Origin: a virus
Lineage: Duplodnaviria; Heunggongvirae; Uroviricota; Caudoviricetes
IMG/VR virus record: IMGVR_UViG_2740892426_000005
Reading direction: 5' to 3' (one strand)
DNA: 38,007 nt
Both the position numbers and the translations under genes were made by a program. How positions within the stretch are numbered: position 1 is the stretch's first letter; every line of letters begins with the position of its first letter. Under the pieces are notes generated by a model. It saw nothing but the letters and a program-made list of their open reading frames with translations. It searched no databases and had not been told where the DNA came from. This document shows, piece after piece, positions 1 to 38,007 of the stretch.

Positions 1-1053
1 TTACGGGGTAATGCCAACCGCTGCCGCCACTTTGTCGCCACTTGGCAGCGTTGCCAGAGGATTGAAACGGAGCGCCGTTTCCAGATGATCCGGTGCCAGA
101 TGTGCGTAACGCATAGTCATTTTTATATCGTGGTGTCCGAGAATTTTTTGTAAGGCCAGAATGTTTCCACCCGACATCATGAAGTGCGCCGCAAACGTAT
201 GGCGCAGAACGTGTGTGAGTTGACCGCGAGGGAGCACGATAGACGTTTTTTCCATCACGGATAAAAATTGAAAATAGCAGTCTGTGAAGAAATTGAACCC
301 ATCAAGCGCCATGATCTCTTCGTAAAGCTCTTTACTGATAGGGATGCTTCTGTTTTTCTTCCCCTTCGTTCTGACAAAGGTAATTCGGTATTTGGTCACC
401 TGTGAGCGGGTAAGATTTACGGCTTCACGCCAGCGTGCGCCTGTGCTTAAGCATATCTTAACTACCAGTGCCAGAATTGGGTCCTGACGTTTGCAATCAG
501 CCAGCAATTCAACAATCTGCTCATGGGTAAGCCATGCCATCTCTTTTTCTGCGATGGTGAATTTTCGCATGTTCTCCAGTGGGTTCGGATACGACCATTC
601 GCCCAGACGGGATAGTTCGCTAAAAACACTACTTAGATAGCTTTGCTCCAGGTTAATGGTGACCGGGCTTGCTCCTTTCTTCCATTTCTCGCTGAAGTAG
701 ATCTCGCCTGTCAGGCGTTTATCTCGATAGTGGGCAAACATTTTAGAGGTGAGATCGGTTGCAAGAGGATTGCCCAGAGCGTCAACCATCAACAGCAATT
801 TGTCATAGACATGCTGCCCAGCTGTCAGAGATTTACCATGTAGTTTGAACCATAGCTCAACCACGTCTTTCAGTGTTCGACGATCCACTGATTCACCCAG
901 CCAGGGCTTTGCTTCGGTTTCTTCCATCGTGTGGCGCTCAAAAGCCAGTGCTTCGCCTTTGGTGGCGAATTGTTTACGCACACGACGCCCACTTCGTCCG
1001 GCGGGGTAACATTCGCAAAGCCATTTCCCAGTGGTGAGTTTTCGTACTGCCAT
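1..1053 (-). CDS. int: P2/186-type tyrosine integrase (350 aa)
   Basis: C-terminal catalytic region with HxxR and terminal Tyr context (LRHTFAAH...MTMRYAHL). Start placed at ATG 1053 (MAVRKLTTGKW) preceded by GGAGG about 9 nt upstream; the ORF-track extension to 1209 looks non-coding. Stop codon is at window nt 1-3. Confidence 0.85.
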   Translation of the reverse strand: MAVRKLTTGKWLCECYPAGRSGRRVRKQFATKGEALAFERHTMEETEAKPWLGESVDRRTLKDVVELWFKLHGKSLTAGQHVYDKLLLMVDALGNPLATDLTSKMFAHYRDKRLTGEIYFSEKWKKGASPVTINLEQSYLSSVFSELSRLGEWSYPNPLENMRKFTIAEKEMAWLTHEQIVELLADCKRQDPILALVVKICLSTGARWREAVNLTRSQVTKYRITFVRTKGKKNRSIPISKELYEEIMALDGFNFFTDCYFQFLSVMEKTSIVLPRGQLTHVLRHTFAAHFMMSGGNILALQKILGHHDIKMTMRYAHLAPDHLETALRFNPLATLPSGDKVAAAVGITP

Positions 1054-1241
1054 AAAAAATGCCCTCCAGTAGAGAGCATTTTTACTGTATGTATAACCAG
1101 TGTCAATGTATGAAATCCTACGACCATACATCTCACTGAAGCCATAATGAAGTTGGCTATTCTTTTTGCTATGTGAGCATGTAACTTTTGCGGTTAACCT
1201 GCGGCTCATTTTTATTTTAGACGCAGATATAAAAGCAAAAG

Positions 1242-1433
1242 TTATCGTGAGTTTTTAGTACAGATTTTTTTGGATTTACTAATAGTTCCATCATTGCAAA
1301 CAAATTTTCCATCGGAGGTACAGTGAGAGACACCTCCCTTTTTCCCAGAACAAGGATAATTTTTAGCATAGGTAGTTAGTGGGCTTAATAACAAAGAGCA
1401 TGATAAAACCACAAAAAATACTTTACCAAGCAT
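1242..1433 (-). CDS. small secreted cysteine-containing peptide (63-aa precursor, predicted signal peptide)
   Basis: Strong RBS GGGAGG 5 nt upstream of ATG; hydrophobic N-terminus [23 protein letters not shown] then a Lys/Ser-rich part with 4 Cys; AT-rich by eye; lies between cI and int on the same strand. Confidence 0.5.
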
Positions 1434-1448
1434 AGTTTCCTCCCGGTA

Positions 1449-2018
1449 TTATCTAACATATTTAACTGTTAAACTTATAATTTTACCAATTATTTCAATG
1501 TCTTCTATCTTACATTCGAAGGCTCTGTTTCCACCCTCGACGAAGATTCTTCCACCGGGTAAACGAGTAATGTCACGGATCGTTACTTCGCCATCAATAC
1601 TTATTACCCATTTACCATCACGTATGTCATCAAATTCTTTATCACAAATAAATTCAGAATTGTTATCTGTGATGACAAAAGGTTTTTTAAACGTAGAGGG
1701 TAGAAATCCCTTATCAAAAATATAAAAACCGTCTTCACGCAAGGCACCATCAGATAATACATATTTAGCAACTTCCATAGTATTTGTATTACCTGAAGTT
1801 TGCTTTGAACCATGTCCGGTTGTGAGCCAATTAAGCGAGGTGCCCGTTTCAAGGGCGCACTGGATTACCCATTCTGCTGGGAATGAGTCACGCATGTAGC
1901 GTGTGGCGAGTGTACTTTTAGAGATTCCTAAATGATCGCACAACGCCTGTCGAGTCTTGAATCCATAAGCTTCTACCATGCGCTCTATGGCGCCTCGTCC
2001 GCCTTTCTCCAAATTCAT
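1449..2018 (-). CDS. cI: CI-type immunity repressor (189 aa), phage 186 CI-like
   Basis: N-terminal HTH (RQALCDHLGISKSTLATRYMR), length close to 186 CI, position next to int and divergent from apl/cII. Start at ATG 2018 (RBS GGAG) rather than the GTG at 2024. Confidence 0.7.
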   Translation of the reverse strand: MNLEKGGRGAIERMVEAYGFKTRQALCDHLGISKSTLATRYMRDSFPAEWVIQCALETGTSLNWLTTGHGSKQTSGNTNTMEVAKYVLSDGALREDGFYIFDKGFLPSTFKKPFVITDNNSEFICDKEFDDIRDGKWVISIDGEVTIRDITRLPGGRIFVEGGNRAFECKIEDIEIIGKIISLTVKYVR

Positions 2019-2042
2019 GGTCACTCCGAGTGAACTTTTATC

Positions 2043-2071
2043 TTGACGATTTCACTGTGCGATCGTATGTT
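2043..2071 (+). promoter_or_regulatory. candidate rightward early promoter pR (-35 TTGACG, 17-nt spacer, -10 TATGTT)
   Basis: Sigma70-like hexamers read directly in the cI-apl intergenic region; the direct repeat CGATC(C)GTAT at about 2060 and 2092 may be operator half-sites. The convergent pL was not convincingly located. Confidence 0.4.
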
Positions 2072-2143
2072 TATGGTGTTCACAAAATACAAACGATCCG
2101 TATTCGTCCTGATTAATCATCATTAAACGAGGAATGTTGCATC

Positions 2144-2365
2144 ATGAGACCTAACATTTCAATCACTCTTACCACGCCTCATGTGACTATTGAACGCTAT
2201 AGCGAGCTGACAGGGCTATCCATCGATACCATCAATGACATGTTGGCTGATGGACGCCTTATCCGTCACCGTCTGCGCAAAGATAAAAAACGCGAAAAAG
2301 TGATGATCAACATAGCAGCAATGACCGTTGATGCGCTTTCAGAATGCAATCTAAACCTTAATTAG
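2144..2365 (+). CDS. apl: Apl/Cox-like small DNA-binding excision and switch protein (73 aa)
   Basis: First gene of the rightward operon opposite cI, small basic protein with HTH-like segment; assignment by position and size. Confidence 0.5.
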
Positions 2366-2397
2366 TTCGATTCTGAAATACATCAGAGGCATTGACC

Positions 2398-2907
2398 ATG
2401 TTTGATTACCAAGTTTCCAAACATCCACATTTTGATGAAGCCTGTCGTGCATTTGCACTGCGCCACAATCTGGTGCAACTGGCAGAACGTGCAGGCATGA
2501 ATGTGCAGATTCTGCGGAACAAGCTGAACCCAGCTCAGCCTCATTTATTAACCGCACCAGAAATCTGGCTGCTTACCGATCTGACTGAAGATTCAACGCT
2601 GGTAGATGGTTTTCTGGCACAGATTCATTGTCTGCCATGTGTACCGATTAATGAGGTGGCAAAAGAGAAACTGCCACATTACGTCATGAGTGCAACCGCA
2701 GAGATCGGGCGTGTTGCTGCAGGTGCGGTGTCTGGCGATGTAAAAACCTGTGCCGGTCGTCGTGATGCTATCAGCAGCATTAACTCTGTAACACGACTGA
2801 TGGCGCTGGCTGCTGTTTCATTGCAGGCCCGTTTACAGGCTAATCCTGCGATGGCGAGTGCAGTTGATACCGTGACTGGCCTCGGTGCTTCATTCGGTTT
2901 GCTGTGA
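2398..2907 (+). CDS. cII: CII-like establishment activator (169 aa)
   Basis: Length from ATG 2398 equals 186 CII (169 aa); follows apl; RBS AGAGG. The ORF-track start at 2392 is a TTG. Confidence 0.6.
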
Positions 2908-2914
2908 GGTGCTT

Positions 2915-3106
2915 ATGCTGACGAAAGAACCATCATTTGCATCGCTGCTGGTAAAACAAAGCCCGGCAATGCACTACGGTCACGGCTGGATCACGGGTGA
3001 GGATGGAAAACGCTGGCATCCATGTCATTCACAAGATGAATTGCTGTCTGAATTGACCACGAGGAAACGGAGAAAGTCCAAATGTATGCGGCAGAAAGTG
3101 AAGTAG
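2915..3106 (+). CDS. hypothetical early protein (63 aa)
   Basis: ATG with GAGGTG RBS; ORF in the early operon. Confidence 0.4.
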   Translation: MLTKEPSFASLLVKQSPAMHYGHGWITGEDGKRWHPCHSQDELLSELTTRKRRKSKCMRQKVK

Positions 3107-3306
3107 TTTATCAGTTTCGTTACAGAGGGGAGAGTTATTCAGTACCTGAAGATGATTTGCTCTGTTGCTATCCGTCATTGTCGGGAGATGGCAGTTACTT
3201 TTTCACGTTAAAGGATGGGACGTTTTTACGGGGAGAGCAGGTTAAAGAGACGATACGAAAAAATGTATCTCCTCTTGAGCGTTACCGTAAGAACAAAGAA
3301 CGATAG
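3082..3306 (+). CDS. hypothetical early protein (74 aa)
   Basis: ORF with upstream GGAG; early operon context. Confidence 0.4.
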   Translation: MYAAESEVVYQFRYRGESYSVPEDDLLCCYPSLSGDGSYFFTLKDGTFLRGEQVKETIRKNVSPLERYRKNKER

Positions 3307-3328
3307 CTGCGTTTGGGGAATATGAAGT

Positions 3329-3670
3329 ATGGCAATTAATGGCGCTGCAGCAACTGTTCCATTAAGCCCCGGTGAACGCCTGAATGGACTTAATCACATT
3401 GCGGAGTTAAGGGCGAAAGTTTTTGGCCTGAATATTGAGTCAGAGCTTGAGCGGTTTATTAAAGATATGCGTGATCCACGGGATATCAATAATGAACAAA
3501 ATAAACGGGCACTGGCTGCCATATTCTTTATGGCAAAAATTCCAGCTGAACGTCATAGCATCAGCATTAATGAGCTGACCACTGACGAAAAGCGGGAGCT
3601 GATTAAAGCAATGAATCATTTTCGTGCAGTGGTGAGCTTATTTCCCAGACGGCTAACCATGCCGAATTAA
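3329..3670 (+). CDS. hypothetical early protein (113 aa)
   Basis: ORF in early operon; no family recognised. Confidence 0.45.
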   Translation: MAINGAAATVPLSPGERLNGLNHIAELRAKVFGLNIESELERFIKDMRDPRDINNEQNKRALAAIFFMAKIPAERHSISINELTTDEKRELIKAMNHFRAVVSLFPRRLTMPN

Positions 3671-3737
3671 CCAACTAATGAAATTAATGGCGTAAACCCG
3701 CCGGGCATCCCTTTATCTAAATTCAGGAGAATTGATT

Positions 3738-3971
3738 ATGCGTAATATTGAAACCCTCTCGACCAAAACCGGACCGGATGACGCAGGGCTTAATATTTTA
3801 CTGACAGAGGCTCGTCTGGAAGAACGCCGGGCAAGAGCAGAGGCAATGGCTGCCCGCCTTGATAGCCTTGCGTGCCATATCACATCCCGCCAGCTAAACC
3901 ACGTCGAAGCGGCAGAACTGCTGCGCGTGACTGCTGAAGCAATCCAGAACGAAGCGCAGGAGATCCACTAA
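3738..3971 (+). CDS. hypothetical early protein (77 aa)
   Basis: ATG 3738 with AGGAGA RBS 7 nt upstream; the ORF-track start at 3732 is a TTG. Confidence 0.45.
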   Translation: MRNIETLSTKTGPDDAGLNILLTEARLEERRARAEAMAARLDSLACHITSRQLNHVEAAELLRVTAEAIQNEAQEIH

Positions 3972-4198
3972 TGGCTGATGCAATGGATCTCGTACAGCAG
4001 CGCGTTGAAGAAGAACGCCAGCGTCATATCCGTGCTGCCCGTGCCAAAACGCCGGGCGTGTCCCGCGTGCTTTGCATTGAGTGTGAAGCGCCAATTCCGC
4101 CAGCACGCCGCCGTGCCATTCCAGGTGTGCAGCTTTGCATTACCTGTCAGGAAATCGCAGAGCTGAAAGGCAAACATTACAACGGAGGTGCTGTATGA
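3971..4198 (+). CDS. TraR/DksA-family C4 zinc-finger protein (75 aa)
   Basis: CxxC-N17-CxxC (CIECEAPIPPARRRAIPGVQLCITCQ); the same position as the small zinc-finger ORF upstream of gene A in P2. Confidence 0.7.
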   Translation: MADAMDLVQQRVEEERQRHIRAARAKTPGVSRVLCIECEAPIPPARRRAIPGVQLCITCQEIAELKGKHYNGGAV

Positions 4199-5052
4199 GC
4201 ACCATCCTGAAATGGGCGGGAAATAAAACCGCCATTATGTCCGAACTGAAAAAGCATCTTCCTGCTGGCCCGCGACTGGTTGAACCTTTCGCGGGTTCCT
4301 GTGCAGTGATGATGGAGACGGAGTACCCCAGCTATCTTGTTGCGGATATTAATCCTGATTTAATCAACCTCTATAAAAAGGTTGCTGCTGATTGTGAATC
4401 GTTTATATCTCGCGCCAGAGTTTTATTTGAGATCGCAAACAGGGAGGTGGCTTATTACAACATAAGGCAGGAGTTTAATTACTCAACTGAAATTACTGAT
4501 TTCATGAAAGCGGTATATTTCCTGTATCTCAATCGTCACGGTTACCGTGGTTTATGTCGCTATAACAAGAGCGGGCATTTCAACATTCCCTACGGCAATT
4601 ATAAAAATCCGTATTTCCCTGAAAAAGAAATTCGCGCATTTGCAGAAAAAGCCCAGCGAGCAACGTTTATCTGCGCCAGCTTTGATGAAACGCTGGCGAT
4701 GTTGAAGGCGGGGGATGTGGTGTATTGCGATCCACCGTATGACGGTACGTTTTCCGGCTATCACACTGATGGTTTCACTGAAGATGACCAGTATCACCTA
4801 GCATCCGTTCTTGAACATCGGTCATCAGAAGGACATCCGGTCATTGTTTCTAACAGTGACACATCCCTGATCCGTTCGCTGTATCGCAATTTTACTCACC
4901 ACTATATCAAGGTAAAACGCAGCATCGGTGTGGCAGCTGGCGAGGGTAAATCAGCAACAGAAATCATTGCTGTTTCCGGGCCGCGCTGCTGGGTGGGATT
5001 TGATTATTCGCGTGGCGTGGATAGTTCTGCCGTGTACGGAGTACGTGCATGA
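4195..5052 (+). CDS. dam: Dam-family N6-adenine DNA methyltransferase (285 aa)
   Basis: N-terminal LKWAGNK and FAGSCAV AdoMet motif, catalytic DPPY; start ATG 4195 with GGAGGTG RBS, overlapping the TraR-like stop; stop overlaps gene A start (ATGA). Confidence 0.85.
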
Positions 5053-7463
5053 GCCATGCCGATATGAACAACTGCTGCGGCTTTAACGAGGCTGCCGCAG
5101 CGTTCTCATGGAACAGCCCGAAAAAGGCCATTAACCCTTATCTGGACCCGGCGGAAGTTGCGCCGGTTTCTGCGCTTTCAAACCTGATCACTCTGTACGC
5201 TGCCGATAACGAGCAGGAACAGTTGCGCCGCGAGGCACTGAGTGATCAGGTCTGGGAGCGTTATTTTTTTAATGAATCACGTGATCCTGTCCAGCACGAA
5301 ATGGAGCAGGATAAGCTCATTAGCCGGGCAAAGCTGGCGCATGAGCAGCAGCGTTTTAATCCGGATATGGTCATTCTGGCGGACGTCAACGCCCAGCCTT
5401 CCCATATCAGCAAGCCGCTGATGCAACGTATTGAATACTTCAGCAGCCTGGGCAGGCCAAAGGCTTATTCCCGCTATTTACGTGAGACGATTAAGCCATG
5501 TCTGGAACGACTGGAGCATGTACGCGACAGCCAGCTATCTGCATCTTTTCGTTTTATGGCAAGCCATGTAGGGCTGGACGGCCTGCTGATTCTGCCTGAA
5601 ATGAGTCAGGATCAGGTGAAACGCCTGTCTACCCTTGTCGCTGCGCATATGAGCATGTGCCTTGATGCAGCTTGTGGTGATTTGTATGCCACCGATGACG
5701 TTAAGCCAGAAGAAATCCGCAAGACATGGGAAAAGGTGGCAGCGGAAACCCTGCGTCTGGATGTCATCCCGCCTGCGTTTGAGCAACTCCGTCGGAAAAG
5801 AAACCGCCGTAAACCCGTGCCCTATGAACTCATTCCGGGTTCGCTGGCGCGTATGTTGTGCGCCGACTGGTGGTACCGGAAATTATGGAAAATGCGTTGC
5901 GAATGGCGGGAAGAGCAGTTGCGTGCTGTCTGCCTAGTCAGCAAAAAAGCATCTCCCTATGTCAGCTATGAAGCCGTGATGCATAAACGTGAGCAGCGCC
6001 GCAAGTCACTGGAGTTTTTCCGTTCTCATGAACTGGTGAACGAAGAGGGCGACACGCTGGATATGGAAGACGTGGTAAACGCCAGCAGCAGCAACCCGGC
6101 GCACCGCCGCAATGAGATGATGGCCTGTGTTAAAGGTCTGGAGCTTATCGCGGAAATGCGCGGTGACTGCGCCGTTTTCTACACCATTACCTGTCCGTCA
6201 CGTTTCCATTCCACGCTCAATAACGGCAGACCAAACCCAACCTGGACAAATGCGACGGTAAGACAAAGCAGCGATTATCTGGTCGGCATGTTTGCTGCAT
6301 TTCGTAAGGCGATGCACAAAGCCGGGTTGCGCTGGTATGGCGTGCGGGTGGCTGAGCCGCATCATGACGGTACAGTTCACTGGCACCTGTTGTGTTTTAT
6401 GCGCAAAAAAGACCGCCGCGCCATTACTGCATTGTTGCGTAAGTTTGCCATCCGTGAAGACCGCGAGGAACTGGGTAATAACACTGGTCCACGCTTTAAA
6501 TCTGAGCTGATAAACCCGCGCAAAGGAACGCCGACAAGCTACATCGCGAAATACATCAGTAAGAACATTGACGGGCGTGGTCTGGCTGGCGAGATCAGCA
6601 AGGAAACGGGTAAATCCCTGCGTGATAACGCTGAATACGTTAATGCCTGGGCGTCTCTGCATCGTGTTCAGCAATTCCGCTTCTTTGGTATTCCAGGGCG
6701 TCAGGCTTACCGTGAACTGCGGTTGTTGGCTGGTCAGGCGGCAAGGCAGCAGGGTGACAAAAAAGCAGGTGCGCCGGTACTGGATAACCCGCGCCTTGAT
6801 GCCATCCTGGCTGCTGCTGATGCTGGCTGTTTTGCCACCTACATTATGAGGCAGGGCGGCGTGCTGGTTCCTCGCAAATATCACTTGATCAGAACCGCTT
6901 ATGAAATCAATGAAGAGCCGACCGCCTATGGCGATCACGGTATTCGTATTTATGGCATCTGGTCACCCATTGCAGAAGGCAAGATCTGCACTCATGCAGT
7001 GAAGTGGAAAATGGTTCGTAAAGCCGTTGACGTTCAGGAGGCGGCAGCCGACCAGGGCGCTTGCGCCCCTTGGACTCGTGGCAATAACTGTCCCCTTGCT
7101 GAAAATTTGAACCAACAGGAGAAAGATAAATCAGCTGATGGGGACACCAGAACGGACATTACCCGCATGGATGACAAGGAGTTGCACGATTACTTGCACA
7201 GTATGAGCAAAAAAGAGCGCCGGGAACTGGCTGCAAGGTTACGCCTGGTTAAACCGAAACGGCGTAAAGACTACAAACAGCGAATTACAGACCATCAGCG
7301 ACTGCAGCTCGTCTATGAGCTGAAGTCCAGAGGATTTGATGGTAGCGAGAAAGAGGTCGATTTACTCCTTCGCGGCGGCAGTATTCCGTCAGGAGCAGGC
7401 CTGCGTATCTTCTATCGGAACCAGCGTTTGCAGGAAGATGATAAGTGGCGGAACCTGTATTAA
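5049..7463 (+). CDS. A: replication initiation protein A, rolling-circle nickase (804 aa)
   Basis: P2 gpA-like size and position; HUH-type motif region [10 protein letters not shown]; translationally coupled to dam. Confidence 0.9.
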
Positions 7464-7532
7464 TTACGCGGGTTAACAATTCGTGCTCTTAATAATACCA
7501 GGCATATCAGGCTGATGAACGTAAAAAAACGT

Positions 7533-7561
7533 TTTACATCAGTAATATTATTATATACTGT
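7533..7561 (+). promoter_or_regulatory. candidate SOS promoter (-35 TTTACA, -10 TACTGT) overlapped by the LexA box
   Basis: Hexamers read directly; the -10 overlaps the CTGT half of the LexA box. Confidence 0.45.
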
Positions 7562-7575
7562 AAATATAAACAGTG
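7556..7575 (+). promoter_or_regulatory. LexA operator (SOS box) TACTGTAAATATAAACAGTG
   Basis: Perfect CTGT-N8-ACAG with AT-rich spacer, about 40 nt upstream of the ORF at 7616. Confidence 0.7.
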
Positions 7576-7615
7576 GTTATGTATACAGTATTGATTTGGT
7601 GTCATAGGAGGAAAG

Positions 7616-7804
7616 ATGCAGGACTATTTTTTGGAGTCTTTGAAGCTCCAGCGCATTGATTTTTTTCTTAAGCTTGTAGCGGCTAGTGAGTGTAGTGATG
7701 AAGAGAAGGGGCTGGCTCTGCAGTGGGTTTCTGAACTGACAGATGAACTCATGGCAAAAATCAGAACCCACGAATACAACCGCTCAATGGATGTCATCAG
7801 CTGA
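7616..7804 (+). CDS. small SOS-controlled protein (62 aa), possible Tum-like antirepressor module
   Basis: AGGAGG RBS 5 nt upstream of ATG; directly downstream of the LexA box; 186 places its LexA-controlled tum operon at this position. Function is inferred by position only. Confidence 0.45.
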   Translation: MQDYFLESLKLQRIDFFLKLVAASECSDEEKGLALQWVSELTDELMAKIRTHEYNRSMDVIS

Positions 7805-7814
7805 GGTGACTTTT

Positions 7815-8048
7815 ATGCGCATTGAAATAATGATCGATAAAGAGCAGAAGATTAGCCAGTCTACACTGGACGCCCTTGAATCCGAGCTTTACCGCAATCT
7901 GCGCCCCCTGTATCCCAAAACGGTAATCCGTATCCGTAAAGGTAGCTCTAACGGTGTGGAACTGACCGGACTGCAACCGGACGAAGAAAGAAAACAAGTG
8001 ATGAAAATTATGCAGAAGGTGTGGGAAGACGACAGCTGGCTGCATTAA
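7815..8048 (+). CDS. dinI: DinI-family protein (77 aa)
   Basis: MRIEIMIDKEQ... start and ...MQKVWEDDSWLH C-terminus resemble DinI (MRIEV... and acidic W-containing C-terminus); GAGGTGA RBS overlapping the upstream stop. Confidence 0.7.
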   Translation: MRIEIMIDKEQKISQSTLDALESELYRNLRPLYPKTVIRIRKGSSNGVELTGLQPDEERKQVMKIMQKVWEDDSWLH

Positions 8049-8492
8049 GAAATGTTGCCCCCAGGAGGATTCATTCTAATGGGGGCTAGTTTGGGCAACG
8101 AGTGAAACGAGGCGTAAGGTGGGTAATCATTTTGATAAGTGATCGCCCACTTTGTGCCAAAAGCGGACATCGCAGATATGACAATATGTTAGTCAACCGC
8201 GATTAGATCAGTCAGTTGGAGATGGGGGGAAGTTACAAAAACTTGTCGTCCGCCATCTCCGACTACGGGTATTCTTAACTGTACATGCTCTTTCAATCGA
8301 TGATTTTTGAGTAAGTGACTAACCTATTGTTTTGATAGTAATTAAACGTATAAACGTGCGGAGTTAATTTGAAAGTTATGTGTCTATGTTTGACAAGCAA
8401 AATTTTAAAGATTGGTTTTATCCACAGGTAATTTATGCTATTAATAGCCTCAAGCCCTGTAATTATTTTTATTTAAATGGATAAATTTGAAA

Positions 8493-10613
8493 ATGAGTAC
8501 ATATCATAATGATCAGCCAATACTAGGTGGTCAAAATGACCCCGATTTATTAAACAGGCTCGATTTTGCAAATCACTTGGCAAATATTCTACTATTAAAT
8601 CACAATGATGATTGCCTTACTGTATCTATAGAGGCAGAGTGGGGATATGGTAAAACGTCAGTGATAAATCTTATAAAAGGTGCTTTGAATGAAAAGGAGT
8701 TCTTACCAATAATAATAGAATATAATCCATGGCTGGCCGGTCAACCTGAATCCTTGATTCAGGATTTTTTATTACAGTTCTCTTCACAACTAAATATTAA
8801 AGACAATTCAAAAGCTGCTTTGGAAGCTTCAAAAGAATTAATTGCATACTCCAATCTCTTCAGTGTAGCAAAACTTATTCCAGGGACAGAACCTTGGGCA
8901 TCTATCATAGAAAAAGTCCTCTCTAATTTTGGGAGTGCTACTAAAAAGATTGCTGAATTAAAAAAACTGGATCTTTTAGGTAGAAAAAAACAAGTAGAGA
9001 AGGCAATAAAAAAAATAAAAAATCCTATTGTGGTAATAATTGATGATATTGATCGATTGACTCCTACAGAAACTTTTCAAGTTTTACGATTGGTTAAAGC
9101 TGTTGCAGATTTCTCAGGAACTTCTTTTTTACTTGCATTTGATCCTAATTATTTGATTTCTGTGCTTGATAAAAATAATATCGTCAATTCTTCGGAGTAT
9201 CTTAATAAAATTGTTCAACTTCGAGTCCCACTTCCTGTAATCTCAGAAAGGGGTATGAATGAACTTGCAAATGCAGAACTGGAAAAGATAGCTAATAAAT
9301 CTTTAACTGACAGATTCGAAAGTGATCAAGAAAGACTAAGCTGGATTTATCATAATTATTTTAAAAAGCTAATTAAGAATCCGAGAGAGTTAAAAAGATT
9401 TTTTAACCATTTGAGATTCGTTTTAGAGCAAATTGAAGGGCAGGTATGTTTTTCTGATCTCTTTGCTTTATCTCTGGTCGCCACTAAATCGAGTTTGGTA
9501 TACGAGCATATTAAAAGCACACCAGAGGCATATATAGGGAAGAGATTCACTAATGATGGCCTTTTGATGGATAAACCTCAAGATATTGTGGATAGATTTA
9601 GTGATGAGCGAAATAAGAAACTGAGTAATTTTTCTGATCAAGAGCGTTCAGTGATGCAGGAACTCTTAGGAGATATTTTCCCACTTCTACAGTCAAGCGG
9701 GTATTCTCATTATGGGGTTTCTGATCCCGATACAGCAGGAAGGGTTTCTGCACCACAAAGGCTTCATATTGCGTTTCATTATAAAACTCCAGCAGGGTAT
9801 ATTTCTGATCATGATATTATCAGTTTCATTAATGGAGATGTTAAAAGAAACGAATTTCTAAGAGATGTGCTCTCGCAAAATGCAGAAGAAAGATTTTTTG
9901 AAATGATGAATAATTATTCGAGTTATTGTAAGGATAATAGTTTTGAAATATTAACGTGTATTTATGATACTTTTCTGTTTTCTCAAGAATTGAAATCCTC
10001 ATTGGAAAGAAACTATGGTTTTTTGACAAAAGATCTTTATAGAAGGATGAATTGGCTCACTAATAAGGTAATATCTGAAAGTGATGATAAATATGGGTTG
10101 ATAAAGGGGGTTGTAGGTAGGCATGAGAATGCGCCACTTGGTGCAGACGTATTATGCCAAGCTCGTAAACAGATTCAAAATGGATGGAATGACAAAATAT
10201 GGGTTAGTATTGAAGAATTGGCTGAACTTGAAGGTATCTTTCAACAGGTGGCTATTAAAGTTTTAAGTGATAAAATATATTTTGATTATCATCTTGAATC
10301 TCATATATTTTTCGAATTAAAGAGAGTTTCATCTCAATTTACATCAGAGTTTATTGCTTCTGTATTATCAAGTGATGGCCTGATTAGGATGTGTGAGATT
10401 ATTGGTGAAACAGGTAGTGATTCAACAAATGGCCCTTATTTTAAGTTTGATGAAATTTACTTCGGGGAAATACTTGATGTGAATGAACTTCGAAATAAAG
10501 CGAAAAATTTAGATTTTTCAATTTATCCCACACGCATTCAAGCTGTACTTAAGAGTATTCTGGATGGACAAAAATATTATTTGAGAGATGCAACTGTTGG
10601 TGAAGATTGGTAA
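8493..10613 (+). CDS. KAP-family P-loop NTPase (706 aa), candidate accessory/defence gene
   Basis: Walker A in KAP context (EAEWGYGKTS), Walker B (VVIIDDIDR), long helical C-terminal region; AT-rich by eye. Start at ATG 8493; the ORF-track start at 8487 is a TTG. Confidence 0.7.
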   Translation: MSTYHNDQPILGGQNDPDLLNRLDFANHLANILLLNHNDDCLTVSIEAEWGYGKTSVINLIKGALNEKEFLPIIIEYNPWLAGQPESLIQDFLLQFSSQLNIKDNSKAALEASKELIAYSNLFSVAKLIPGTEPWASIIEKVLSNFGSATKKIAELKKLDLLGRKKQVEKAIKKIKNPIVVIIDDIDRLTPTETFQVLRLVKAVADFSGTSFLLAFDPNYLISVLDKNNIVNSSEYLNKIVQLRVPLPVISERGMNELANAELEKIANKSLTDRFESDQERLSWIYHNYFKKLIKNPRELKRFFNHLRFVLEQIEGQVCFSDLFALSLVATKSSLVYEHIKSTPEAYIGKRFTNDGLLMDKPQDIVDRFSDERNKKLSNFSDQERSVMQELLGDIFPLLQSSGYSHYGVSDPDTAGRVSAPQRLHIAFHYKTPAGYISDHDIISFINGDVKRNEFLRDVLSQNAEERFFEMMNNYSSYCKDNSFEILTCIYDTFLFSQELKSSLERNYGFLTKDLYRRMNWLTNKVISESDDKYGLIKGVVGRHENAPLGADVLCQARKQIQNGWNDKIWVSIEELAELEGIFQQVAIKVLSDKIYFDYHLESHIFFELKRVSSQFTSEFIASVLSSDGLIRMCEIIGETGSDSTNGPYFKFDEIYFGEILDVNELRNKAKNLDFSIYPTRIQAVLKSILDGQKYYLRDATVGEDW

Positions 10614-10729
10614 TACTTTTATAGGCATGCTTAGAGATGATGGAGTATCTTTTTCTCCCTTTTGAGGAAGTGATTTCCAACTGGGCATGGATGCCACATC
10701 AAATGGACAGTTGTTGTCACCTGTCAGTT

Positions 10730-10753
10730 AGCTGCTATTTGTTTATAGCAGCT
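10730..10753. other. perfect 9-bp stem-loop (AGCTGCTAT / ATAGCAGCT) downstream of the KAP gene
   Basis: Inverted repeat read directly; no flanking T-run, so not a canonical intrinsic terminator. Confidence 0.3.
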
Positions 10754-11057
10754 GAAAGCCCACTACATAGTTACACCAGAAGGAGTAACAATGTAGTGGA
10801 TAGCTAAATTTGACCACCTTAACAGATATGTTAATTTCCCCCCCCTCGCTCACAGCGGACTTTCATCTTTGTAAACCCTTATAATTCGCTTTTCAGCGGT
10901 CATTCAGATACGGATTTACGCTTTCCTTGGCAGTGCATGACTATGACGCATGAGATCGCATGATCGTTTGAGGATCGTTTTTGCTGAGGCCAGCCAGAAC
11001 TGGCGTGCTTTTGCTTATGTCATGCAGGTGCATGAAAACCACTACATAAAGTGGGCA

Positions 11058-11076
11058 GGCGTGGCGGGGATACGAT
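11058..11076. other. cos cohesive-end site GGCGTGGCGGGGATACGAT (P2/186-like)
   Basis: 16/19 match to the 186 cohesive end as I recall it (GGCGTGGCGGGGAAAGCAT); lies in the expected A-to-Q interval in a locally GC-richer patch. Confidence 0.6.
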
Positions 11077-11133
11077 TGCGCGCGCAAGCTAAAGTGGCAA
11101 TAATGAGCATGTAAGGTAAAATTCAAGGAGATT

Positions 11134-11250
11134 ATGATGTATATCTGCGAAAGTCACATTGTTGAATCAAATATAAAAACTAATTTTTTCGCAAAATATA
11201 CGAGGTATTTGTGCTTTTTGTTGTGCAGATACTGTTTGTTTAGATACTGA
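11134..11250 (+). CDS. 38-codon ORF with strong RBS (AAGGAG-N4-ATGATG), out of frame with the downstream RES ORF; possible frameshifted 5' end of that gene
   Basis: Read directly; overlaps the stop-free upstream extension (11177 onward) of the RES reading frame; T6 tract at 11184-11189 and T5 at 11215-11219. Confidence 0.35.
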   Translation: MMYICESHIVESNIKTNFFAKYTRYLCFLLCRYCLFRY

Positions 11251-11269
11251 TTCTTCAGAAGTACGTAAT

Positions 11270-12286
11270 TTGTTGAAAGCTATTCTGAGATATCATTATG
11301 ATGAAGTCGATTACAATACTCATTTTGGAGGGGAGTATTACCCGAGTTTTCTATTGGAAGATGATTTTATTTTCACCAAGGATATACAGGAGCATGATGA
11401 ATCTTTTGGGGAACTCGATAGCGAATTGTGGGATATGGCATTTGATAGTGAGGGAATAAATATTTATGCAGGCTATGGATCTGATGGTCTATATAATACG
11501 CCATATATGTCTATCAGAAATGCACATCAGCCATTTTTAGATTCTCTGTCAAAACAGCTTTCAGAAAAGAATTACCATGATTTTGAAGGTGAGCTAAGAA
11601 GTATTATAAAAGGTTATGGTGATATTTTTTCGAAGATAATAGAAGGAAGTTCTGTGGTATATAGAGCCAGAGTTGGGACTGCTGGCTATAAAACAGCACT
11701 TAGAGGATTTAGCCGTGAAGGAAAGAAAATATTTGTTCCATTTAAAGATAAGGAAATAGGAGCCGTGCCACCACTAAAGGCTACTGCTGGCAGGGCTAAT
11801 AGAGCAGGCGTTTCTTACCTTTATTGTGCTACAGATAGTTATACTGCAATTGCGGAAGTTCGACCTCATCCAACAGATGTGGTTTCAATTGGTAAATTTA
11901 GAGTTGCAAAAGCATTAAAGGTATTCGATTTTTCTTATCCTAATTTTTTAGAGTTTATTGAGAGTGATGAAAGTTTATTATCCATGATACCATATGCAAA
12001 GATGGCAGGTATTTTTAATACTGCAACTCCACCTTCCTTAGAAGGAAGATATAGTGTGTCCCAACTAATATCTGATTGTATAAGGAAAGAGGGGTATGAT
12101 GGTATACAATTTTCAAGTACAGTTGGTAAAGGTAAGAACTTGGTTGTTTTTAATCCTTCATGTATGGAATTTATAGATGGTTCATCAAAAGTAATAGAAA
12201 TTGACAAGGTTCAGTATATTTACGAGGAAAAGCAGGTTGTTGGTATGAATGATCAATGGGAGATTTATTACGATGAAGTTGAATAA
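11270..12286 (+). CDS. RES-domain protein with about 165-aa N-terminal extension (338 aa as called); candidate NAD-targeting toxin/abortive-infection effector
   Basis: RES signature residues in context: GRANRAGVSYLYCATDSYTAIAEV (Arg, Glu) and GYDGIQFSSTVGKGKNLVVF (Ser). The called start is TTG with a weak RBS; the frame is open from 11177; the first in-frame ATG is at 11435. AT-rich by eye. Confidence 0.6.
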   Translation: MLKAILRYHYDEVDYNTHFGGEYYPSFLLEDDFIFTKDIQEHDESFGELDSELWDMAFDSEGINIYAGYGSDGLYNTPYMSIRNAHQPFLDSLSKQLSEKNYHDFEGELRSIIKGYGDIFSKIIEGSSVVYRARVGTAGYKTALRGFSREGKKIFVPFKDKEIGAVPPLKATAGRANRAGVSYLYCATDSYTAIAEVRPHPTDVVSIGKFRVAKALKVFDFSYPNFLEFIESDESLLSMIPYAKMAGIFNTATPPSLEGRYSVSQLISDCIRKEGYDGIQFSSTVGKGKNLVVFNPSCMEFIDGSSKVIEIDKVQYIYEEKQVVGMNDQWEIYYDEVE

Positions 12287-12291
12287 GTGAT

Positions 12292-12329
12292 AATAGCCCC
12301 ATTGAGAATTTTCATTTCTCTTGGGGCTA
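12292..12329. terminator. stem-loop between convergent RES and Q genes (TAGCCCCA...TGGGGCTA with inner GAGAA/TTCTC)
   Basis: Inverted repeat read directly; no strong T-run, so function as a terminator is uncertain. Confidence 0.3.
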
Positions 12330-12338
12330 ACTTAAATA

Positions 12339-13370
12339 TTAATCAAAGCAATATGAATTGAATGTAATTAAATCTTCACCTAGCCAATCATTGACCTCCT
12401 CCATCCTTTTTTGTAAAGGTAGCAACTCGTTTCGAACAAACACATTAGCAGCCTTCTCCACATCCCCAAATCCCCCGAGATTATTTGGCATTATCCCCAT
12501 CATCTGTGGCGGCACGCGGTGTGCTGCCATCATGTCATCGCGACTAACATTTTTGATATTCAGAAATTCATCCTTCGCCGCGACTTCTGACAACGGGATA
12601 ATCTGAAGTCCGTCCTTTTTGCCGTTCGGCGAGTACATAAACAGGTTGCGGAAGTTGCCCGGACCTTTGGCGCTTTTCATCGCATTACGGAGGTTGTTCA
12701 CATCTTCCTGGTTCTGCGCGGCATCGGTCATGTACATGATGAAGCCTGCATGACTACCGTTAATGTAATACTTCCGGCGGAACAGCGTGGCGGACTCGTT
12801 GAGCAGGGCTGACGGAATGGCAGAAAGATAACCGGGCAGGCCGTAGATCTCCTGGTTGATATCCGGTTCCATCAGGTGAAAAATGCTGCCTTTCGTGAAC
12901 TGATACGGCTGTGTAGTCATGCCGTATTGCACAAACCAGTAGGTATCCAGGTCTAACCCGCGTCGGGTGTATTTTGCCAGCGCAGGCTCAAGGGCGATAA
13001 CTTCACCGAATCGGTTCGTGCGTTTCTCCAGGTAGGCGTTACCAAATACCAGATAGTCCTGCACAAAACGTGAAAAAGCCTGCTGGCTGAGCAGCGGGTG
13101 AGGGATGTAGGTACTGGTCAGAATGTTGCACTTTACTGCAATCGGGGAACTGTGATGCACTGCAGCGCGGAAGGTGCGCGCCAGTCCGTCAAAGCTGACG
13201 GGCGGCTCATACCAACGGTCCATCTGTACGCATTCCACATAGTCCAGTAATTCTCGGCGGTCCAGAACAGGAACGGGATCGCCGAAGCTGAATGCTTCGG
13301 CTGTAGTTTGACTTTTAAGCTGGATCTGTTTCGTCGCCGCAGCGCGGTTCTTCTTACTCTTTCCCATCAA
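12339..13370 (-). CDS. Q: portal protein (343 aa)
   Basis: P2 gpQ-like size and position; coupled to P (ATGA overlap). Confidence 0.9.
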   Translation of the reverse strand: MMGKSKKNRAAATKQIQLKSQTTAEAFSFGDPVPVLDRRELLDYVECVQMDRWYEPPVSFDGLARTFRAAVHHSSPIAVKCNILTSTYIPHPLLSQQAFSRFVQDYLVFGNAYLEKRTNRFGEVIALEPALAKYTRRGLDLDTYWFVQYGMTTQPYQFTKGSIFHLMEPDINQEIYGLPGYLSAIPSALLNESATLFRRKYYINGSHAGFIMYMTDAAQNQEDVNNLRNAMKSAKGPGNFRNLFMYSPNGKKDGLQIIPLSEVAAKDEFLNIKNVSRDDMMAAHRVPPQMMGIMPNNLGGFGDVEKAANVFVRNELLPLQKRMEEVNDWLGEDLITFNSYCFD

Positions 13371-15133
13371 AAAATCTCCACAATATTGCTGGTATTGGCG
13401 GATTCGCCCTGCAGCGGTTCGTTAAACAGTGCGTGCATCGTTGCCCAGGCCAGATCGGCGTGGCTGGCTTCTTCGCTGCGGCTGGCTTCATAGGTCGGGC
13501 GGTTGCCACTGGCGGTGGTGGCGCGACGGATTGCCATGAATGACTGCGCAATGTCGGTGTGCCCGGCGTCAAACTCCAGACGGTGGTGGCTGATAATGTC
13601 GTAGGCCTTGAGTACCAGAGCGTTTTTAACGTTGGGGTTGTAGACAAACTCCCGGACGGCTGGAAAAAACGCTTTCACGTTCTCGTAAACCCCGTGGCCG
13701 ACACCTGTCGAGTCGATGCCGATGTAGGTCACGTTGTACTGCTCGGTCAGTTTTTTGATGGCGTCAGCCTGGGCGCGGAAGTCCATGCCGCGCCACTGGT
13801 GACGCTCAAGAATGCGGAACTTACCACCAGGCACGGCTGGCGGTGCCACCACCACGCATCCGGCGCTGTCGCCGTTTTGCGTACCTTTTGCCGGGTCATA
13901 ACCGATCCACACTTCGCGCCAGCCAAACGGGCGCAGAGCCAGTGCATGAAAGTCGGTCCAGACTTCCCAGCTGTCCACCATGCACGCCTGCAGCTCGCTG
14001 AGCGGAAACACGGACGCGAGATCGTCCACAAACTCGCACATCAGCAGGTTCTGGTATTCGTCCGGGCTGTACTCCATGCGTAGCTGGTCGAGGTCGAACA
14101 GGTTACAGCCGCCGCGCACCGCATCTTCCACGGTGACTATCTGGCGGTATTGCCCGTCTGCGCACAGCAGGCCGGGGGCCAGATTGCTGTGGGACAGGTC
14201 GATGTCCACCTTGTCGGCTTTGTTGCGCCCACGGTTGAACAGCGCACCGGACCAGAACGGATAAGCACTGTGTGTCAGACTGGATGGCGTGGAAAAATAG
14301 GTCTGTCGCCATTTTTTGTGAATAGCCATACCGGAAGCCACTTTGTGCAGCTCCTGGAATTTCGGTATCCAGAAATATTCATCCAGATACAGGTTGCCGT
14401 GATAACTCTGGGCCGTGCGGGCATTGGTGCCGAGGAAGTAAAGCGTGGCTCCGTTAGGAAGCATCATCGGATCGCCTTTCAGCTCCACCTCGACTTCTTT
14501 GGCGAAGTCTATGATGTACTGCTTAAAGACGTGAGCCTGTGCCTTACTGGCAGAAAGGAAAATCTGGTTACGTCCGGTAAGCAGGGCGTCAATCAGGGCT
14601 TCACGGGCAAAGTAAAAGGTCGCGCCGATCTGGCGTGACTTCAGCAGGTTGCGGATGCGGTTGTTTTTTCCGGCTTCCCACCAGTGGCGCTGGTAGTTGA
14701 ACATGGAGGAATGGAAAATTTCTTCCAGCTTCTCAATCTGTTCATCGGTGAAAACATTCTTTTCCGGCTGACGGCGTGGGCCTTTATTGCGGTTGGTGAC
14801 GTTAGGGTTTAAGTCGGCTTCGTTGCCGCCATTGTTAAACTTGCCGATCCGCGCGTGGCGCTCAGACTGGCGCGCCAGCAGGTCAATCTCTTTGAAATCT
14901 TTCCCTTCTTTGTGCTCCTTCATAATGAGCTGGCAGTAGCGTGCGGCGGTGGTGAGCTGCATCTGATCCAGCGGCCCATAGTCACCCCACTTGTCGCGTT
15001 TTTTCCAGCTGTGAACGGTTGCAACTTTCTCGCCCAGCATTTCAGCAATGCGGGCGACGCGGTATCCCTGAAAGTACAGCAGCATGGCCTGCCGACGGGG
15101 ATCGAGATCTGCGGGTGTCAGTGTGGTGTTCAT
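13367..15133 (-). CDS. P: terminase large (ATPase) subunit (588 aa)
   Basis: P2 gpP-like size and position adjacent to portal and divergent from O. Confidence 0.9.
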   Translation of the reverse strand: MNTTLTPADLDPRRQAMLLYFQGYRVARIAEMLGEKVATVHSWKKRDKWGDYGPLDQMQLTTAARYCQLIMKEHKEGKDFKEIDLLARQSERHARIGKFNNGGNEADLNPNVTNRNKGPRRQPEKNVFTDEQIEKLEEIFHSSMFNYQRHWWEAGKNNRIRNLLKSRQIGATFYFAREALIDALLTGRNQIFLSASKAQAHVFKQYIIDFAKEVEVELKGDPMMLPNGATLYFLGTNARTAQSYHGNLYLDEYFWIPKFQELHKVASGMAIHKKWRQTYFSTPSSLTHSAYPFWSGALFNRGRNKADKVDIDLSHSNLAPGLLCADGQYRQIVTVEDAVRGGCNLFDLDQLRMEYSPDEYQNLLMCEFVDDLASVFPLSELQACMVDSWEVWTDFHALALRPFGWREVWIGYDPAKGTQNGDSAGCVVVAPPAVPGGKFRILERHQWRGMDFRAQADAIKKLTEQYNVTYIGIDSTGVGHGVYENVKAFFPAVREFVYNPNVKNALVLKAYDIISHHRLEFDAGHTDIAQSFMAIRRATTASGNRPTYEASRSEEASHADLAWATMHALFNEPLQGESANTSNIVEIF

Positions 15134-15179
15134 GGCACAAACCTACAGCCTTGAATGAAGGCTTTCCCCGCCTGCGGTT

Positions 15180-15197
15180 TGTGTGGTTGTCGGTACA
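15180..15197. promoter_or_regulatory. Ogr-type late activator site TGT-N12-ACA in the P/O divergent region
   Basis: TGTGTGGTTGTCGGTACA read directly; P2 late promoters carry TGT-N12-ACA dyads upstream. Confidence 0.5.
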
Positions 15198-15275
15198 AAT
15201 ACCGCGCATTGTTTCACTGCCCCCATCACCGCAACCATAAGGCTCCAGTAAGTTTTTTCTAACGGAGCACGGCTC

Positions 15276-16109
15276 ATGACAGTGAAAGCAAAGCGTTTTC
15301 GCATCGGGGTGGAAGGTGCCACCACCGACGGACGCGAAATCCAGCGTGAATGGCTGGAACAGATGGCAGCCAGCTACAACCCGGCGGTGTATACCGCGCT
15401 GATTAACCTTGAGCACATCAAGTCTTATCTGCCGGACAGCACCTTTAACCGCTACGGCAAGGTGACGGCGCTGTTTGCTGAAGAAATCACGGAAGGTCCG
15501 CTGGCGGGCAAGATGGCACTGTATGCCGACGTTGAGCCAACGGAGTCCCTGGTGGAACTGGTGAAAAAAGGCCAGAAATTATTCACCTCTATGGAAGTCA
15601 GCCCGAAGTTTGCTGATACGGGCAAAGCCTACCTGGTCGGCCTAGCTGCCACTGATGACCCTGCCAGTCTGGGTACGGAAATGCTGACATTCAGCGCCAG
15701 TGCAGCCCATAACCCGCTGGCAAACCGCAAGCAGAATCCCGCCAATCTTTTTACCGCTGCAGAGGAAACGGTGATCGAACTGGAAGAAATCCAGGAGGAC
15801 AAGCCGTCCCTGTTTGCCCGTGTCACGGCGCTGTTTACCAAAAAAGAGCAGTCCGACGATGCCCGGTTCTCTGATGTGCATAAGGCCGTGGAGCTGGTCG
15901 CCACTGAGCAGCAAAACCTGAGCGTGCGCACCGAAAAATCCCTGTCTGAGCAGGAAGAACGCCTGTCTGAGCTGGAGACTGCTCTGCAGGAGCAGCAAAC
16001 CGCCTTTAACGAACTGGTGAATAAGCTGAGTCAAGAAGACAGCCGCCAGGACTACCGCCAGCGTGCAACAGGCGGTAACGCCCCCGCTGACACTCTGACC
16101 AATTGCTGA
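15276..16109 (+). CDS. O: capsid scaffolding protein (277 aa)
   Basis: P2 gpO-like size and position; acidic coiled-coil C-terminal half. Confidence 0.85.
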   Translation: MTVKAKRFRIGVEGATTDGREIQREWLEQMAASYNPAVYTALINLEHIKSYLPDSTFNRYGKVTALFAEEITEGPLAGKMALYADVEPTESLVELVKKGQKLFTSMEVSPKFADTGKAYLVGLAATDDPASLGTEMLTFSASAAHNPLANRKQNPANLFTAAEETVIELEEIQEDKPSLFARVTALFTKKEQSDDARFSDVHKAVELVATEQQNLSVRTEKSLSEQEERLSELETALQEQQTAFNELVNKLSQEDSRQDYRQRATGGNAPADTLTNC

Positions 16110-16125
16110 TGGAGCACAAAACCTG

Positions 16126-17184
16126 ATGAAGAAGAATACCCGCTTTGCTTTTAACGCTTACCTGCAGCAGCTGGCGCGTCTGAACGGTGTGGCAGTTGAA
16201 GAGCTGTCCAGCAAGTTCACCGTGGAGCCGTCCGTGCAGCAGACGCTGGAAGACCAGATCCAGCAGTCCGCCGCTTTCCTGACGCTGATTAATGTCACCC
16301 CGGTGACTGAACAGTCCGGTCAACTGCTGGGGCTGGGTGTTGGTAGTACCATTGCCGGAACCACTGATACCACCGCAAAAGAGCGTGAGCCTGTCGATCC
16401 GACGCTGATGGTCGATGTGGAATATAAATGCGAGCAGACCAACTTTGACACGGTGCTGACCTACGCGAAGCTGGACCTGTGGGCGAAATTTCAGGATTTC
16501 CAGGTGCGTATCCGTGACGCCATCGTGAAACGTCAGGCACTGGACCGCATCATGATCGGCTTTAACGGCGTGAAGCGTGCGAAAACCTCCAACCGTAGTG
16601 AAAACCCGCTGCTGCAGGATGTGAACAAAGGCTGGCTGCAGAAAATCCGTGAAGATGCACCGGATCACGTCATGGGTAGCACCACCACGGGCGGTGAAAC
16701 CACACCGGGTGCGGTGAAAGTCGGGAAAGGTGGCGAATATGCCAACCTGGACGCCGTGGTGATGGATGCCGTCAATGAGCTTATCGACGTGGTCTACCAG
16801 GACGATGACGATCTGGTGGTGATTTGCGGTCGTGAACTGCTGTCTGACAAATATTTCCCGCTGGTCAACAAAGAGCAGGAAAACAGTGAAAAACTGGCAG
16901 CCGATATGATTATCAGTCAGAAACGCATGGGCGGTCTGCAGGCCGTGCGTGCGCCGTTCTTCCCGCCGAATGCGCTGCTGATCACCCGTCTGGATAACTT
17001 GTCCATCTACTGGCAGGAAGACACCCGCCGCCGTTCAGTTATCGACAACCCGAAACGTGACCGGATTGAAAACTTTGAATCTGTTAACGAAGCCTATGTG
17101 GTTGAGGACTACCGCTGCGCTGCACTGGTGGAAAACATCCAGATTGGCGATTTCAGCGCCGCTGCAGCAGAAGCCGGAGCGTAA
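16126..17184 (+). CDS. N: major capsid protein (352 aa)
   Basis: P2 gpN-like size and position. Confidence 0.9.
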   Translation: MKKNTRFAFNAYLQQLARLNGVAVEELSSKFTVEPSVQQTLEDQIQQSAAFLTLINVTPVTEQSGQLLGLGVGSTIAGTTDTTAKEREPVDPTLMVDVEYKCEQTNFDTVLTYAKLDLWAKFQDFQVRIRDAIVKRQALDRIMIGFNGVKRAKTSNRSENPLLQDVNKGWLQKIREDAPDHVMGSTTTGGETTPGAVKVGKGGEYANLDAVVMDAVNELIDVVYQDDDDLVVICGRELLSDKYFPLVNKEQENSEKLAADMIISQKRMGGLQAVRAPFFPPNALLITRLDNLSIYWQEDTRRRSVIDNPKRDRIENFESVNEAYVVEDYRCAALVENIQIGDFSAAAAEAGA

Positions 17185-17187
17185 CCC

Positions 17188-17838
17188 ATGAGCCTGAGTC
17201 CCGCACGGCAGCATCGCCTGCGCGTTCAGGCTGAACAGGCCGCCCGTGAGGGCGGCAGCGTTCGCCACGCGTCGGGCTATGACCTGATGCTGCTGCAACT
17301 GGCGGAAGACCGCCGCCGTCTCAAGGGCGTTCAGTCCACGGTCAAAAAAGCGGAAATCAAGGTGGAACTGCTGCCGAAATACGCCGCCTGGGCAGAGGGT
17401 GTCCTGGCTGGCAGAGGCGCGCAACAGGATGACGTGCTGATGTACGTGATGCTGTGGCGCATTGATGCCGGAGATTATGCCGGGGCGCTGGAGATCGGGC
17501 GTCACGCCCTGCGTCATGGCTGGGTGATGCCGTTGGGTAACCGCAACGTGCAGACCGTGCTGGCAGAGGAAATGGCAGACGCGGCGCAGAGCGCAATGCT
17601 TGCCGCCACCGGCTTTGATGCTGATCTGTTGCTGCAGACGCTGGAGCTGACAGACGGTCTGGATATGCCGGACCAGTCACGGGCACGTCTGCATAAAGCG
17701 ATTGGCGCTGTCCTGAGTGAAAGCAATCCGGCTTCCGCCCTTAATCATCTCAACCATGCGTTACAGCTCGATCCCCGCTGTGGCGTGAAAAAAGACAAAC
17801 AGCAGCTGGAGCGCAGACTGCGCAATGACAGCCGCTGA
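17188..17838 (+). CDS. M: terminase small/endonuclease subunit (216 aa)
   Basis: P2 gpM-like position after N. Confidence 0.8.
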   Translation: MSLSPARQHRLRVQAEQAAREGGSVRHASGYDLMLLQLAEDRRRLKGVQSTVKKAEIKVELLPKYAAWAEGVLAGRGAQQDDVLMYVMLWRIDAGDYAGALEIGRHALRHGWVMPLGNRNVQTVLAEEMADAAQSAMLAATGFDADLLLQTLELTDGLDMPDQSRARLHKAIGAVLSESNPASALNHLNHALQLDPRCGVKKDKQQLERRLRNDSR

Positions 17839-17933
17839 CAGAACGTGCCCCCGCGCACGGGCGGCACGGGGTGGCGAAAGGCACTGCCACATCAAAACCC
17901 CGTCCACCGCCCTTTATTTCAGGAGAAAGCAGC

Positions 17934-18398
17934 ATGAAGTTTGTTGCGCCAGAACAGGCACCGGAACAGGCGGAAATCATCAGAAATACGCCGTTCTGGC
18001 CTGATGTGGACCTGTCGGAGTTTCGCAGTGTCATGCGCACTGACGGCACGGTGACGCAGCCGCGTTTAAAACAGGTTGCCCTGTCGGCAATTTCCGAGGT
18101 CAACGCTGAGCTGTATGAGTTTCGCAGACGCCAGCAGATGCTGGGGTATGCCTCGCTGGCAGAGGTTCCGGCGGAACAGCTGGACGGCAAAAGTGAGCGC
18201 ATTCAGCACTATTTCAACGCGGTTTACTGCTGGGCACGCGCCATGCTCAACGAACGTTACCAGGACTATGACGCCACGGCGTCTGGTGTGAAGCGGGGCG
18301 AGGAACTGGCGGAAGCAAGCGGTGATTTGTGGCGTGACGCCCGCTGGGCCATCAGCCGGGTGCAGGATGCGCCGCACTGCACAGTGGAGCTTATCTGA
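17934..18398 (+). CDS. L: capsid completion protein (154 aa)
   Basis: Start at ATG 17934 with AGGAG RBS; P2 gpL-like. Confidence 0.8.
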   Translation: MKFVAPEQAPEQAEIIRNTPFWPDVDLSEFRSVMRTDGTVTQPRLKQVALSAISEVNAELYEFRRRQQMLGYASLAEVPAEQLDGKSERIQHYFNAVYCWARAMLNERYQDYDATASGVKRGEELAEASGDLWRDARWAISRVQDAPHCTVELI

Positions 18399-18601
18399 TG
18401 AAAGTGCGTGCGCATCAGTATGACACGGTGGACGCGCTTTGCTGGCGTCATTACGGGCGCACGCAGGGTGTCACGGAGCAGGTACTGAAGGCAAATCCGG
18501 GGCTTGCCGAATACGGCCCCTTTTTACCTCACGGGCTGCAGGTGGAGTTGCCGGACATTCCGACCACTACCACCGTGCAGACCGTCCAGCTATGGGACTG
18601 A
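18398..18601 (+). CDS. X: tail protein X (67 aa)
   Basis: Length identical to P2 gpX (67 aa); position after L. Confidence 0.8.
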   Translation: MKVRAHQYDTVDALCWRHYGRTQGVTEQVLKANPGLAEYGPFLPHGLQVELPDIPTTTTVQTVQLWD

Positions 18602-18604
18602 ATT

Positions 18605-18820
18605 ATGACGCTTGAGCGAATCAGCGCCTTTATCACGTATTGCATCGCCGTCGTGCTGGCCTGGCTGGGCGATTTGTCCATCAAGGATGCCTCAACGCTG
18701 GGCGGCCTGATGATTGGTGTGCTGATGCTGGCTATCAACTGGTACTACAAACACAAAGCCTACCAGCTTCTGCGTGACGGGCAGATCTCGCGGGAGGACT
18801 ATGAATCCATCAATCGTTAA
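18605..18820 (+). CDS. holin (71 aa)
   Basis: Two hydrophobic segments and a charged C-terminus; immediately upstream of the endolysin. Confidence 0.65.
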   Translation: MTLERISAFITYCIAVVLAWLGDLSIKDASTLGGLMIGVLMLAINWYYKHKAYQLLRDGQISREDYESINR

Positions 18821-19691
18821 ACGCTGCCTTGTCGGGGCCGTGCTGGCTATTGCTGCCATGCTGCCGGGTTTTCAGCAGCTTCACACCTCCGTGGAAGGGC
18901 TGAAACTGATTGCCGATTACGAAGGTTGTCGCCTGCAGCCGTATCAGTGCAGCGCGGGTGTCTGGACCGACGGCATTGGTAATACGTCGGGCGTCATTCC
19001 CGGCAAAACCATTACGGAGCGACAGGCAGCAGAAGGGCTGATCTCCAACGTGCTGCGTGTGGAGCGGGCGCTGGAAAGGTGTGTGAAGCAACAGCCGCCG
19101 CAGAAGGTGTATGACGCTGCGGTGTCGTTTGCCTTCAACGTGGGTACGGGCAATGCCTGCAGTTCCACGCTGGTGAAATTGCTCAATCAGCGGCGCTGGG
19201 CGGATGCGTGCCGACAGTTGCCGCGCTGGGTTTATGTAAAAGGTGTGTTTAATCAGGGGCTGGATAACCGCCGTGCGCGGGAGATGGCCTGTGTTTACAG
19301 GGAGCAAACTGAAATGAATAAGAAATTAATCAGCGGACTGTTTCTGATGTTATGGATGGTGCTGTTAATCGCAGCAATGGTGTATCCGCAGGGGATTTTT
19401 CCGGTACTGGCAGCGTCCGGCGTTTGGGTAGCCTGTTTGCTGACATGGGCGGTAATTCCGGTAGCACTGGCTGCGTTAATTAAGAATGGCCCGCTCTGGC
19501 AGGAGTTAAGGGCATCTTTGCTGAAGACAATTACCCGAAAAGAAAACGTATTTATCAGTTGGGTGATGCGATTGCTGATTGTTGTAAGTCTCGCCTGGAC
19601 GGGGTGGGCTATTACCCTGGTCTTTTATCTACTGACCGTTATTGCCTTCTGGATCACCCGTAATCAGATGGCGCAACAGGTAGCAGCATGA
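18801..19691 (+). CDS. SAR-endolysin (lysozyme domain, about residues 1-171) continuing in-frame without a stop into a LysA-like multi-TM domain (296 aa as one ORF)
   Basis: GGGAGGA RBS before ATG 18801; N-terminal SAR-like hydrophobic stretch and lysozyme motifs (GVWTDGIGNT...FNVGTGN); no stop codon before 19689. Confidence 0.7.
   Translation: MNPSIVKRCLVGAVLAIAAMLPGFQQLHTSVEGLKLIADYEGCRLQPYQCSAGVWTDGIGNTSGVIPGKTITERQAAEGLISNVLRVERALERCVKQQPPQKVYDAAVSFAFNVGTGNACSSTLVKLLNQRRWADACRQLPRWVYVKGVFNQGLDNRRAREMACVYREQTEMNKKLISGLFLMLWMVLLIAAMVYPQGIFPVLAASGVWVACLLTWAVIPVALAALIKNGPLWQELRASLLKTITRKENVFISWVMRLLIVVSLAWTGWAITLVFYLLTVIAFWITRNQMAQQVAA
19314..19691 (+). CDS. lysA: LysA-like membrane protein (125 aa) if translated from the internal ATG
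   Basis: Internal ATG at 19314 preceded by GGGAG; 3-4 predicted TM helices; P2 has a separate lysA at this position. Confidence 0.4.
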   Translation: MNKKLISGLFLMLWMVLLIAAMVYPQGIFPVLAASGVWVACLLTWAVIPVALAALIKNGPLWQELRASLLKTITRKENVFISWVMRLLIVVSLAWTGWAITLVFYLLTVIAFWITRNQMAQQVAA

Positions 19692-20116
19692 ACCGGTTGC
19701 TGCTGGTTGTGCTGGCGTTATTACTGGCGGCGCTGGGCTGGCAGACGTGGCGGCTGGCTGATGCCAGCCAGACCATTAGCACGCAGGCAGACGAGCTGCA
19801 GAGCAAAAGCCAGGCACTGGCAAAGAGCAACAGCCAGCTTATCAGCCTGTCCATTCTGACTGAAACCAATAACCGGGAGCAGGCGCGGCTCTATGCAGAA
19901 GCAGAACAGACCAGCGCGCTGCTGAGACAACGACAACACCGGATTGAGGAACTGAAACGTGAGAACGAGGATTTACGCCGCTGGGCTGATACTCCTTTGC
20001 CTGCTGACATTATCCGGCTGCGGGAACGTCCGACGCTCACCGGAGGTGCAGCTTACCGTCAGTGGTTGTCCGCGAGTGACGCCGTGTCGGCTGGATCAGG
20101 CAGCGCCGCGCACTAA
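19688..20116 (+). CDS. lysB: LysB, Rz-like i-spanin (142 aa)
   Basis: N-terminal TM, coiled-coil periplasmic region, ATGA overlap with the preceding ORF. Confidence 0.7.
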   Translation: MNRLLLVVLALLLAALGWQTWRLADASQTISTQADELQSKSQALAKSNSQLISLSILTETNNREQARLYAEAEQTSALLRQRQHRIEELKRENEDLRRWADTPLPADIIRLRERPTLTGGAAYRQWLSASDAVSAGSGSAAH

Positions 20117-20249
20117 CGGTGATCTGAACGCGTTGCTGGATGAAACGGAGGCCGCCTGGGCGGTCTGTGCAGACAAAGTGGACATGATTATTGCGTGTCA
20201 GGAGCGAAACAGTGAACAAACCACAATCCCTGCGCCACGCCCTCAATAA
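19959..20249 (+). CDS. lysC: LysC, Rz1-like o-spanin lipoprotein (96 aa), embedded in the +1 frame of lysB
   Basis: Lipobox LTLSGC after a signal-like N-terminus, Pro-rich mature part; GTG start. Confidence 0.6.
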   Translation: MRTRIYAAGLILLCLLTLSGCGNVRRSPEVQLTVSGCPRVTPCRLDQAAPRTNGDLNALLDETEAAWAVCADKVDMIIACQERNSEQTTIPAPRPQ

Positions 20250-20643
20250 AGCGGTGCCTTATGTCCGCAATAACCCGGACAAACTGCATCTGTTTGTGGA
20301 TAACGGTTCGCTGGTTGCCACGGGGGCCAGCTCCATGTCGTGGGAGTACCGTTACACCCTGAACGCGGTGATTGAGGATTTCAGCGGCGACCAGAATCTG
20401 CTGATGGCCCCGGTTTTGCTGTGGCTGAGGGATAACCAGCCCGATGCAATCAATAACCCGGTGTTACGGGAAAAGTTATTCACCTTTGAGGTGGATATTT
20501 TGCGCAACGATGTCTGTGATATCAGCCTTAACCTGCAACTGACGGAACGTGTGCTGGTCAGCACTGACGGCACTGTGTCCAGCGTTGAAGCTGTAGCGGA
20601 ACCCGATGAACCTGAAGAAATGTGGACGGTGAAACGTGGCTGA
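20212..20643 (+). CDS. R: tail completion protein R (143 aa)
   Basis: GTG start with AGGAG 8 nt upstream (the ORF-track start at 20191 is TTG); P2 gpR-like position. Confidence 0.75.
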   Translation: MNKPQSLRHALNKAVPYVRNNPDKLHLFVDNGSLVATGASSMSWEYRYTLNAVIEDFSGDQNLLMAPVLLWLRDNQPDAINNPVLREKLFTFEVDILRNDVCDISLNLQLTERVLVSTDGTVSSVEAVAEPDEPEEMWTVKRG

Positions 20644-21082
20644 ACTGCAGAAGGTGGACGACTGGCTGAGTGCTTTGCTGGCGAATCTGGAACCAGCCGC
20701 AAGAAGCCGCATGATGCGCCAGCTGGCGCAGGAACTGCGCCGGACACAACAGCAGAATATCAGAATGCAGCGCAACCCTGACGGCAGCAGCTATGAACCT
20801 CGACGGGTAACAGCACGCAGTAAAAAGGGGCGCATCAAACGTCAGATGTTTGCAAAGCTGCGCACCACAAAATACCTGAAAACTGCAGCCAGCGCCGATT
20901 CTGCCAGCGTGCAGTTTGAAGGTAAGGTGCAGCGCATTGCCCGTGTTCACCATTACGGCCTCCGTGATCGCGTCAGTCGCAAAGGACCGGAGGTCCGCTA
21001 TGCAGAGCGCCGCCTGTTGGGTCTTAATGGTGAGTCTTATGTTCTAACTCTTGATATATTGAATAGATTCCTTCTGTCTTGA
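20636..21082 (+). CDS. S: tail completion protein S (148 aa); last ~19 codons lie in AT-rich inserted DNA
   Basis: GTG start overlapping R stop; P2 gpS-like size; 3' end overlaps the convergent membrane-protein gene by 59 nt. Confidence 0.75.
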   Translation: MAELQKVDDWLSALLANLEPAARSRMMRQLAQELRRTQQQNIRMQRNPDGSSYEPRRVTARSKKGRIKRQMFAKLRTTKYLKTAASADSASVQFEGKVQRIARVHHYGLRDRVSRKGPEVRYAERRLLGLNGESYVLTLDILNRFLLS

Positions 21083-21830
21083 ATTCACCATATGCCCAAT
21101 GAATTGCATTTTTTTGTTCAGTTAGAATATATTTCCTAACTTTTTTAGAATAGTGAATGGTCAGTATAAAACCCAAAGAAATCCATAATAGAATAAATAT
21201 AGTTGTTGGGGCAAAGGAATAGATAAAAAATTTGTCTTTAACGAAATTCTTGACTTCTTCATCAATGTAAGCATTCCCTTCATCAGTGGTTAGTAGTTTA
21301 CAAAGAATTTCTTTATGTTCGATAGTTAATGATTTGTACTTCTCTGTACTGGCAGAGGATGACTCTTCGCAATCATCCTTTGATATTTCCCAATCAGGAG
21401 TGGTTAATATTGTAGCTGCAGTCGCCATTTTTTTTGACATATAAAATGATTCACCGGACTTTATCCAATAAAGCAATGTGCTATTTGGTGGGGTTCTAAT
21501 GGCTTGGATGAAAACTGGACCAAAAAGATAAATTGCACACAAAAAAAGAAGCGAAAATAGAACCGTGATTGATTTTTCAGCCCATGTGATAGTAGGCAGC
21601 TTTTTTAATGATATTTTTATAAGAAAAAAATTTAATATAAACGCAGGTATTCCTGATTTTTTCAAAATTACATCATGAGATTTTCTATATTTGAATAGTG
21701 CTCTTATAACTATCGTCACCAAAGTTATAACAGCTCCAATAATGGAAATCCATGCGGCAAGTGCCGCTGCCGGGGTGTTTAAAAATTCAGCATTAAATAT
21801 ATTAGAACTTATTGGATTCATAACACTCAT
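21024..21830 (-). CDS. accessory membrane protein (268 aa, about 3 TM helices), AT-rich insertion between S and V
   Basis: AGGTGG RBS before ATG 21830; hydrophobic segments at about residues 20-44, 86-108 and 201-224; AT-rich by eye; this is the position of the nonessential orf30 in P2. Confidence 0.6.
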   Translation of the reverse strand: MSVMNPISSNIFNAEFLNTPAAALAAWISIIGAVITLVTIVIRALFKYRKSHDVILKKSGIPAFILNFFLIKISLKKLPTITWAEKSITVLFSLLFLCAIYLFGPVFIQAIRTPPNSTLLYWIKSGESFYMSKKMATAATILTTPDWEISKDDCEESSSASTEKYKSLTIEHKEILCKLLTTDEGNAYIDEEVKNFVKDKFFIYSFAPTTIFILLWISLGFILTIHYSKKVRKYILTEQKNAIHWAYGEFKTEGIYSIYQELEHKTHH

Positions 21831-21869
21831 TTATCCACCTATTGGTTGTTTTTTATCCTTTTGTCAATT

Positions 21870-21887
21870 TGTACCATCGATACCACA
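21870..21887 (+). promoter_or_regulatory. Ogr-type late activator site TGT-N12-ACA upstream of V
   Basis: TGTACCATCGATACCACA, ending 46 nt before the V start codon. Confidence 0.5.
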
Positions 21888-21933
21888 ATTTGCAAGAAGT
21901 TATAAACAAGTTTTCATCTGTCATCATATATCT

Positions 21934-22512
21934 ATGAACGCACAATTAACCGAAATCATGCGCCTTATCACCAATCTGATCCGCACAGGTGTAGTCACCG
22001 AAGTGGACCGGGAAAACTGGCTTTGTCGGGTGAAAACGGGCGACCTTGAAACCAACTGGATTAACTGGCTGACGCTGCGCGCGGGTAATGCCCGCACATG
22101 GTGGAAACCATCGGAAGGTGAGCAGGTGGTGCTGCTGAGTCTGGGCGGCAATCTGGAGACTGCCTTTGCGTTGCCCGCCATCTATTCGAATCAGTTCGCT
22201 CCACCGTCGACGTCGGCGGACGCCTGCGTGACAGAACATCCTGACGGCGGCTGGTTTGAATATGAACCCGCCACCGGGCGCTGGTATGTCAGGGGCATCA
22301 AATCAATGGTCATTGAGGCCGCTGACAACATCACCATGAAAACCAGTGAGTTTGTACTGGAGGCTGACCGCACGCGCATTAACAGCGAAGTGGTGATCAA
22401 TGGTGGCGTTACCCAGGGCGGCGGAGCGATGAGTTCTAACGGGATCGTGGTTGATGCGCATCAGCATACTGGCGTCCTGAAAGGCGGCGATACAACCGGA
22501 GGCCCGGTATGA
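21934..22512 (+). CDS. V: baseplate spike/assembly protein V (192 aa)
   Basis: P2 gpV-like; start at ATG 21934 (the ORF-track upstream extension reads through the promoter region). Confidence 0.85.
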   Translation: MNAQLTEIMRLITNLIRTGVVTEVDRENWLCRVKTGDLETNWINWLTLRAGNARTWWKPSEGEQVVLLSLGGNLETAFALPAIYSNQFAPPSTSADACVTEHPDGGWFEYEPATGRWYVRGIKSMVIEAADNITMKTSEFVLEADRTRINSEVVINGGVTQGGGAMSSNGIVVDAHQHTGVLKGGDTTGGPV

Positions 22513-22868
22513 CGCTTTATAGCGGGATGAACAATACCAGCGGCAAAGTCATTACTGATATTGACCATCTGTGCCAGTCGGTGCGGGACATTCTGCTGAC
22601 GCCGCAGGGTAGCCGCATTGCCCGCCGGGAATATGGTTCCCTGCTGTCGGCACTGATAGATCAGCCACAAAATCCGGCATTACGCCTGCAGGTCATGTCG
22701 GCAGTGTATGTGGCGCTGAGTCGCTGGGAGCCACGGTTGACGCTGGATTCCATCACCATCAACAGCAATTTTGACGGTTCAATGGTGGTGGAGCTGACCG
22801 GGCGGCGGAATAACGGTGTGCCTGTGTCCCTTTCCGTATCAACAGGAGCAGAGAATGGCAGTGATTGA
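22509..22868 (+). CDS. W: baseplate protein W (119 aa)
   Basis: ATGA overlap with V; P2 gpW-like size. Confidence 0.85.
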   Translation: MTLYSGMNNTSGKVITDIDHLCQSVRDILLTPQGSRIARREYGSLLSALIDQPQNPALRLQVMSAVYVALSRWEPRLTLDSITINSNFDGSMVVELTGRRNNGVPVSLSVSTGAENGSD

Positions 22869-23763
22869 CCTTTCGCAGTTGCCTGCACCGCAGATTGTGG
22901 ACGTGCCGGACTTTGAGACGCTGCTTGCCGAACGCAAGGCAGAATTTGTGGCGCTTCATCCGAAAGATGAGCAGGAAGCAGTGATCCGCACGCTGGAACT
23001 GGAATCTGAACCCGCCACTAAATTGTTGCAGGAGAACGCTTACCGTGAGTTGCTTCTGCGCCAGCGCATTAACGAAGCCGCGCAGGCGGTGATGGTGGCT
23101 TACGCGATGGGCGGCGATCTTGACCAGCTCGCTGCCAACTACAACGTGAAACGCCTGACGGTGACGCCTGCTGATAATGACGCTGTGCCGCCCGTTGCAG
23201 CTGTGATGGAAAGCGATGAAGCGTTACGCCTGCGTGTGCCTGCAGCCTTTGAAGGGCTTTCAGTTGCGGGGCCAACTGCAGCTTATGAATTTCATGCCCG
23301 AAGCGCCGACGGTCGGGTGGCGGATGCCAGTGCAACCAGCCCGGCACCTGCAGAGGTGGTGCTGACAGTCCTTAGCCGCGAAGGCGATGGAACTGCAGAA
23401 AAAGACCTGCTGGACGTGGTGGAAAAAGCTCTGAACAGTGAGAACGTCCGCCCGGTGGCTGACCGTCTTACGGTTCGCAGCGCAGAAATCATCCCGTATC
23501 GCGTGGAAGCCACCATTTTTCTCTATCCGGGACCGGAAGCAGAGCCGGTAATGGCAGCGGCAAAAGCCAGCCTGCAGAAGTACATCGCCAGTCAGACGCG
23601 TCTTGGTCGGGATATTCGCCGTAGCGCCATCTTTGCCGCCCTGCATGTTGAGGGTGTGCAGCGTGTGGAGCTGGCTTCTCCTCTGGCGGATGTGGTCCTG
23701 AACAAAACACAGGCGGCATCATGTACGCAGTGGAGCGTAACCAACGGAGGAACGGATGAATAG
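22855..23763 (+). CDS. J: baseplate protein J (302 aa)
   Basis: Length from ATG 22855 equals P2 gpJ (302 aa). Confidence 0.85.
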   Translation: MAVIDLSQLPAPQIVDVPDFETLLAERKAEFVALHPKDEQEAVIRTLELESEPATKLLQENAYRELLLRQRINEAAQAVMVAYAMGGDLDQLAANYNVKRLTVTPADNDAVPPVAAVMESDEALRLRVPAAFEGLSVAGPTAAYEFHARSADGRVADASATSPAPAEVVLTVLSREGDGTAEKDLLDVVEKALNSENVRPVADRLTVRSAEIIPYRVEATIFLYPGPEAEPVMAAAKASLQKYIASQTRLGRDIRRSAIFAALHVEGVQRVELASPLADVVLNKTQAASCTQWSVTNGGTDE

Positions 23764-24361
23764 TCTGCTGCCACCGGGTTCAACACCACTGGAGCGCCGA
23801 CTGGCGCAAACCTGCAGCGGGATTTCTGATCTGCAGGTGCCGCTTCGTGACTTGTGGAATCCGGCAACCTGTCCGGTCAGTTTCCTGCCTTATCTCGCCT
23901 GGGCGTTCTCTGTGGATCGCTGGGACGAGGGCTGGACAGAAAGCGTCAAGCGCCAGGTGGTGAAGGATGCTTTTTATATTCATCAGCATAAAGGGACCAC
24001 CAGTGCCGTGCGGCGGGTGGTGGAGCCGTTCGGCTTTCTGATCCGCATTATTGAGTGGTGGCAAACCGGAGAGGCACCGGGCACGTTTCGCCTGGATATC
24101 GGCGTGCAGGACCAGGGCATCACTGAAGATACCTATCTGGAACTTGAGCGACTGATAAGCGATGCCAAACCATGTAGCCGCCACATGATCGGCATGTCCA
24201 TCAATCTGCAGACCAGCGGCCCGCATTGGGTGGGAGCCGCCAGCTATATTGGCGAAGAAATCACGATCTATCCGTATATCAACGAAACGATTATTTCCGG
24301 TGGCACCGCGCATGAAGGCGGGGCGGTCCATGTTATTGACACAATGAGAGTGAATCCATGA
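23756..24361 (+). CDS. I: baseplate/tail protein I (201 aa)
   Basis: P2 gpI-like position, overlaps J end and H start. Confidence 0.8.
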   Translation: MNSLLPPGSTPLERRLAQTCSGISDLQVPLRDLWNPATCPVSFLPYLAWAFSVDRWDEGWTESVKRQVVKDAFYIHQHKGTTSAVRRVVEPFGFLIRIIEWWQTGEAPGTFRLDIGVQDQGITEDTYLELERLISDAKPCSRHMIGMSINLQTSGPHWVGAASYIGEEITIYPYINETIISGGTAHEGGAVHVIDTMRVNP

Positions 24362-25863
24362 GCACAAAATTTTATACCCTGCTGACGGATATTGGCGCGG
24401 CGAAACTTGCCAGCGCCGCCGCGCTCGGTGTGCCGCTAAAAATTACCCATATGGCGGTGGGCGATGGCGGCGGAGCATTGCCGACGCCGGACGCAAAGCA
24501 GACGGCACTGGTAAATGAGAAACGCCGGGCTGCGCTGAATATGCTCTATATCGACCCGCAGAACAGCAGCCAGATTATTGCTGAACAGGTGATCCCTGAA
24601 AACGAGGGCGGTTGGTGGATACGTGAAGTGGGCCTGTTTGATGAGTCAGGGGCATTGATTGCCGTGGGGAACTGCCCGGAAAGCTATAAACCGCAACTGG
24701 CTGAAGGCAGCGGGCGTACCCAGACCGTGCGCATGGTGCTGATTACCAGCAGCACGGACAATATCACCCTGAAAATCGACCCTGCCGTAGTGCTGGCAAC
24801 CCGCAAGTATGTGGATGACAAGGTACTGGAGCTGAAGGTGTACGTGGATGATCAGATGGCAAAACATCTTGCCGCACCGGACCCGCATTCACAGTATGCA
24901 CCCAAAGAAAGTCCGACGTTTACCGGGACACCAAAAGCGCCAACGCCAGCGGCAGGGAATAACACCACGCAGGTTGCGACCACCGCGTTTGTTCAGGCGG
25001 CACTGACGGCCCTGATTAATGGTGCGCCAGCCACGCTGGACACGCTGAAAGAATTAGCCGCAGCCATTAACAATGATCCGAAATTCAGTACCACCATTAA
25101 CAATGCGCTGGCACTGAAAGCGCCGCTGTCAAGTCCGGCACTCACCGGAACGCCAACAGCCCCCACTGCCGCACAGTCGGTTAACAATACACAGATTGCC
25201 ACCACGGCTTTTGTGAAATCGGCAATTGCAGCAATGGTGGGGTCAGCACCTGCTGCACTGGATACACTGAACGAACTGGCGGCGGCACTGGGGAATGATC
25301 CGAACTTTGCCACGACAATGCTTAATGCGCTGGCAGGTAAACAACCGCTGGACAATACGCTGACTAATTTGAGTGGAAAGGATGTCGCTGGTCTTCTCTC
25401 ATACCTTGGTTTGGGCGAAGGTGCTCCAGCTATTGGTGTTCCGTTCTTCTGGCCGTCCGCCGCAATGCCAGATACCGTAATCGACAGCTGGTCCGGCATG
25501 GTGTTTTTGAAGTTCAACGGCGCGAAATTCTCTGCCACTGATTACCCTGCGCTGGCGAAAGTGTTTCCTTCGCTGGTATTACCTGAAGCCCGCGGTGATT
25601 TCATTCGTATCTGGGATGACGGTCGAGGGGCGGACAGTGGGCGAGCATTATTAAGCTGGCAGGCAGCAACATCTTTATCGCAATTTGGCGGTAATTATCC
25701 AGAAGGGTCCGGTCATGCGATTGCTGATTACGATGGAATATCAGCACACCAGCCAGGTTTCTCTCGATTTCAGTACACCAGTAACTCAGTAGGAGATGGT
25801 GTTAATTTTATTGCCGTCAGACCGCGAAATATTGCATTTAACTTTCTGGTGAGGGCTAAATAA
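24358..25863 (+). CDS. H: tail fibre protein H (501 aa); C-terminal about 151 aa lie inside the invertible segment
   Basis: Conserved P2 H-like N-terminus; repeated Gln/Thr-rich ...QVATTAFV... motifs; a cix-like site is embedded at codons 346-354. Confidence 0.85.
   Translation: MSTKFYTLLTDIGAAKLASAAALGVPLKITHMAVGDGGGALPTPDAKQTALVNEKRRAALNMLYIDPQNSSQIIAEQVIPENEGGWWIREVGLFDESGALIAVGNCPESYKPQLAEGSGRTQTVRMVLITSSTDNITLKIDPAVVLATRKYVDDKVLELKVYVDDQMAKHLAAPDPHSQYAPKESPTFTGTPKAPTPAAGNNTTQVATTAFVQAALTALINGAPATLDTLKELAAAINNDPKFSTTINNALALKAPLSSPALTGTPTAPTAAQSVNNTQIATTAFVKSAIAAMVGSAPAALDTLNELAAALGNDPNFATTMLNALAGKQPLDNTLTNLSGKDVAGLLSYLGLGEGAPAIGVPFFWPSAAMPDTVIDSWSGMVFLKFNGAKFSATDYPALAKVFPSLVLPEARGDFIRIWDDGRGADSGRALLSWQAATSLSQFGGNYPEGSGHAIADYDGISAHQPGFSRFQYTSNSVGDGVNFIAVRPRNIAFNFLVRAK
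25394..25419. repeat. cix/gix/hix-like inversion site 1 (TTCTCTCATACC-TT-GGTTTGGGCGAA)
   Basis: 26-bp site resembling the Hin/Gin/Cin crossover consensus; inverted relative to site 2; encodes SYLGLGE at the constant/variable junction of H. Confidence 0.6.
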
Positions 25864-26456
25864 TGAAACCTGTTTTTGATGAAAATGGGCTGGCTACAGT
25901 GCCGGGCGATATGCGTTGTTTTTATTATAATGCAGTAACGTATGAATATACCGGCTGGTCTGATGAATATATTAATACTGGCGTAAGTATGCCCGCCTGT
26001 TCCACTGGTATTGACCCGAGCGAAAACATTCCGGGAAAAGTGGCAGTATTTACGGGTAAGGGATGGAGCCATGAAGAAGACCATCGCAATGAGACCGTTT
26101 ACTCAACTGAAAATGGCGCAGCTGTTACAGTGGATTATATCGGTGCCATCAAAGACGGTTATGTCACGCTTTCACCGTTAACGCCATACGATAAATGGGA
26201 TGGTGAGAAATGGGTGACGGATACCGAGGCACAGCATAGCGCCGCAGTAGAAGCGGCAGAAGCACAGCGCCAGTCGCTGATTGATGCTGCAATGGCTTCC
26301 ATCAGTCTGATTCAACTGAAATTACAGGCCGGGCGGAAGCTGACGCAGCCAGAAAACACCCGACTTAACGCTGTGCTGGATTATATTGACGCGGTGACGG
26401 CAACAGATACCAGCACAGCGCCGGACGTCATCTGGCCTGAACTGCCGGAGGCGTAG
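25863..26456 (+). CDS. G: tail fibre assembly protein (197 aa), currently expressed orientation
   Basis: Tfa-like; 1-nt overlap with H stop. Confidence 0.8.
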   Translation: MKPVFDENGLATVPGDMRCFYYNAVTYEYTGWSDEYINTGVSMPACSTGIDPSENIPGKVAVFTGKGWSHEEDHRNETVYSTENGAAVTVDYIGAIKDGYVTLSPLTPYDKWDGEKWVTDTEAQHSAAVEAAEAQRQSLIDAAMASISLIQLKLQAGRKLTQPENTRLNAVLDYIDAVTATDTSTAPDVIWPELPEA

Positions 26457-26868
26457 GCCATTCAATATCTGGCGCACCGGAAGTATCGACCAGCTCCAGT
26501 GCGTCCAGATAATCCAGCCACAAATTATATTGCGCCAGTTCCTCACCTTTCAGGCGACCAATCGCCGCTTTACCAGGCCATTGCTTACTGTTTATGTATT
26601 CGTTGACCTGATTAATCAATTGCTGCTTTTCCAGTTCGGCTGCGGCAATTTGTTCCTCATGAGTTGGCGGTGGAATATCAATCCATGCAGGCATTCCGTC
26701 GATGACACCTCTGTATTTTCCTTCTGGTGCTTCCTTCATAAATTCGGCGGCAACAGTGTCGTCAATTTCGATTCCATCACCGGGCCATTCGCCGGATTCC
26801 TGATAAGCGATTTTAAGCTCCACAGGGAAAAACGCATTTTTATCGGCACTGAAAATATATTTCTGCAT
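26428..26868 (-). CDS. alternative tail fibre assembly protein (146 aa), silent orientation
   Basis: Tfa-like on the opposite strand inside the invertible segment; convergent 29-nt overlap with G. Confidence 0.75.
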   Translation of the reverse strand: MQKYIFSADKNAFFPVELKIAYQESGEWPGDGIEIDDTVAAEFMKEAPEGKYRGVIDGMPAWIDIPPPTHEEQIAAAELEKQQLINQVNEYINSKQWPGKAAIGRLKGEELAQYNLWLDYLDALELVDTSGAPDIEWPTPPAVQAR

Positions 26869-26870
26869 TT

Positions 26871-27227
26871 CTACCGTCCTATCGAAATATAACTGAATCT
26901 GTATTGCTGTGAGATATCACTGGTTGCCACACGCCACGCTGAATTACTGATATGTTCAAAATTTACAGACAAAACCTGCAGGGCAGGATTCGACGGGTCT
27001 GACTGAACGGCATCAGACATAACACTGACTGAAACCATCGGCTGATTAGGGAATGGTATAGGGAAGTGTCCACTGATAAAGCGGGTCGTGTTTCCTGAAA
27101 AAGTGCCAAACTGAACAATATATCCACCTGGTAGCCTGAACCATCCCGAACCAGAAGCGAATGCTCCCATATCCGGTATCTGATTATCTCCTGTGCCCAC
27201 ATCCCTTTTCGCCGCTTCTCCTAAACC
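26871..27227 (-). CDS. promoterless alternative tail-fibre C-terminal cassette (about 118 aa), fused to H only after inversion
   Basis: Minus-strand reading from site 2 begins GLGEAAKRD..., matching the GLGEG... junction of the current H; the ORF-track start at 27269 lies beyond the crossover site and is not a real start. Confidence 0.65.
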   Translation of the reverse strand, partial: GLGEAAKRDVGTGDNQIPDMGAFASGSGWFRLPGGYIVQFGTFSGNTTRFISGHFPIPFPNQPMVSVSVMSDAVQSDPSNPALQVLSVNFEHISNSAWRVATSDISQQYRFSYISIGR

Positions 27228-27241
27228 AACGTTTAAGAAAA
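27216..27241. repeat. cix/gix/hix-like inversion site 2 (TTCTCCTAAACC-AA-CGTTTAAGAAAA)
   Basis: Reverse complement TTTTCTTAAACG-TT-GGTTTAGGAGAA matches site 1 in 10/12 right-arm positions with the same central TT; about 55 nt upstream of the invertase gene. Confidence 0.6.
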
Positions 27242-27296
27242 TGCAGCGATTACGACTAACTGGCATCATCCCCGATTTTTATTCAAGGAGATGATC

Positions 27297-27863
27297 ATGC
27301 TTATTGGCTATGTACGCGTGTCAACAAATGACCAGAACACCGATTTGCAACGTAGTGCGCTGAACTGCGCGGGATGTGAGCGGATTTTTGAGGATAAAAT
27401 CAGCGGCACTAAGTCCGACAGACCGGGGCTGAAAAAACTGCTCAGGACACTATCGGCAGGTGACACACTGGTTGTCTGGAAGCTGGACAGGTTGGGGCGC
27501 AGTATGCGGCATCTTGTTACGCTGATAGAAGAGTTACGCCAGCGTGGTGTGAATTTCAGAAGCCTGACTGACAGTATTGATACCAGTACCCCAATGGGCC
27601 GTTTCTTTTTTCATGTCATGGGTGCCCTGGCTGAAATGGAACGCGAACTGATAGTTGAACGTACCAGGGCAGGGCTGGCTGCAGCTCGCGCCAAAGGCAG
27701 AGTAGGTGGACGCCGTCCTAAGTTGACCACCGAACAGTGGGCACAGATTGGGCGTTTACTCGAGGCCGGAGAATCAAGACAGCGTATTGCACTGATTTTT
27801 GATGTAGGCGTTTCTACCATTTATAGAAAATTTCCGGCAAATAAGATCAATGAATCCTCCTGA
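27297..27863 (+). CDS. serine DNA invertase, Hin/Gin/Cin/Pin family (188 aa)
   Basis: MLIGYVRVSTNDQNTDLQRSAL N-terminus (catalytic Ser), C-terminal HTH; start at the third Met (ATG 27297), which has AAGGAG 6 nt upstream. Confidence 0.9.
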   Translation: MLIGYVRVSTNDQNTDLQRSALNCAGCERIFEDKISGTKSDRPGLKKLLRTLSAGDTLVVWKLDRLGRSMRHLVTLIEELRQRGVNFRSLTDSIDTSTPMGRFFFHVMGALAEMERELIVERTRAGLAAARAKGRVGGRRPKLTTEQWAQIGRLLEAGESRQRIALIFDVGVSTIYRKFPANKINESS

Positions 27864-27911
27864 ATCAGCATTAAGTTGATTATCCCTGCAAGCAGACAAA
27901 TACCGTTATTT

Positions 27912-27929
27912 TGTGTGAATAACGACACA
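27912..27929 (+). promoter_or_regulatory. Ogr-type late activator site TGT-N12-ACA upstream of FI
   Basis: TGTGTGAATAACGACACA, ending 76 nt before the FI start codon. Confidence 0.5.
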
Positions 27930-28005
27930 ACTGCGCTTAGCTGTTTGTCAGGCACAATCACTTCAACATAGGGCGAAGCCTAATCCAATCAGGAGGTTCG
28001 CCACT

Positions 28006-29178
28006 ATGGCTCAGGATTACCACCACGGGGTGCGCGTTGTTGAAGTCAACGAAGGTACCCGATCCATTACCACGGTGAGCACCGCCATCGTGGGCATGGT
28101 CTGCACGGGCGATGATGCCGATGCAAAAATGTTTCCTCTTAATAAACCCGTGCTGATCACTGATGTGCTGAGTGCCAGCGGTAAAGCGGGTGAGTCCGGC
28201 ACGCTGGCCCGTTCGCTGGATGCCATCTCTGACCAGGCAAAACCCGTGACCGTTGTTGTGCGTGTGCCGCAGGGTGAAACGGAAGAAGAAACCACGACCA
28301 ATATCATCGGCGCAGTGACTGCTGAAGGTAAAAAAACAGGCATGAAAGCCCTGTTATCTGCCCAGACACAGCTCGGCGTTAAACCGCGCATTCTCGGCGT
28401 GCCAGGTCACGATAACAAAGCCGTTGCTACTGAGTTGCTGAGTGTGGCGCAAAGCCTGCGTGGGTTTGCTTACCTGTCAGCGTATGGCTGCAAGACGGTG
28501 CAGGAGGCGATCACTTACCGTGAAAACTTCAGCCAGCGCGAAGGAATGCTGATCTGGCCCGACTTTACTGGCTGGGACACGGTGCTGAATGCCGAAGCAA
28601 CGGCATATGCCACCGCCCGTGCGCTTGGTCTGCGTGCCAAAATTGATGAGCAGACCGGGTGGCACAAAAGCCTGTCCAACGTGGGCGTGAACGGTGTCAC
28701 CGGAATTTCTGCAGATGTGTTCTGGGATCTGCAGGACCCGGCAACCGATGCAGGTCTGCTGAACCAGAACGACGTCACCACGCTTGTGCGTAAAGACGGT
28801 TTCCGCTTCTGGGGTTCCCGCTGCCTGAGTGATGACCCGCTCTTTGCCTTCGAAAACTACACCCGCACGGCGCAGGTGCTGACGGACACAATGGCAGAAG
28901 CGCACATGTGGGCAGTGGACAAACCGCTGAACCCGTCGCTGGCGCGCGACATTATCGAGGGCATCCGCGCCAAAATGCGCAGCCTGGTCAGTCAGGGGTA
29001 TCTCATTGGTGGTGATTGCTGGCTGGACGAGTCGGTGAACGACAAAGACACTCTGAAAGCCGGAAAACTCACCATCGACTACGACTACACGCCAGTGCCG
29101 CCACTTGAAAACCTGATGTTGCGTCAGCGCATCACCGATCAGTACCTGGTGAATTTCGCCAGCCAGGTCAGCGCGTAA
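28006..29178 (+). CDS. FI: tail sheath protein FI (390 aa)
   Basis: Strong resemblance to P2 FI as recalled (MxxDYHHGV..., ...[12 protein letters not shown]...). Confidence 0.9.
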
Positions 29179-29187
29179 GGGGACAAC

Positions 29188-29703
29188 ATGGCTTTACCAC
29201 GCAAATTAAAACACCTGAACCTGTTTAACGACGGGAACAACTGGCAGGGGATCGTTGAGTCGCTGACGCTGCCGAAATTCACCCGCAAATATGAGAAGTA
29301 TCGCGGCGGCGGAATGCCGGGGGCAGTGGATGTGGATCTGGGGCTTGATGACAGTGCGCTGGACACAGAATTTTCCATTGGTGGTACTGAACTGCTGCTG
29401 TTTAAGCAGATGGGCAAAGCCACGGTGGATGGCATCCAGTTGCGCTTTACCGGCTCTATCCAGCGTGACGATACCGGGGAAGTGCAGGCCGTGGAGCTTG
29501 TGGTGCGTGGACGTCACAAAGAAGTGGATTCCGGCGAGTGGAAGACGGGCGAAAGCAACACCACCAAAGTGACCAGTACCAACAGCTACGCGAAGCTGAC
29601 CATCAATGGTGAGGTGCTCTATGAAGTGGACCTTATCAACATGGTGGAAATTGTGGACGGTGTGGACCTGATGGAAGCGCACCGCAACGCCCTCGGCCTC
29701 TGA
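29188..29703 (+). CDS. FII: tail tube protein FII (171 aa)
   Basis: P2 gpFII-like size and position. Confidence 0.85.
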   Translation: MALPRKLKHLNLFNDGNNWQGIVESLTLPKFTRKYEKYRGGGMPGAVDVDLGLDDSALDTEFSIGGTELLLFKQMGKATVDGIQLRFTGSIQRDDTGEVQAVELVVRGRHKEVDSGEWKTGESNTTKVTSTNSYAKLTINGEVLYEVDLINMVEIVDGVDLMEAHRNALGL

Positions 29704-29757
29704 TATATCTGAACGGCGCGGGATACCGCGCCAGAACCCAATTTACAGGACAGCAAA

Positions 29758-30060
29758 ATGAGCGATAAGCAGACTGAAAAGACCATTCAACTGGATACCC
29801 CTATCAAGCGCGGTAAAACAGAAATTACCGAAATTGTGCTGCGTAAACCGCAGTCCGGTGCGCTGCGCGGTACACGCCTGCAGGCCATTATGGATATGGA
29901 TGTCAACGCGATGATGACCGTGATCCCCCGCATCTCCAGTCCGGCACTGACTGCACAGGAAATTGCAGAGATGGACCCGGCAGATCTCACTGCCATGTCG
30001 GTTGAGGTTGTCACTTTTTTGTTGAAGAAGTCGGTGCTTGCCGGTTTACCGACAGCCTGA
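29758..30060 (+). CDS. E: tail assembly chaperone E (100 aa)
   Basis: P2 gpE-like; contains the slippery heptamer near its 3' end. Confidence 0.8.
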   Translation: MSDKQTEKTIQLDTPIKRGKTEITEIVLRKPQSGALRGTRLQAIMDMDVNAMMTVIPRISSPALTAQEIAEMDPADLTAMSVEVVTFLLKKSVLAGLPTA

Positions 30061-30194
30061 CGGTTGACGATCTGGTGGCAGATATCGCCACCATTTTTCA
30101 CTGGCCGCCATCCGTTACTGACGTTATGCCGCTGACCGAAGTGCTGGAATGGCGGTATAAAGCGATTCAGAGAAGCGGGGCCAACGATGAGTGA
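29758..30194 (+). CDS. E+E' frameshift fusion chaperone (about 146 aa; -1 shift at 30015-30021)
   Basis: The -1 frame continues ...HWPPSVTDVMPLTEVLEWRYKAIQRSGANDE and ends overlapping the T start, as for P2 E+E' (lambda G/GT analogue). Confidence 0.55.
30015..30021 (+). other. programmed -1 ribosomal frameshift slippery site T-TTT-TTG
   Basis: X_XXY_YYZ heptamer in the E frame; the -1 frame is open from here to a stop at 30192-30194. Confidence 0.6.
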
Positions 30195-33100
30195 TAACAA
30201 CCTGCGGCTGCAGGTCATTCTTAATGCGGTTGACAAACTCACCCGCCCATTCCGTGCTGCACAGGCCAGTTCGAAAGAGCTGGCTGGCGCAATCAGAAAC
30301 TCCCGTGACGCATTAAAGCAACTCAATCAGGCGGGTAACAGCCTGGAAAAATTTCGCAAGCTGCAGGCCGATAACAAGAAGTTAGGCGACAGGCTGAACT
30401 ATGCCAGACAGAAGGCTAATTTACTTAGCTCTGAGCTGGAGTCGATGGAACAATCATCACAACGGCACCTTGTGGCTTTAGGTCGGCAAACGCTGGCAGT
30501 CCAACGTCTGGAAGAACAACAAAAATATTTGCAGAAGCAAACGGCGCTTGTGCGTGCAGAACTGTACCGGGCGGGAATTTCTGCGAAAGATGATGCGGGA
30601 GCAACTGCCCGTTTAGCCCGTGAAACATCACGTTATAACCAGGAACTGTCGAAACAGGAGGCGCGGCTGAAGCGACTGGGGGAAGCTCAGCGCAGGATGA
30701 ATGCAGCGCGTGCCAGTTATGCCCGTTCGCTGGAGGTGCGCGATCGCATCGCAGGAGCCGGAGCCACCACCACGGCTGCAGGGCTGGCAATGGGGGCGCC
30801 AGTGATGGCGGCAGTAAAAAGCTATACCAGCATGGAAGATGCCATGAAAGGTGTGGCAAAGCAGGTCAATGGTCTGCGTGACGATAATGGCAACCGCACT
30901 GCACGTTTTTATGAAATGCAGGATGCCATCAAGGCTGCCAGCGAACAGTTGCCGATGGAAAACGGTGCGGTGGACTTCGCTGCACTGGTTGAAGGAGGTG
31001 CGCGCATGAACGTCGCAAACCCTGACGACAGCTGGGAAGACCAGAAACGTGACCTGCTGGCCTTCGCCAGTACGGCAGCAAAGGCGGCAACAGCCTTTGA
31101 GCTGCCAGCGGATGAACTGTCAGAAAGTCTGGGGAAAATCGCCCAGCTCTACAAAATACCTACCCGCAATATTGAACAGCTCGGCGATGCGCTGAACTAT
31201 CTGGATGATAACGCCATGTCGAAAGGGGCGGACATCATTGATGTGATGCAACGTCTGGGCGGTGTGGCTGACCGTCTGGATTATCGTAAAGCGGCGGCAC
31301 TGGGTTCCACCTTTCTGACACTGGGCGCTGCGCCGGAGGTTGCAGCCAGTGCAGCAAACGCGATGGTGCGTGAATTGTCCATTGCCACCATGCAAAGCAA
31401 GAGTTTCTTTGAAGGGATGAATCTGCTGAAACTCAATCCTGAAGTGATTGAAAAGCAGATGACGAAGGATGCGATGGGAACTATCCAGCGTGTACTGGAG
31501 AAGGTGAACGCACTGCCGCAGGATAAGCGCCTGTCTGCCATGACCATGTTGTTTGGTAAAGAGTTTGGTGATGACGCGGCGAAACTGGCAAACAACCTGC
31601 CGGAACTACAGCGCCAGCTAAAACTGACAGCGGGCAATGATGCGCTCGGTTCCATGCAGAAAGAATCCGACATCAACAAGGACTCACTTTCTGCTCAGTG
31701 GTTGCTGGTTAAAACCGGAGCGCAGAATACCTTCAGCAGCCTGGGCGAAACGCTGCGCCAGCCGCTGATGGATATTCTGTACACGGTGAAAAGCGTTACG
31801 GGAGCGTTGCGTCGCTGGGTGGAAGCTAACCCGGAACTGACGGGCACACTGATGAAAGTAGCGGCTGTGGTGGCTGCCGTTACCGTGGGCCTCGGCACCT
31901 TAGCGGTGGCGCTGGCTGCAGTGCTGGGGCCGCTGGCAGTCATCCGTCTGGGATTCTCTGTGCTGGGTATCAAAACGTTACCTTCCGTTACGGCAGCAGT
32001 AACCCGAACCAGCAACGCGTTGTCCTGGTTGGCTGGCGCACCACTGGCACTGCTGCGACGCGGGCTTGCTTCATCGGGCAACGCCGCAGGTTTACTTACT
32101 GCGCCGTTGTCGTCTTTGCGCCGCACGGCATCACTGACGGGAAATGTCCTGAAAACTGTAGCAGGTGCGCCAGTTGCACTTTTGCGGTCTGGATTATTCG
32201 GTTTACGTGCGGTTGCTGTGATGTTTATGAATCCTCTGGCGGTACTGCGCGGTGGACTGACCGCCGCAGGTACGGTGCTGCGAGTACTGGCATCTGGTCC
32301 ACTGGCGATGCTGCGCGTTGCCCTGTATGCCATATCTGGTCTGTTAGGTGCTCTGCTCAGTCCGATAGGTCTTGTGGTTACTGCACTGGCAGGCGTGGCG
32401 CTGGTTGTCTGGAAATACTGGCAACCCATCATCGCATTTCTCGGTGGCGTGGTGGAAGGATTCAAAGCGGCGGCAGGTCCCGTCAGTGCAGCATTCGAAC
32501 CACTTAAGCCTGTGTTTCAGTGGATTGGCGACAAAGTGCAGGCGCTGTGGGGCTGGTTTACTGATCTGCTGACACCCGTTAAGTCGACCTCTGCCGAACT
32601 GCAGAGCGCAGCGGCAATGGGGCGGAGATTCGGGGAGGCACTGGCGGAAGGGCTGAATATGGTCATGCATCCGCTGGACTCCCTGAAATCCGGTGTTTCC
32701 TGGTTGCTGGATAAACTCGGCATTGTCAGTAAAGAGGCTGCAAAGGCGAAACTGCCGGAAAGCGTGACGCGTCAGCAACCTGCGACGGTGAATGCAGACG
32801 GTAAAGTGATGATGCCATCGGGTGGTTTTCCGTCATGGGGATATGGCTTTGCGGGGATGTATGACAGCGGCGGGTATATCCCGCGCGGGCAGTTTGGCAT
32901 TGTCGGTGAAAACGGGCCTGAAATTGTCAACGGCCCGGCAAACGTGACCAGCCGGAGAAATACCGCTGCACTGGCTGCGGTTGTCGCCGGAATGATGGGC
33001 GTTGCTGCCGCGCCAGCAGAGCTTCCACCGTTGCATCCTTTGGCGCTTCCCGCGAAAGGCGGTGAAGCGATGGTGAGTCGCGCAGTCACTGTGCCGCCCG

Positions 33101-33264
33101 TTTACCAGATTGAGGCACCAACGCAGATCATCATCCAGACGCAGCCAGGACAAAGTGCGCAGGATATTGCACGGGAGGTGGCCCGCCAGCTTGATGAACG
33201 TGAACGCAGGCTGAAGGCAAAAGCCAGGAGTAACTACAGCGATCAGGGGGGATACGACGCATGA
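30187..33264 (+). CDS. T: tail tape measure protein T (1025 aa)
   Basis: Long alpha-helical protein after E/E'; internal about 21-aa hydrophobic repeats at residues about 612-722. Confidence 0.85.
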   Translation: MSDNNLRLQVILNAVDKLTRPFRAAQASSKELAGAIRNSRDALKQLNQAGNSLEKFRKLQADNKKLGDRLNYARQKANLLSSELESMEQSSQRHLVALGRQTLAVQRLEEQQKYLQKQTALVRAELYRAGISAKDDAGATARLARETSRYNQELSKQEARLKRLGEAQRRMNAARASYARSLEVRDRIAGAGATTTAAGLAMGAPVMAAVKSYTSMEDAMKGVAKQVNGLRDDNGNRTARFYEMQDAIKAASEQLPMENGAVDFAALVEGGARMNVANPDDSWEDQKRDLLAFASTAAKAATAFELPADELSESLGKIAQLYKIPTRNIEQLGDALNYLDDNAMSKGADIIDVMQRLGGVADRLDYRKAAALGSTFLTLGAAPEVAASAANAMVRELSIATMQSKSFFEGMNLLKLNPEVIEKQMTKDAMGTIQRVLEKVNALPQDKRLSAMTMLFGKEFGDDAAKLANNLPELQRQLKLTAGNDALGSMQKESDINKDSLSAQWLLVKTGAQNTFSSLGETLRQPLMDILYTVKSVTGALRRWVEANPELTGTLMKVAAVVAAVTVGLGTLAVALAAVLGPLAVIRLGFSVLGIKTLPSVTAAVTRTSNALSWLAGAPLALLRRGLASSGNAAGLLTAPLSSLRRTASLTGNVLKTVAGAPVALLRSGLFGLRAVAVMFMNPLAVLRGGLTAAGTVLRVLASGPLAMLRVALYAISGLLGALLSPIGLVVTALAGVALVVWKYWQPIIAFLGGVVEGFKAAAGPVSAAFEPLKPVFQWIGDKVQALWGWFTDLLTPVKSTSAELQSAAAMGRRFGEALAEGLNMVMHPLDSLKSGVSWLLDKLGIVSKEAAKAKLPESVTRQQPATVNADGKVMMPSGGFPSWGYGFAGMYDSGGYIPRGQFGIVGENGPEIVNGPANVTSRRNTAALAAVVAGMMGVAAAPAELPPLHPLALPAKGGEAMVSRAVTVPPVYQIEAPTQIIIQTQPGQSAQDIAREVARQLDERERRLKAKARSNYSDQGGYDA

Positions 33265-33746
33265 TGATGGTGCTGGGATTGTACGTGTTTATGCTGCGCA
33301 CCGTACCGTATCAGGAGCTGCAGTATCAACGCAGCTGGCGACATGCGGCAAACAGTCGGGTAAATCGTCGTCCGTCCACGCAGTTTCTGGGACCGGACAA
33401 CGACATGCTGACGCTTTCTGGTGTTCTTATGCCGGAGATAACAGGCGGCAGGCTGTCGTTGCTGGCACTGGAGCAGATGGCAGAACAGGGGAAAGCATGG
33501 CCCCTGATTGAAGGCAGCGGCACGATTTATGGCATGTATGTGATTGAGGGACTGAATCAGACTAAAACGGAGTTTTTTCGCGATGGTATGCCGCGCCGGA
33601 TTGAGTTCACCCTGTTGCTCAAACGGGTGGATGAATCCCTGTCCGATATGTTCGGTGATCTCAGTGCGCAGCTGAATAATCTGCAGGATACGGCAACGTC
33701 TGCATTAAGCGATATCAGTAAAACTGTGGGAGGGCTGCTGTCGTGA
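33261..33746 (+). CDS. U: tail protein U (161 aa)
   Basis: ATGA overlap with T; P2 gpU-like. Confidence 0.85.
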   Translation: MMMVLGLYVFMLRTVPYQELQYQRSWRHAANSRVNRRPSTQFLGPDNDMLTLSGVLMPEITGGRLSLLALEQMAEQGKAWPLIEGSGTIYGMYVIEGLNQTKTEFFRDGMPRRIEFTLLLKRVDESLSDMFGDLSAQLNNLQDTATSALSDISKTVGGLLS

Positions 33747-34843
33747 ATTTCAGTTCTGAACTGCTTAACAAAGGCAACAAAACTCCGGCATTCAGCATCA
33801 GTATTGAAGGGAGGGATATCACCACTGTGCTGGACAACCGCCTGATGGGGCTGACGCTGACGGATAACCGGAGCTTTGAAGCAGACCAGCTTGATCTGGA
33901 GCTGGACGACGCCGACGGAAAAATCGTGCTGCCGCGCCGTGGTGCGGTCATTACGCTGGCGCTGGGCTGGAAGGGGCAGCCGCTTTTCCCGAAAGGGGCA
34001 TTCACGGTGGACGAGATTGAACACACTGGCGCACCGGACCGCCTGAACATCCGGGCGCGAAGTGCTGATTTTCGGGAAACGCTGAATACCCGCCGTGAAA
34101 AATCGTGGCACAAGACCACGGTCGGGGAAGTGGTGAAGGAAATAGCTGCGCGTCACAAACTGAAGATGGCACTGGGTAAAGACCTGTCGGATAAACCCGT
34201 GGATCATATAGACCAGACTAATGAGAGTGACGGCAGTTTTCTGATGCGGCTGGCGCGCCAGTACGGTGCTATTGCGTCGGTGAAAAATGGCAATCTGTTA
34301 TTCATCCGGCAGGGACAGGGTAAAAGTGCCAGCGGTAAACCACTGCCGGTGATCACTATCACACGTAAGGACGGCGACAGTCACCGCTTTACCCTGGCAG
34401 ATCGCGGAGCCTATACGGGCGTAATTGCCAGCTGGTTGCATACCCGCGAACCTGCGAAGAAAGAAAGCACCACGGTGAAGCGTAAGCGCAGAACTAAGAA
34501 GCAGAAGAAAGAGCCAGAAGCGAAGCAGGGCGATTACCTGGTGGGTACGGATGAAAACGTGCTGGTACTTAATCGCACTTATGCCAACCGGAGCAACGCC
34601 GAACGAGCGGCGAAAATGCAGTGGGAACGCCTGCAACGCGGCGTTGCGTCATTTTCGCTACAACTGGCAGAAGGGCGGGCAGATCTCTACACGGAAATGC
34701 CTGTGAAGGTCAGTGGTTTTAAACAGCCGATAGATGATGCGGAATGGACCATTACGACTCTGACGCATACCGTCAGCCCGGATAACGGTTTTACGACCAG
34801 TCTGGAGCTTGAAGTGAGGATTGATGATTTCGAAATGGAATGA
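33743..34843 (+). CDS. D: tail protein D (366 aa)
   Basis: P2 gpD-like size and position before ogr. Confidence 0.85.
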   Translation: MNFSSELLNKGNKTPAFSISIEGRDITTVLDNRLMGLTLTDNRSFEADQLDLELDDADGKIVLPRRGAVITLALGWKGQPLFPKGAFTVDEIEHTGAPDRLNIRARSADFRETLNTRREKSWHKTTVGEVVKEIAARHKLKMALGKDLSDKPVDHIDQTNESDGSFLMRLARQYGAIASVKNGNLLFIRQGQGKSASGKPLPVITITRKDGDSHRFTLADRGAYTGVIASWLHTREPAKKESTTVKRKRRTKKQKKEPEAKQGDYLVGTDENVLVLNRTYANRSNAERAAKMQWERLQRGVASFSLQLAEGRADLYTEMPVKVSGFKQPIDDAEWTITTLTHTVSPDNGFTTSLELEVRIDDFEME

Positions 34844-34933
34844 TTCTTCGCAATGGAGAACTTTTAAGTTTGCAAAATGGAATAATGCGGTATCATTATT
34901 GTGAATTTAGCAAAAATGGGGAGAACTCGAAAA

Positions 34934-35152
34934 ATGATGATTTGCCCACTGTGTGGAAGTGCCGCCCATACTCGCAGCAGTTTTCAGGTATCTTCATTGA
35001 CCAAAGAGCGTTACAACCAGTGCCAGAACATTAACTGCAGCCATACTTTTGTTACCCATGAAACTTTTGTTCGTTCGATTGCAACGCCAAAAGAGTCAAA
35101 TCCGGTTCAGCCGCATCCAATGAAATCAGGACAGGTGGCGCTCTCTCTTTGA
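34934..35152 (+). CDS. ogr: Ogr-type zinc-finger late transcription activator (72 aa)
   Basis: CPLCGSAAH...CQNINCSHTF C4 pattern; length from ATG 34934 equals P2 Ogr (72 aa). The ORF-track start at 34901 is a GTG. Confidence 0.8.
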   Translation: MMICPLCGSAAHTRSSFQVSSLTKERYNQCQNINCSHTFVTHETFVRSIATPKESNPVQPHPMKSGQVALSL

Positions 35153-35230
35153 CGCTGCCGCCATTTTGTCGCCATCGTTAAAAAACAGTGCTTCTAACAT
35201 CATGATTTTAAACAGCTTAAATTTCAGGCA

Positions 35231-35276
35231 ACAAAAAACCCATCAACCTTGAACCGAAATGGCGGGGTTGATGGGC
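35231..35276 (-). terminator. rho-independent terminator-like hairpin (CCCATCAACC/GGTTGATGGG + T-run on minus strand)
   Basis: 10-bp stem followed by TTTTTTG on the minus strand, downstream of ybjL; lies within the prophage/host junction interval. Confidence 0.5.
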
Positions 35277-35387
35277 TCCACAAAATGGGGACATCAAAGA
35301 AAAGCAGTGGCACTAATTAAGACTGATGCCCTGCGGAAAAGTTCTGCGGTTGTGCAAAAAAATTTCATTTTCAGGGCAACTTCAGTT

Positions 35388-37073
35388 TTATCCTAATCCT
35401 GGCCATACCATGACGATGATTGTCCCTGCCAGCGTCAGCAGGACGTTGGCGATTGCATAGGTGCCCGCATAGCCCAGCGCCGGGATGTTACTGCGAGCTG
35501 TATCACTGATGATCTCCATTGCCGGCGCGCAGGTGCGTGCGCCCATCATTGCGCCGAACAACAGTGCGCGGTTCATTCGCAATACATAAGCACCGAACAA
35601 GAAACAGATAACCACTGGCACAAGACTGACAATCAATCCGGCAATCAACATCTGACCGCCAATCGCGCCCAGGCCGTTATTAATACCGCTACCGGCGCTC
35701 AGACCAACGCCTGCCATAAACACCATTAAGCCGAACTCTTTCACCATGCTTAATGCACCCTGCGGAATGTAACCGAAGGTCGGGTGGTTAGCGCGCATAA
35801 ATCCCAGCATAATTCCGGCGAATAACAACCCGGCAGCGTTCCCCATGCCGAAACTGAATGTGCTGAACTGGAAGGTGATCATCCCGATCATCAGCCCAAT
35901 AACAAAGAAGGCGCAGAATGCCAGCAAGTCAGTGACCTGGCTGTGAATCGAGATAAAGCCGATGCGATCGGCGATGGTTTTTACGCGACGGGCATCGCCG
36001 CTGACTTGTAAAACGTCACCTTTGTTAAGCACGACGTTGTCATCTATCGGCATCTCAATCTGGCTACGAATGACGCGGTTAAGGAAGCAACCGTGATCGG
36101 TCAACTTCAGTTGTGCGAGACGTTTGCCCACGGCGTTATGGTTTTTAACGACCACTTCTTCAGTGACGATACGCATGTCGAGAAGGTCACGATCGAAAAC
36201 TTCTTTGCCGTTACGGAAGCTGGGATCGAGTCGTGCGTGGGCGTCGGGATAGCCTACCAACGCTATTTCATCGCCCATTTGTAGCACAGCATCACCGTCT
36301 GGATTCGCCAGAATCCCGTTACGTCGAATACGTTCAATGTAGCAGCCAGTTTGTCGATAAATACCCAGTTCACGCAGATTTTTGCCGTCGGTCCAGGCCA
36401 CCAGCTCCGGGCCGACGCGGTAGGCGCGGATCACCGGTAAATAAACCTTACGGTTGGCATCAGTGTCCAGGCCACGTTCGCGGGCGATTTGCTGGGCGCT
36501 GGTCTGTAAGTCCTGATGCTGCAATTTCGGCAAGTAACGCGCACCAACAATCAAACTCACCAGACCGATTAAATAGGTTAAGGCATACCCGAGGCTCAGA
36601 TTATCCAGTGCCAGTGAGAGCTGCCTGCTTTCCATGCCGGAATGACGCAGTGTATCGCCAGCACCGACCAGAACCGGTGTCGACGTCATAGAGCCAGCTA
36701 ACATACCGGCCGTCAGGCCAATATCCCAGCCAAACAGCTTACCTAACCCTAAGGCGATCACCAGCGCACTGCCAACCATCACCAGTGCTAACATTAGGTA
36801 ATTTTTCCCATCGCGAAAAAAAATGGAAAAAAAGTTCGGTCCGGCTTCGACCCCGACGCAGAAAATAAACAGCATAAAGCCAAGATTAAGCGCGTCGGTG
36901 TTAATGCTGAAATGTTGTTGGCCTAATAACAGCGATACGACTAAAACGCCAATGGAATTACCCAGTTGGATCGAACCAAGTCGTAATTTCCCGAGACATA
37001 GCCCAAGCGCGAGGACCACAAATAATAACAGAATGTAATTCCCATTTAACAATTCGGCGACGTTTATATTCAC
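35388..37073 (-). CDS. ybjL: YbjL-type putative transporter (561 aa), host gene
   Basis: Recognised as E. coli YbjL by length and sequence character (two multi-TM halves with central TrkA-C-like domains); from memory. Confidence 0.8.
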
Positions 37074-37342
37074 GGAGGCTAACTTCTTGTTTACTAGTAA
37101 GCTGTTGAAAGAAATGGTAATTTACGATAATGTTTTTTACCAGAATTCAGGGCGCAGATTCATTCAGCGCACCTAAACGATAGTAAAGTAACAATATATT
37201 TTACTAGTGTAATCACATTAGGTATCAACGGCTATATGAATTGCGTTGGCCTATATTAGCATGGAATGCGAAGCGGCTTTATCTTACTGAACGCCACACT
37301 GGCGAAAAATGTGTTCGATAGACGCAGTGTCAGGAGGAACGA

Positions 37343-37720
37343 GTGAAACATAAACAACGTTGGGCGGGGGCAATCTGCTGTTTTGTCCTCTTCATTGTGG
37401 TGTGTCTTTTTCTGGCGACGCACATGAAAGGCGCTTTTCGGGCTGCCGGGCATCCTGAAATCGGTTTGCTATTTTTCATTCTTCCTGGTGCAGTTGCCAG
37501 CTTCTTTTCACATCGTAGAGAAGTCCTGAAACCTCTGTTTGGCGCAATGCTGGCGGCACCCTGTTCGATGCTCATTATGCGGCTGTTTTTTTCACCGACG
37601 CGCTCATTCTGGCAAGAGCTGGCATGGTTATTAAGTGCGGTGTTCTGGTGTGCGCTGGGGGCATTGTGTTTCTTATTTATCAGTAGCTTGTTTAAACCAC
37701 AGCACAGAAAAAATCAATAA
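37343..37720 (+). CDS. ybjM: inner membrane protein YbjM (125 aa), host gene
   Basis: Size and neighbourhood (between ybjL and grxA) as in E. coli. Confidence 0.75.
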   Translation: MKHKQRWAGAICCFVLFIVVCLFLATHMKGAFRAAGHPEIGLLFFILPGAVASFFSHRREVLKPLFGAMLAAPCSMLIMRLFFSPTRSFWQELAWLLSAVFWCALGALCFLFISSLFKPQHRKNQ

Positions 37721-37739
37721 AGCCCTCAACGCGAGGGCT
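37721..37739. terminator. bidirectional terminator hairpin AGCCCTC-AACGC-GAGGGCT between ybjM and grxA
   Basis: 7-bp GC-rich stem read directly between convergent genes. Confidence 0.5.
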
Positions 37740-37749
37740 TGTCAGACGA

Positions 37750-38007
37750 TCAGGCGTCCAGATTCTCTTTCACCCATGCAGCAAAATCGGTATAGCCGCC
37801 GATATGTTGCTGATCGACAAAAATCTGCGGCACGGTTTCTACGGGTTTACCTGCCTTTTGTTGTAGATCTTCTTTAGTGATCCCTTCCGCACGAATATCT
37901 ACATACTGATACTGGAAATCATCGCGCTCATTGCTCAATTTCTCGGCCAGATCTTTTGCACGCACACAGTAAGGGCAACCCGGACGACCAAAAATAACGG
38001 TTTGCAT
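37750..38007 (-). CDS. grxA: glutaredoxin 1 (85 aa), host gene
   Basis: CPYC active site (MQTVIFGRPGCPYCVRAKDLAEK...); matches E. coli GrxA almost throughout as recalled; start codon at the window edge. Confidence 0.85.
   Translation of the reverse strand: MQTVIFGRPGCPYCVRAKDLAEKLSNERDDFQYQYVDIRAEGITKEDLQQKAGKPVETVPQIFVDQQHIGGYTDFAAWVKENLDA

Follow-up and report, generated by a model that had tools for sequence, protein, structure and literature searches.

Which role could be played by a membrane protein that a P2-like prophage encodes in AT-rich DNA between two of its tail genes, antisense to the late operon, and why should its reading frame run into the end of one of them? The locus belongs to a window of 38,007 nt, which is the whole stretch of DNA analysed here (IMG/VR record IMGVR_UViG_2740892426_000005). 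A first-pass annotation, made from the sequence alone, had described the gene as a moron with a plausible promoter of its own and had named superinfection exclusion and abortive infection as candidate functions.

A DUF6216 gene at the S/V junction

The minus-strand ORF (268 aa, ATG start) appears in the ORF list between the tail genes S and V (Table 1), and the computed composition bears out the AT-rich insertion noticed at first, with a GC content of 0.285–0.37 over about 21000–21950 vs 0.55–0.61 on either side (0.32 for the coding sequence itself vs about 0.57 in the flanks). In an alignment to the Klebsiella phage 4LV2017, where the site is empty, homology stops at about 21030 and restarts at about 21932, so that about 0.9 kb of AT-rich DNA stands in place of 125 nt, made up of the S tail and a spacer of 68 nt. 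A transposon-like insertion was considered and rejected, there being no repeats at the module boundaries.

Table 1. Features of the S/V junction, with positions in the window.
Feature	Position	Strand	Basis
Tail completion / virion morphogenesis gene S, 148 aa	20636..21082	+	Pfam Phage_tail_S, E 5.7e-40, residues 3-146
Antisense dual-coding segment, 59 nt	21024..21082	both	Last 19 codons + stop of S and of DUF6216
DUF6216-family predicted inner-membrane protein CDS, 268 aa	21024..21830	-	ORF, Pfam, RefSeq, dN/dS, hydropathy, AF2 models
AT-rich variable module: S tail, antisense DUF6216 gene, AT-rich V promoter region	21031..21932	.	Composition; empty-site alignment
Shine-Dalgarno AGGTGG, 4 nt before DUF6216 ATG	21835..21840	-	Sequence
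TGT-N12-ACA dyad, likely Ogr-type activator site of late V promoter	21870..21887	.	Sequence, 4LV2017 and P2 geometry
Baseplate spike gene V, right-hand bound of cargo site	21934..22512	+	Pfam Phage_base_V + GpV Apex motif; RefSeq

The annotation had recognised no family, a statement that has to be corrected. The protein matches the Pfam family DUF6216 (PF19723) with 49.7 bits against a gathering cut-off of 27.3 (E 4e-13), residues 71–237 falling on profile positions 113–265 of 270, and RefSeq lists it under the name "DUF6216 family protein" (WP_021522007.1 is one such record). All 20 relatives scanned (alignment A4) match PF19723 as well. Because the profile match is partial and the best E-value among those relatives is about 1e-13, the window protein belongs to a peripheral subfamily of DUF6216. 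The whole family counts about 50 representatives among 1.84 billion proteins and is confined to a few Enterobacterales lineages. One copy (ECD_RS04470, WP_000115390.1), 97% identical to the window protein, is carried by BL21(DE3) in a defective P2-like prophage, at the same rcdA(ybjK)/ybjL integration site and with the same overlap with S.

Low GC content, homologues that are all uncharacterised and a weak promoter match (see below) could point to a chance ORF in functionless AT-rich DNA, a reading to which we attach next to no probability. Pairwise dN/dS is 0.11–0.33, which is why the ORF is counted as a real gene under purifying selection, and the unsaturated pairs fall within that range (0.24 at a dS of 0.41 between the window and L009, 0.19 between the window and L007, and 0.15 between L003 and L013). 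Selection spans the entire length of the protein, the ribosome-binding site is strong, and full-length homologues down to 20% identity keep both the architecture and the invariant cysteines. Together, these distant homologues, the dN/dS values and the Pfam match above threshold effectively refute a chance ORF.

Other searches with the window protein gave no lead to a function or a fold. No PADLOC-DB v2 family was matched at E-values up to 1, no PHROG below 0.1, so that no similarity to a characterised superinfection exclusion family (P22 SieA, T4 Imm/Sp, and others) was seen, and no NCBIfam model below 0.01; the 20 relatives had no PHROG match below 1e-3. A profile search of PDB sequences and Foldseek against viral structures (nothing at E below 0.3) gave no fold match, and a literature search by accession number retrieved nothing on the gene. 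Likewise, no hit was obtained by tblastn for the window protein or for P0035 in the deposited phage genomes (50,697 records). This absence, together with the lack of the gene in the closest relatives and its antisense orientation, led us to reject a P2 virion structural protein and agrees with the non-structural moron originally proposed.

S/V had also been taken for a cargo site, which the relatives bear out. An empty junction of 66–68 nt is present in 4LV2017, WPhi, PSP3, Fels-2, and 500465-1; in P2 the place is taken by orf30 and in R18C by an unrelated ORF. This last one (ORF16, 246 aa) was considered as a short form of DUF6216 and discarded, being a sense-strand, soluble, and unrelated product with faint HNH matches. 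As with the cargo of the old/tin and Z/fun sites and with R18C ORF16, the DUF6216 gene is AT-rich accessory DNA at a fixed junction of conserved phage genes and absent from close relatives. The old/tin hotspot of Rousset et al. is a separate locus, occupied in the window by a KAP NTPase and a RES-domain protein, and among the three P2 moron sites S/V has been studied least. The DUF6216 gene lies antisense at S/V in 19/19 IMG/VR loci (V and S are only fragments in two, and one has no S match) and in every intact P2-like context examined, and even a relative only about 20% identical is antisense at S/V and overlaps S. Among 5426 complete E. coli genomes, 111 contain identical or nearly identical DUF6216 DNA and 1049 have this V type. 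The gene is the commonest recognisable S/V occupant in E. coli, found in about 10% of the prophages whose V is of this type. In the window, the prophage that carries this moron at its S/V hotspot is complete, P2/186-like, and integrated next to ybjL.

Overlap with S and expression signals

The coordinates confirm the 59-nt overlap with the last about 19 codons of S that the annotation had reported. S is 90% identical to its 4LV2017 counterpart, diverging only past residue 129, and its last ~17–19 codons fall inside the AT-rich module. An S C-terminus encoded by foreign-looking DNA had been proposed, and that description stands as regards the location; however, this tail fits the family-wide S-tail pattern at the same length, for which reason it is a diverged, AT-shifted true S tail that travels with the cargo. 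The overlap shows the 3' end of S to be part of an exchangeable module.

The same overlap recurs in BL21, in the 16 IMG/VR loci whose S is present or is cut only by the end of the locus, and in loci of Serratia and Buttiauxella, and both reading frames of the 59 nt are conserved. The C-terminal tail of the DUF6216 protein is an extension specific to its clade and was probably overprinted on S. The overlap would most likely have originated by lengthening of the ORF across the 3' end of S, and it would now form a physical link between the moron and S, an essential tail gene. The DUF6216 tail is still conserved in three loci where S and the lysis genes are lost (L006, L010, and L011), and because the moron reading stays conserved after loss of the tail gene, this conserved segment, shared by a moron and an essential gene, offers a clean example of overprinting in nature, whatever the function.

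Regarding expression, the strong ribosome-binding site previously noted is indeed there, and so is a dyad that is likely the Ogr-type site assigned to the V promoter. The dyad stops 46 nt short of the V ATG at 21934 (47 nt for a dyad in 4LV2017), and its centre is 55.5 nt from this ATG, the geometry of the annotated pV activator site of P2, whose centre lies 55.5 nt from a TSS annotated at the V ATG itself. The own promoter described as plausible fared worse, since the candidate is a weak consensus match (TTGCAA-16-TACAAA), with a -10 that overlaps the Ogr-type dyad on the minus strand, and shuffled sequence gives promoter-like matches at least as often as this region, with no convincing sigma-70 promoter. 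As the gene points against the late operons, it would be made in the lysogen from this weak promoter of its own. According to a preprint, the BL21 copy shows H-NS ChIP peaks and derepression and is silenced by H-NS/StpA, from which low expression under laboratory conditions follows.

The arrangement could also be read as serving the phage's own cycle, or as acting through RNA: the antisense transcript would damp leaky or incoming late genes, or else the protein would modulate lysis timing. There is no terminator-like site in 20500–22300, hence none between S and the moron, and a transcript could continue as antisense RNA into S, R, and the lysis genes; moreover, an antisense RNA against late genes is how the Salmonella prophage BTP1 excludes its own kind. 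The conserved antisense overlap, the candidate -10 sharing bases with the Ogr-type dyad, and a lambdoid relative that has the gene just upstream of the holin also fit. Nevertheless, we think this very unlikely, given that purifying selection acts on the protein along its whole length, that loss of S and the lysis genes leaves both gene and C-terminal tail conserved, and that close relatives lack the gene altogether. No Rfam family was matched either, and a hidden RNA gene was rejected.

Predicted architecture, divergence and similarity to known proteins

The membrane protein with about three TM helices described at first was borne out by hydropathy, which gives strong hydrophobic segments at about residues 22–44, 87–109, and 205–227, plus a weaker one at 60–75. 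Three TM segments (four in one case) were found in 12 of the 13 family members tested, TM1 being below threshold in the remaining one. The positive-inside count puts the N-terminus and the loop 110–204 outside. The predicted topology consists of a periplasmic N-terminus, TM1, a basic cytoplasmic loop, TM2, a ~95-aa periplasmic domain (about 110–204), and TM3, followed by a C-terminus (228–268) predicted to comprise a basic helix in the cytoplasm and then a tail of 22 aa. In alignment A4, only F129, C154, and C177 are invariant. The two cysteines are spaced 22–23 residues across the family and could form a disulfide stabilising the putative periplasmic domain, both topology and disulfide being predictions from hydropathy and conservation.

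Divergence is uneven along the protein, the periplasmic domain and TM2/TM3 being the parts that change fastest. Between the window protein and P0030, identity is 34%, 22%, and 30% in these parts, vs 90% at the N-terminus and about 70% at the C-terminus. Where the DUF6216 protein keeps only 50% identity, the flanking S, V, R, and W keep 82–84%.

Two known phage proteins share part of this architecture. The nonessential P2 Orf30 (NP_046770.1) is encoded at the same site and also antisense, has nearly the same length (261 vs 268 aa), and shows three TM segments, with a TM2–TM3 loop that likewise contains two invariant cysteines. Aligned with hhalign, both cysteines and a C-[KN]-x-LL...E-[IV]-K motif coincide. 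The score is 32.7, while none of 60 block shuffles exceeded 27.9 and the reversed alignment reached 13.3, although the probability is only 27% (pairwise E 6.6e-4) and neither BLAST nor Pfam links Orf30 to DUF6216, so that Orf30 is at best a putative homologue. They differ in the cysteine spacing, 17 in Orf30 vs 22–23 in DUF6216, and in the relation to S, which Orf30 does not overlap, an annotated terminator lying between S and orf30 in P2. The second, P22 SieA, is also prophage-encoded, acts alone, and has three predicted TM helices, its inner-membrane location being experimental whereas that of the DUF6216 protein is predicted. Both come in very divergent types (<30% identical in SieA) with a conserved cytoplasmic C-terminal motif. 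SieA is nonetheless shorter (162–164 aa), lacks the ~95-aa periplasmic domain, and has no sequence relationship detected through PHROGs, and exclusion has been demonstrated for SieA whereas it is only a candidate function for DUF6216.

Candidate functions

The reading we favour, with a probability of about 0.35, is a candidate envelope-acting function for the lysogen, most likely superinfection exclusion. The step affected would be the crossing of the periplasm and the inner membrane by phage DNA or tail components on their way in; contact with the invader would fall to the variable periplasmic domain, and the conserved C-terminus would have a constant task in the cytoplasm. Favouring exclusion are the precedent of P22 SieA, a three-TM inner-membrane prophage protein with divergent types, the fast divergence of the exposed domain relative to the flanking genes, and the accessory nature of a gene found at mobile-element cargo sites. 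Counting against it, none of the defence and protein-family databases was matched at the E-values given above, the promoter match is weak, silencing by H-NS implies little expression in the laboratory, and in BL21 the hns/stpA deletions that derepress the gene left the plating of T5 and Gostya9 unchanged once the retron Eco1 had been removed, an indirect result that covers only T5-like phages.

Family members also occur at other cargo sites, namely a lambdoid Q-to-holin position, an AlpA island beside a GAAD/GASH/DO-GTPase system, and a MobA context. The gene is intact beside truncated or missing V, S, or R in K. aerogenes, Scandinavium, Serratia rubidaea, Citrobacter youngae, and C. sedlakii, and likewise in metagenomic prophage remnants at the ybjL/TetR(ybjK) site, a pattern that is partly one of ascertainment, as pseudogenes escape searches made on called proteins.

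Such persistence under purifying selection in prophage remnants of at least five genera could suggest a benefit to the lysogen that has nothing to do with phages, such as stress tolerance, immunity to colicins or tailocins, or envelope homeostasis. Immunity proteins to pore-forming colicins are small multi-TM inner-membrane proteins, which the DUF6216 protein resembles in being multi-TM, and the absence of a phage phenotype for T5-like phages in BL21 is also consistent with lysogenic conversion of this kind. We regard it as possible but rather unlikely, since every context is a site of mobile-element cargo or of defence type, a linked bacteriocin gene is absent, and the family, with its about 50 representatives, is restricted to a few lineages. 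An antagonistic interaction accounts better for how fast the exposed domain diverges relative to the flanking genes.

The other function initially proposed, a membrane-acting abortive-infection effector or toxin that stays latent until triggered by infection, with H-NS silencing protecting the host, appears improbable to us. TM proteins are common as suicide effectors in defence systems (PMC9122126), and the gene is AT-rich and H-NS-silenced, as is the toxic Eco1 effector of the same BL21 prophage. There are also faint holin-like matches to TM1, with PF16080 (HP1 family, E 0.032, TM1 only) and phrog_4237 (E 0.27); the former is below threshold (14.6 vs 28.8 bits), and a holin was discarded. 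The prophage already encodes an HP1-family holin of its own. The gene lacks a partner, as adjoining genes vary between contexts, and the persistence of the gene alone in many genomes and remnants argues against strong toxicity. In addition, a large conserved periplasmic domain with a disulfide, as predicted here, is atypical of a simple pore former.

Returning to exclusion, a broader and rather doubtful conjecture is that DUF6216 and P2 Orf30 form one ancient, fast-evolving family of inner-membrane exclusion proteins with a new periplasmic fold, which would be resident at S/V rather than random cargo, locked to S by the dual-coding overlap in one clade, and kept repeatedly by hosts after prophage decay at ybjK/ybjL. 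If true, a function would be gained both by P2 orf30, to which none has been assigned since the genome was sequenced, and by a silent gene of BL21. The presence of the gene in the laboratory strain BL21(DE3) makes its function directly testable. Should exclusion be its role, envelope defences that consist of a single gene would gain a further family, one whose periplasmic fold is unmatched, and it would be one more immunity hidden by H-NS silencing.

The AT-rich module between tail genes S and V

The first-pass annotation had described an AT-rich insertion between S and V holding a 268-aa antisense ORF, and this feature is real and correctly located. GC content falls to 0.29–0.37 across approximately positions 21000–21950, compared with 0.55–0.61 in both flanks, and is 0.32 in the coding sequence itself. 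The AGGTGG ribosome binding site (4 nt ahead of the ATG), the 59-nt overlap with the 3′ end of S and the proposed three or so transmembrane (TM) helices (three segments by hydropathy) were all recovered. The protein had been said to belong to no recognized family, which is wrong, as it scores 49.7 bits with Pfam DUF6216 (PF19723), whose cut-off is 27.3.

The window is a complete P2/186-like prophage, with integrase, CI-type repressor, gene A, late genes, and tail-fiber invertase, integrated beside ybjL. In its close relative, Klebsiella phage 4LV2017, the flanks are 95% identical and a spacer of 68 nt separates S from V; aligned with this phage, homology ends at ~21030 and restarts at ~21932, just ahead of the V ATG. 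The junction is likewise empty (66–68 nt) in WPhi, PSP3, Fels-2, and phage 500465-1, and in P2 it is occupied by the nonessential Orf30, so the gene had rightly been read as a moron at a P2 cargo site. Judged from these comparisons, the AT-rich stretch is a module of the insertion type; its junction is a known cargo site, listed in the literature among the three moron regions of P2 (PMC6823313). The "261-bp ORF30" of P2 in that paper is actually 261 aa. No boundary repeats were found at the module edges and no Rfam match within the module. Phage R18C carries at this junction a sense-strand ORF unrelated to DUF6216; its product (246 aa) is soluble and faintly matches HNH and Endonuclease I models (E about 0.01).

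The TGT-N12-ACA dyad preceding V lies inside the AT-rich DNA, so the module brings along a V promoter variant of its own. The dyad of 4LV2017 stands 47 nt ahead of its V ATG, and the annotated pV activator site of P2, where the transcription start is annotated at the V ATG, has the same geometry. The dyad center in the window, 55.5 nt from the ATG, matches that annotation of the V-operon start, and the V mRNA is probably leaderless. As for the promoter of its own that the moron was thought to have by the Ogr site of V, a candidate (TTGCAA-16-TACAAA) does overlap the dyad, but its match to consensus is weak. No terminator was found after the DUF6216 gene, and its transcript should therefore run antisense into S. 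We consider an RNA or phage-cycle role of the gene very unlikely; for the RNA reading, the BTP1 antisense RNA is a precedent.

Elsewhere in the window, genes for a KAP NTPase and a RES-domain protein, likely defense or toxin cargo, sit between the DinI-like gene and the portal gene, where P2 has its old/tin cos-proximal defense hotspot. The segment 26428–27863 looks like an invertible host-range switch.

Features of the window (whole-stretch positions) and of the compared loci
Feature	Position	Strand	Basis or remark
DinI-like gene	7743–8048		
KAP-family P-loop NTPase, 708 aa	8487–10613	+	
RES-domain protein, 338 aa	11270–12286	+	
TGT-N12-ACA dyad upstream of O	15180–15197		
S	20636–21082		Pfam Phage_tail_S, E 5.7e-40
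DUF6216 ORF, 268 aa, ATG start	21024–21830	-	ORF call
S/DUF6216 overlap, 59 nt	21024–21082	both	coordinates
TGT-N12-ACA dyad before V	21870–21887		ends 46 nt before V ATG
V	21934–22512		Pfam Phage_base_V + GpV Apex motif
Tail-fiber C-terminal and tail-fiber assembly ORFs, antisense	26428–26868, 26871–27269	-	
Hin/Gin-type serine invertase	27291–27863	+	
TGT-N12-ACA dyad upstream of FI	27912–27929		
Prophage abuts ybjL	35388–37073	-	
P2 Orf30, 261 aa (L046)	NC_001895 9439–10224	-	S/V junction
R18C S/V cargo (L051)	MN016939 9380–10120	sense	
BL21 locus with the defective P2-like prophage (L022)	BL21(DE3) 871342–890070		rcdA(ybjK)/ybjL site; carries retron Eco1

Protein architecture and the overlap with S

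The ORF is a real gene, and its architecture is consistent. Pairwise dN/dS values of the DUF6216 gene range from 0.11 to 0.33 (e.g., 0.24 at dS 0.41 and 0.19 at dS 0.79). Three TM segments were detected by hydropathy in the window protein and in all tested members but one, and the charge distribution would place the N-terminus and the 110–204 loop in the periplasm, leaving the 45–86 loop and the C-terminus cytoplasmic. The TM2–TM3 loop contains two cysteines 22–23 residues apart, and in the broad alignment no columns other than F129, C154, and C177 are invariant; such an invariant pair in a predicted periplasmic loop suggests a C154–C177 disulfide. In AF2 models of the whole protein (pLDDT 74) and of the loop domain (pLDDT 84) a small four-stranded sheet packs against helices, and neither model had a meaningful neighbor in the PDB or viral structure sets.

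P2 Orf30 shares site, strand and size class with the DUF6216 proteins, and likewise has three TM segments and a pair of invariant cysteines in the loop. Profile–profile alignment (hhalign) brought both cysteines into register with a score of 32.7 (pairwise E 6.6e-4, probability 27%). None of 60 block shuffles scored above 27.9 and the reversed alignment gave 13.3, which suggests that the two may be very remote homologs.

Most DUF6216 members are short (234–246 aa), ending at residue 246 of the window protein, and the 22-aa extension that spans the overlap is found only in the clade of the S/V junction, the long subfamily. Here G248, E249, F250, G254, Y256, Y259, E261, and L262 are invariant, and the tail is still conserved in remnants without S, one of which (L011) already holds a stop codon in the antisense S reading; by its conservation, the extension is functional for the membrane protein. 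The simplest reading is overprinting, in which the membrane-protein ORF would have grown into the DNA opposite the 3′ end of S. The two frames are paired such that a wobble position in either gene falls on a second codon position in its partner, and almost any change therefore affects one of the two proteins.

Among the S homologs listed, the 120 that score best share a C-terminal pattern of equal length, E-x-x-x-[LIMV]-T-[RLQ]-D-[ITV]-L-x-x-W-L-x-x, to which the module-linked tails ESYVLTLDILNRFLLS and ESIDLTLDILHRYLLP conform. The S C-terminus, previously taken as encoded by foreign-looking DNA, is indeed AT-shifted but is thus a genuine S tail. Many S homologs (P0090, P0104, P0115, P0117, and others; L023 4859–5314) have different AT-flavored tails that vary in length, among them KEQSFIFYTLISWLQEKGGLHK, NSYLIVSDLLMKWLTHR, and REIIKKIINSLVSFVMINNS. 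This suggests that exchange of the S/V cargo generally includes the 3′ end of S.

Distribution, genomic contexts and candidate function

The family is small, as only about 50 members were found when 1.84 billion representatives were searched exhaustively with a profile. Homologs of 262–268 aa form 32 clusters in Enterobacterales; no relatives were found in deposited phage genomes, and PADLOC, PHROG, and NCBIfam models gave no match to the protein. Module DNA is present at 95–100% identity in 111 of 5426 complete E. coli genomes, every match listed among these copies being annotated as "DUF6216 family protein." As the V type of the window occurs in 1049 genomes, the module is present in about a tenth of such prophages. 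Two of the 111 module copies, and nine copies of this V type, are plasmid-borne rather than chromosomal and may belong to P2-like phage-plasmids.

The association with mobile-element cargo sites is exclusive. In the long subfamily the gene is antisense at the S/V junction in all 19 IMG/VR loci (19/19), with identical spacing wherever V and S are intact, and a 296-aa member about 20% identical (P0061) occupies the same junction of another P2-like prophage, also antisense and overlapping S by 33 nt. Further members lie between Q/methylase and holin, a lambdoid cargo site, near a MobA relaxase, and in an AlpA island adjoining a GAAD/GASH/DO-GTPase system. In this AlpA/CP4-57-like island (L024/L025, 5045–8741) a short-form gene is directly upstream of Metallophos-GAAD, GASH, and DO-GTPase genes, a predicted conflict system.

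Several loci are remnants of prophages where the gene is intact beside truncated or missing neighbors, for instance in K. aerogenes, Scandinavium, Serratia rubidaea, Citrobacter youngae, C. sedlakii, and a metagenome bin. Members at 27–40% identity stand nearly by themselves between ybjL and ybjK, a TetR gene, which is the chromosomal site of the window prophage; one of them adjoins a fragment of a P2-type integrase. Remnants that have kept nothing but the DUF6216 gene occur at this site in several genera. Here ybjL is 91–96% identical and the membrane protein only 35–67%. These intact copies suggest repeated retention by the host, evidence that is suggestive rather than conclusive since the survey searched called proteins and is blind to decayed copies. 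That the protein is a fitness factor unrelated to phages we regard as unlikely. In the Scandinavium sp. remnant at the ybjL site (L006, 6257–8849), the intact DUF6216 gene comes after a GIY-YIG protein and before a CI-type repressor and an OLD/Gabija-like ATPase of 662 aa (AAA_15/AAA_21).

A copy 97% identical to the window protein, with the same 59-nt S overlap, is ECD_RS04470 of BL21(DE3), in the defective P2-like prophage that also holds Eco1. According to a 2026 preprint (10.64898/2026.09.05.749240), this gene carries an H-NS ChIP peak and is derepressed in an hns/stpA double mutant. T5-like phages were unaffected by derepression in BL21 after Eco1 removal.

Our best guess for the function, on circumstantial grounds, is superinfection exclusion at DNA entry. 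The predicted periplasmic domain diverges fast while the adjoining cytoplasmic parts are conserved, and divergence of the protein is far above that of neighboring structural genes. Envelope location, fast periplasmic domain, divergence, cargo-only contexts, and retention in remnants fit a lysogen-expressed protein that would meet something variable in the periplasm. The nearest functional analog is the superinfection-exclusion protein SieA of P22, an inner membrane protein with three TM helices, very divergent types, and a conserved cytoplasmic C-terminal motif, although without sequence relationship. The indifference of T5-like phages in BL21 counts against exclusion; an abortive-infection effector appears quite improbable. 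The gene belongs to a family that is catalogued yet uncharacterized, and a member is present in a well-known laboratory strain. As a candidate it is easy to test and worth the effort, given its conserved antisense interlock with S, its retention in prophage remnants and a possible link to P2 orf30.
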